Shown here: positions 1-64,000 of the stretch, piece by piece | Layout: each line of letters begins with the position of its first letter | Numbering within the stretch: position 1 is the stretch's first letter | NCBI RefSeq assembly: GCF_004010195.1 | Contig: NC_057752.1 | Coordinates: 10,138,247-10,202,246 of the forward strand | Origin: Chiloscyllium plagiosum | Lineage: Eukaryota | Reading direction: 5' to 3' | Length of the DNA: 64,000 bases | Notes under the pieces: generated by a model | What the model was told of the DNA's origin: nothing | Seen by the model: only the letters and a program-made list of their open reading frames with translations | Databases searched by the model: none | Made by a program: the position numbers and the translations under genes

Positions 1-270
1 AACAAGTCCACACCGACCCGCCGAAGCGCAACCCACCCATATCCCTACATTTACCCCTTACCTAACACTACGGGCAATTTAGCATAGCCAATTCACCTGA
101 CCTGCACATCTTTGGACTGTGGGAGGAAACCGGAGCACCCGGAGGAAACCCACGCAGACACGGGGAGAACGTGCAAACTCCACACAGTCAGTCGCCTGAG
201 GCAGGAATTGAACCCGGGTCTACTGGCGCTGTGAGGCAGCAGTGCTAACCACTGTGCCACCGTGCCGCCC
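1..270 (-). mobile_element. HE1-type tRNA-derived V-SINE (runs off the window start)
   Basis: Reverse strand reads gggcggcacggtggcacagtggttagcactgctgcctcacagc (A box) ... gggttcaattcc (B box), then the V-domain tgtgtggagtttgcacgttctccc. Confidence 0.85.
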
Positions 271-274
271 AAAG

Positions 275-1440
275 GTTATTGAGGAAAATAAAAGCTTGTG
301 GTGGGGGCAATATATTGGTGTGGATAGAAATTTGATTGGTTAACAGGAAGCAGAGAGTAGCAATAAAACATTTTTGTTAGGTTGGCAGGATGGCTATGAT
401 AAATTGGGGAATCCTATTAGAAGGGTGATGATTGATAGACAATGGCAAGCATTTAAAGAGTGGATGGAAGAACTGAAACAATTGTTTATTTCTGTCTGGC
501 ATAAAGCAAAACAGGAAAGATGGCCTGACCATGGCTAATGAGGGAAATTTGGGATATTTGATCCAAGGGGCATACAAATTGGACAAATAAAGCAGCAAAC
601 AGTTTAGGTTTCAGCAGAGGACAAAAGGATTGATTTTGAGAGGGGCCAAATAGAGGATGAGAGTAAGCTTGTGATGACATGCATACTGCTTGCAAAAGCT
701 TCAATAGGCATGTGACAAGGAAAACAAAACAGTGAAGACGAATGTAGGTCCCTTTTGGAGTAAGAAACAGCAAGTTTATAGTGAGGAGCAAAGATGGCAG
801 TCTTGGTTCTGTCTTCACAAAGCAGGACACAAATAACACCCCAAAAATGGTGGGGAATTTATTGGACTAAAGGTAGGTAAATCCCCAGGACCCGTGAATC
901 TACATCCCTGAGTATTTGAGGAGGTGATGTGAGAAATAATGGATGCATTGGTGATCATCTTTCAATATTCTTGACTCTGGAGCGGTTCCTATGGATTGGA
1001 GGGTAGCTAATGTAACCCCACTATTTTAAAAAAGAGAGAAACTAAGAAATTATCGACCAGTCAGTCTGACATTGGTCATAGGGCAAAAGCTTCAGTCCAT
1101 TATAAAAGATTTAGTGATACTCCACCTGGAAAACAGTGACAGGATCAGACAAACTCAGCACGGATTTATGAAAGGGAAATCATGCTTGGCAAACTAGTAG
1201 ATTGTTTTGAGATAAACTCATAGAGTTGATGAGGAAGAGCCGGTGGATGTGGGTTTACTTTGACTTTCAAGGCTTTTGATAAGGTCCCACATATGAGACT
1301 AGCATGTAAAATTGGAGTGCAGGGGATTGGGAGTAGTGTACTGACAGAACTGATTGGCAGACAGGAAACAGTACGACTAAATGGGTTTTCTGAGTGACAG
1401 GCAGTAACTTGGACCTAGCTATTCACTATATATTAATGAT
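275..1440 (+). mobile_element. Decayed CR1 LINE ORF2 fragments
   Basis: Recognisable motifs KSPGP, ANVTPLFKK, NYRPVSLT, QHGFMKGKSCL, DF..AFDKVPH with stops and frameshifts. Confidence 0.8.
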
Positions 1441-1444
1441 TTGT

Positions 1445-2740
1445 AGAATCATGCAGTACAAAAGGGGCCCTTTGGCCCATCAAGTCTGTACTGCTAAAAA
1501 TATACCACTACCTACACTAGTCGGCATGGTGGCACAGTGGTTAGCACTGTTGCCTCACAGTGCCAGAGACCTGGGTTCAATTCCTGCCTCAGAGAGACTC
1601 TCTGTGTGGAATTTGCACATTCTCCCTGTGTCTGCATGAGTTTCCTCCGGGAGCTCCGGTTTCCTCCCACAATCCAAAAATATGCAGGTTCGGTGAATTG
1701 GCCATGCTAAATTGTCTGTAGTGTTAGGTGAAGGTGTAAATATAGGGGAATGGTTCTGGGTGGGTTGCGCTTCGGCGGGTCGGTGTGGACTTGTTGGGCC
1801 GAAGGGCCTGTTTCCACGCTGAAAGTAATCTAATCTAATCTAGTCCCAGTTTCCTGCACTAGGCCCGTAGCCTCGAATGTGTTGACACTTCAAGTGCTCA
1901 TCCAAGTATTCTTTAAAAGGTTGTGAGGTTCCCCTCTCAACAACCCTTCCAGGTAGTGCATTCCTGACTTCCACCACCCTGCTGGTGAAAATGTTTTGCC
2001 TCAAATCCTCTCTAAACCTCCTGCTTTTCAGTTTAAAATTATGCCCCTTGTTATGAAGCTTCAACTAAAGGGAACAGTTGCTGTCTAATCCTCCTGTCCG
2101 CGCCCCTCATCATCTTATACAGCTCCAACAGATCGTCCCTCAACCTTCGCTGCTCCAAATTAAATCACCCGAGCTTGTCCAGTCTCTCTCCATCACTGAA
2201 ATGCTCCAGCCCAGGCAGCATCCTGGGGAATCTCCTCTCCACCCCTCCAGTGTAATCACGTCCTTCCGATATTGCGGTGACCAGAACTGCATATAATACT
2301 CCAGCTGTGGCCCAACCAAATTTTTATTTACTGCTCCAACATAACCTCCCTGCTCTCTTAATCTATGCCATAACTAATCAAGGTAAGTTTCATATATGCC
2401 GCTTTAACTACTCTATTCACCTGTCACCTTCAGAGGTCTGCATCACCTCACATTTATCAGGATTAAATATTTTCTGCCACTGATCTGCCTGCTCCATTTA
2501 TATCTTCCCGTATCCTGACACCTTCCTCCTCACTGTCAACCATCTGGCCAATGTCTGTCATCCGCAAACGTACTTATCCCTCCCACTTCTGAATGTCACA
2601 ACCAATAATGGGACCTAGCACTGATACCTGTGAGACATCACCAGGCTCCAGTCACACAAACAGCCTTCTGCTACCACCCTCTCGCCTATCATGAAGCTAA
2701 TTTTGGATCCATCTTGCCAGGTTACACTGGGTCCCATGAG
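1445..2740 (-). mobile_element. CR1 LINE 3' portion, interrupted by a SINE
   Basis: Minus-strand ORF 1840-2064 (FTSRVVEVRNALPGRVVE...GYGPSAGNWD) is the CR1 ORF2 C-terminus/3' tail. Confidence 0.8.
1523..1839 (+). mobile_element. HE1-type V-SINE
   Basis: tRNA-like head, V-domain, (TAATC)n tail; flanked by the direct repeat ctagtc (1517-1522 / 1840-1845). Confidence 0.9.
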
Positions 2741-2743
2741 CTT

Positions 2744-3210
2744 GATCCCATGATCCACTGCCAAGCCCCAACCATCCAATGCCTGGAGGAAGAATGCCTC
2801 ATTGTCTGCCTTGGGAATGTCCAACCCCATAGCATCAGTGTGTATTTCACCAGTTTCCTCATTTTCCCCTCCCCCCACCTTATCCCAGATCCAACCTTCC
2901 AACTCCGCAACGTCCTCATGACCTATCCTACCTGTTCACCTTCCTTCCCACCCTTGTCTCCGACCTATCACCTTCACCCTTAAAGTCATCTACTTATCCT
3001 TCATCTACCTATCACATTCCCAGCTACCTTCCCCTCAGCATCCTCCCCCATTTATCTCTCAGCCCCCTTGGGCCATCCCTTCATTCCTGATGAAGAGCTT
3101 ATGCTCAAACATTGATTCTCCTGCTCCTTTGACGCTGCTTTACCGGCTGTGCTTTTCCAGCACCACACTAATCAACTCTGATCTCCAGCATCTGCAGTCC
3201 TCACTTTCTC
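2744..3210 (+). mobile_element. Penelope-like element 3' fragment (GIY-YIG C-terminus and pLTR with decayed hammerhead at 3087)
   Basis: LEEECLIVCLGNVQPHSI motif; pLTR end shared with 20952-21126 and 54270-54369; probable TSD cccatgagctt (2733-2743) / cccatgaactt (3211-3221). Confidence 0.75.
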
Positions 3211-3224
3211 CCCATGAACTTTTT

Positions 3225-4505
3225 ACAGAGGAGGGAGTGCTGGATATCTGGAAATGCATAAAAGTGGATAAATCCCCAGGACCTGATCAGGTGTACTCTT
3301 GAACTCTGTGGGAAGCTAGGGAAGTGATTGCTGGGCCTCTTGCTGAGATATTTGCATCATTGATAGTCACAGGTGAGGTGCTGGAAGACTGGAAGTTGGC
3401 TAACGTGGTGCCACTGTTTAAGAAAGGTGGTAAGGACAAGCCAGGGAACTATAGACCGGTCAGCCTGATGTCACTGGTGGGCAAGTTGTTGGAGGGAATC
3501 CTGAGGGACAGGATGTACCTGTATTTTGAAAGGCAAGGACTGATTAGGGATGGTCAACATGGCTTTGTGCGTGGGAAATCATGTCTCACAAACTTGATTA
3601 TGTTTTTTGAAGAAGTAACAAGGAGGATTGATGAGGGCAGAGTGGTAGACGTGACCTATGTGGACTTCAGTAAGGTGTTTGACAAGGTTCCCCATGGGAG
3701 ACTGGTTAGCAAGGTTAGATCTCATGGAATACAGGGAGAGACAGATGGAGTTTGATTTTGATAAATGCGAGGTGCTGCATTTTGGGAAAGCAAATTTTAG
3801 CAGGACTTATACGCTTAATGGTAAGGTCCTCGGGTGTGTTGCTGAACAAAGAGACCTTGGAGTGCAGGTTCATAGCTCCTTGAAAGTGGAGTCGCAAATA
3901 GATAGGATAGTGAAGAAGGCATTTGGTATGCTTTCCTTTTATTGGTCAGAGTATTGAGTACAGGACATTGGTTAGGCCACTGTTGGAATATTGCGTGTAG
4001 TTCTGGTCTTCCTATCAGAAGGATGTTTTGAAACTTGTAAATCTTTTCTGAATCCTTTCAAGGATGTTGCCAGGGTTGGAGGGTTTGAGCTATAGGGAGA
4101 GGTTGAATAGGCTGAGGCTGTTTTCCCTGGAGCGTTGGATGCTGAGGGGTGACCTTATGGAGGTTTATAAAATCATGAGGGGCATGGATAGGGTAAATAG
4201 ACAAGGTCTTTTCCTGGGGGAGTCCAGAACTAGAGGGCATAGGTTTAGGGTGAGAGGGTAAAAATATAAAAGAGACCTGAGGGGCAACTTGTTCACACAG
4301 AGGGTGGTATGTATATGGAATGAGCTGCCAGAGGAAGTGATGGAGGCTGGTACAATTGCAACATTTAAAAGGCATTTGGATGGGTATATGAATAGGAAGG
4401 GTTTGGAGGGTTATGGGCCAGGTTCTGGCTGGTGGGACTAGATCGGGTTGGGATATCTGGTTGGACCAAAGGGTCTGTTTCCGAGTACGTCTCTACGATT
4501 CTATA
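3225..4505 (+). mobile_element. CR1 LINE with internal deletions (RT and 3' end)
   Basis: ORFs 3324-3755, 3658-3957 and 4064-4261 are CR1 RT and C-terminal peptides; ends in tctctacgattct. Confidence 0.9.
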
Positions 4506-4554
4506 ATTTCCCATTTGGGACCTTGTGAAGGCCTTGCTGAAATCCATGTAAACT

Positions 4555-4646
4555 GGATGTAGGTTTGCTCGCTGAGCTGGAAGGATCTAGCAAACCTACA
4601 TCCAGAACCGAACCTGAGCTACGAATCTTCTCAAAATTCGCTATTT
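4555..4646. mobile_element. Miniature Penelope pLTR remnant with inverted 5' segment
   Basis: tggatgtaggtttgct...agcaaacctacatcca inverted repeat; same sequence as the termini of 28633-29727; flanked by atgtaaact (4546-4554 / 4647-4655). Confidence 0.75.
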
Positions 4647-5598
4647 ATGTAAACTATGTCAACTGCCCTACCCTTATTTCAATAAGGCAATGAAATATCA
4701 CCAAGTTTGCATATGAAATGAAGCTTGGTGGGGAGGGTGAACTGTGAGGAGGATGCAGGGATGCTTCACTGTGTGGTGGACAATTTAAGTGAGTGGCAAA
4801 CACATGGCAGTATAATGGGGATAAATATGATGTTATCCACTTTGGTACCAAAAAGAGGAAAGAATATGTGAATGGTGATAGATTGGGTAGGGGGAAGGTG
4901 CAATAAGACCTGGGAGTCGTTGTACACCAATTGCTGAAAGTTAGCGTGCTGGTGCAGCCATTGGAGAGAAGGCAAAAGTATGTTGACCATCATAGTGAAA
5001 GGAATTGACTACATGAGTAAGGATGTTTTGTACAGTGCCTTGGTGAGACCACACGTGAAGTATTGTGTGCAGTTTTGGTCACCTTACCTGAGGAAGGGTA
5101 TTCCGGCTGTGGACGGAATCAAACAAAGTTGACCAGATTTATTGCCAGGACTGACGTATAAGGAGAGACTGAATCAGCTTGTCAATATTCATTGGAGTTT
5201 AGAAGAATTTGGGTGGAGGGGGTGAGAGATGTTGAAGAAACTTAAAATTCTAACAGGTTTAGACAGGGTAAACATAAAAAACAATGTTCCCAATGACCGG
5301 GGATTCCAGAACCAGGGTTCATAATCTAAGGATGCGGGGTAACGCCTTTAGGACTGAAAAGGGAAATTTCTTCATTCAGAGTGCTGAGCCTATGGAATTC
5401 TCTGCCACAGGAAACTGTTGAGTCCAAAACATAGTAGACTTTTCAAGACAGAAGGAGATATGGTTCTTTGTCGTAAAGGGATCAAAAGTGAAGTAATTTC
5501 ACAGAGAACCGGTATCCCATCACCAAGTCACCCTTCTACTTACATAGGTAGTGACCAGGCAATCCCTACACTGAGGAGACCTTCTGAAACTCCTGTTT

Positions 5599-7181
5599 GT
5601 TTTCTTCATCTTTTTCTACAGTGAAGGGGAGGGTAGGGATAGACTCCTGCCTATTTTTTTTCTTTTTTTTGACAGCAGTAGTGCTTATTTTTCCCCAGCA
5701 CCCATGTCGTGTGTGTGCAGGTGTAGGATACAGTGAAGAACAACAAGTGCATAAATCTTTATTTATATTCCACCACCAGGAAGAAAGGAAATACCCGAGT
5801 GACCAGTGACAAGCAGTCAAGATTAGTGTTGTGCTGGAAAAGCACACCAGGTCAGGCAGCATCCGAGGAGCAGGAAAATCGACGTTTTGGGCAAAAGCCC
5901 TTCATCTGTGTGGAGTTTGCACATTCTCCCTGTGTCTGTGTGGGTTTCCTCTGGGTGCTCCAATTTCCTCCCACAATCCAAAGATGTGCAGGCAAGGTGA
6001 ATTGGCCATGTTAAATTGCCCGTAGTGTTAGATGCATCAATCAGAGGGAAAATGGGTCTGGGCGGGTTACTCTTCGGTGGGTCGATGTGGACTGGTTGGG
6101 CTGAAGGGCCTGTTTCCACGCTGTAGGGAATCTAATCTAATCTAATCAGGAATGAGGCTTTCTCAGAGAGTAAGAGACTCCTGTTTATTTTTTTTTCTCT
6201 TTTTTTTCTTCTTTTTTTTCCCACACTACTGCCTAACCGCGGTAGTGCTTATTTTATCCCCAGCACCCATGTTGTGTGTAAGCAGGTGTGAGACACAGTG
6301 AAAGACACAAAGTGCACGAATCTTTATTCAATTTCCACCACCAGGAAGATAGGAAAACACCCGGGTGGCCAGTGACAAACACTGCCCTTCACATCAAAGG
6401 GCAGTGCTGTGTGATCAAAACAGTGAGGGGGAGGGTAGGGACTAAATCAAAATAGAGTTGGAGGGAGAAATAATGCACTCCACTCCCTGCGGCGCCCACC
6501 TCTCCCTGAACAACTCCAGGGTGTTGGTGGACACCGTGTGCTCCTTCTCCAAGGACACCCGGGAGACTCCTGTTTATTTTTTTTTATTTTAACCCCCACA
6601 CTACCACCTAACTGTGGTAGTGCTTATTTTTGCCCCAGTACCCATGGTGTGTGTGTGCAGGTGTGAGACACAGTGAGAGACACAAAGTGCACAAATCTTT
6701 ATTCAAATTCCACCACCAGGAAGATAGGAAAACACCCGGGTGGCCAGTGACAAACACTGCCCTTCACATCAAAGGGCAGTGCTGTGTGATCAAAACAGTG
6801 AGAGGGAGGGTAGGGACTAAATCAAAATAGAGTTGGAGGGGAGAGACTCCTGTTTATTTTTTTTAGCCCTATTTCTTTTTTTATTTTGTTTTTTTTTCCC
6901 TTTTTTTCTTTTTTTTTCTTTTTTTTAATTTAACCCCCACACTGCCACCTAAGTGCGGTAGTGCTTATTTTTTCCCCCCAGCACCCATGGTTTGTGTCGG
7001 TTTGAGACACAGTGAAAGACACAGAGTGCACGAATCTTTATTCAATTTCCACCACCAGGAGGATAGGAAAACACCCGGGTGGCCAGTGACAAACACTGCC
7101 CTTCACATCAAAGGACAGTGCTGTGTGATCAAAACAGTGAGGGGGAGGGTAGGGACTAAATCAAAATAGAGTTGGAGGGGA
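5599..7181 (-). mobile_element. Tandem stack of five 5'-truncated Tx1-clade non-LTR retrotransposon 3' ends
   Basis: Each copy starts (on +) with poly-T and is bounded by gagactcctgttta-like repeats at 5586, 5640, 6174, 6563, 6843 and 7182. The longest copy (6188-6562) encodes RVSLEKEHTVSTNTLELFRERWAPQGVECIISPSNSILI* on the minus strand, resembling a Tx1 ORF2 C-terminus. Confidence 0.75.
5815..6160 (-). mobile_element. Penelope pLTR fragment containing a nested 5'-truncated HE1 SINE (5907-6147, +)
   Basis: gctggaaaagcacaccaggtcaggcagcatcc...gcccttcatc [SINE] aggaatgagg is the reverse complement of the pLTR at 54270-54369. Confidence 0.85.
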
Positions 7182-7190
7182 GAGACTCCT

Positions 7191-7224
7191 GTTTATATCT
7201 ATCAGCCAGGGCTCCCTGATTGGG
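7191..7224 (-). promoter_or_regulatory. CCAAT box and TATA box of the solo LTR
   Basis: Minus strand reads cccaatcagggagccctggctgatagatataaac. Confidence 0.55.
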
Positions 7225-7374
7225 CCAAGTTAACAGCCGAATCAAGGATCTTATAGTCAATGAGATCCCTCGTTCTAATCACTCCAAAAGGCTATGGGGA
7301 GAAAGCAGGAGTTGGTGGAACATGCTTGAAGAGCTGAATGGCTGACTCCTGTTTCAGTTTGGTATGTTTCTATA

Positions 7375-7975
7375 TATTGGAGCAGTTAAGAGAAGATTCA
7401 CTACATTCATACAGAGATGAAAGGCTTGCCTTATGAAAACAGATTTTGCAGCTTCGGACTGTACTCACTCGAATTTAGAATGATGAGACAATGTGATTGA
7501 GGTATTTAAGATGTTAAAGTGGATTGACAAGACGCTGAGCGAATGTTTCCCCTTGTAGAGCAATCTGGAATGAAAGGTCACAATTTCAGCCTAAGAGGCA
7601 GTAGATTTAAAACCAAGATGAGGAGGAATTAGTTGTAGAGTCATACAGCATGGAAACATCCTTCGGTCCAACTAGTCCACGTCGACTGTGTTCACAAACC
7701 AGACTAGTCCCACTTACCTCTGTTTGGCCCATATCCCTTCACTGTCCTCTCAAAGAGTTGTGAATCTGTGGCATTCACTATGTCAGTGTGGTGGACACCA
7801 GGCCACTGAATAAATTTGGGGAGATAGCCCTTTAAACTATTACTAATTAACCATCTCTGTGAAGCATGCAGAAAAGTAGCGTTGAGGCTGAGCTGAGATC
7901 AGCCAGGATCGTATTAAATGGTGGAGCAGACTCGAATGGCTGCACTGTCTGTTCCTACTCCTAATTCTTATGTCA
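7375..7975 (+). mobile_element. Old CR1 LINE 3' end with a short minus-strand CR1 tail inside (~7635-7740)
   Basis: agaagattcact...gactgtactcactcgaatttagaa...gagttgtgaatctgtgg...cctactcctaattcttatg CR1 pattern. Confidence 0.7.
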
Positions 7976-7989
7976 TGAGTGGTGTACCA

Positions 7990-10885
7990 CAGGTTCAGTT
8001 CTAAATGCTTTGCTATTACGTCCTTTATAATACACTCTCTCATTTTCCTCATAACAGATGCTAAACTTAACTGGCCTATAGTTACCTGCTTTTTGTTTTT
8101 GTCTACTTCCCTTTTTAAGTAAATGTGTTATATTTGTTATATTTGAAATGTGAAGGCTGAGAGAGGATCTAATTGAGCAGATTGAGATCTGCTGATGGGT
8201 GAGTCCCGAACCAGAGGACACAGTTTAAAAATAAGGGGTAGGCCACTTAGAACAGAGTTGAGGAGCAACGTCTTCACCCAGAGAGTGGTGGGTGTATGGA
8301 GTGCTCTGCCCCAGAAGGCAGTGGAAGCCTAGTCTCTGGATTCGTTTAAGAAAGAGTTGGATAGAGCTCTTAAGCATAGTGGAATCAAGGGTTATGGGGA
8401 TAAGGCAGGAACAGGATACTGATTGAGGATGATCAGCCATGATCATAATGAATGGTGGTGCTGGCTCGAAGGGCAGAATGGCCTACTCCTGCACCTATTG
8501 TCAATTGTCTATTGGCAGTTTTCCAGTCCTGACTTTTCTGGAATCTGAGGATTCTTGGGAGATTATTGCCAGTGCATCCACTATCTTGGTAACTGCTAGT
8601 TTTAATATCCTAAGGTTCGGGTTTTAGCTCTGTTAGTTTCCCTTGCACCTTTTTCTCTCTCATGATAGTTATTGTATTTATTTCCTTACTACCTTTTGCC
8701 CTTTGATTATTTAGTATTTTGGGATGCTGTTAGTGTCTTCTATTGTGAAGACTGATGCATAGTATTTGTTTAACTCCTCTGCTATTTCCTAGTTCCTCAC
8801 TAATATGTCCCCAGCCTCATTCTCTCTGTCTCTCTTCATATTTATATGTTTTACAGAAGCTCTTACCCTCCCTCTTGATATTACTTTCAAGTCTCTCCTC
8901 AATTTATCTTCCTTTTTTTCAAAAGTCATCTTTTGTTGGTTTTTAAAACTTCCCCAAACTTCTGGTTTTCTGCTAATATTTACCACATTGTGTGTTTTCT
9001 TTCAATTTGATGCTATCCTTAACTTGCCTGGTTAACAATGATTGGTTTAACTCCTTCCTAGAATCCTTCCTTCTCACTGTGATAAATCTTTGTGTGCTGT
9101 GAACTAATTTCTTAAACATCTACCATTGTCCCTCAACCGTCTCTGCTGCTAAACTCCTTTTCCAGTCCACTCCAGCCAGCTCTGTCCTCATGCCTTTATA
9201 ATTACCCTTATTTAAGCTTAGCACAGTTGTTTCCAACTCTGGTTTGTCCCTCTCAAACTGCATTTTTAAAAATTCATTCTTGGGACCTGAGTATTGCTAG
9301 CTGGGCAGCATTTATTACCTGTCCCTATTTGCCCTTGAGAAGGTGGTGGTGGGCTAAATTAGATTAGATTAGATTAGATTCCCTACAGTGTGGAAATAGG
9401 CCCTTTGGCCCAACCAGTCCACACCGACCCTCCGAAGAGCAACCCAACCAGACCCATTTCCCTCTGACTAATGCAGCTAACACTATGGACAATTTAGCAT
9501 GGCCAATTCACCTGACCTGCACATCTTTGGACTGTGGGAGGAAACTGGAGCACTCGGAGGAAACCCACGCAGACACCATAATGATAAGAGAGATGATGAG
9601 TGGATGGAAGGCAGAACAAGGAGGGGGGGAGGGGGGGGAGAATGTGCAAACTCCACACAGACAATCACCCGAGGCTGGAATCGAACCTGGGACCCTGGTG
9701 CTGTGAGGCAGCAGTGCTAACCACTGCACCACCGTGCTGCCCCTTTTGATTCTTGAACCACTGCAGTCCAAGTGTTGTAGGTTGACCCACAATGCCATTA
9801 GGTAAGGGATTCTAGGATTTTGACCCAGCAACAGTGAAGGAAAGGCGATATATTTCTGAGTCGGGATGTGAGTAGTTTGGAGGGGAACTTGCAGTGGCTG
9901 GTGTTCCCATGTATCTGCTGTCCTTGTCCTTCTAGCTGGTAGTAGTTGAGGGTATGGAAGATGCTGTCTAAGGAGCTTTGGTGAATTTTCTGCAATGCCT
10001 CTTGTAGATCATACACACTGCTTCTACCAAGCGTCGGTGGTGGAGGGAATGGACGTTGGATGTAGTGCCAATCGAATGAGCTACTTTTGTTCTGGAATGT
10101 GAAATTTTACCATGTTATGGGCACTGTTCCCTAGGCATCTTTACACTACCATCATTTCTTAAACCTGCCTCATTACACATCGCCAGATCTAAAATAGTCT
10201 GATCCCTGGTTGGTTCCACCACATATTGTTTTAGGAAACTGTTCCAAATACATTCTATGAATTCTTCCCTGTGGCTACCTCTGCTGATCTGACTATCCCA
10301 ATCTACATGAGGATTAAAATCACTCATAATCTGCCTTTGTTACATGCCCACATTATCTCCTGATTTATTCTCAATTCCACCATATAGCCATTGTTAGAGT
10401 GGGGCCTATGGGCTACTCCTACCGGTGTTGTCTTTCCCTTTTTCTTTCTTACCTCCACCCATAAGGATTCGAGAGCTTCCAATCTTGCTATCATTCTTAT
10501 TCCATTTTATACCAGCAATGCTACCCCACCACCCTTTCTTTCCTGCCTTCAGAAAGTCACAGAACCCTGAAAATGTAGTTCCTAGCTTTGATCTCTTCTG
10601 CTGTTAATTCATTTGTTATTCTGCATACTACATGCATTTAAATAGTGCCACTAATTTTGTCTTTTAACCATTTTTCCCATTGTGACCTTATTTGCTGCTG
10701 TTGTCCCTTCCTACCCCACCCTGGTTATCCAAGCAGCCACCTTGAAATGCTGCCATATCCTTTACCTTTTTGTACTACATTCTCCTGAGCCTGGACTGTT
10801 GGAACTTTCCTGAGCTAGCATTCAGTGCTATTCATCCTGTGTTTGTACATCTGCATTGCTTTACTAGCTGACCTCGCCATCTAAA
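7990..10885 (-). mobile_element. Decayed CR1 LINE ORF2 (endonuclease to RT) with nested elements
   Basis: Minus-strand peptides DFNPHVDW..EFIECIWNSFLKQYVVEPTRDQTILDL (endonuclease) and AGNYRPV. Nested + CR1 tail 8150-8510, second-family LINE tail 9275-10100 and a SINE. Confidence 0.75.
9358..9742 (-). mobile_element. HE1-type V-SINE carrying a 64-bp foreign insert (9575-9638)
   Basis: (GATTA)n tail at left, head ...ccactgcaccaccgtgctgccc at right. Confidence 0.9.
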
Positions 10886-10964
10886 CCCCCCCCTCCCCCC
10901 CCTCCTTGTTCTGCCTTCCATCCACTCATCATCTCTCTTATCATTATGGTATGGGCAATTGTCA

Positions 10965-11490
10965 CTTTGACTATTTTTATTCTTTCCTGGGATGTGAATA
11001 TTGAACAAAACCACCTTTGTTCCCCAACCCTGATTGCCCGAGTGAAGATAGTGAACTGTATTCTTGAAGTGCTGTAATCCGTCTGATATAAGCAGACTCA
11101 CAAAGTCATTAGGGCAGGAGTTCCAGGATTTTGACTCAGTGACACTGAAGGAACAGGAATATATTTCTAAATCAGGGTGGAGAGTAGTTCGGAGGGGCAC
11201 TAGTAGGTGGTGCCCTGTCCTTCTAGGTGGCCATGGCCATGGGTTTGGAAGGTGCACTTGGAGGAGCTTTGGCGATTTGCTGTCGTGCATCTTGTAGATT
11301 TTGCGCACTGCTGCCACTCTTCGTCACTAATGCAGGGAGTGAATATTGAAGGCAATGGATAAAACGCTTATCAACTAGATTGCTTTATCCTGGATCCTGT
11401 TAAACTTACATGTTGGGACTGCACCAGTCTGGTCAGTTGGGGCATATTCCGTCACAGTCCTACTTCATGCCTCAATAGATAGTCACATAA
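10965..11490 (-). mobile_element. 3' end of a second jockey-group (CR1/L2-superclade) LINE family
   Basis: Reverse complement of the tail seen at 36770-37000 and 38321-38590 (aaatcctggaactc, aagaaggacagggca). Confidence 0.65.
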
Positions 11491-12203
11491 TGGTTACAGC
11501 ACAGGAGACCATTCAATTGTGGTTCCTGCTGGCATTCAGCACTAGCTACTCAGCCACGTGATAGACTGCATGCCACACCCAGGGCATTAATAGATGTGAA
11601 GGATTCTGGTATCCAAGGACCTAGCTGTTGGAAGCCCCATCTAACTTCAGGCTGAAGAACAATCACTTCACCGTAATCATTTCCTATCTTTAAACCACCT
11701 TCATATTGTCTTTTTTCTGCCTGCTTTTCCCAAGTACCTTTTTGTATCCAGATATATTTAGTATTTAGTCCTGCCCTTGTTGAGCCAGTTCTCCATTCGC
11801 ATGCCCATTTTTGTGGCTGAATCTCACCACCCGTCTTTACTGTGATCTCTGGATTCAAGTCCATCCACAGGAAACCTAATTCAGACCTTATTGCAATCTC
11901 TTGTAATGCCTTAATACATTTCATTCTCAAGCTATTTGTGTCTTAATCCTGGCCTACCTTGATTATCTTTCCTTCAACTGCATCCTGGTTTCCAACCCCT
12001 TTATCTGAGTTTCAACCTGTAGCAGTCTAGGGCAAATATGCGGCATTCTTGCAATCTCCACGCGAGCAGATGTTGGTGTAAAGTACTTTGCTCAGAAAAT
12101 AAGCAGTGTTCTTGTGCACGCTGTGTCTTTTCACATGAACAGTGTGCTAGCTCCATTTCACTTGTTTGTGCTGGAGGAAGTGTCATCCAGACTATGACAA
12201 CTG

Positions 12204-12407
12204 CAATCAGTTCTTCTGCATTGCAGTGGTTACGTTCTTGTGTAACGCCATGTTACAGAAAAATCACGTATTAGAACTAGCGCTTAAAGTGTTGGAGCTG
12301 TAATCGTGTTACAGCCGACACATGTTTCTACAGCGTGAACTTTTAAAACAGCGTCCCCAGTTCGTCAATTTTATAACAGTGAATTGGCATTATAACAGAA
12401 CAACCTA
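12204..12407. mobile_element. Tc1/mariner-Tigger-like MITE nested in the Academ remnant
   Basis: Decayed ends ca(a)tcagttcttct... / ...ataacagaacaaccta(ta), internal gttac/gtaac palindromes; interrupts the Academ coding sequence. Confidence 0.5.
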
Positions 12408-12477
12408 TAGTCATTTTCTCATTTCCATGCTTTGTCCTTTGGAGATAAGATTTCTGGCATGTTCTGAAAGTATTGTT

Positions 12478-12815
12478 CATAGAATCCATCGTGTGGAAAC
12501 AGGCCACTCGGCCCAACAAGTCCACACCGACCCTCCAAAGAGTATCCTATCCAGACCAATTCCCTACTAATTTACATTTCCCATGACTAATGCACCTAAC
12601 CTATACATCCTGGAACACTATGGGCAATTTAGCATAGCCAATTCACCTGACCTGCACATCTTTGGTTTGTGGGAGGAAACCGGAGCACCCGGAGGAAACC
12701 CACGCAGACACAGGGAGAATGTGCAAACTCCACACAGACAGTGACCCGAGGCAGAAATTGAACCTGGGTCCCTGGCGCTGTGAGGTAGTAGTGCTAACCA
12801 CTAGGCCGCTGTGCC
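12478..12815 (-). mobile_element. HE1-type V-SINE nested in the Academ remnant
   Basis: Same body as the other copies (ggaggaaaccggagcacccggaggaaacccacgcagacac). Confidence 0.9.
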
Positions 12816-15800
12816 TTGCAGAGTAGGATTTGGCAGAATGTGTCATGAAACTTTGGTGGCAAGCGCTTCTCTGCGCAGCGTCCAGTTCCGACCATTTGAC
12901 ACCTGGCTTGGTTCACATCTTGTCATCCGACCTGCCTCTTGCGTTAACAGCATATGCCTCTAGTTCACAGACAGAATGCAAAACAGAAAATTATATCCCT
13001 ACCTTATCAGATGTTGCCCAGTGCTTTTTGCTTGTGATCAGGACCTTTCTTCATTTCACCTTTCCCATTCCATGCAGCACACAGACTGAGTCACATTCTG
13101 AGAAATGGTGTAACCCAATGAGAGCAGCATGCATACTGTACTTGTGATCAAAGATGTGATGAACATTAATTGCATGCGTGTTGTTTCTTCTTTCTGAATA
13201 AAATTAGAGTTTAGCATCAAGGTTCTTGCGAAATGCCAAACATACTCTAAAAGGTATCAATGTCAGCACTGTTTATGATGACATGCTCATGGGAACTGCT
13301 GCAAATGCACTGAAGGCAGTAGGTGTATGTGGGCTTCTTGGTTGGAGAACAATGCTGGGATTGGCACCACTTCCAGAGCTGTGGTATTAACATTCTGACG
13401 AAAAGCATAACATTCACTTCTGTGTCCAACAAAGAAAATTCATGACATCGATGATCTCTTCTGCAGGTGTGCAGCCATGCATCATCTTTCATAATGTTAC
13501 TTAAGTAGCTTTTCCTTCAAGAGAACTGAAAGAAATTTTGTCCACTGTTTTGAGATTTTATGGTCAGGAACCAAAACGTTTGAGACTTGCTTTCCTCCAG
13601 CTAACACCTGCTCCTTTGAACATTCCTAATGTTGATCTTCCTTGCATCTGTCTGGTATGCAGACTCTCTTGACTTGTCCATTTTGGGTTGTCTCACAAGA
13701 ACTCTTAGCATTTGGTAAGTAGACTATCTGAATGTTGATTCTGGTTTTGTGACTCAAATCAATACCGTAGCAACCCATACTTATGTTGAATCACTTGGAG
13801 ATGACTGACCCCTGAAGAAAATGTGAAAGCTTTGCTTTGTTTGTCTTGATCAGGGATCAATCCATCATAATGGGTTAGAGGTGAGGGTAACATTCCCATT
13901 GTATATACCAAGGTCTCATTGTCCACTTTCTCACTGCTCCAACAGCCTAGCAAATAAGTTATGATCAGTTTTCAGTGCAATTTCCCTGCCTTTCAGTTAC
14001 TGTACATTTTTCTGTGTCCTTGAAAGTCTTCAATTTCATCTTCTTGACAGGATTATGAGAGCTGACATCTTTAGTGTTGTTACTTCTGACAAAAAGCCAT
14101 GAATACCTCCTGTCCCTTTTCCTTGACCTCTTGAAGATCCCTGACTTTAATGCTACTGCAACTTGGTGCAGTCTTTTTCTAAGAATTAACCATGTTTTGA
14201 ATGATGACCATGATGACATTCCTCTCATTTTTCTCATCCTGTTCTCTTGCTCAAATCAATGCGCAATTCCACTGATGTTCTGTAACTGGCTAATCTTGAT
14301 AGTTTCTGCTTCAAACAGCTCCCTTGAGCTGTGATGAGGTCCATCATTATGCTGCTGTCAACCCTTCCTTTTGTCTTGGAGCCATGATTGCCTCTTTGTT
14401 CAATAACTTGGTAGCATGCAGTCTGAGAGAAGTCAGCCTTTTTCTGTCAGGGCATCAGATTGTCTTACTTCTATTTCTGCATCAATATGTGGATGAATAT
14501 CTTTTGAGCCCATATGCTGAAAGATGCACAGTATAGTTGACTTGGTCAGAAGCAAAATAACATAGCAACATGGAGGGAACACTTGAAAGATGAAGATTCC
14601 ACTGGCTACCCCGTTTGCTCTAATATACAGCAGCAGTTCTTCTACTATATCGATGTAACTGCTCAGGAACTGAGAAAGCCATGCTGTTTTTGCTATTGTT
14701 AAACAATTTGTCGCAAACAGTAAGTGTCTGGAATCTCCCGCTGTGGAGAATGTCATCAAAATTATCACTGGGACGACAGCCTGAAATTCAAGTGCTAGAC
14801 TGGAAGTCGGGTCTTGCTCATCATCGAGTAGAATGTAAATGTAAGTCTGCCATCTCGGTCTCTAAAGCTTTAATAACAACCTGGCATGCTTGCGTTGTAA
14901 TGATGGCCACTTAAAATACTATTGTCAGAACCCACCATAATCAGTTTGAATTTGATGATAGCCTACAGACTGGCATCTGCAAATCTTTTTGCTAAAGCAA
15001 GGTATAAATGCCATTGCAGTGTGAAGCTTTCCCCATTGGAAGACGAGTTCCTTGCAAGCATTGGACATTCCTGCAATGAAATCTCCTGGGCGTTTGTGTA
15101 GGTTGCCTGGAACATTACTACAGCACTCTCAGCCAGTCTACATTTGTTTACAGCATCAAAACCTTGCTTCAAGATTATGCTGAGTATATTGAGCTCATTC
15201 GGACTGGCATCTATAACTGGGAGGTATCCAGTGTTTGATTTCTGTGGCATTGGAGTTCTATGAAGCAGGGTATTGAAGCCAGTTCGTTCAGGCAAAGCAT
15301 TGTATTCATTTCTGAAAACTGAGGAAGTAAACTCATCTTTGGATGGGCATGTGATTTTTCAAACCCTTTCTGTCCTATCTTATCAAAATCTGTGCAATTG
15401 TTTATTCCCCACTAGACAAATCAATATTTGCAGTAGAGTCGAATGGTTGTATGGATTTAGTTTGTATACTTTTCTTTAGGTACTTCTGGTTGCTTTGCTG
15501 TGGCTGACTCATCCCTTTGAATGATTATGCTATTTGTGTTCAGACTTGTGCCCTTTCCTGACAATATCTGCCCACAGTATTTGCTTGATGCAGTTGAGAA
15601 AAAGAGCATTGAGAAATTCAGTGGCAGCTTGGTAAAGTTAACTGTTTGATTAAAAACTGAATTTTTTTTTGTCAGTGATGAAATGCATGGGAGCTGTCAG
15701 AAGTCCTGGGGATTCAACTGTTAAGGTGCGAGCAATCATTGAGGCAGTTAGAGTCTGAGAGGCTTTGAAGGAGTTCCAAAGCTAGATCTTTAGCAATGAA

Positions 15801-17693
15801 GAATTTGAATCCCTTGCAAAGGTGATAGAGCTTTAATGGGAATTGAGGAGGCATGTTGTCACTAACATCTGGTGGTGTCTACCTTGACCGCATCGGTCAT
15901 TTTAAGTGCATTTATCCCTATGGGATATTAGACTGCAGTTTGTCTGTTAGTCATTTACATTGTTAATCATGAGCATCTAAGTTTTTTTTATACATAGTTT
16001 ACATGCTTTAGAATCATTATCTTCCCTGTTCGGTATACCTACTTAGTCATTCTTCCTGTGTTTGTTTTATAGAGTAAAGGTTTTGTTTTGGGTTTCACTT
16101 CAACCTTGGTTCTCCCATGCATTCTATTCTTTAAAAGATTGTATGAAGTCAGCTCATAACAAAGATCCAGCTTGTCCAGTATGCTCCGAACTGGGATCAT
16201 TATGCTATTCTTTGTTTGAGAAATTAGGTCTTGCAAAGGAAGCGTTGATATCCTCTTTCTGCACGATGCATTTCTAAAAGGAACTGTTTGGTTTTGTCAT
16301 TCTAAGAACCTCTGGTTCTTTACAACCTTTCCCTCGATAACCACATCACAAGTGCAGAGGTTGCTTTTTGCAGGGTGGTCATGTTGCTTTTTGGTAACAA
16401 ACATTTGTATATTTCAGATAGTGGCTGAGATGATATCTCTCTTCAGGAGTGACAAGATCTTCTCCACAAATGAGTAACAAGATTGCTTCATCTTTGCATC
16501 TCAATACTGAGAGGAACAGCATACCTGCCATTGTGGTCTCGCATTGTATCACCCCCTCTTTTGGTCTCCACAATGTTTGTCTGTCTTGCCAAGAAAGCAC
16601 AGCAAAGATGGGAATGCCTTGCAGGTATTCCCTTGTTATTGGTCATGTTTGAACAAAGCTGTCGAACCTTAGTGATGGCTTCACTCCTCTCTGCTTTGGT
16701 TCTGCTTCAGCCAAACGAAAATGAAAAGTTAAGCTTTTAAAAAGTCAAGAAGTGGAGTGCAGATAGGGAATGAGGAGTCAGAGCATCAGAAAGAGAGAAT
16801 GTAAATGGATGTGATCGACATTATTAATGATTCACCCAAAATGTTGCTTTTGGCATTTTTGTCGGAATGTAGCGATGCAGGCACTATTCCATTGCGTTTT
16901 GGATGACTGCAAATCATGGTGCAATCATCAGCACCAAATCTAAACTTCCATTTGCCTTTTCAGCCTTTGCGTCTCTTGTTCCAGTGAAATTATTGAACAC
17001 TGGCGAAAATGTTGCTCAACTGCAATCTGAGAACGGAATTGATCCTTTGGCATTGATGACAACATATGTAAAGCAAACCATTTCTCGGGAGCAATAGGAA
17101 CAGAAAAGGCGGGACCTCAGACATTACTTCTCTTTCTGTCTTCACAGATGCTGCTTATTTCTAGCATTTTCTGCTTTTATTTCAGATTTCCAGCAATAGT
17201 TTGCTTTATTGACTGTTTTGTAGTACAGATAACATTGGCTAATTTTTGCGTAACTGTCACATGCATCAGTTGTGATTGGTAATAAAATTTGCTATCACTT
17301 ACATCATCACTAGATTTTTGCATGATTTTTGTATGTTTCTCAATCATATTTACTCACTGTTTGAAGACAGGAGCGTTGATTTTTGTGATGTGGTTTCTAA
17401 GTTTGCATTGTTATTTAAAGTGCTTCCAAAGTGGAGACAGTGAACATGAATTGTTTTGACTTGTGTTCATACAGGTATCTACCTCCAAGCAGCACCACAA
17501 GCCGTTCTGCAGTGTCATTTAGAGCTGCATACTAGTTGGAGAATGAGGTGCACGTGCGGGATTCCTGCATTGCATAGTGGTCACCCATTGCCCCTCTGCC
17601 TGCATGATCTTAAACAGCCAGGTTCTTGCAGTGCTCTTTCGTCACATTTTTTTAACTTTCTGTGCTTTTTCTATCTTCTGCTGACTCCCTCAG

Positions 17694-17938
17694 ACTTGCT
17701 GTCTGTCTCCGCTGATTCCCTGCCTTTAACTCTGGGACTCTGACATTCTTTCTCCTCGGGTTCTCTCTTGACTGCTGGACAAAGTCTCGGGAGTCCGAAG
17801 TTGAGTTGCTGTCTGAAGGATTCCTAGCTCTCCCTCTGCTCTCGCGCTGTTTTTAGCACTAGCACTAACATTATCACGCATGCACAAGCATCCACAATAA
17901 ATGTTGCCTTGCTTGTGAACCTGTAGCCAAAGAACAAA
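17694..17938 (+). other. Candidate non-coding 5'UTR exon of the ZNF148-like gene
   Basis: Non-repetitive sequence bounded by tttaac + polypyrimidine tract + cag (17651-17693) and AAA|gtaaga (17939), ~400 bp upstream of the first coding exon. Splice signals only. Confidence 0.3.
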
Positions 17939-18345
17939 GTAAGACTTCGGTGAGGAGGCAGGGACACTGTCAACTATGAGACCATATCCAAGCATGCATC
18001 CGTCCCTTACTGGGAGAAAATTCAAAGAAAGCTTTGTCCGGTTTATAAAAAAAAAATCAGAGGATGCGGGTGTTGCTGGCTAGGCCAGTATTTAATACCC
18101 ATCTCTAATTGTCCTCGAGAAGGTGGTATTGAGCTGTCGTGTTGAACTGCTGCAGTACATGTACTGCTTCAGTACCAGACATAAGGAACAGACAATGCTT
18201 TATATTTTGTTGTATTTCTCTGCACTCATCTTGCTGTCGGTTGAACTGGTCCTTCACTTGACCATTCAACTCTCTGTATGTGCGGTTTAGTTTCTCCGCA
18301 AAGTGATCTCTAATGATTGTACTTCTTTTGCAGTATTCTAGCCAG

Positions 18346-18675
18346 ATGAGCAGGGTGGATGGAATTTCCGATCTTCCCAGTGTCCCAGTAGGGGGACAAC
18401 AACCCCTCCTCGAGTATGGGAGAGCTCCTCAACAGGCATCTCTTGTTGACAATGCCATGTTACAAGACAACGCCAGTGAAGTTGGAATCTTGCAGGATAG
18501 CTCTGTAAGTCACGAAATGGTGGGTTCTCACCGCCTCCTCCAGAGCGGAACAATTAGCCATCAAGGAATGATAAGTAGCAGTGACCCAATGACTCAGACC
18601 ACGTTGAGAAGTGCAGATGGACCAGACAGTCATGCTCCTGTTACTGTAACACAGAGTTTACCCTGTGCACCTCAA
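18346..18675 (+). CDS. ZNF148: ZNF148-like zinc finger gene, first coding exon (exon starts 18334, ATG 18346; 110 codons MSRVDG...LPCAPQ)
   Basis: Branch-like CTAAT plus acceptor ttcttttgcag ending 18333; donor CAA|gtaagt at 18676, phase 0. Peptide LQDSSVSHEMVGSHRLLQ..HQGMIS resembles the ZNF148 N-terminal LQDRSMPHQEIL..QQDMIS segment (recalled). Joins the next exon in frame. Confidence 0.8.
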
Positions 18676-18779
18676 GTAAGTGCCATTTCTCAAAAACTCT
18701 CTTAAAGAGCCTTGGGAGTCCCAAGTATGCAAATCATAAAAAGCTAATAGATTGATTTGTGAATTGACCAAAAAGGCAG

Positions 18780-19672
18780 TCGTCTTCGCCTCCATGCCCA
18801 TTTCTTTGGACAAGGGTCCTCTCCCTGCCATGTCGAGCCTTTCACCTGACTCCAATATTCCTGTCCCACCTGGACCCCTCCCTCTGGCCGTTCACTGGCA
18901 TTTTATCTCTTCTTTAAGAACTGCTGATGTGACATTGGTTGCCTTAATTTCTCTGCTCCCCTCACTCACTCAAACTCGTCTACCTATGAGCTTGCTGCAC
19001 TCCATTCTCTCAGGTCCAGCCTCTATCCTGTTTTCAAACTGCCAATAAGGGTGCGATTGTCTTTTGGTGTGCAGACTTCTAACTGGCAGAGGCTGAACTC
19101 CAGCTCTCAGACACTTGCTCCTATCTACCTCTGGACCGTGACCCCATCACTGAACACCAAGCTGTTGTTTCCAGGACTGTCATGGACCTCATCCCTTTAT
19201 GGAGATCTCCCCTCCACAGCTTCCCATCTCTCAGTTCCCCCAACCGTGCCTGGCCTGTTTCTCCATTCTTCCCAAAATCCACAAACAGGACTGCCCAGGC
19301 AGACCCATTGGTTCAGCCTATTACTCTCGCACTGGACTTTTTTCCTATCTTGAGCCTATTCACCGCCCAACGGTGCGGTCTGTTCCACATAAATCCATAA
19401 TATTTTCCCTAATTGATAGGCCGGTAGTGGGAATGTCATTGATGATTGCACAATGCTTAGTTCCATTTGTGGTTCCTTGTATTGATGTAGTCTGTGCCCG
19501 CAAACCCTGGATAGAGGCTGAACTCCAGCTCTCAGACACTTGCTCCTATCTACCTCTGGACCGTGACCCCATCACTGAACACCAAGCTGTTGTTTCCAGG
19601 ACTGTCATGGACCTCATCCCTTTATGGAGATCTCCCCTCCACAGCTTCCCATCTCTCAGTTCCCCCAACCGT
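18780..19672 (+). mobile_element. Decayed Penelope-like RT N-terminal fragment with a 160-bp exact duplication
   Basis: LPKIHKQDCPGRPI and QLSDTCSYLPLDRDP peptides are typical of PLE RT. Confidence 0.7.
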
Positions 19673-20951
19673 TTGATTGGATAGATGGTAGCATTAGCAG
19701 TAATACTACTGGACTAGTAATCCAGGCAGCTAGGCTGATGCTCTGGGGATAAGTTCACATCCCTCCATGGTAGCTAGGAGAATTTTAAAATCAATTAATT
19801 TATAGGTCTGGAATAAAAGATTTGTCTCTGTAATAATGACCAGCTAATAGGAAAGAGTTTTCCTGCCTTAACTTAGCTTGTCGTGATCTTGTATACCTTT
19901 TATCAAATCTCCCCTCTTTCACCAAGGATAACAGCCCTCGCCTTCCCAACCTAACTGTGTAACTAAAATATCCCATTCTTAAACCAGTGTGGTAAATCAC
20001 AAAAGGTTTTAATGTAAACTTACTGAGCCAAAATGACAGTTGATTTATTTTCCCTGTAAAGCATTTTAAGTAATTTGATTGGTTGTATAAATGATGATAA
20101 AATTGTGAATGTCAGTGTGCAGTTTGCCTGTCACAAAGGGCAGCATGTTCCTATTTTGGGGCTGGCAGTCTCGACCTTATGAATGGTTACATTGGCACTT
20201 TAACTTTAAATGTAACATGGCTGAAATTCAAGACCTAGGAAGTAAAGTGTGTGGGTAAGCAAAATGTTTATTACTGTACAGGTATGCCTTCTAAACCAAG
20301 CTTCTATGTGATACCTTAGGATTATCAACTTAATCAGAATGATGGCATTGGGGGAATATATTTGATGTAATAATCTTTTTAAGAGTAATAGATTTGTCAT
20401 CTTACAAAATGCCTGATCAGTTAACTAATAAAGTTCTCATCGGTCTGCCTTTATTGGTCAGGGCATGGAGTACAAGAATCAGGAAGTGGTGTTGTGGCTT
20501 TATAAACTTTGATTAGGCTGCACTTCGGGTTTTGCATCGAATTCTGGCTGCCACATTACAGGAAGGATGTGGAGGCTTCGGAGAGGGTGCTGAAGAGGTT
20601 TACCAGGACGCTGCCTGAATTAGAGGGTATGAACTATAAGGAGAGGCTGGAAAAATTAGGGGTGTCTTCGCTGGAGCGGCAGAAGTTGAGGGGAGACCTG
20701 ACAGAAGTTTATAAACTTCTGAGAGGCAAAAGTAGGGTTGACAGCCAGAATTGTTTTTCCCCAGAGTTGAAGTGTCTAATGCTCGGGGGGCATACATTTA
20801 CAGTATGAGGGGGAAAGTTCAGAGGAGGTGGGAGGTGGCAAGTTTTTTACACAAAGTGTGGTTAGGTGCCTGGAATGCACTGCCAGGGGTAGTGGTGGAA
20901 GTAGATATAATAGGGGCATTTTAAGGGGCTTTTTGAAATGCATATCTATAA

Positions 20952-21126
20952 CTGGAAAAGCGCAGCAGGTCAGGCAGCATCCAAGGAGCAGGAAGGGCTT
21001 CTTCCTGAAGAAGGGCTCACGCCCGAAACGTCGATTCTCCTGCTCGTTGGATGCTGCCTGACCTGCGCTTTTCCAGCAACACATTTTCAGCTCTGATCTC
21101 CAGCATCTGCAGTCCTCACTTTCTCC
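20952..21126 (+). mobile_element. Penelope solo pLTR with inverted 5' arm
   Basis: Perfect 14-bp TSD atgcatatctataa (20938-20951 / 21127-21140); 20952-20992 is the reverse complement of ~21037-21076. Confidence 0.9.
21001..21036 (+). ncRNA. Minimal type I hammerhead ribozyme motif (Penelope family A)
   Basis: ttc-CTGAAGA-a-GGGC(tcac)GCCC-GAAACGTC-ga; palindromic ACGT stem III, GUC cleavage triplet. Confidence 0.7.
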
Positions 21127-21221
21127 ATGCATATCTATAAGCAAGGAATGGAGGGATATGGACCATGGGCAGGCAGAAAGGATTAGTTTAATTTGGCAAG
21201 ATGTTTAGCACAGCATCATCA

Positions 21222-21800
21222 TTGGCCATTTCACCAGGGGAACCTCCTTGCTGTTTGAATAATTCCATTGGATGTTTTACTTCTGCCTGAGAGAAAAGTT
21301 GAGACTTCAGTTTAACATCTCATCTGAAAGTTGCCACCTGTGACAGTGTAACAGTCCTTCGTGTGATACTGGGGTGGCACGGTGGCTCAGTGGTTTGCAC
21401 TGCTGCCTCGCAGCCCCAGAGACCCATGTTCGAATCCAGCCTTGGGTGACTGTCTGTGTGGAGTTTGCCACATTCTCCCTGTGCCAGCATGGGTTTACTG
21501 CAGGTGCTCTGGTTTCCTCCCACCATCCGAAGATGTGCAGGTTAGGTGAACTGGCCATGGGAAATTGCCCATAGTCTACATGGCTGTGTAGGTTAGATGC
21601 ATTAGGCAGGGGACATGTAGAATAGGGTAAGGGGATAGGCCTGGGTGGGTTACTCTTTGGAGGGTCAGTGTGGACTTGTTGGGCCAAGTGGCCTTTTACA
21701 CACTCTAGGGATTCTGTGGTGTTGCATGGATTACGAAGTTGCTGGAGTGGAGCTTGGATTAATGACTTTTTTACTCAGTGCTATCACTGAGCCACAGCTG
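21222..21800 (-). mobile_element. DeuSINE (SacSINE1-like) fragment split by an HE1 SINE at 21372-21715 (+)
   Basis: cagtttaacatctcatctgaaag...cacctgtgacagtg and ccattggatgttttac resemble the reverse of the Deu core; full HE1 body nested inside. Confidence 0.6.
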
Positions 21801-21940
21801 CCATTGTACACCAAGGGCATAGCAGTATCAATAGTGTAGAGAGCCACAGACTGGTCATGACTATTGTGTCCATTGTATTATATCACCTTGCGCTTGTTTT
21901 CTGTGAAACCTTCCTTATGTGTTATTTCTTCTCATCAAAG

Positions 21941-22138
21941 GTACTAGGGAAAAGCAGGGTGCTTGAAGGAGTTGAACAGCTTGATGGAAAGAAGCAGAGA
22001 GAACAAGATGACATAGAAAAATTGAGAGAAAATGAAAATCTTTTGAAGCTCGGAGAGAATGAAGAATTGCTGAAGCTCAGACAGCATGAAGAATTGATGA
22101 AGAAACAAAAGAGTAAAAAAATCCGCACTCCTTCCAAA
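21941..22138 (+). CDS. ZNF148: ZNF148-like coding exon 2 (198 nt, VLGKSR...KKQKSKKIRTPSK; basic region)
   Basis: Acceptor atttcttctcatcaaag ending 21940; donor AAA|gtaagt at 22139; phase 0/0. Ends in a basic motif matching ZNF148 KKKKRKQRSPAK. Confidence 0.85.
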
Positions 22139-22794
22139 GTAAGTTTTCAATGGTTTTTGTAAAGATTGTGGCCTGGAGTTTCTGCTTGGGATGTGATCGG
22201 GAGAATGCACTGAAAGTGGCACTGGTCTTGCGGAGGAGAAACTCCATGCAAGTCCTCTTTGCATAAGATTCTCATTTGCATTGGACCAAATTTAAGCCCT
22301 CGCTACAGGAACCAGCACAATCCAGCAGCAGTATTGAGCGTAATTATTGGGTCCTCAATATTACTGAATTCAGCTCATTTAATGAGAAACATTGGCCAAA
22401 AATTTACTGCAACTGAAGAAGTAGGCCCGTCAAGAGTTTCAATGGCTGTTGGTTACAGAATCAGTAGACTGAATTTGAATTCAGATTAATTTAATCATAT
22501 TATTGTGGCAACAGCCTGATGAGAAACTGACATGAGTGAAGCTACTGTTGATTGCTGGAGAGTGCAGATCAGGTCAGTAGCAAAGGATCTATGTGATCTG
22601 TGATTCTGGCTGCAATGTGATGAGCCATCCTTGGACAGGCACAGTTGGAGGAAACCTGTTGTGCTGACTGGGTGGAGTTGTGGGAGTTTGGGGGGTGGGG
22701 GGTGGATATGTGGTAAGTTTTGTGGGCAAAAACAATTCTGATAAGGGGATATTTGAAACTGAGTCAAAGGCCATGGAAATTATGGCATTAAGTC

Positions 22795-23730
22795 GTAATC
22801 ACAGAATCTTTTTAAGGTGCGGGAGGAGGCTATTCAGCTCATCTTGGCTTCAAAGGCTTTATAATCTATTCCGGCTCAATCATCTAGTGCTAATCTTCTG
22901 CCTTTTTCCCCCATATCTCTGCACATCTTTATTATCCAAAAAAAAACCATCCAATGCCCCCTTGAATGCCTCAATTGAACCTGCCTCCACCACATTTCGC
23001 TGTGTGAAAATGTTTCTTTTCATATTACCCTTCCTAATCTTGTTTCCTTTCTAAGCAGAAACAGCTTCACCCTATTAACTATGTCCACCCTGCTCATGAT
23101 TTAAAAAATCTCTATCAGACTCTTCTCAGCCGCCTTCTCTCCGTTCTGAAGGGTCTTCTTCAATTTCTCCTCATCGCTGAAGTTTCTTGTATGTGGAACC
23201 ATTCTAGTAAATCATTTCTGCACTCTCTCTAATCCATTCACATATTTCTTATAATGGGGGGGCCCATAACTGTATACAATCCTCCAGCTGAGGTCTAAAA
23301 AGTCTCTTGTATAAATTCAACATCACCTCCTTGTATTCTGTGCTCCATTAATAAAGCCGAGGACACTGTATACTTTATTGAACTCTCCGTCTGGCCTGTT
23401 ATCTTCAGTAATCTCTGCCCGTGGATGCACCGAGATCCCTGCGTTTCTGCACCTCCTTTAGAACTGAACCCTTGTATTGTCTTTCATTGTTCTTCCAAAG
23501 TGCATGATGTCACAATTCTCTGCATTGAATTTCATCTGCCACCTATCCGACCAATCTACCAACTTGTTGATGTCTAGTTGGAGTTCTGAACCATCCTTCT
23601 CGCAGTTAACAATTCTTACGTATTTTGTGTCATCTGCAAACTTGGAAATGGCCCCCTGCAAACCAAGATCAGGTCATTAATGTACATCAGGAAAAACAAG
23701 GGTCTCAATTCCAACCCCTGTGGAACTGCA
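22795..23730 (-). mobile_element. CR1 LINE RT to 3' end
   Basis: ORF 23458-23661 ISKFADDTK...WQMKFNAENC. Confidence 0.85.
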
Positions 23731-25249
23731 CTTTAGCCCAAAATACATTCATATTCAAATATCCATACTTGGTACAACTCTATTTAAAATTCCCTGATCT
23801 TTTGTGCTGCTTGACCGAGATTGTACTGTTATCCTGATAGAAACTCCAGGCCTGAAATTGGATTCCTGGTGCTTTTTTATGCTTGAAGTGGGAATGTGTC
23901 TGTTGAGAGCTATTTAATACAAATGACTGTTTCAAGGGTTTTCCTAATACTTTGGTAGGCACATGCAGTGTCTGGTATGTTCGCATATTAGATAAAGCCG
24001 AGGCCACACGAAGGCCTGGATGGTTCCATAATGTCACAGTGACAACAAATGTGTATTACTGGGGAGTTAATCACAATTTGTTTGAATGGTGTAAACTGGC
24101 ATCAGGAAAAGTGAAAAAATGTTAGCAATAGGGAAACAAACAGGGCAATGAGATGAGAAAGGGGCACTGGGAATCATTCTTGGATTGCTGTATCAAAGGT
24201 GCTGCTGCAAACACAAAACACTCCACGTTCTCCACTGGTGTAAATCTCAATTGTTTCTGTTTCTATTTAGTCTTTTTCTTGTGTCCAGCTCACAATGTCC
24301 AGATATGGTGAGGAGTGAGCCCAGTAATCCCTCTGGATGACTTGTAACCTTGCCCTAGATAACTTCTATCCTGTGCATGGAACATCCATGCCTTTTACAT
24401 TGAACTTCATTTGCAGTTGAGCATCCCAAGTTCAAAGCCCGTCATGTTCTCTTTGTAAAATCTTGTGTGCATCTTCTGAGTTTATGCACATCTTTTGTCA
24501 TTTGGAAATGTAACTAGTGTTGCGACTGCAGACCAGACTATTTCTGTATGTCAGAAACTGGAAGGTAGGAATTTCCTCATGCGTGTTTCTGACTGGAGTT
24601 CCTGTTGCACTGTGATAAAATTACACTGATAGTACTGGGCATCTTCCAGCTCTACCTCACCACCATCTCTCTTGACTGAATTGTTGCAAAATTGTGATAC
24701 TGCTTATTCAACTTCCAGTACTACAATTTCCTCCAATTAACTATTGGAAAGACTGAGCCATTGTGTCTGGTTCCAGTTCCTCTGACATGCAGATCAGATG
24801 GGAGTTTAGTCTGACCACTACCTCCCTCAGTGTAAAACATTTGTTTGACCTGAAGCTACCAAAGGCGTTTAAAGCATATCCCTCTTGTAAAATACCCAGT
24901 TCTCTGTTCAAAAAGTGATAAAGGGTAACATGCGTCAATGAGAAAGGATCTTGGCTCAGACTCAGGAAGAAGAGATTAGGAATGCGAAAGCCAGAAAATA
25001 CTGGTGGAAGTAGTTCATAAACCATAACCCCCACCCCGAGACAGAAGTTATATTGTCGGATAGGAAGTTAAGCAAGAAATAATTGGAGTTTATTTGGAGA
25101 AAAAAATGACAAAATAATTGTCCGGGCCTTCATTATTCTGATAGAATGGACAGCTCAAATTGGCAGAGGTGATCTGGGAGATGAATGTCGAATGCTTTTG
25201 TGACCATTTACCAGAGCATTATATTGTGGAACCTGCTGGGGCTGAAGCT

Positions 25250-26200
25250 ATAGACAATAGGTGCAGGAGTAGGCCATTCAGCCCTTCGAGCCTGGACCGC
25301 CATTCAATATGATCATGGCTGATCATTCCTAATCAGTATCCTGTTCCTGCCTTATCTCCATAACCCTTGATTCCACTATCTTTGAGAGCTCTATCCAACT
25401 CTTTCTTAAATGAATCCAGAGACTGGGCCTCCACTGCCCTCTGGGGCAGAGCATTCCACACAGCCACACCTACGCTGCACTCCCTCAATAGCCAGAATGT
25501 CTTTCCTCAAATTTGGAGACCAGAACTGCACACAGTACTGCAGGTGTGGTCTCACCAGGGCCCTGTACAGCTGCAGAAGCACCTCTTTGCTTCTATACTC
25601 AATTCCTCTTGTTATGAAGGCCAGCATGCTATTAGCCTTCTTCACTACCTGCTGTACCTGCATGCTTGCCTTCATTGACTGGTGTACAAGAACACCCAGA
25701 TCTCTCTGTACTGCCTATATTAACATACCCGTAAAGAAAATAGGAGCAGGAGCAGGAGTAGGCCGGCCGTTCATTCCTTCAAGCCTGCTCCACCTTAATT
25801 TATCATTATGACTGATGATCCAACTTAATAGCCTGTTCCTGCTTTTTCTCTATATCCTTTGTTCCCTTTAGTCCCAAGTGCAATATCCAACTCCTCCTTG
25901 AATTTGTACAATGTTTTGGCCTAGACTGCTTTCTGTGGTAGCACACGTTTTTAGAACCCTACATACTTCTTCCGACTCCACACACTGTGATCCTTAATGG
26001 TCCTACTCTTTCCCTAATTATCCTTTTACCCTTAATATAACTTGGGACATAACAAATAAAATAAAGGAAAGTCCTTTCATGCCCTGTTTTTGCTCCCATA
26101 ATGACCTTTTTTTAAGTTTCCCTTTATGCATTCTATACTCCCCTAGGGTTTCTGCTGTTTTGAGCACTCTGTATCTGTGATAAGCCTGCCTTGTTCTCTT
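25250..26200 (-). mobile_element. Cluster of CR1 LINE fragments
   Basis: ORF 25406-25675 LQLYRALVRPHLQYCVQFWSP; CR1 3' tails at 25250 and 25740. Confidence 0.8.
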
Positions 26201-26211
26201 TATCTAATACT

Positions 26212-27890
26212 GTATAAGACAGAGGAGCAGAAATTAAACCATTTGGCCCATCGAGTCTGCTCTCCCATTCAATCAATGTCATTATCCCGTTCTTTCCCCC
26301 CTCCCCCACCCCGTGACCTTTGATCCCCGTGGCATTCAAGAACCTATCTATCTCAGTCTTAAATATACTCAGTGACCTGGCCTCCACCACCTTCTGTGGC
26401 AATGAATTCCATAGATTCACAATCCTGTGGCTGAAGACGTTTCTCCTTATCTCCATTCTGAAGGGTCTTCCTTTTACTCTAAGGCTGTGCCCTTCGGTCC
26501 ATGTCTCTCCTGTCAATGGAAACAGCTTCCCAACGTCCACTCTGTCCGGGCCATTCAGTATTCTGTATGTTTCAATTTAGATCCCCCCTCATCCTTCTAA
26601 ACTCCATTGAGTATAGTCCCAGAGTCCTCAAACGTTCCTCATATGTTAAGCCTTTCATTCCTGGGATCATTCTTGCGAACCTCCTCTGAACACACTCCAG
26701 GGCCAGGATATCCTTCCTGAGGTATCGGGCCCAAACTTGCTCAAAATACTCTAAATGTAGTCTGACCAGAGCTTTATAAAGCCTGCGAAGTACATCCCTG
26801 CTTTTATATTCTAGTCCTTTCAAGATGAATGACAACATTGTATTTGCCTTCCTAACTAATGACTCAACCTGCAAATTTACTTGAAAAGAAACCTGGACTA
26901 GGACTCCCAAGTCCCTTTGCACTTCAGACTTCTGAATTTTCTCCCCATTTAGAAAGTGGGCCATGCCTCTATTCTTCCTATCTAAATGCATGACCTCACA
27001 CTTTCTCACATTGTATTTCATCTGCCACTTCTTTGCCCACTTTCTGAACCTGTCCAAATCCTTCTGCAGCCTCCCCACCTCCTCAATACTACCTGTCCCT
27101 CTCCCTATCTTTGTATCATCTGCAAACTTAACCCCCAGTCTCTTCATCCAGATCATTAATGTATAAAGTGAAAAGTTGTGGTCCCGACACTGACCCTTGT
27201 AGAACACCACTAGTCATTGGCTTCCATCCTGAGAAGGACTCTTTTATCCCATTCTCTGCTTTCTGCCAGACAGCCAAACTTCTATCCATTGCTAATACCT
27301 TGCTTATAACGTCATGGGCCCTTATCTTATTCAGCAGCCTCCTGTGCGCCACCTTGTCAAAGGCCTTCTGGACTTCAAGGTAGGTAACATCCATCGGCTT
27401 TCCTTGATCTAACCTGCTTGTTACCACCTCAAAGAATTCAAACAGATTTGTCAAGCATGACCTCCCCTTGATGAAACTATTTGACTTTGCCCTATTTTAA
27501 CCATGCACCTCAAAGTATCCTGAAATCTCATCCTTCACGATGGACTCCAGAATCTTACCAATGACTGAGGTCAGGCTAATCAGCTTATAATTTCCCGTCT
27601 TTTGCCTTACTCTCTTCTTAAACAGGGAGGTTACTTCAGTGATTTTTCCAGTCCTCTGGGACTGTCCCTGACTCAGTGATTCCTGAAAGATCGCTACGAA
27701 AGCCTCAACTATCTTGTCAGCTATCTCCTTCCAAAGTCTGGAGTATAGTCCATCTGGTCTTAGTGATTTATCTACTTTCAGACCTTTCAGTTTATAAAGC
27801 ACCTTCTCGTTGGTGATGGCCACCATACTCATCTCTGCCCCCCACCCCACTCTCTTGAATATTTGGGATATTACTCCACAATGTCCAGGG
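26212..27890 (-). mobile_element. CR1 LINE ORF2 RT to 3' end
   Basis: ORFs 27497-27913, 27128-27454, 26572-27210 and 26133-26540 tile CR1 ORF2. Confidence 0.9.
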
Positions 27891-28059
27891 TCTGCTGGAT
27901 TTGTTGGTCCCACCCTTGTCTTTATTGGAACATGTTGGCCCTGTCCTCTCCCTACTTCATTCTTGAATGCATCCCACTGCTCTGACTCAGATTTACATAA
28001 ATTGTGTGCTCCTGTACCACTCTGGCCAAATCAGACCTGATCTTTTTAAGATTGGCTTT

Positions 28060-28382
28060 TCATAGAATCACAGAATCCGTACCGTGCAGCAAGAGACCGT
28101 TCAGCCCATTTGAATCTGCACTGATCCTCCGAATAGCATCCCACCCAGATCCCCATAACCCCATATTTACCGTGGCTCATCTACCTAACCTGCACATCCC
28201 TGAATGCTATGGAGCAATTTTCCATGTCCAGTTCACCTAACTTGTACATCTTTGGACTGTGGGAGGTGACCAGAGCACCCAGTGGAAACCCATGCATGGG
28301 TAGAACGTGCAAACTCCACGCAGACAGTCACCCAAGGGTGAAATCAAACCTGGAACCCTGGCACTGTGATGCAACAATGCGA
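28060..28382 (-). mobile_element. Older HE1-like V-SINE
   Basis: Diverged V-domain (acatctttggactgtgggagg...acgtgcaaactccacgcagacagtcacc). Confidence 0.75.
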
Positions 28383-28632
28383 GACATCTAGAAATCTGAT
28401 TTCAGGCCCATCCTTGAATTTTCTATAGCTGTCTTGAAACTAAAAGAGTTATGACTGTTGTCTGCAAAGTGCTCCCCCACTGATACTTCGACCACTTGCC
28501 TGGCTTCATTACCTCAAATTAGGTCCAAGACCATCCCCACTGTAATTGGGCCTTCTGCGCACTGGCTTAAAAAGCTCTCCTGGATGCAGTTTAAAGTCTA
28601 AGCTTTTCACACTATGACTAACTCAGTTAATG

Positions 28633-29727
28633 AGTTTTGAGAAGATTTGTAGCTCAGGCTGAGGTTCTGGATGTAGGTTTGCTCGCTGAGCTGGAAGGTT
28701 CATTTCCAGAAGTTTCGTCATCTGTTAGGTAACCTCTTCAGTGGGCCTCCGGGCGAAGCAAACCCAAACAAGCAGACAAAACGCGTCCAGAAACCTTAGC
28801 CACTCTCCCCTACATCAAAGACATCTCGGAAATGACTGCCAGACTACTCAGACCCCTTGGCATCATGGTAGCCCACAAACCCACTAAAACAGCAGCTAAT
28901 GAACTTGAAAGACCCTATACAGACAACAAGCAAAACTAATGTCATTTACAAAATACCATGCAAGGACTGTAACAAACACTGCATTGGACAAACAGGCAGA
29001 AAACTAGCCACCAGGATACATGAACATCAACTAGCTACAAAACGACATGACCCACTCTCACTAGTATCCTTACATACGGATAAGGAAGGACACCACTTTG
29101 ACTGGGACAACACATCCATCCGAGAACAAGCCAAACAGAGATACGCACGAGAATTCCTAGAAGCATGGCATTCCAACTGGAACTCTATCAACAAACACAT
29201 CAAGTTAGACGCCATCTACCATCGCCTGAGAAAAGAACAGGAAATGACATCACCACAGGAAATGCCGTCACAACAGGAAATGACATAACCAACCCAAAGA
29301 GACCCAAGCTTCTAAATAGAAAGATTAGATTAGATTAGATTACTTAGATTACTTACAGTGTGGAAACAGGCCCTTTGGCCCAACAAGTCCACACAAACCC
29401 GCCGAAGCGCAACCCCCCCATTCCCCTACATTTACCCCTTTACCTAACACTACGGGCAATTTAGCATGGCCAATTCACCTGAATTGCACATTTTTGGACT
29501 GTGGGAGGAAACCGGAGCACCCGGAGGAAACCCACGCAGACACGGGGAGAATGTGCAAACTCCACACAGTCAGCTGCCTGAGTCGGGAATTGAACCCGGG
29601 TCTCTGGCGCTGTGAGGCAGGAATGATCAACAGTGCTTTGCCCGGAGGCCCACTGAAGATGTTACCTAGTAGGGTGATGAAACGTCTGGAAATGAACCTT
29701 CCAGTTCAGCGAGCAAACCTACATCCA
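28633..29727 (+). mobile_element. 5'-truncated Penelope (Poseidon-like) element with GIY-YIG endonuclease, inverted 5' pLTR and nested HE1 SINE (~29323-29619, -)
   Basis: ORF 28899-29288 NVIYKIPCKDCNKHCIGQTGRKLATRIHEH...REFLEAW; 28667-28760 is an inverted copy of 29635-29727; TSD taactcagttaatg / taactcaattaatg (28619-28632 / 29728-29741). Confidence 0.9.
29650..29689 (+). ncRNA. Minimal hammerhead ribozyme motif (Penelope family B); inverted copy at ~28706-28744
   Basis: CCA-CTGAAGA-t-GTTACC(tagtag)GGTGAT-GAAACGTC-TGG; stem I CCA/TGG. Confidence 0.7.
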
Positions 29728-30341
29728 TAACTCAATTAATGTTGCAGAAGTTTAAATCCCCCACTGTCACTATTACTTTTACACTTCTCTGTTGGGTGAC
29801 ATTCTGAAAGTGGAGTGAGGCAGCCTGTTGTCGGCAAAGATGTGGAGTAGCAGTTTCCATTTAGGGTCCGATGTGATGCCAAGGTTGTGTAGAGGAGTGT
29901 GGTTTAGTCTCCGATCTTGGATAGAGTGGATGGCCTGGGAACAATGTTGGTGGCAGGAAATGATGACAATGACTTGATTTAGGTGGAGCAAATTTCCACT
30001 CATTCAGTACTGCGTACATCAAACCCAGCCTCAGACACACTCAGTAGCACTTGGCAATTGTAAACCTGGCTGATTAGTTTTCCTATTAACTCGACTTTAA
30101 CTGAGTCCTATATATCCTCAATTGCATCAACAGAATACCTCCAAATTTAAGTAGGAACTATTGGTTTGCAAACTTTTTAAAAGCATCTTAAGTCTCTGCT
30201 TTAATCCATTACAAGGATGCAGCAGCATGCCTCGACTGAGATTCCGTCCAAGATGAGCTTGGAGAGGCAGTGCAGTAAGCAAGATCAGGTTGCTATTTTC
30301 AACATCTCTACTCTCTCCTGTTAAGCATTAAATAACCAGAT

Positions 30342-30985
30342 TCATAGAGTTTACAGCACAGAAATAGACCCTTCGGTCCAACTTGTCCATGCCGACCAGT
30401 TATCCTAACCTAATCTTGTCCTATTTGCCAGCATTTGGCCCATATTCCTCTAACTCCTTCTGGTCTCCTCTCTATCGGAAAGATGTTGTGAAACTTGAAA
30501 AGGTTCAGAAAAGATTTACAAGGATGTTGCCAGGGTTGGAGGATCTGAGCTACAGGGAGAGGCTGAACAGGCTGGGGCTGTTTTCCCTGGAGCGTCGGAA
30601 GCTGAGGGATGACCTTATTGAGGTTTGTAAAATCATGAGGGGCATGGATAGGATAAATAGACAAAGTCTTTTCCCTGGGGTGAGGGAGTCCAGAACTAGA
30701 GGGTATAGGTTTAGGGTGAGAGGGGAAAGATATAAAAGAGACCAGAGGGGCAACTTTTTCACACAGAGGGTGGTGCATGTGTGGAATGAGCTGCTAGAGG
30801 AAGTGGTGGAGGCCGGTACAATACAACATTTAAAAGGCATCTGGATGGGTATATGAATAGGAAGGGTTTGGAGGGATGTGGACCAGGTGCTGGCAGGTGG
30901 GACTTGATTGGGTTGGAATAGCTAGTTAGCATGGACGGGTTGGACCGAAGGGTCTGTTTCTGTGCTGTACATCTCTATGACTCTG
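30342..30985 (+). mobile_element. CR1 3' end (+, ~30457-30985) directly preceded by a minus-strand CR1 tail (~30342-30460)
   Basis: ORF 30383-30856 is CR1 C-terminus from FWSPLYRKD onward; the upstream part is a reverse-complement CR1 3'UTR. Confidence 0.85.
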
Positions 30986-31733
30986 TTACTGTATATGAAT
31001 TCAGATGCCTTTTAAATGTTATAATTGTTTTTATTGTTTTCCATTGTTCTTGATGTTTTGACTGCTGCACCACATTGCTGAGTAGTTGGATAATGCTTGG
31101 TTTTTCTGTAGGCTTACTGCTTCACTGGGAGACAATGCCCCAAACAAATTGTTGTCAGATGAAACCTTGATATTGGAAATTTGCATTATGCTGTTGCCTA
31201 AATTCATGACAAGTTGAATGAGGTCTTTGTTAATTGTTATATATTGAATTTTATATTGTGTATTATTTCTGATTTATGTGGGAAGAAAAAGGATGTGCAC
31301 TTCCTGTAGTGTTGGGAAATCTCTTGTCCTGATCCCTGATACACCTTCCACTGAGACATTTGAACAGGAAGTCTGTGCTATTGATGTTACCATTATCTGC
31401 CCACACCTCCCTGGAACCGGCAGTAGTGCATCCATTGTTGCTGTCTCTTCCTTGTCGTCCCACTGGCCACTCTCCTTGCTGTCGGCTGTATCCTTTGCTG
31501 GTTGCCTCTCTTACTGCCTGGAGGGAGATGGCTCTGAATTTCTCTGTGTCAATAGTTTTGTAATTCATTTCAGGGGCGCCAGGCTACTGCATGAAATAAA
31601 CTTTAAATATGAAGCTACTGCATAAATCCTGCAGCACTGCTCAAAGTGACGTTGCAGGCACTCTGACTGCATGAGCTGAATGTGCCCCCTACTGTTTCCA
31701 GGGCAGATTAGAATCAATCTAAACATCAGGTCA

Positions 31734-32100
31734 TAGACAGAGAACACAGGGGGCTAACACCTTCAACATATTGTCTAGCTATCACCATTGTTAACAGCTA
31801 ACCCGAGAATGCAACTTTAAAAAAAAGGGTTTTGTGATTTACACATGAAAGAAGTGAAACTATCACTGTATTCTAACAGATGAAAGGCTTAACAATCAAT
31901 TTTTCAATGTATAATTTCAGTTACATCACACTGCAAATTTTTGCTATAAATTCTGTGTTATGATCGAGCCCTCCACAATCACCTGATGAAGGAGCATCGC
32001 TCCGAAAGCTAGTGTGCTTCCAATTAAACCTGTTGGACTATAACCTGGTGTTGTGTGATTTTTAACTTTGTACACCCCAGTCCAACACCGGCATCTCCAA
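31734..32100 (+). mobile_element. Penelope family C pLTR/3' remnant
   Basis: Homologous to 38000-38320 (gctataaattctgtg...aaacctgttggactataacctggtgttgtgtgattt). Confidence 0.8.
31980..32014 (+). ncRNA. Minimal hammerhead ribozyme motif (Penelope family C)
   Basis: CAC-CTGATGA-a-GGAGC(atc)GCTCC-GAAAGCTA-GTG; palindromic AGCT stem III. Confidence 0.75.
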
Positions 32101-33559
32101 ATCAGGGCAGCAAATGCAGCCTTTCCTCCTTTTCTGTCCTGGAGGTGCTGAGTCAGAAGGATTACTGTTCCAGAGTTGCCAGCAGCCCTCTGGTATCTTA
32201 CTGATGTGGCTAATGATTGTGTAATTATTGCGTGAGCACTCAGCAAGCTTATTGGACTGAAGTATGTATCTTAGCAACATTCCCACAAACTCCCTTCTGA
32301 GCAAGGCCATTGTGTAACAATCCAGAGTGGGAAGCCTGGTTGATTTGGTTCATTATGTTTCACTACAGTGAGAGTGAGTGGGAAATAATTGGCTTTGCTG
32401 ATATTATGTAGTGATATAAGAAAACAGAAATAGATGGGTCTGTTTGGAATTCTGTGCAGTGCATGTTATAACATCAAGATGATTTGTGTGCAGAGCTTTC
32501 AGTATCTTCTGAAAAATGAAATGAGGTATCAAAAATATTGCTACAGTGAGAATGATTTCATGCATTGGAGTTCTAGAGTGAGTGGTTGCGTTCATTGGAA
32601 TTCAGTGTGGTGGAAACTCCATCCATTTCCTCAGAGATCTTCTTGTTCCTGTCCACCCCTATCTCTGCTTTATTCTCAGTGCCCACCACCTCAATGACTT
32701 TACTGCCTTTGTGTCCTTCCTCAACCATACATTTTATATCAATGTTCCATCCCAACTCCCCAACTCTTGCAGCCTCTCTATTTGAAGTCTGGATTGCCTT
32801 TGATCATTTACTTCATTACTTCTGTGACTCCTTTTCCATTCCAATTTTCCTGCTCCCTCCAACCCCATTACCATCGCCAGCAGTCTGCAGAATAAAATCT
32901 TCCAGAGCTCCTCCACGAATGTAATCTCATTCTCAAACTCCTAACTTTCTTGTTTCTAGCCCTCCCACTGGCCTGGCCCCTTTGCCTCCTTCCTTCCCAG
33001 AAAATTAATCACTGTCTTGCATTCCTTTATAGTCCAGATTTTCACCCTTTCAGATCAAAGGGGAGCAGATGAACTTGCTTGCTGCAAAACCGGACTTCTC
33101 ATCAGTCACCAGAATTGGCACGAATCTGCTTTTTCCCTTCTTGCCTGCCCCCCCTAACTCTGTTGACTCTTAGTGGGCTACTGTTTCTTGGTTAATGGTG
33201 TTTAGTTTGACAGGCGCCAATGGTTTCTAGGTGCAATTGCTTGGCGCCAGCTTTTGCTTTGGTTGCAGTTCACCTGGCATCGGCTCAGTGGAGTATAGTT
33301 CCTCTGGCACTGAGTTGCAGAAATGTATGGGTCCAATAGGGTTGACTTGAAGGAGCATACAGGTGTGGCATTGTCCCTCATTGGTGTCTAATTTCTGTGC
33401 ACTCTCCTTCACTAGGATAGAATTTCCCCTGCGTTGACCCATATTGGCACACAGTTTCGTTTGGCACTAACTAGCACTGACTTTCACCTGATGCTGAAAG
33501 CCATTAAATACGTTGCGAGACTTTTTCAGGAACACATGTGAAATGGAGGTATCTAATAT

Positions 33560-34550
33560 ACTTATTTGGAAAGGCAGGAACTGATTGGGGATAGTCAACA
33601 TGGCTTTGTCTGTGGGAAATCATGTCTTGCAAACTTGATTGAGTTTTTTGAAAAAGAAACAAAGAGGATTGATGAGGGCAGAGCGGTAGATGTGATCTGT
33701 GTGGACTTCAGTAAGGCGTTCGACAAGGTTCCCCATGGGAGATTGGTTAGCAAAGTTAGATCTCATGGAATACAGGGAGGACTAGCCATTTGGATACAGA
33801 ACTGGCTCAAAGGTAGAAGACAGCATGGTGGTGGAGGGTTGTTTTTCAGACTGGAGACCTATGACCAGTGGAGTGCCACAAGGATTAGTGCTGGGTCCAC
33901 TGCTTTTTTGTCATTTATATAAATGATTTGGATATGAACACAGGAGGTATAGATAGTAAGTTTCCAGATGACACCAAAATTGGAGGTGTAGTGCACAGCA
34001 AAGAAAGTTACTGCAGAATACAATGGGATCTTGATCAGATGGGCCAATGGGCTGAGAAGTGGCAGATGGAGTTTAATTTAGATAAATGTGAGGTGCTGTA
34101 TTTTGGGAAAGCAAATCTTAGCAGGACTTATACACTTATTGGTAAGGTCCTAGGGAGTGTTGCTGAACAAAGAGACCTTGGAGTGCAGGTTCATATCTCC
34201 TTGAAAGTGGAGTCGTAGGTAGGTATGGATCAGGTAAATAGACAAAGTCTCTTCCCTGGAATGGGGGAGTCCAGAACTAGAGGGCATAGGTTTAGGGTGA
34301 GAGGGAAAGATATAAAAGAGGATGGTGCAGAGGATGGTGTGTGTTTGGAATGAGCTGCCAGAGGAAGTGGTGGAGGCTGGTACAATTGCAACATTTCAAA
34401 GGCATTTGGATGGGTATATGAATAGGAAGGGTTTGGAGGGATATGGGCCGGGTGCGAGCAGGAGGGACTAGATTGGGTTGGGATATCTGGTCAGCGTGGG
34501 CAAGTTGGACCGAAGGGTCTGTTTCCGTGCTGTACGTCTCTAGGACTCTA
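33560..34550 (+). mobile_element. CR1 LINE RT and 3' end with deletions
   Basis: ORFs 33566-33922 and 33928-34218; same subfamily as 3225-4505. Confidence 0.9.
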
Positions 34551-34603
34551 TAAGAGACATTCCAACAACTCCTCTACCCAACACTTCAAGTACCACCAGC
34601 CCC

Positions 34604-35015
34604 ACATAGTCATACAGCACAGAAACAGACCCTTTGGACCAACTCGTCCGTGCTGACCATAATCCCAAATTAAACCAGTCCCATTTGTCTGCATTTGGCC
34701 CATATCCCTTTAAACATTTCATATGCATCTGCCTATCCAAATGTCTTATAAATGTTGTAACTGTACCTGCACCTACCACTTCATCTGGCGGTTCATTCCA
34801 CCTACGAACCACCCTCTCTGGAAAAAGTTGCTCTTCAGGTCCCTCTTAAATCTTTCTCCTCTCACCTTTAAAAATATGCCCCCTAGTTTTGAACTTCCCC
34901 CACCCTAGGGGATAGACCTTTGCTGTTCCCCTTATCTAAGCCCCTCATGACTTTATAAATCTCTATAAAGGTTAACCCTCAACCTGCTATTCTCCAGTGA
35001 AAAATATCCCAGCCT
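34604..35015 (-). mobile_element. CR1 LINE 3' end
   Basis: ORF 34540-34812 VRRWNEPPDEVVGAGTVTTF...GYGPNADKWD. Confidence 0.85.
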
Positions 35016-37008
35016 ATTTTGATGACTCAAACCCTGGTTCAATGGAGAGTACAGGAGAGCAAGCCAGGAGTAGCATCAGGCATACCTGAAGAATGGGTGT
35101 CAACCTGGTGAAGCCACCAAACAGGACTAGTTGCATGCCAGACGGCATAATTAGCAAGTGATAGACAGAGCTAAGCGGTCCCATAACCAACGGATCAGAT
35201 CTAGCCTGTATAGTCCTGCCACATCCGGTCATGAATGGTGGTGGGTGATTAAACAACTCATTGGAGAAGGAGGCTCCACAAATATCCCCATCGTCAACGG
35301 TGGAAGAGCCCAACAAAAGATAAGGCTGAAGTTTTCGCAACAGTCTTCACCCAGAAGTACCAAGTGGATGATCCATCTCGGTCTCCTTCAGTGGTCCCCA
35401 GCATAACTGATACCAGTCTTCAGCCAATTCGGTTCACTCCACATGATATCAAGAAACGATTGGAGGCACTGGATACTGCAAAGGCTACAGGCCCTGAAAA
35501 CGTTTTGACAATAGCACTGAAGGTTTGTGCTCCAGAACATGCTGTTTCAATACAATTACAACACTGGCATCCACCCAACAATGTGGAAAATTGCCCATGT
35601 TCGTCCTGTACATAAAAAGCAGGACAAATCCAACTGAGCCAGTTACTGCCCTATCAGTCTACTCTCGGTCATCAGGAAATTGATGGAAGGTGTCACCAAC
35701 AGTGCTATCAAGCAGCACCTGCTCAGCAATAACCTGCTCAGTGACGCCCAGTTTGGGTCCCACCAGGGCCACTCAGCTCCTGACCTCATTACAGCCTTGG
35801 TTCAAACATGGACAAAAGAGCTGAATTCCAGAGGGGAGGGGAGAGGGACAGTCCTTGACATCAAGGCTGCATTCGACTGAGTGTGGCATTAAGGAGCCCT
35901 GGCAAAACTGGGATAAATTGGTTTTTGGGGTTGGAGTCATACCTGACATAAGGAAGATAGTCATGGTTGTTGGAGGTCAGTCAACTCAGCTCCAGGACTT
36001 CTTTGCAGGAGTTTCTCAGGGTAATGTCCGAGGCCAAACCATCTTCAGCTGCTTCATCAGTGACCTTTCCTCCATTGTAAGTTCAGAAGTGGAGATATTC
36101 ACTGATGATTGCACAACGTGCAGCACCATTTACGATTCCTCAGACACTGAAGCAGTCTGTGTCCAAATGCAACTAGATCCGGACAATATCCAGGCTTGGG
36201 CTGATAAGTGGCAAGTAACATTCGTGCCACACAAATGCCAGGCTATGACCATCACCAATAAGGGACAATCTAACCACTGCCCCATGACATTTAATGGTGT
36301 TACCATCACTGATTCCCCCACTAACAACATCCTGGGGGTTATCATTGATGAGAAACTCAACTGGACTCATCACATAAACACTGGCTACAAGAGCAGGTCA
36401 GAAGCTTGGAGTATTGAGGTGAGTAACTCACCTCATGACGCCTCAAAACCTGTCCACCATCTACAAGGCACAAAGTGGGCGGCACGGTGGCTCAGTGGTT
36501 AGCACTGCTGCCAGCCTCTGGCGACTGTCTGTGAAGTTTGCACATTCTCCCCGTGTCTGCGTGGGTTTCCTCCGGGTGCTCCGGTTTCTTTCCACAGTCC
36601 AAAGATGTGCAAGTCAGGTGAATTGGCCATGCTAAATTGCCCATATTGAGAGGTGCATTATTAGGGAGTAGGGGAATGGGTCTGGGTGGTTTACTCTTTG
36701 GAGGGTCGGTATGGACTTGTTGGGCCGAAGGGCCTGTTTCCACACTGTAGGGAATGTAATCTAAAAAAATCAGGAGTGTGATGGCATATTTCCTACTTGC
36801 TCTGGATGGGGGCAGCTCCAACAACAGTCAAGAAGCTTGACACCGTCCAGGACAAAGCAGCCGCTTGATTGGCACCACATCCACAAACATCCACTCCCTC
36901 CACCACTGACGCTCAGTAGCAGCTGTATGTACTATATAAGATGCACTGCAGCAATTCACCAAATCTCAGACAAAATCTTTCAAACCCACAACCACTTCCA
37001 TCGAGAAG

Positions 37009-38320
37009 ATGTGGATCCTGATGTGGGTACTGATAGGGTACCCTTTGTTGTCCAGTACTTCCTGGGAGCGGAGAAATTACGCCATGTTCTTTGTAGCCTA
37101 CAACACATTACCAATGAGGATAAGCACTTCACCAAGACCTTCCCTATGCCTCCACTTCTCGCCTTTAAACAACTGCCAAACCTTAAACAGACCATTGTTC
37201 GCAGCAAACTACCCAGCCTTCAGGACAACATTGACCACAATACTGTACAACCCTGTCATGGCAGACACTACAAGACTTGTCAGTGTGTGACAAGGATACC
37301 ACCATTACTCATGGGGACACCATCCACCATGTACGCGGCAGGTACTCATTTGCCTTGGTCAACGTTGTCTATCTCATATGCTGCTGGCAAGGATGCCCCG
37401 AGGCATGGTACATTGGCGAGACCAAGCAGACGCTACGACAATGGATGAATGGACACTGCGCAGCAATCACCAGACAGGGATGTTCCCTCCCAGTCGGGGA
37501 GCACTTCAGCGGTCAGGGACATTTGGCTTCGGATCTTCGGGTGACTGTCCTCCAAGGTGGACTTCGGGATACACAACACCACAGAGTGGCCGAGCAGAGG
37601 TTGATAGCCAAGTTCAGAACCCATGAGGATGGCGTCAACTGGGACCTGGGGTTCATGTCATACTACAGGAGATCCCACTACATTATACGTTCTCACATAC
37701 ACAAGCACACATACACAGACACACTTACATACTCACACTCATGCAGACCCTCACTTATACTCTGTCACACTCATGCACGCACTCTACCAGGCACACATAC
37801 ACATACACACTCTCCCCCACCCTCACATGCACACACAGGCACACAATTTGCAGAATTGTATTTGCAGATACATTCTATTTTGCTCAAAAAGCGCACAATC
37901 TGCAGGCAGTCAATCCATGCGACATTTTATAAATTCCTACTTTGGAAATAGAACCAGTCTGATTGAAATAGACAGACTCTAACCTCACACCTTTAATGCA
38001 TTGTCTGAGCTGAGATGTCATTCTTTTTTAATAAAACCTTAAGTTATCTCGGGAATGTGACTTGAAAGAAGTTCTGAGATTTACATATTACTGAATTGAA
38101 ACCTGCAACCTATTCTAAAAGATGAAAAACTTAACAGCAGTTTTGGTTTGTTCAGTATATCGTATCAGTTGCATGACACTATGATCTTGTGCTATAAATT
38201 CTGTGTCCTATGATCCTGCTCCACTAGCTACCTGACGAAAGAGCAGCGCTCTGAAAGCTAGTACTTCCCAATAAACCTGTTGGACTATAACCTGGTGTTG
38301 TGTGATTTTTTTTAACTCTG
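37009..38320 (+). mobile_element. 5'-truncated Penelope-like (Neptune-like) element, family C
   Basis: GIY-YIG NVVYLICCWQGCPEAWYIGETKQTLRQWMNGH (ORF 37277-37951), CA-rich spacer, pLTR; probable TSD tccatcgagaag / tccatcaagaag (36997-37008 / 38321-38332). Confidence 0.85.
38229..38263 (+). ncRNA. Minimal hammerhead ribozyme motif (Penelope family C variant)
   Basis: TAC-CTGACGA-a-AGAGC(agc)GCTCT-GAAAGCTA-GTA; stems I and II covary with the 31980 copy. Confidence 0.7.
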
Positions 38321-39069
38321 TCCATCAAGAAGGACAAGGGTAGCAGATATATGGGAGCACCGCCACCTTCAAGTTCCCCTCAAAGCCACTCATCATCCTT
38401 ACTTGGAATTATATTGCCATTCCTTCACTGTCTTTGGGTTAAAATCCTGGAATTTGCTCCCTAATGGCATTGTGGGTCAACCCACAGGTGGACTGCAGCG
38501 GTTAAAGAAAACAGCTCAGCACCACAGTTCTCAAGGGTAACTAGGGACAGGCAATAAATAAGCAATGCCTCCATCCCACAAAGTGAATAAATTAAAACAA
38601 AAACTTGAAATCCATCTTGTGAAACAGATCATTTTTTCCGTGTCCTCCTTCATTGGCTCAGTGTCGGTTCCTTTTACTTTGTCTTTGTCAAACATTTGTA
38701 GGTAGTTTGTTTGTTTAAAAATACGATCTAAACATCGAGAGATTGAGACGCAATTTGGTCCTTTCAAATTTTTGATGGGAATCTGAGAAATGACTGGATC
38801 TTTTTTATGGTGAGAGTTAAAAGAAGTCCTTTACTGCGCTGGAATTTTGTAAAGAGGGAATCAATGGTTTTGCCTGATGGAATTCTACGCAGGGGAGTGA
38901 ATTGTGAATGGTTAGATTAGTTGCCATTTTATAATGTAAAAGTTGATCACGCTGTCAGTTACTCATACATCTTATGACTCTTCGGATGCTCTCCGTCACT
39001 GTTTCAGGTTTCCTGACTCTAACCGTTGCTGTCCAATCTCCCCATATCTATAACCTCCCCATATAGATT

Positions 39070-39370
39070 TGTACTTCAATTTAGTATAGTATATTTGTCA
39101 TCCACAATGCGGGTCATCTTGACACAGGAGACAAAATTCAGACTGGATGACTGCTCCGTGGGATGCTTCTGTTTAGTCCACAGGTGTGACCCTGAAGTTG
39201 CTGTCGTCTGTCATTTTTGTTCTTTACCTTGCTCCCACTCTCATCTCACTGACCTCTGTATCTTTCAGTGTTCCAAAGATGCTCAACACAAGCTTGAGGA
39301 ACAGCATCTGATTTTTCAATTAGCCACTTTCACAACCTTCTGGACTCAGGCCGAATTTGGTGAATTGAGT
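39070..39370 (+). mobile_element. Old Penelope-like GIY-YIG fragment
   Basis: QETKFRLDD...HKLEEQHLIFQL in ORF 39026-39463. Confidence 0.55.
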
Positions 39371-40234
39371 GTTAATGTCTGTCTCCATTCTGTTTCCTTA
39401 CTCTTTGTTGCTTTTGATTTTCTGTTCTATTCTGTTGCCTTCAGACAGTTTTCTGTCTTTTGATAAATTATTTGCTGAAGCGTGGTTTCTGCTTTTGATG
39501 TCTCTGATTCTGATCTGAAATATTGATTGGGGGGAGAAAAGGCACACATTTTCTTTGAATTACTTTAAGACTTACTAAATCCTGTTGCTTCACTGCATGG
39601 ATTTGTATTTTCTGTCTTGTCCGGTGCAAATGAGTTTAATTTTTATTTATTGCTCCTCAGCCTGGTTCAATCACTGTCTTGCTCATGATACACCAGCTGG
39701 ATGAGCTTGATTTTTTCCACTGCCCACAGCTTATAGGACAGACTGGCAAAATGCTTCATGCAGCATAGGAAGTAATGACTAAAGAGCATATCAGCCTTTG
39801 ACCTTCAGTGCTGCCTCAACTGCGTTAACAACAGCCTAAGAACTCATGCCTGTCCACATTTCAGTCAGGACCTCATGGAAAACTTTAAAATTGTGGATAG
39901 AGAGGAGGTAGAGGATGCTTAAAAAAAAAATCAAAAGGAGGGCGGAGAGAAAATATACCTGAATAGATAATCGTAACGTTATGGATGATTAATTCTGTTT
40001 TTTGCTGTGAAATGTGTATGATGAAAGTTTGTTCAATCTAGATGTTTTCTGCAACTTTTCCTATTGATGGAAATACAGTTGAAATCATTTGTGATCATCA
40101 GAATATGTATGTTGTACACAGTGGTCATGTATCTCCATTGTTTTTTGAGGGGCCTAGCATGGACTTCTGAGGGCTTGTCTGATGTCTTGGCAGTAAGCAC
40201 GTCGAGCATTGTGTGTAAATATTCTGCCTTTCAG

Positions 40235-40358
40235 ATTCTGGTAGTCGGTGAAGATGGCTCATTCCTGGTTAAATCTCCCAAGACTCACATCTGCGAGCAG
40301 TGCAGCGCTGCGTTCCGGACTAACTACCATCTGCAGAGGCACATCCTCATCCACACAG
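40235..40358 (+). CDS. ZNF148: ZNF148-like coding exon 3 (124 nt, C2H2 finger 1: ILVVGEDGS...[22 protein letters not shown])
   Basis: Acceptor ctgcctttcag; donor G|gtagaa, phase 1. [12 protein letters not shown] is the ZNF148 finger-1 signature. Confidence 0.95.
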
Positions 40359-43300
40359 GTAGAATGCAAGAACCGTGGGTGTGTTCAGAGCTGTTTGTAA
40401 GCTAAAGACTGTGTACGCTTTTCAAAAGAAAATGCCACTACTGCTAAACCCTTATTACAGGTGCCAGAATACCTTTTTCCTGTTTAATAAGAGCTCTTTT
40501 CTTTAAAATTTGCCAAGTCATAAAATAATTTTCTTTTGATCATGCAATGAGCACATTTAAACTTTCTCCTCTCCTATTTTCTGCTCTCTTCCTCACAACA
40601 AAGGCCTGTAGTTTCTTGAGTCCCTCATCCATCTTGTGTCAACCAGTTATTGTCATCAAATAATTTTAGCATGGCCAAGCCCGATCTTTAGTGGACATTA
40701 CAGCATACACATAATTGCTAGCAGGGGTCCTTTGATCATGATTGGAATTGGGGAAACCTGGCTAATGATGCCTTTACCCAGGGACACTAGAAGGAGTAGT
40801 CGTACTCCAACTGCTACCCTAGTTGAGATCAGTGAACACAACATGGGAGCCAAATCTACATGGTGTGCTTAGCATTCGAGCCATCAGTGAAACATTTTAA
40901 TTGCACTCTTTAGAAAACATAAGTGAGTGTTGAGTATTGTAAATGTTCCAACATTTTTGAACTGAACTTCTTGGAAGTGGCTACATATCACATGATATCC
41001 CTTGTGTATGTTGTGCCCAGATACAGGTTTCTGTGAGCTGGGAAACTGGGCTTGCTCTTATACATGTACGATGAATATATATGGCTAGTTTGCAATACAA
41101 TTGCAATACAATTTCACCCCGCTGCACTCAGTACACTGACTTTTACTCTCCGGTTCATAAACCATTTGGTTCCTTCCTAGGTGTAGGTGTTCTAAATTCA
41201 GACTTCAAAAGCACTTTCAAATACAGGAAGTAAACAGGTGACCGTGCCTTTTTTTTCTTCTTCCCTCTGAACATGCTGCCTCTTGTTTGAAGTTTGGTTC
41301 CACAGATGTCAGCTGCCCTCCAGTCCTCTGGTGTAAGTGTAGACAGTCTATATCAATGGACTGTTTGTTTTGGGTGCGAGGGGCGGGGGGGGTGGGGGGG
41401 GAGCGGGTGTGTATGGAATATCACAGCTCAGCCTGATGTTGCCCTCATTTGAAATCCATGGTCTTCAGTATATTGTTAATGTGCTGTGATGAGGAGAGGG
41501 ACCTGTGGCAATACCCTTTTTCCATCCACTATCCCTAGCGACAGCTCTTGCAATCACTCCAACTAAGATCAGCTAACTTGGCACGTGATGTTTTGCTCTT
41601 GTTGGGCTGTGATGTGTTGAACAGCAAAATTGCCAATTGATCGTGCCAGAGGGGCTGACTGGCCTCTTCCCGATTTTGTTTCTCTAATCCATTGGTAGAA
41701 TTGATCCTACATATTCAACTAGACTCTGAATCAATCTGTTCTTTTGAATACCATGTTAAATTTCAAAAAGCTGAATTCTGAACATTGTGTAACCTGTCTT
41801 TTGCTTCAAATTTGGAGCATAAGATTGTCAAAGGTTTTCTGCAACAACTTTTGCCATCACGATTTTATCTATTCGTATTTGATTCATTCCTTGCCACATA
41901 TCTAAGCAGCATGTGATAAACCAGAGCTAATTGAGTTTCTTGTCCTGCAACCTGTCAAAAACAAGCCCCAAATTAAATGCAGTTATGAACAGGCAAAGCT
42001 CAGTGCACTAAGTGGTTCTGTCGTAACAAGGATTCACTAAGTTGGATTCACTTCAGACTGTTACTTCTTTCCAGTAACTTTGCCTTTTAGCTTCATAGAA
42101 GCAAAGTAGCGTGCAATTAATTCCTTGCATTGAGGTGTATTCTGTCTGATTTACATGTGTGCCAATTAGTTTTTTAAAAAGATGGAAATGGTAGGTATTT
42201 GCAGGATGGCAAACCAAAAGAAACAATAGATAGTTAATTTTAATGACCATACAGCAGCTTGTGTTTTATCATAAAATATGTGTAATTTCTCAGTAACACT
42301 GATTTAAACATGTGCATTCCGACCAAACTTAACACAGTACATGAGAATTAATAAAAATAAGATACCATTGAGTCTTGGACAGAAATGGAAAACCAGATGT
42401 TAATTTTGTTGAAGAGTGTTGCAAAGGGCAAAAGATGATTCTCATGAGGTATCATCATCAGAAGTGCTTTACCATCAACTTAGTTTTATAAAGTGCCTGT
42501 TAATCTGTTCCCCTCTAAAAGGTTGCCATATGATATTCACCAAACCATAGTTATACACCAACTGAAATATCAGTGATCTTTTTGATTGTTGGCTAGTTGT
42601 GAGCAATGCAGCACTTTAATGCACATTCTTACTTGTACCAAGGGCGTGATCACAATTAATTGCTTCATAAATGAAAGGTTGAAGTTGGGCTTTTGATGCA
42701 AGCAAGAATTCAGTGGAGAGAGGAAGCAGGTGCTGCATTTTATTTTTCATTTCCCAGCAGTAGCTGGTGAGTGTTCTCTTATCTTTAAGGTAGGAATCTG
42801 TAAATTGCTGTTACTTTCTTTTATTAAATCAGTAACAGATTAACTAATAAAACAAATAAGTTTCAACAGGCAGGGCAGAACAGATAGTTTGCCATAACTA
42901 AAGCATATGGAAATGTATCAAAAGTATTGTGATCTCTATCTACCCTATCTAGGAGGCAGGCAGTCACATCCATTATATCAAGTAGAACTTTAGAATTGAG
43001 CAATAATCAAGGCCAGAAGGCTGTGACTATGAGTCAGAACAGGTATGAACGTACACAACAAAAACAGAAGTTGCTGGAAAAGCTCAGCAGGTCTGGCAGC
43101 ATCTGTGAAGAGAAATTAGAGTTAATGTTTCAGGTTCGGAGGTGGGGGGAGGTGTGGGAACGGAACCTGCAATTAACTGACCTAGAGGAGTTACTCTGGC
43201 TGGTCACCATGTAGCATAGGCAGAGGAGGCTGGAGCAGTAGATGTTCAGAGAGGTGAGTAGCCATGTAACTGGACCAGAGTGTTCAGACAGGTTTGGTAG

Positions 43301-44929
43301 GGGAGTAGAGCTTCCGTATGGGCCAGGGTCGGTGAGGGATCAGAGCCTGAATTTCAGCTGGGCTGGGGAGAAAGGAGAGCCCAAGTGTCAGCTGAACATT
43401 AGACCTAGTATTGATTAATCCTCTAAGGATTGGGCAGGTATCACAAACTTTGTACATCATGTGGCTTTATCTGTTACTGAGCAAGTTTATTGGAGTTTAT
43501 AGCTACTCATAATATCGAAAGGCAAACTGGAGAACTTTATGTAAAGGTGAGACATTCAGAGTAGCTGAGGTCTTCAATTTTTTTTTAATGTAGAGAGGTA
43601 CAGCGGTTGATGATCAGCAAATTGTATCCCTAGATGATGATCAGCATCTTGCATTCAATTTTTATAGAGGTTTTCAGGAACCTGTTTACATATTGCATTT
43701 TTTCACGTTACAAATAATTCCTGGAAAATTGTTTTAATGTTGCAACATTTTTACATAAGGTATGCATTTACCTTGGTGAATGCGTGAAAAGATAAATTAT
43801 GGGAAATTTGTTTGTAATAAATTAACAAAATGTCTTTGTTATGCATTCTATTTGTTAGAACAAACTTGGAAGAGTGCACTTTCTGTAAAGTCCCACTATG
43901 CCACTGGTCACAAAGTAAATGCTTTACCCAGTTACCTATACATACTATTATGCTTATTCTAAACCTAATGTACATTTTTAAAAAAACTAGTTTACTTTTA
44001 TAAGCAACAAAATTGTTGATTTATTTTTAAATAAGACTTGTTTGACAATGTGTAAAGCCTGATTAATGCGGAGCTTGAAATGGGAATGTATAAAGATTTA
44101 CCCTTGTAAATAACCTAACACACACATGCATAAGCATCGATTATAGAAAAAAAAATCTTTCTCTGCAGAGATTGGGTTGGGGGTAAGTGGCGGGGGGGTG
44201 GAGGTGGTGATGACCAGTTAATAATTAGAAGCTAACATGGAAAATGCCTCAGAAAACTCCAGCTGGTCTGGCAGCATCTGTGGAGAGAAATCAGTTAATT
44301 AGTCAAGTCTGACTCATCAAAACTGGTTAATAATTGTTGCTGATTGGAGGAAAAGAGGATAAGATGTGAAACGTGGCTTTCAATCAGCATCCTAGTGTAT
44401 GAACTCAGCTATCATTAAATACAAGCAGTTATGACTGGGAGTTTTGCAGACGCAATTCATCCAAGAAGCGTCTCTTGCTCTCGGGCGGTACTCCAAGCAA
44501 TATCAAAAACTCTTGACCTCCCCAGACTCAGCCACTGGTGACTTCCAATAGATCCAGCAGCTCTCGTTTGAGGGTGGAGGGGAGAAAAGGCATCCTACTG
44601 TTCTTTCAACGTTTTGAAATTAAGGAAATGTCCCTTTTATTTTAGATTAAAGGTTTCTCCTCTGCATTTTAAATGAGCCTCTGTCCATAACTCTTTAAAC
44701 ATGGGTCCTCCAAAAAAACCTTCATAATACATGTCAATACTTAATAAAATATGTACACAATCTTGATATTTGTGCTGTCTTTAAAGAAGAAAGCCATAAA
44801 ACAAAATCAACACAGATACCGAGGCAATATTACTACGTGACTGCATTACCTAATAAAGATATGACAATGAAACAGTAGCACTTGGGAAAGATAAATTATA
44901 TTAAATCCTATAAGGAGCCATTGCAAAAT

Positions 44930-45660
44930 TGAAGTCAATGGGAATCGGAGGAAACTGTCCCATGGCTGGAGTCAAACCTAGCACAGAGAACAATAGTTGT
45001 CTGCCTCAGGACTTTGTTGCTGGACTTCCCTAGGACAGTGGCCTCGGTCCGATCATCTTCAACTGCTTCATCGATAACCTTCCCTCCATCGTTAAGGCAG
45101 AAATGGAGATATTCTCCAATTATTGCAGTGTTTGGATCCATTCTGAACTCCGATACTGAAATAGCCTGTACCAATGAAGTAATACCTGGACAGTGCCCAG
45201 GCTTGAGCTGATAAAGAACAGATAATGTTCATGGCTACACAAGTGCCAAGCTGATAGGCTTCAGAACTGCAGCAGACAATCTAGAATAAAACACTTCAGT
45301 TGATCACACCATCTGCCACCATAAACATTCACTCCCTCCATCACCTATACACAATAGCAGCAGTCTATACCATGTCAAGATTACACTGTCAAAAGCTCCT
45401 TTGACAGTGAGTTCCAAACCTGTGACATCTTCTACCACCAAGAACAAGGGCAGCTGACATATAAGGAACATGCAGATGGTGATATCCTCCCCTGTTGTTT
45501 GGTCAAAGTCCTGGTGCATTTTGCCTGGCAGTATGAGATCTGCCTACACTCCGTGGACTGCAGTGGCTTATCACCATCTTCTCTTGTGCATTTAGAATAG
45601 GTAGTAAATGCTGGCATCACCAGTGACACTCACATCCTGTGAACAAATAAAAAAAAAACA
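44930..45660 (+). mobile_element. Decayed copy of the second jockey-group LINE family
   Basis: atcatcttcaactgcttcatcgataaccttccctccatc RT segment; tail taaatgctggc...cacatcctgtgaacaaataaaaaa. Confidence 0.7.
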
Positions 45661-47044
45661 AATCCTTGTGTCCTCTTGCTCAGGCTTATTACCAGTGAAG
45701 CTGACCTAGGTAATTGGGTTCTGTGTTCTTGCAGCATTTAAAATAGAAAAAGAATGGTTTTGTATGAAGGACTGTCTCTAGCTTCATTCAGGGGGACAAT
45801 TGTTTGAATATTTGGATTATAGAGAGAGTTCTCCTGACACCATTTGAGTGGGATGTATTGGCACTGTACAGCAGGCAGTCTTGGAACCCAACCAGTGAAT
45901 ATAGTATGTGTAGGTTAGTCCCTGAAGTACCATTATGGACTTGATTCTGATTTTCCTAGTTAACTGTGTAAATTTGGAACAGAGAATGTAGCTTCATCTA
46001 CTGCTGATTTTTTCCATAACTTCTGAAGTCCAGAAATATTGATACTTTTTATAAAGCTTCAGCTCAGATGGTTTCTTTTCAGTCTACAAATTAAACCTAG
46101 GGAATTAAATAACTCTCCACCAATCTTATTTGTCAATTAATTGATATTTGAAAGTTGTGTATTCTGCTTTTAGCTCATAATAGCCTGGCAAGCCATGACC
46201 CAGTTGGACATTTTGTTGTTGCTGCTATCAATTTGTCAGCAGCAATAGCATATAATTAGAACTATTGAATAATTTTGCACTTCCTTGAAAATTTGTTTCT
46301 GTACGTCTTTTCAGCAGCTGATAGCCTACAGAATACACCAAGCAATACAACTATGCTTTGATTGTTTTTCTCTTGAATATCCTCGTCCACCAGCCCCATA
46401 AAATATATTTGAGGGTATCCATGTTACCATGGACTTGGCTCAGACTACATACTCCAGGTGAACCACTGCCTTCACCAGTATCAGAACTGAATACTGGTTG
46501 GAACATGAAATACTGAGGTGTCTCCTGCAGTACTATTCTGGACTGCTCGGCAGCACCCATTACATCTCTTCCTGCTTGCCCTTAAGCTGCGGGGTGCTGA
46601 CATCTATAAACATGCAGACTCTGTATCACTTAGCCCCACTGATCTGCTGCAGTAATTCTAGCTGCTGCTGCCCATGCTGAAACCCAGAGTACAAGCTGCT
46701 GCAGTTGACTGCACTTCCTGCACATGTGATTAAGTTCTCATATGACACAGGATGTTGATTGCCCAGGTCTGCGATAGCTCTTTTTATCCATGTCAAAATA
46801 TGAACAAAAGCACAACCAAACTTGTGATAATACCTTCGACTAAGCGGAATGTTATGTGAGAGTTAACGTTTAAATCCACCCTCAGGGTGGTAGGAGTGGC
46901 TGTTGGCCTCCTATCAGGTGTTCTCACTGACATTGTAATCAAGACATGCTTTAGCTAACCTTAACTCTACGTTCCAGGAAAGAACATTATCAATCCCACA
47001 TCTGTTCATATTTCATTTTTTTCTGATTTTATTCATTCAGTGGA

Positions 47045-47810
47045 AGACCATAAGGACATAGGGGCAGAAATTAGGCTATTTGGCTCATCAAGTCTGCTCC
47101 GCCTTTCAGTCATGGCTGATAGGTTTTTCAACCCTGCTTTCCCACTTTTTCCCCGTAACCTTTGATTCCCTTGGCAATCAAGAACTTATCTGCCTTTGTT
47201 TTAAATATACTCAATGACCTGGCCTCCACAGACTTCTGTGGCAATGAATTCCATAGATTCACCACTCGCTGACTGAAGAAGTTTCTCCTTATCTCTGTTC
47301 TGAAGGGCCTTCCCTTTACCCTTGTCTGTCCTGCCAGTACAAACATCTTTCCAATGTCCACTCTGTCCAGGCCATTCAGTATTCTGTAAGTTTCGCTCAG
47401 ATCCCCCCTCATTCTTCTAAAAACTATTGAGTATAATCCCAGAGTCCTCAAACCTTCCTCATTTGTTAAGCTTTTCATTCCTGGGGTCATTCTCATGAAT
47501 CACCTCTGAACCCGCACCAGGGCCAGTACCTTCTTCCTGAGGTATCAGACCTGAAATTGTTCACAATACTCTAAATGTAGTCTGACCAGAGCTTTATAAA
47601 GCCTGCAAAGCACATCCCTGCTTTTATATTCTAGTCCTTTCGAGATGAATGACAACATTGTATTTGCCTTCCTAACTAATGACTCAACCTGCAACTTACT
47701 GCCTTCCTAACTAATGACTCAACCTGCAAGTTACTGCCTTCCTAACTAATGACTCAACCTGTAAGTTTACCTGAAAAGAAATATGGACTAGGACTCACAA
47801 GTCCCTTTGC
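47045..47810 (-). mobile_element. CR1 LINE 3' end (same subfamily as 26212-27890)
   Basis: ORF 47128-47496; closely similar to 26212-26920. Confidence 0.9.
47665..47770. repeat. 3 x 35-bp tandem repeat inside CR1
   Basis: tgccttcctaactaatgactcaacctgcaa(c/g)ttac at 47665, 47700, 47735; single copy in the sister element at ~26845. Confidence 0.95.
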
Positions 47811-50422
47811 CATTCAGTTAGGTTCTGAGGTACCACATGTTGTTAGGGACAAATGGCAAGGGCAGGTGGCATACAAAGAGACTAAAGCAAAAAGTTGACA
47901 AAGCAACAGGTAGTAATTAATGAAAGGGAAAATGACTAGGCTGAATCAAAAAGGCAAGAAATTGACCAAAAGCAACAGAATGCAAGCAGAGTAAGTGCTG
48001 CAAGTAGGAGAGTGAGACGCTTGAGGAAGTATGCACCTATAACCCTCATGGTTACGAATGAGACCCCAGAATATGATATTGGCAGTAGATCAGAGGTATC
48101 TGAATATTATAGACAAAGAGTGGAAGGAAGAGCCACATCAACATCGACACTTATTGCAAAATGGCAGAAAATATAACAGTTGAGTTGAATTGCCAAAAAA
48201 TTATTATTTTTTGGCTGAAGAAGGAAGGTGGCCAGCCCTCTCCTGAGTCACGGAACAGTTCTCTCAATCTCAGCCAATTCATAATCCACTTTTTCTTTTT
48301 TGATAAACTTAAATTTTGACTTTGTTTTTAAATGAATTGAGCACTGTGACCTGGTCTAAACGAGAGAATACTGCTGAGGTGGGCATAGCTGACACCTGAT
48401 GCCTGTTTTTCTTTGTAATCAAACAGCTATCAAATGTGGTTGTGAATTTTTCAACAAATGTTGAAAATGCAAGTTGTGACACTTAAAATATAGAGTGATA
48501 CTACAGCTGTTGCCCTTTGACGCTGATGTGAAATCTTCATAGAATTAAATTAAGGAAACAAATGTATTTGTAGGTTTTGATCCTGATGATTTTGAGAGTG
48601 ACACCGAGGATGTAGAAAATGATTAGTGAAGTCATATGGTAAAAATTGTAAGTCTAATTCAATGAGTTAAGCCAAGCAAAGTAAAGGAAATGAGAGTCAA
48701 TTTGCTGTGAAAATAAATATTTTTTTGTCAAGTATTTTTGAGTATAGTCATTTTGTGTGAATTTAGGCATTGTTTCATATTTGTGGTATTAAAATTATAA
48801 TTTAAACTAATTGGGGGGGGAGGAGGTCATTAATTGAAGTTTTGAATGACATCAGTTGAATATTCAGTCCGTATTTCTAAGGGTAAATATCTCGGCTTAT
48901 TACTTCGAAAAGCATTTCCTTTATCAGATTTTTGAAAGCTTGTTTTAAATTTTCATCCCTTTTATTTCACACATAGAACTGGAAGCCTGGCTTGTTAAAT
49001 AGAAGTTACTAATTAGATAAAGACTCAACAGCTACTCACCGATCAACTGCTTTCTGTACTGCCAGTGTCGCTACTTCATTTTTCCTCAACTTAGTATTTA
49101 AAAATCTCTGCTTTTAATTTACTGAAAATGTCTGAACACTTTAACTAACAAGGGATGGTAAAACTAATTATAACTTTATCCTCCCGATTTGATTGAGCAC
49201 TGATTGTAATTACAAATGCAGGTATCCCCCGTTTAAAGTGCACTTTTTCATAAGTTTGTAAATTAGGGAAGTTTACGAAAACTAAAACAGAAGCATAGCT
49301 GTGCCTGTGCTATTTTCGTTTGCTATCCTTCCCGCGTGCTGCCTCCCTCCCCTGTTCTCTGCTTATGTCTTCCGCAAACTTGGTGCATCCCATTTGTCAC
49401 CTTGCTTGCTGTCCTCTCCTGAGCCACAGAACCGTTCTCTCACTATTAGTCAGTTCATAATCCACTTTATTTCTTCATCTAACTTAAATTTTGCCTTTGG
49501 TCTTAAGTGAATTGAGCGCCGTGACCAGGTTTAAATGAGAGAATACAGGAGAGATGGGCACAGCTGACAGATGATGTCTGTTTTTCTTTGTCATCAAAGC
49601 CTCCGCTGCAAATGGAAGAATAAAGTGAAGGCACTTCAACTTCTGGCTTTGCAGATTGTTGGCGGGACTGAGTTGGCACAGCCTGAATCTGCTGGGTAGT
49701 TGGCACATGTTAAAGACCCTGGGTTTTGTTGTTCAATTTCCCTCCACATTTCCCAAAGATTGCTGAGTTTTGCTTGATTCCAGCTTGCAAGAGCAAGGTG
49801 TGCCCTCCAGTACCTTTTCCAATCGTCCCTCTTATGTGAGTCTCAACACTGAATATTGACTGGGTATTCGACCCTGGAAAGTATCACAGTTGAACTTGAT
49901 CCTGCATTCACCCATTCATATTTCCTTGAGTTGTAATTATGAATGGGAATCCTGGCTGATTATTCCAATGATTTCTCTTCCTTTTTCTATTATGGAATAG
50001 CAGCGGAGTTGGTTTCAGCACTGCAGATATCGCTGTGGGTGTGACCAGCATAAACATGGGCTTTTGGTACCTTTGGTTGCATAGCTCAATTTTACATGTG
50101 GTAGCATCAAACACTGACCCTTCATTAGTTTCTGAAAATTTGTTTTAACGCTACGTACACTGATGGTATTGCTTGTCATGCCTTACACTGGAAATCAAGT
50201 CTTGCTATTCCCAGAGTGGTCACAAAAGTTAAAGATTTTGTAAAAATATGCACACTTCCCTAATTTACCTGTCTTTTACACCTGGGTTGACAGAAAACTT
50301 AGACCAGGTTTTTGTACTGAAAAATGATGATTTATTACAAATAATTAGACTCTAGCTACAGGCAAGTAGTTCTGAACCATTGGCCTATAACTGTACTAGT
50401 TAAAACTCTAATCCATTTCCAA

Positions 50423-50720
50423 GGCGATGGCACAGTATTATCACTGGACTGTTAATTCGGAGGCCTGTGTAATGTTCTGGGAGCCTGCGTTTGAAATTTG
50501 AATTCAATAAAAATCTGAAATTAAGGGTTTTCTGATGACCATTGTTGGAAAAACCCATCTGGTTCACAAACGTTCTTGAGGGAAGAAAACTGCCATCCTT
50601 ACCTTGTCTGGCCTACATGTGACACAGCAATGTGGTTGGCTCTTAACTACCTTCTGGGTAATTAGGGATGGGCAATAAATGCTAGCCAGTGATGCCCTCA
50701 TCCCGTGAGTGAATAATAAT
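50423..50720 (+). mobile_element. SINE sharing the 3' tail of the second jockey-group LINE
   Basis: tggcacagt...tcactggact head; gggatgggcaataaatgctagccagtgatgccctcatcccgtgagtgaat tail. Confidence 0.65.
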
Positions 50721-51832
50721 ATAAGCTCCTTACACGCACAGACACAGACAGAAAATAAAGCATAGGTGTTCTGGACAGAGGAAAGACTGGGAAAGCAGTT
50801 TAGTGGTCTCTACATAGGATCCTCTGAGATGGTGATTGTACCAATCAGAATGCTGCTTCTCAGTCTTGTTTCTCTGGATGTTTCCACTGGTTTGCCAAAT
50901 ATACAAGAGCTCCTTTCCCCATTTGAAAGGTCTCTGATATTAATTAAAAAGTCACAGTTTATAACAGCTGCTGGTGGAAGAAGAAACTGGTTTTCTTCAG
51001 GCTTAAAGCAGCTTGTTGGTGTGCTGAAGCCCTTTGTCATTGATAACTGGTCACTATTTCACAGACCAACCAGTTAATAGTTGCCAACCGAAGATCCATT
51101 TGTACACAGTCCTTTGGTTCCAGCTCGCCTGCAAACTACACTTCAGCTACTGCTGGAACAAGTAGCTGTGTCAACAGTGTTTACGATGAATGTCCAGTTA
51201 CTTGTTTTCAAAATGTGCAGCAATCCTTGGTTTGAAAACAGTTCTTTTCTCATTTCAATCCAAAATTAAAAGTGCAGAAAAATTAAAAGATGTTATCTTT
51301 ACATGCTTAAATACTGCAGCATTATCAACAACTTTCAAATGTATGACATTATCAAACCAAAGCACTACTGTCGAGTCATCTATCGGCACCAGCACCTTAT
51401 CGTGCCTCTGGCTTCGTATGAGTGTCTTGAACAGCAAATCAGGAATTTGACTTGTGTTATCAATGATACAGAACCAGCTGATGAGAGAATTTTTGACCGC
51501 TAGATATCAGCGATTAATCCTACTTTTGGTGCCACCCGTTGTTTACATCTGACCTATTTTAGAATAATTTGAACAGCCTTTCAATCAACATCTTCCACAG
51601 CTGGGAGGAGATGTTTGTGAATGCTGTTAATATTGCATGTAGTGATTGTAAAGACCAGTTTTACCAGAGCAACAAAAAGGGATATTGTCTCTCTATTTGC
51701 TTATATTTTTTAAAAGAAGACGGTTGAGCTAAGTTCAGCTCAGGAGCTTCATGGTAAGAAAGTATCTCGGGTCGCTTGCAGGACACCTCTGAAACAAATC
51801 CAACATTCACAATTCTTAGCCAAGTATCTTAG

Positions 51833-52003
<171 letters not shown>

Positions 52004-53089
52004 TGAAATACCAGAGCTTGTGTTGGTGACACGAGATAAACGCAGTCTGTGAAACTCCTTAAAGAGACATTATCCCTTTTGTTGACCTAACAACGACGAA
52101 AGCATGTGTTAAAAAGCATTCCAAACTGAACGCAGTATTTGTGTTACCTGCTCCTTGTTCATGAAAACGAGGTGCAAGGCAAAGTAGTGTATCTCGGTTG
52201 GCCAATCTACAGCAGGGTGACATCTTAAATAAGGTTTCGGTCGTTCTGTCTTCAGATCTCGGTTCTTGCAAAATATCAGTTCAGTTGAAATTCTTTTGAC
52301 TAATGAAGGCGTATTCAGCTTCAAACATGCGCCTCTTTTCTGTCTCAGAAGGTGCACAAAGTTTATTTTCTGCACAGGTGTATTATGGAGTGGATTTGGA
52401 GAAATGTACAGGATTAAAAATCTTGACATTATTCATTGAGCATATCAAAAAAAAAACTCATTTTGGTCTTGCTGCAGAATTGCTCTGGTAAGCATTAAAG
52501 GCTTTGATAAATTCACATTATTCTGTCACAGACACCATGCATATCTCTCGGTTTTCTGTCAAAGTTTATTTTTACCAAAAATAGCATGCAGCTTACTAAA
52601 TGGGATCGCTGAAGAGATACCATTTCAGAGATCAATCCTGCAGCCTAGGTAAGCGAAGAAAGAGGGATACTGTCTCTTTAGTTTCTTGCTCTAACCACAA
52701 ATTGTTCTATTGCTCTTATCCCATGACGTATTAGAATGTTGAATTTAAAGAATATCTGTTATTCATGATATACTTTAACCCTGTAATACTCCCTGGGGGC
52801 CCTCATTGTAACACTGTAATGCACCTCAGGACACTCATCGTGATATTGTATAACCTCTGGGACACAGTGTAATACCTCCCGTAGGCACTCACAATATACC
52901 ATACTGCACTATGGATATTTACTGTCTTCATTGGAATATTATTGTACACTTAATGACATTGAAATCCATTTGTCAACTTGTGCCCCTTTCACTATCTTCT
53001 CAGATACCCTCGCAGCTCGGACTCAATTACTTACTTTGTTTCCTGTTTTAGTATCATGTATAAATTTGAACATGGCTGTCTCTATTTCT

Positions 53090-54369
53090 CGTGCTCCCAT
53101 GAGGAGGTTGAACAATTCATGAACTTTACCAACACCTTCCACCCCGACGTCAAATTCACCTGGACCATCTCGGACACCTCCCTCCTCTTCCTGGACTTCC
53201 CCCAGCACTATGTCTGGCGACCGACTAACCACGGACGTCTATTACAAGCCCACCAACTCCCACAGCTACCTAGACTACACCTCCTCCCACCCTACCTCCC
53301 GTAAAAACACCATCCCTTATTCCCAATTCCTCCACCTCCGGCGCATCTGTTCCCAGGGTGATCAGTTCCACCTCAAAGTCCCAGATGGCCTCCTCCTTCC
53401 AAGATTGCAACTTCCCACAAAGTTGATGATGCCCTCCAGCGCATCTCCTCTACTTCACGCACCACCGCCCTTGAATCTCACCCCTCCCAATGCAACAAGG
53501 ACGGAACCCCCCCGGCCCTCACCTTCCACCCCATCAACCTCTGTATACATCACATCATCCTCCATCACTTCTGCCACCTCCAAACGAACCCCATAATCAA
53601 GGATATATTTCCCTCCCCACCCCTATCAGTGTTCCGGAGAGCCCATTCCCTCCACGACTTCCTCGTCAGGACCACGCCTCCCCCCACCAGCCCACACCTC
53701 ATTCCTGGCACCTTTCCAATCCACCTCAGGAATTGCAAAACCTGCACCCACACCACTCCCCTCACCTCTGTCCAAGGCCCCAAGGGATCCTTCCCCATCT
53801 GTCAGAAATTTACCTGTACCTCTACCAATGTCATCTACTGCATCCGTTGAACCCAGTGTGGTCTCCTCAGGGAGACAGCACACCTTTTTTGCGGATTGTT
53901 TCAGAGAACATCTCTGGGACACCCACACCCACCAACCCCACTGCCCCGAGGCTGAACACTTCAACTCCCCCTCCCACTCCATCAAGGACATGCAGGTCCT
54001 GGGCCTCCTCCACCCGCCAAACCCTTACCACCCAACACCTGGAGGAAGAATGCCTTGGGACCCTGCAACCACACGGGATAACTGTGGATTTCAACAGCTT
54101 CCTAATTTCCCCTCCCCCCACATCCCAGTCCCAAGCCTCCAGCTTGGCACCGACCTACCCCCCTTACCTATCACCTTCTCCCTCACCTTCATTCACCTAT
54201 CGCTTTCTCTGCTACCTTCCTCCCAACCCCACCCCCCCTCCCTTTTATCTCTCAGCCTCCGGCCCACAAGCCTCATTCCTGATGAAGGGCTTATGCCCGA
54301 AACATTGATTTTCCTGCTCCTCGGATGCTGCCTGACCTGCTGTGCTTACCCAGCAACACACTCTTGACT
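53090..54369 (+). mobile_element. 5'-truncated Penelope-like element, family A (RT C-terminus, GIY-YIG, pLTR with CpG-decayed hammerhead at 54279)
   Basis: FTNTFHPDVKFTW..FLD, TTDVYYKPTNSHSYLDYTSSHP..IPYSQF, CKTC..FTCTSTNVIYCIR; probable TSD ctgtctctatttct / ctgtctctactcct (53076-53089 / 54370-54383). Confidence 0.9.
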
Positions 54370-54869
54370 CTGTCTCTACTCCTGTACCCATATAATGGAT
54401 ATGCACAGTAAGCCAATGTGGTCCCAATCCCGTGGAGTGCTACCGTGCTTTCACAATTCCTATGAGAAATTGCTCTTATTTGCTTACCATTTTCTTCCTT
54501 TCAACCTGTTTTTACTGTCTCTCCTAATTCTATGCCTCTTAACCTTCTCCAGAAATTTATAGGACAGTATCTTGTTAAAGCTTTCTGAAGCTAACATCCA
54601 CTGCATATCCTTATCTACCATTACCAAGTTCTCATCTTCAGAGAACCCTTGCAAGTTTGTCAAACAAAGTATTGCTTTCTGAACTTGGTGTTCACTTTTT
54701 CTAGTTAGTTTTGAACAGGGTAAGATCATTAAGCTCTACGAATCTGTTCCACTAGTCAATCAAATCATCATAAGCCCATTCCCTAGGCACCATTTCCATT
54801 CCTCGTCCTGGGAATTATCTCAGGCTCTTTCTGACTGTTCACAATGCGTTTTTAGTCACATATTCTCTC

Positions 54870-55115
54870 CATTACAAAGACCATCTACTTTCACACCTGA
54901 AATATTGCCCTAGCCAGGCCCACTGCTGAAACCTTCATCCATTCTTTTGTCAGCTCTAGACTTGGACTGTTTCAATTGTCTCCTGACCAGCCTCCCTTCC
55001 TCTGACCTTCATAAACTTCAACTCATCCAAAATTCAGCTATCCATTCTCTAACTTGTAGCAAGCTCCTTTTACCCATCACCCCTGTTTTCAGTGACCTAC
55101 ACTGGCTAACTCCTC
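54870..55115 (+). mobile_element. L2 LINE fragment
   Basis: LDCFNCLLTSLP..LHKLQLIQNSA...ITPVFSDLHWL is the L2 ORF2 C-terminal signature. Confidence 0.8.
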
Positions 55116-55559
55116 CAATGCAAATCGCACATGGTTGTGCTAAAATCTCCACGATACCATGCTCCTCCCTAATGCTATAATCCCTGCTCTTCCTCCCTCC
55201 ATTCCCCACAAACCACCACTACCAAGTTTTTCATTTCTTCAACTCCCATGCATTTTACCCACTTTGCTCCATCTTGACTTCTGCTGTGGAATTTTTCTCC
55301 CTCAGTCTCTCCACCTCTTCCTATCCATCTTCTACTTTTTAAGAACCTAGTTGAAAAGTTCGGTCAAAAAGGTTGCATTTTGTCACCCTTCTCAAGAAGT
55401 TCTTCGGTGTTTCAGTGCCTATTTTTGACTGATTATGTCACTGTAAATGCATTTGGATGTTTTTCAATGTAACTCTGTAATATGCTACACCCACTTGCTG
55501 ATATTAATACACTGGGCCTCTCAGTGTGATGCTCACTTTTGAAATATAACAGAGAACAC

Positions 55560-56052
55560 TTCAGGGAGTCCAGACAAGATTCATTAGACTGATCCCAGGT
55601 ATGGAGGGACTGTCTTATAAGGGGAGGTTGAGTAGGTTGGGCCTATACTCATTGGAGTTTGGAAGAATGAGAGACCTTATTGAAACAAATAAGGTTCTTA
55701 GGGGACTTGACAGGGGAGATGTGGAGAGGTTGTTTCCCCTTGTGGGAGAGAGTCTAGGACCAGAGAGGCATGATCCCAGAATAAGGGGTCAAGTATTGCA
55801 GACAGAGATAAAAAATAATTTCTTCTCTGAGGGTAGTGACATTTTGGAATTCTTTACCACAGAGGGTAGTAGAGGCTGGGTCTTTAAGTATACTCAAGGC
55901 TGAGAGAACCATTTTGTTTCCATCAATAAGGGAATCAAGGGTTATGGAGCAAAGCCAGGAAAGTGGAGTTGAGGATTATCAGATTAGCTGTGATTTTATA
56001 GAATGGTGGGGTAGATGCAATGGCCTAATTATGCTTCTATGTCTTATGGTCT
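55560..56052 (+). mobile_element. CR1 LINE 3' end
   Basis: ORFs 55601-55903 and 55836-56075. Confidence 0.85.
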
Positions 56053-57006
56053 TCCTGGAACCTCCTCTGCTCTAAATGAGAACTACCCCAGCTTCTCCAC
56101 ACAACTGAAGATCACTATACCCTCTCCAACATCTTGCCATAAAGTTTGCTGCCCAGAATTGGGTCCAGTCCTCCAGCTGAAGCCTAACCACTGTTTTATA
56201 TAGGTTTAGCTTCATTTCCTTGTCTACACGTCAGGATAGAAGGACCTTAACTCCAATGATATAACAGTTTCATCAAATTAGCACTCTCAGTATGTCAGCC
56301 TTTCAGTAGGCCACTTTAATATGCCAGATTTTTATTACAACACAAATACACTGGGCCCTTTCTGTGACAAAGTTGTGTGCCATTTCCCTGCTGTTCATCT
56401 GTAAAACGTTGTTACATTGATTCATCCAGTATAATACATGGAACAGACATTGTGATATCCAGGGATTCTTGTTGTGATATTGCAACTATATCAGCCCCTT
56501 GGTTTGATGCTGTTCAACTGGACATTGCTGTAGGGTACTCAGTTCTTGGACAAGGAAATGTATTTGGTCCCTCATTACTTCATTAATATATTTAGGGGGG
56601 GGTTTCCTCGCTGTGTTTGTTCAATATATGAGGCCACTGAATGTAATGTACTGACACCTTCCTTTTACATTGTGCCATACCAAGCCAACTACTGTGATAC
56701 TAGGACATTTACTTTAACAACCATCCTCCTCACGAGTCACTATGATCCTACTAATGTGTCAACCTGAATATGTGACCCTAATATTACTGGTGCCCTCACT
56801 GTCAAACCTTCATGTCTGCCTTATAATATGCATCAAATACTCACTGTAATTTCTTTACTGTTCAGTATGACATTGCTTCACTGAATGTCTTGCCATAGCA
56901 CAATATAATATATCCAAACTCTGGAGTTTTGACCCTTTCTTTAATGTCTATTTTGTGAGCTTTCAGTGGCCAAGTTTGTAAAATCAGTGCGTAACTGGGC
57001 TCGTGT

Positions 57007-57115
57007 GGGGACTCTTGTGGCACAGTGATAGTGTCCCTAACTCTGGGCCAGAAGGCCTGGGTTCAAGTCCCACCTGCCCCAGAGATGTGTCATTACATGT
57101 CTGAACAGGTTGAAT
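57007..57115 (+). mobile_element. tRNA-like SINE head
   Basis: A box tggcacagtgatag and B box gggttcaagtccc at tRNA-like spacing; no full cloverleaf. Confidence 0.5.
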
Positions 57116-57695
57116 TATAGATAATTATAACTGGGCTAGCTATACAGACCAAGAAGGCCCAAGGTTTGATTGTTGGTCTGTGCTCAGCTAACTGATACAT
57201 ATGAGCAAAGAGCAGCAGTTGGCCATTCAGCCCCATGTGCCTGTTTCACCATTCAATCAGATCATCATTGACCTGATGACTTCCACCTACCCTTACCTCT
57301 GCTTCAGAAATGATCTTGAGCAGTACAACATTTAAGAGCTGCAGTTGGCTTTGGTTTCTCAGGTTAGCAATCAACCAGAGTTCCTGGCCATGATGTGCTG
57401 AAAGGCATCTCTATGTGAGGTTCATGCAGTGAATGTATTGGACTCTGTTGCAATGGCACATGCAAATGAATATTTTGCCAGCAGTTTCAGCCCAGGCTCA
57501 CGCATACTAGTATTGAAAAGTAGACTGGCAACAGCACCCCTGCAAGAGTTATCATGTCCAGAAAGGGGCAGGGGAGCACTACCATTTGATGTGCTTCAAA
57601 ATTGGTCATATTCCCAGCCATTTATGTGGTTAACACAATCCAAGAGAAGCAAACCTGGAACAGAGATTCATAGCTTATGTCAAAAGCTATTTTAG

Positions 57696-57974
<279 letters not shown>

Positions 57975-58324
57975 TAATATTGATTTTAAACTTTTGTATT
58001 ACAGTAACTATGTTACTGCTTAGTACAAGTTGCTGTATTACACAAAGTGTTAATACTGATCACAAGGGACTCTATTACAGGGACATGGATGACCTGCATA
58101 GAATCATAGAGAGCAATACCTTTTTAGATGAATTTCCCCTCCATAGCCAATGGAAATAAATTGGGAGACAATTTTTTTTCACTTTTTAAGGCTTTTGCTA
58201 TAACACAAACTAAAAATAATGTAGATTAAATGTTAATCAACAGGCAACCAATGCATCAAACTTAAGAAAGGTACTTTTGCATTAACTAAAATGATGGGGA
58301 TATCCCCCAAAGACACTCCCAACT

Positions 58325-58715
58325 CTGCAGTGCAGGTTGGGATCAAATACGGCACCAAGGTTGTGAACAGACTGGCTTAATCTTAGACTGTTGCCAGAGA
58401 GAGTGATGGAGTTGGGAGCTCGGGAACAGGGTTTGGAGTGGGGATTGAAAACAATGGCTTCAGTCTTCCTAGTATTTAATTGGAAGACATTTCTGCTCAT
58501 GCAGTACTGGGTGTCTGAAAAACAGTCTAATAATTGAGCAATAGTAAAGAGTTGTGATGATGGTAAGATAGACCTTGGTGTCACTAGCATACATGTGCAA
58601 ACTAATACTGTGCCTTCAGATGACCTCACTTGGGCAGCATATGGATGCAAAATAGAAGAGGACCATGTTAGATCATGGGGTCACCAGAAAGAACTGTGCA
58701 GGAGCAGGATGCAGT
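58325..58715 (-). mobile_element. L2 LINE RT fragment
   Basis: ORF 58282-58650 DTQYCMSRNVFQLNTRKTEAIVF...VHNLGAVFDP. Confidence 0.8.
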
Positions 58716-58854
58716 GTTAATGCTACCTAACTTTATGGTGAGCGGAATTTAGTTGATAATGCTGTCTTTTTGAGAAATTTGAGAGTCTGGGAAGTCGATT
58801 TCTTAACCTGGACTGTCATTTTCATGCAGCACTAAGGCTTTGTTACATTATCCA

Positions 58855-59140
58855 GTGGTGGCACTTTCCTGATGCAACACTGAACGCCTGCTTTCACAGA
58901 TGAACAGTAGAAAATCCAATGGTGCTACTTGATGAAGTGTGTGGAAGTTCTCTCACTATAAATATTCCTCCCTCAATCAGCCACACCAATAGCACGTTCA
59001 TTAATCAGTTATTTCATTTGTTGTCCATGCAGCTCTGCTGTGCTAAAATAAGCTTCCATTTTTACCAACATAACAGTTATTGAATTTAAGTAATAACTCT
59101 TGGAGTGCTAGGGCTGTCCTGAGGAGATGGTAAATAGGTA
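58855..59140 (+). mobile_element. Decayed DeuSINE (SacSINE1-like) fragment
   Basis: aaaatccaatggtgctactt..gaagttctc..aatattcctccctcaa..ctgctgtgc motifs. Confidence 0.5.
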
Positions 59141-60754
59141 TAAGAATGGAATTCCTGTTATGACTGCAGCTGCAAAGAAAGTACTGGTGCCATCTGTTCT
59201 GTTGCAGAAGTTGTGAACAGTGCGTGTAGACAATGACTAATAAGTCCAAATAATGCCGAGGGGCCCTGCATTATTACAGCAATGTCAATACTACCTTCGA
59301 GGATCAGTGTACTTCATTACAAACATACTATATTACAAGAGCAGTAGCAAACTAGCCTATAAGCAATGAGTATTGTCTGATGCTACTAAGCTATGGTGCA
59401 GTATTCATGTTGCAAAAGGTTTCAGTATTACACTAATATGGCTACAGTATAATACAGGAGCAGCTTAACATGTTGCACTCCAGGAGCTTGGAGTACAGCC
59501 TAACAACATTGCATTAGAAGAGGAAGATGAAAGCTGCCTGAACAAATTGTATTGCAGGAAAAAATGTCAAAACTACGCAAATACAGTATGGCATGCATTT
59601 TGAATAGCACCTATGAGTCTTACATTGTAGGAGCAATGCAAATAGAATGCACGGATCCTGTATTGCAGGAGCAATGCAAGTGGCACACGCAGGTCCTGTT
59701 TAACAGGAGCAATGTAAAAATCACTGACAGGTCCTGTATAACACGAGCAATGAAATGACACCTGCGAGTCCTGTATTACAGGAGCTTGTATGAAAGGTAT
59801 TACGTGAAAAACTACATACATACACTACGACGGAAACAATATGAAATATGCATAATGGTTCTGTATTACAGGAACAGTGCCTCTAGGATGTGTATTTCAG
59901 CAACAATGCAAATGTTGTCCATAGGGTTTGTAATAAAGCTGCAACAAAATATTTTCCGAATGTTCAGTATTAGATCTGTGATGCACACATTTCCTAAAAG
60001 TACAGTATTACTGCATCAAAAAAAAATCCCAAGGGTTCTGTATTACAACAGCAAAGTAACTATCGTCCAAAGATCCTGGATCAGAACAGAAATGCAAATA
60101 TTGCCACAAGATTCTGTTTTACAGCAGCAATACAAAAATTGCAAGAAGGTTTGATATTGGAACAGCAATGCAAATATGATCCAACAATACAGTATTACAG
60201 CAGTAATGCAAATATTGCTCAAAATCTGCCTTACAGATCAAAATAAATATTTGCAAATGGTTCTGTTTTACAGCAGTAAATATTGCCAAAACGTACCTTA
60301 CTATAGCAACAATGCAAGTATTGCTGAATGGGTCTGTAATATTGCAAAATGTAAAGAAAGAAGGTCCTATATCACAGCATCAGTGCAATCGTTGCCCTAG
60401 GCTCCCATATTACAGGAGCAGTGCAAATGTTGCCAAAATGTCTTGTGCTACAGCATCAAAGCAAATGTTATTCAGATACAGTATTACTGCAGCAGTGAAA
60501 ATATTGACTTGCAGCATAAGCGCAAATACTGTCAAATGGTTTTGTATCCTAACGGCAATGCAAATACTGCCAGAAAGGTCAGCACGACAGCAAAAATGCA
60601 AGTATTACCGAAAGGACCTTTATTGCAACATTAATGCAAATATTGCCAAAGATCTTGGGTTACATTAGCAGTGCATACATTACCCAAAAGTGCAATCCTA
60701 CTGCAGCAATGCACGCATTGTCCAAATCTCATGTATTCAGCAGCAATGAAAATA

Positions 60755-60961
60755 CAGTAGAACCCCTGTATCCGCGGATTTGGTTTCTGTGGTTTCAGTT
60801 ATCCACTGTTTACAGCAGCCCGAAAATATTACATGGAATACTCCAAAAATAATTCCAGGGTGCTGCCGGGGAGGTAAATGATAGGGTTTGCTCCTATCCG
60901 CGCTTTTGGCCATCCACGGTAGGTCCTGGAACGTATCACTCGCGGATACGGGGGGCACCTG
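60755..60961. mobile_element. Tigger-like (Tc1/mariner) MITE inserted in the minisatellite
   Basis: TA|cagtagaacccctgtatccgcg ... cgcggatacggggggcacctg|TA: imperfect TIRs and TA TSD. Confidence 0.8.
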
Positions 60962-62669
60962 TATTACAAATTAGTTCTGTATTACAGCTGAAATGAAAAC
61001 AGTGACAAATGGGACAATATTATAGCAGCAATGCAAGTATTGCCAAGTGGTACAGTATTCCAGCAGCAATGTAAATATTGTCCAAAGTTCCTATACTGCA
61101 GCAACAATTAAAATATTGCAAGATGGTTCTGTACTGCATTTGTAATGTGTGTATCACCAAAAAGTACAGATTTACACAGCACTGCAAATATTGCTAAAAG
61201 CTACCATATTGCAGCAGAAATGTATATATTGTCCTAAGTAACAGTTTCACAACAGCAGGAAGATATTGTCCAAAGGTAATGCTTTTCAACAGCAATATAA
61301 TTACTGTCAAAGCTTCTGTATCAAAACACCAATGCAAATATTGTTCAAAGGTGTGGCATTACAGGAGCAATGCAAGTAATGTCCAAATGTCCTATGGTAC
61401 AGCAGTGAATTAAATGTTCCTTATAGGTTTGATGTTGCCCAAAGCTGCAGAATTACAGCAGGATGCAAATTTTGCCTCAAGCTCCTGTGTTGCAGCAGTA
61501 AAGCACATATTGCCTGAAGATACAGTATTACAGCAGTAATGCTTATATGCTGAACAATTCTGTGTAACAGCAGAAATGCAAATGACTGACAGCAGCATAG
61601 CAACTATTGCCAGATGGCCTATATATCGTAGCAGCAGTTGTCCAACAAGCACTGCATTTGCAGTTCAATCTGAATAATTTTTCTATTTTGCATGACATTA
61701 CACAATATTATAGACATATTGCAAATATTACCTAAAGGGACTGCATTACAGAAACTGTACAGATACTACCTATCACTTCTGTACCAACTACAGCAGCAAT
61801 GCAAGCAATGCCTTCATTAAAGGAGCAACTGCCTATTGACTCTATATTTCAATTACATTGAGAATATTTTCTAAGGATACTTTATTCCATTATCAAAATG
61901 AATAATGCTCTTACTGTCATATTAAAGAAGCAATGTGTCTGCTGTCTACAGGCCCTCCGTTATTGGACTTGTGTGAATAATCCTTCCAGTACTAGATTAC
62001 AGGAGCAGTGTGAATACTACCTACAGGACCCTGTATTGGTGTAGTATTCTAAACAGTCTTTGCAATACTGTGTTACAGAATCATTGTACATTTTGCCTAC
62101 AGTTATTGTATCAAAGGAATATTGCTAATACTGCATAAATGTACTAAAATACAGCAACATTGTGACTGTGCCTATAGCTCCTGTATTACAGGAACAAAGT
62201 GAATGCTGCCCACAAGTATTTCACTTTACTGACAATAAGAATACTACTTACAGTTACTTTAACAGGAGAAGTGTGACATGATCCTGCAGGATTGCATTAC
62301 AATGACGATGATGTTTGCATCTTATAAAACATTATCTCTGAAAGTTGACCATGTTAAATATAATTGACTTATTCAGCATTATCAGTTCAAGGATACAAAC
62401 TGGTTCGTTGTGCTCCACCATTCATTTTCCTTTTGCTGTTGTTTAGCCACACATTTCTCAGGTAGGATTCATTAGCGCATGGCTATGATCAAAATAGCAA
62501 TTAGGGAACACTGTTAAATGTGGTTCTGTTGAATGGTACTGAAACTGAAGGCTTTTGGTCAATAATTATATCCTCGCTGCACTGAACATCCTGACAGTTG
62601 TGTATCTGAACTATTTGAACCCATACGTTTGTGTCGGAGAGGTGGTGTGTCAAATTATGGAATGGTTAC

Positions 62670-63860
62670 CGAACAGAATGATGCCATTCAGCCTATAGTT
62701 TCTGTGCTGGCTGTATGAAGGAGTAATTCACCTAGAGCCACTCCCCATGCTTCTCCCTGTGGCCCTACACATTTCTTCCTTCACAGATTGAAATTGAATT
62801 CCCTCTTGAATGCTTCAGTTAAACTTGCATCCAACACACTCTCAGGCAGTGCAGTTAGCTCCTAACCACTTGCTGCATGAAAAAGGTTTTCCTCAAGTCT
62901 CCGTGCCTTTTTTGTCAATTAACTTAAAAGTACATCCCGGCGCTCAATACTTCTACCAATTGGAACAGTTTCTTCCTATCTGCTCTGTTCAGATCCCTCA
63001 TGATGTTGGATACTTAGAAATCAAATCTCGTCTCAGCCTCCTCTACTTCAAGGAGAACAGTCCCAACTTCTCCAATCTGTTCATGTAACTGAAGCTCCTC
63101 ATCCCAATGAATCTTTTCTGCAACCCCTCTAATGCTCCTGTAGAATGGTACCATTTATTTTCTATTGTCACTCATTCTTCCTACCAAAATGAATCACTTC
63201 ATGCTTCCCTGCCCTAAACTCCATTTAGCACTTGTCCACCTATTCTGCCAACTTGACAGTGCCCGTTTGAAGTTCTACACTGTCTTCCTGTCGGTTCACG
63301 ATTCTTCCATATTTTATATGATTTGAAAATCTTGAAACTCTATCCTGTACACTAAGATATGGGTTATTCATATGTATCAAGATGATTAAAGGACCTCCAC
63401 TGACCCCTGGAGAACTCCACTATAAAACTTTCCACAGTCCAATAAACAACCACTTACCATCACTTTCTGTTTCCTTACACGCAGCTAATTTTGTATCCCT
63501 GCTACTATTGTTACTTCTTTTCCTTGGGTGTTGACTTTGCTTGCACGTTTACATGTGGCCTTCTGAAAGTCCATGTACACCATTTCACCATGATTGCCCT
63601 GATCAACCTTCTCTATCACCTCATCAAAAAACTCAAGCAAGTTAGCTGGATACGATGTCCCCTTAACAAATATCTGCTGGGTTTCCTTCATTAGCCTATA
63701 TTTGCCCAAGTGACTATTAATTTTCTCCTAAATTATCATTTCTAAAATCTTCACCACTGAGAGATTAAACTTCTGACCTGTAGTTTCTGTACTTACCTCT
63801 ACAGCCTTCTTTGAACAAAAGTGTAGCATTTGCATTTCTTCAGTCCTTGGGCACTACCTG
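62670..63860 (-). mobile_element. Old CR1 LINE fragments
   Basis: ORF 63485-63709 NLLEFFDEVIEKVDQG..VYMDFQKA; CR1 3' tail near 62670-62800. Confidence 0.8.
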
Positions 63861-64000
63861 AAGCTGTGGGATCACGACACCCATAAACATGCCAGCCATG
63901 AAGCTCTCCTCATCATGCATATGATGTACTGTCATTGGCTAATGCTCATGTTCCAAAACCCACAGTTTGAACTGCTAAATTTTATTTTAGTTCATCAGAT

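What the first reader, a model, noticed from the sequence alone, without database searches (positions are those of the whole stretch)
5489..7286. Sequence-specific Tx1-like retrotransposon stacked five times at the TATA box of a solo LTR
Seen: a TG...CA element with a 4-bp TSD and minus-strand CCAAT/TATA is split by five co-oriented, poly(A)-tailed, 5'-truncated copies of one LINE 3' end (5599-5639, 5654-5814, 6188-6562, 6577-6842, 6857-7181). The copies are separated by the same ~14-bp word gagactcctgttta, which occurs six times. On the LTR sense strand that word (taaacaggagtctc) overlaps and follows the TATA box. Copies differ in length and substitutions, and the two leftmost are more decayed, suggesting serial re-insertion into a target regenerated by each TSD. 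Established: Tx1-clade elements are often target-specific, and Xenopus Tx1L/Tx2L insert into other transposons. Inference: this is a shark 'parasite of a parasite' that homes to LTR promoters in sense orientation. It could borrow the LTR promoter while disabling the host LTR element.
Basis: partly seen in the sequence, partly recalled or inferred. Interest (0 to 1): 0.85.

Follow-up and report, generated by a model that had tools for sequence, protein, structure and literature searches.

The report
LINE that lands beside CCAAT boxes
A shark jumping gene related to frog Tx1 has piled up four or five times at the TATA box of another jumping gene's end-repeat, and across the genome it often lands about 27 bases past a CCAAT promoter box even in unrelated DNA, which suggests it is likely steered by a promoter-binding host protein and not by the repeated 14-base word.

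Summary
The LINE is Tx1-clade: ORF2 is 50% identical to Xenopus Tx1L and groups with it at 100/99 support. The host is a solo LTR of a decayed Gypsy family. Of 78 resolved genome-wide 5' junctions, 43 sit sense-oriented behind this LTR's promoter. The scan noted this LTR homing before on other DNA of this genome, and LTR-preferring Tx1 families are published for crocodilians.

What is new here:
(1) The 14-bp word is not the determinant. Off-LTR insertions have unrelated 12-18 bp duplications, yet 10 of 40 carry CCAAT 39-45 bp before the 5' junction (about 27 bp before the nick), the same spacing as in the LTR. Chance is about 1%; later samples gave 4 of 25, p=1e-4.
(2) Stacks are polar: the least diverged copy is at the TATA end in 16 of 19.
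(3) Long copies begin with about 70 nt of the LTR's own R region, lacking its poly(A) signal, and show 5' and 3' transductions. This fits promoter borrowing.

Tethering by NF-Y is inferred and untested; the RNA test was uninformative. Verdict: new variant of a known kind.

The parts
5485..5488 (.). target-site duplication of the LTR (AAAG), left
5489..5585 (-). 3' part (R-U5) of a solo Gypsy-type LTR, ends in CA; poly(A) signal mutated
5586..5599 (-). distal copy of the 14-bp duplication word (2 mismatches)
5600..5639 (-). piece 1: ~22-nt internal LINE 3'UTR fragment plus poly(A); likely carried along (3' transduction) with piece 2
   Evidence: a near-identical transduced piece in L026
5640..5653 (-). 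word with 4 mismatches (old duplication or word from a donor locus)
5654..5818 (-). piece 2: older LINE 3'UTR copy, 26 of 146 sites from the family majority, 5'- and 3'-truncated
5819..6173 (.). two other abundant repeats inserted into the stack (a SINE-like piece at about 5907-6149 nested in a short repeat); names not tested
   Evidence: 92 and 84 matches in the fetched loci
6174..6187 (-). 14-bp duplication word, exact
6188..6562 (-). piece 3: LINE 3' end with last 39 codons of ORF2 (6561-6445, stop 6444-6442), 3'UTR, poly(A)
   Evidence: 38% to Tx1L C-terminus, E 4e-6
6563..6576 (-). 14-bp duplication word, exact
6577..6842 (-). piece 4: LINE 3' end, 5'-truncated, poly(A)
6843..6856 (-). 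14-bp duplication word, exact
6857..7181 (-). piece 5: TATA-proximal LINE 3' end, same 5' breakpoint as piece 4, long poly(A)
7182..7195 (-). promoter-proximal word, overlapping the TATA box (7199-7192); the insertion site
7219..7223 (-). CCAAT box, first base 42 bp before the 5' junction and 27-28 bp before the inferred nick; the proposed positioning signal
7196..7286 (-). 5' part (U3) of the solo LTR, starts TG
7287..7290 (.). target-site duplication of the LTR (AAAG), right

Best explanation
The locus is a solo Gypsy-type LTR split at its TATA box by four or five sense-oriented pieces of a Tx1-clade LINE whose insertion point lies about 27 bp past a CCAAT box, a spacing likely set by the host CCAAT-binding factor NF-Y and not by the 14-bp duplicated word. 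Shown: clade, host, orientation, ~14-bp duplications, CCAAT spacing at off-LTR sites, polar age order, LTR-derived heads, transductions. Inferred steps: (1) The LINE particle is positioned by NF-Y bound at CCAAT, by contact or by the exposed DNA next to it. (2) The APE endonuclease nicks the nearest A-rich step, which in this LTR is the TATA box, and a second cut ~14 bp on gives the duplication. (3) Only the word next to the CCAAT box is a target, so each new copy lands at the promoter end and pushes older copies away. (4) The 5' end of a new copy can join by homology to the resident copy, which would give the repeated 5' breakpoints. (5) Full-length copies are transcribed from the LTR promoter; their head is a copy of the LTR's R region without its poly(A) signal. 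Read-through from stacks seeds copies elsewhere that carry the word as a passenger.
For: Clade: 50% identity over 87% of a 690-aa ORF2 stretch to YTX2_XENLA; RT tree groups two copies with a stingray protein, Tx1L and two turtle proteins at 100/99. Host: two-LTR copies with protease, RT, RNase H, H2C2 and integrase core in that order. Homing: 32 of 58 loci have a sense LTR piece within 1.5 kb, 0 antisense, 0 of 16 control tiles; 43 of 78 resolved 5' junctions follow the LTR U3; 12 of 29 type-A and 5 of 29 type-B LTRs carry an insertion at this site (read by eye). CCAAT rule: 7 of 21 TSD-defined off-LTR sites have CCAAT at -26/-27 (p about 1e-12), with 21-32% mean identity to LTRs outside the box. 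By junction it is 10 of 40: discovery 6 of 15, later sets 4 of 25 (p=1e-4), of which the held-out set gave 2 of 5; slid control 3 of 650; 7 of the 10 read CCAATCA; 2 more have ATTGG at -40/-41. L002 and L229 show the local, unrelated word repeated around more than one copy at off-LTR CCAAT sites. Polarity: proximal copy less diverged than the distal one in 16 of 19 stacks (p=0.004), 86 vs 29 pairs. Heads; an older Tx1 lineage has a head from the other LTR type in 4 of 4 copies. The same upstream mini-stack occurs at L101, L121 and L123. The word is transduced at off-LTR copies such as L006, L008, L010, L016, L023.
Against: 30 of 40 off-LTR junctions lack CCAAT at that spacing; a few of these are unresolved stack interiors. 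Only 26 of 46 LTR-hosted junctions show it in the -45..-38 window, because many boxes are mutated or the junction is offset. Filled LTRs keep CCAAT only somewhat more often than empty ones (14 of 17 vs 25 of 41, no test run). Three sites have CCATT instead, which fits strict NF-Y binding poorly. The rule was found after the fact in L002-L030 and the held-out set resolved only 5 off-LTR sites of 30. The polarity test is biased: LINE-selected loci needed a U3 within the flank, and the reference came from relatives of window copy 3. Window copy 3 (2.9%) is less diverged than the more proximal copies 4 and 5 (3.7-4.0%). There is no binding, chromatin or transcription-start evidence.
Confidence: 0.55

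Rival explanations
1. Same CCAAT-anchored placement, but the LINE's own ORF2 (or ORF1) protein reads CCAATCA directly, with no host factor.
For: All spacing, polarity and off-LTR data fit equally. CCATT near-matches at -41/-42 in 3 of 40 suggest a tolerant reader. The LTR box itself reads CCAATCAG, so a protein adapted to the LTR would give the same motif.
Against: Pfam finds only RVT_1 and zf-RVT in the ORF pieces scanned, no added DNA-binding domain. No base between box and nick is conserved at off-LTR sites. Two sites have the box in reverse at the same place.
Confidence: 0.3
2. One reading: a sequence-specific endonuclease recognises the 14-bp TATA-overlapping word, and every duplication regenerates an equal target.
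For: The word flanks most LTR-hosted copies. Tx1L endonuclease nicks almost only its own target in vitro (PMC1950540, passages).
Against: Off-LTR duplications share only an A-rich start. LTR sites with strongly changed words are still used, e.g. L017 and L026. Stacks are polar, not random. The word after the poly(A) is often transduced and not a duplication.
Confidence: 0.08
3. The array arose by local tandem duplication or was moved as one block.
For: Copies 4 and 5 share a 5' junction found only twice in the genome, both here. Mini-stacks are sometimes co-mobilised, and piece 1 probably came with piece 2.
Against: Copies 4 and 5 differ at 15 of 246 sites, share no private allele beyond the junction and carry different alleles at family-polymorphic sites. 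Six of 16 adjacent truncated pairs in stacks share a junction, and in L163 three copies 4%, 8% and 11% diverged start at one point.
Confidence: 0.04
4. Targeting is RNA-guided: transcripts ending in a transduced copy of the word prime reverse transcription by pairing with nicked LTR sites.
For: Many copies carry the word in a 3' transduction.
Against: Transduced words are followed by a further poly(A), and those very copies landed at unrelated words. It does not explain the CCAAT spacing.
Confidence: 0.03

Closest known systems
Tx1L of Xenopus laevis (YTX2_XENLA; Tx1 clade)
   Same: ORF1 plus APE-RT-zinc finger ORF2, 50% identical over 87% of a 690-aa stretch, one clade at 100/99; inserts into another transposon (PMC1950540 passages; PMC4494074 passages).
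   Different: Tx1L targets a DNA transposon through a sequence-specific endonuclease. Here the host is a Gypsy LTR promoter, off-target insertions are common, and the conserved signal lies ~27 bp from the nick.
Tx1-8_Crp and Tx1-4_AMi; Tx1-Mar and SINEU of crocodilians (Kojima 2015, PMC4494074; passages and section 20 read; supplements not available)
   Same: [quoted passage not shown]
   Different: The main text gives no site within the LTR and no CCAAT or TATA rule; the supplementary figures that show the targets could not be seen, so the same site is not excluded.
TRE5-A of Dictyostelium (L1-clade APE LINE; review PMC5911963, passages)
   Same: Works like it: an APE-type LINE placed at a fixed distance (44-54 bp) and orientation from a promoter; ORF1 contacts TFIIIB, and box B mutations abolish targeting.
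   Different: TRE5-A uses Pol III genes and inserts upstream in the opposite orientation. Here the anchor is a Pol II CCAAT box, insertion is downstream and sense, and no protein contact is shown.
R2 elements (co-transcription with the target; cited in PMC4494074 section 20)
   Same: Reliance on the target's promoter.
   Different: R2 is a different clade (RT match only E 2e-10) and targets 28S rDNA.

Membership tests
Tx1 clade non-LTR retrotransposon | RT groups with Tx1L | tested here: met
   (100/99; 30 database proteins plus 2 genome copies, no human L1 row, midpoint root)
Tx1 clade non-LTR retrotransposon | APE endonuclease at the ORF2 N-terminus, then RT, then zinc finger | tested here: met
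   56% to Tx1L residues 1-55; L1 endonuclease and RT aligned; RVT_1; zf-RVT below its cut-off
Tx1 clade non-LTR retrotransposon | ORF1 upstream of ORF2 | tested here: inconclusive
   A conserved reading frame with a CCHC knuckle precedes ORF2 in many copies, but there is no Pfam hit and it was not compared with Tx1L ORF1
Tx1 clade non-LTR retrotransposon | poly(A) tail, 5' truncation, target-site duplication | tested here: met
   12-18 bp duplications at 21 off-LTR sites
Target-specific Tx1 (Kojima criterion: over 20% of flanks in one repeat type) | fraction of copies flanked by the target | tested here: met
   32 of 58; 43 of 78; criterion from PMC4494074 passage
Stringent sequence-specific APE LINE (Tx1L, R1Bm type) | conserved sequence around the nick at nearly all insertions | tested here: not met
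   off-LTR duplications unrelated apart from an A-rich start
Stringent sequence-specific APE LINE (Tx1L, R1Bm type) | isolated endonuclease nicks the target in vitro | not testable with these tools
   needs biochemistry
Gypsy (Ty3-type) LTR retrotransposon, host | two LTRs around PR-RT-RH-IN, integrase last, no env seen | tested here: met
   L158, L159, L162, L163
Gypsy (Ty3-type) LTR retrotransposon, host | TG...CA ends, polypurine tract before the 3' LTR | tested here: met
Gypsy (Ty3-type) LTR retrotransposon, host | 4-5 bp target-site duplication | tested here: inconclusive
   4 bp in the window; a clean 5-bp duplication in 1 of 9 measurable type-B LTRs, several of which are ends of two-LTR elements
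Transcription-factor-tethered LINE (TRE5-A type) | fixed distance and orientation to a promoter element, independent of local sequence | tested here: met
   CCAAT at -39 to -41 in 9 of 40 off-LTR junctions and -45 in 1; flanks non-homologous in the 7 checked
Transcription-factor-tethered LINE (TRE5-A type) | element protein binds the factor; box mutation abolishes targeting | not testable with these tools
   no shark NF-Y sequence was in hand and no complex was folded

The most novel reading that the evidence does not exclude
A vertebrate LINE tethered by the Pol II transcription factor NF-Y: it inserts a fixed 27 bp past a bound CCAAT box, which puts it on the TATA box of a Gypsy LTR. It has captured that LTR's transcription-start region, minus the poly(A) signal, as its own 5' end, in two lineages with different LTR types, so that it both aims at and depends on CCAAT-driven promoters.
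Probability: 0.4. Interest if true: 0.88.

Novelty: new variant of a known kind. Interest (0 to 1): 0.7.

Why it matters
Target choice by APE-type LINEs is usually put down to the endonuclease reading bases at the nick; the factor-guided case I found in the papers read is Dictyostelium TRE5-A at Pol III genes. A close relative of the stringent Tx1L that measures from a CCAAT box would show a switch from sequence reading to promoter-guided placement within one clade. It would also make a testable model, with at least 3,000 genomic footprints, for how LINEs find promoters and live without one of their own. A host-factor-guided inserter would interest people who engineer site-directed retrotransposons. 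It also implies a risk of insertion at real CCAAT promoters of host genes, which can be checked in the annotation.

Tried and rejected
RNA: no listed holder of window 5300-7500 is on record as RNA (no RNA holder listed). Laying two raw RNA runs of one sample and two contig sets on L132:150-1500 gave 100 and 0 raw reads, mostly on U3, and no start site; this is uninformative on the promoter.

L095 and L096, followed for an internal Gypsy region, gave no long ORF; L139 and its relatives did. Pfam found nothing for the putative ORF1 pieces or the isolated APE start.

Tandem duplication of pieces 4 and 5 and the word-only model were considered and lowered (see rivals). The second 3'UTR seen at the same site is not a separate autonomous family in the one copy that could be followed: L181 shares 91% with the RT part of this LINE and then switches to unrelated DNA.

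Papers: Christensen 2000 (PMC85248) was not held, and the supplements of PMC4494074 were not readable. PMC6719617 passages added nothing. Searches that found no paper on CCAAT- or NF-Y-guided LINE insertion or on a shark LTR-targeting Tx1: (listings only; subscription papers and Repbase reports are not covered); some searches gave background.

Rows dropped before counts: 6 duplicate loci; loci with N, short flanks or poly(A) upstream (23 of 101); in the held-out set 13 stack interiors, 7 unresolved and 2 LTR loci without a set junction, of 30. Clustered hits and two already-held loci were skipped when choosing the held-out regions from the first 100 listed of 579 matches. The held-out sample is only 30 loci.

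Full report
Observation. The window is G000:C43:10138247-10202246 of a 3.56-Gb genome; that it is a shark is my recollection from its repeats, not a call result, though the closest relative in the tree is a stingray protein. The sequence shows a TG...CA element at 5489-7286 between AAAG repeats, with CCAAT at 7223-7219 and a TATA box at 7199-7192 on the minus strand, and six copies of a 14-bp word. Four are exact, one has 2 and one has 4 mismatches; six matches at up to 2 mismatches are found in the window against 0.52 expected. Between the words lie poly(A)-tailed LINE pieces. Piece 1 is only a ~22-nt internal fragment, piece 2 is old (26 of 146 sites from the family majority) and lacks the LINE's last bases, and pieces 4 and 5 start at the same base. 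Two other abundant repeats interrupt the stack at 5819-6173.

The LINE. Its 3' end has 3,079 first-look candidates in the genome, of which 40 were scored. Walking upstream gave near-complete copies. A 690-aa ORF2 stretch of L091 is 50% identical over 87% to Xenopus Tx1L ORF2, against E 4e-45 for human L1 ORF2. The window's own 39-residue tail matches the Tx1L C-terminus. An RT tree of 32 rows puts two copies with a stingray protein, Tx1L and two turtle proteins at 100/99. It is a Tx1-clade element.

The host. The two LTR types searched have 2,080 and 2,992 candidates (the sets may overlap). Type-B empty copies measure 223-241 bp. Two-LTR copies enclose about 4-4.5 kb with protease, RT, RNase H, H2C2 and integrase core in that order, all broken. 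The host is a decayed Gypsy family.

Homing. Of 58 loci chosen by LINE sequence alone, 32 have a sense LTR piece within 1.5 kb, none an antisense one, and 0 of 16 window tiles match. Of 78 resolved outer 5' junctions, 43 follow the LTR U3. From the LTR side, 12 of 29 type-A and 5 of 29 type-B copies carry an insertion at this site (read by eye). This passes the 20% criterion of Kojima 2015 (PMC4494074, passages). That paper already names two crocodilian Tx1 families that prefer LTR retrotransposons, and tandem copies around a TSD. Eight earlier notes of this scan, of 59 that fit, describe the same homing in this genome. That part is therefore not new.

What sets the site. Duplications at 21 off-LTR sites are 12-18 bp and share only an A-rich start. 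In LTRs the site is used even when the word is much changed. At many off-LTR copies the word appears after the poly(A) and before a second poly(A), so it is a 3' transduction from a source copy in an LTR and not the target. In contrast, 7 of those 21 sites have CCAAT 26-27 bp before the duplication, the spacing found in the LTR, with only 21-32% mean identity to LTRs outside the box (p about 1e-12). Six of these were in the first 29 loci, where I noticed the pattern. Measured from the 5' junction, the later sets gave 4 of 25 (p=1e-4), including 2 of 5 resolved sites among 30 held-out loci; overall 10 of 40, nine of them at -39 to -41, against 3 of 650 slid control windows. Seven of the ten read CCAATCA, two further sites have ATTGG at -40/-41, and three have CCATT. 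L002 and L229 show their own unrelated word repeated around more than one copy at off-LTR CCAAT sites. Against this: 30 of 40 off-LTR junctions lack the box, only 26 of 46 LTR junctions score, and filled LTRs keep the box in 14 of 17 against 25 of 41 empty ones, a trend only.

How stacks grow. If only the word beside the CCAAT box is a target, the youngest copy should lie at the promoter end. It does in 16 of 19 stacks (p=0.004; 86 vs 29 pairs), with the sampling biases stated in the Against line; the window fits only roughly. Pieces 4 and 5 share a junction that exists twice in the genome, both here, yet they differ at 15 of 246 sites and at family-polymorphic sites. Six of 16 adjacent truncated pairs share a junction. 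I infer homology-assisted 5' joining onto the resident copy, not duplication.

Promoter borrowing. Among 30 long copies (321 candidates), most begin with about 70 nt matching the type-B LTR R region and diverge just before its poly(A) signal; about nine begin instead with a piece of the LINE's own 3'UTR fused to the end of that head (read by eye). The head is element-borne: in L133 a type-B head sits in a type-A LTR whose own R follows the 3' end. An older Tx1 lineage has a type-A head in 4 of 4 copies. L101, L121 and L123 share one upstream mini-stack, and whole R segments with poly(A) occur as inserts. All this fits transcription from upstream LTR promoters, as proposed for SINEU (PMC4494074 section 20). 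RNA reads did not test it.

Mechanism and comparison. NF-Y binds CCAAT with strict specificity and binds LTRs in mammals (PMC12065363, passages). TRE5-A, an APE LINE, is placed 44-54 bp from tRNA genes and its ORF1 contacts TFIIIB (PMC5911963, passages). Tx1L endonuclease, by contrast, nicks almost only its own site (PMC1950540, passages). I put the CCAAT-anchored placement at about 0.85, split between an NF-Y-dependent route (0.55) and direct reading by the element (0.3). It is a member of the Tx1 clade and of the target-specific Tx1 group, fails the test for a stringent nick-site sequence, and works like TRE5-A without the protein contact being shown. Searches found no paper on CCAAT-guided LINE insertion, and no earlier scan note holds those words; the unseen supplements of PMC4494074 and Repbase entries may bear on the site within crocodilian LTRs.

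Verdict. Real feature, new variant of a known kind, interest 0.7.

Noticed in passing
L181:1600-3000; also L036, L062, L092, L102, L111, L129: A non-autonomous derivative with part of this LINE's RT region (91% identity) followed by an unrelated GC-rich tail and poly(A) uses the same LTR site and occurs in many stacks.
   Followed up: partly
L138 (minus, about 9140-9900 of the reversed locus), L197-L199: An older, rare Tx1 lineage whose 5' end is a copy of the type-A LTR R region, a second capture of the host's transcription-start region.
   Followed up: partly
L092:8810-8930; L265; L276: Whole LTR R segments ending about 15-25 nt after the LTR's poly(A) signal and carrying poly(A) are inserted at the target; likely read-through RNAs that mark the LTR's polyadenylation site.
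   Followed up: partly
L103, L104, L112, L115, L116, L120, L124, L127, L129: A subfamily whose 5' end is a piece of its own 3'UTR fused to the end of the LTR-derived head, apparently captured from an upstream stack copy.
   Followed up: partly
L046 and L060, after the TATA box: Insertions at the LINE's site that are not LINE sequence (about 380 bp in L046; a short A-rich-ended piece with duplicated word in L060); possible cellular RNAs copied in trans.
   Followed up: no
L076 3' flank: A tRNA-like sequence follows the word and poly(A) in a stack (seen); not scanned.
   Followed up: no
window 5819-6173: A SINE-like repeat nested in another short abundant repeat, both inserted in the stack; recalled as HE1/V-SINE-like and Penelope-like, names not tested.
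   Followed up: no
window 4800-5488 and 7287-7700: The LTR appears to sit in an older, decayed CR1-like LINE 3' end (recalled label; the join could not be confirmed in the fetched loci).
   Followed up: partly
window 59629-61539: Three arrays of a 38-bp unit; also a 35-bp tandem at 47665-47767 and a 27-bp in-frame-sized tandem at 22026-22102.
   Followed up: no
L139:7862-8780; L052:1110-1500; L161: Short internally deleted two-LTR versions of the host Gypsy element (0.4-1 kb internal).
   Followed up: partly
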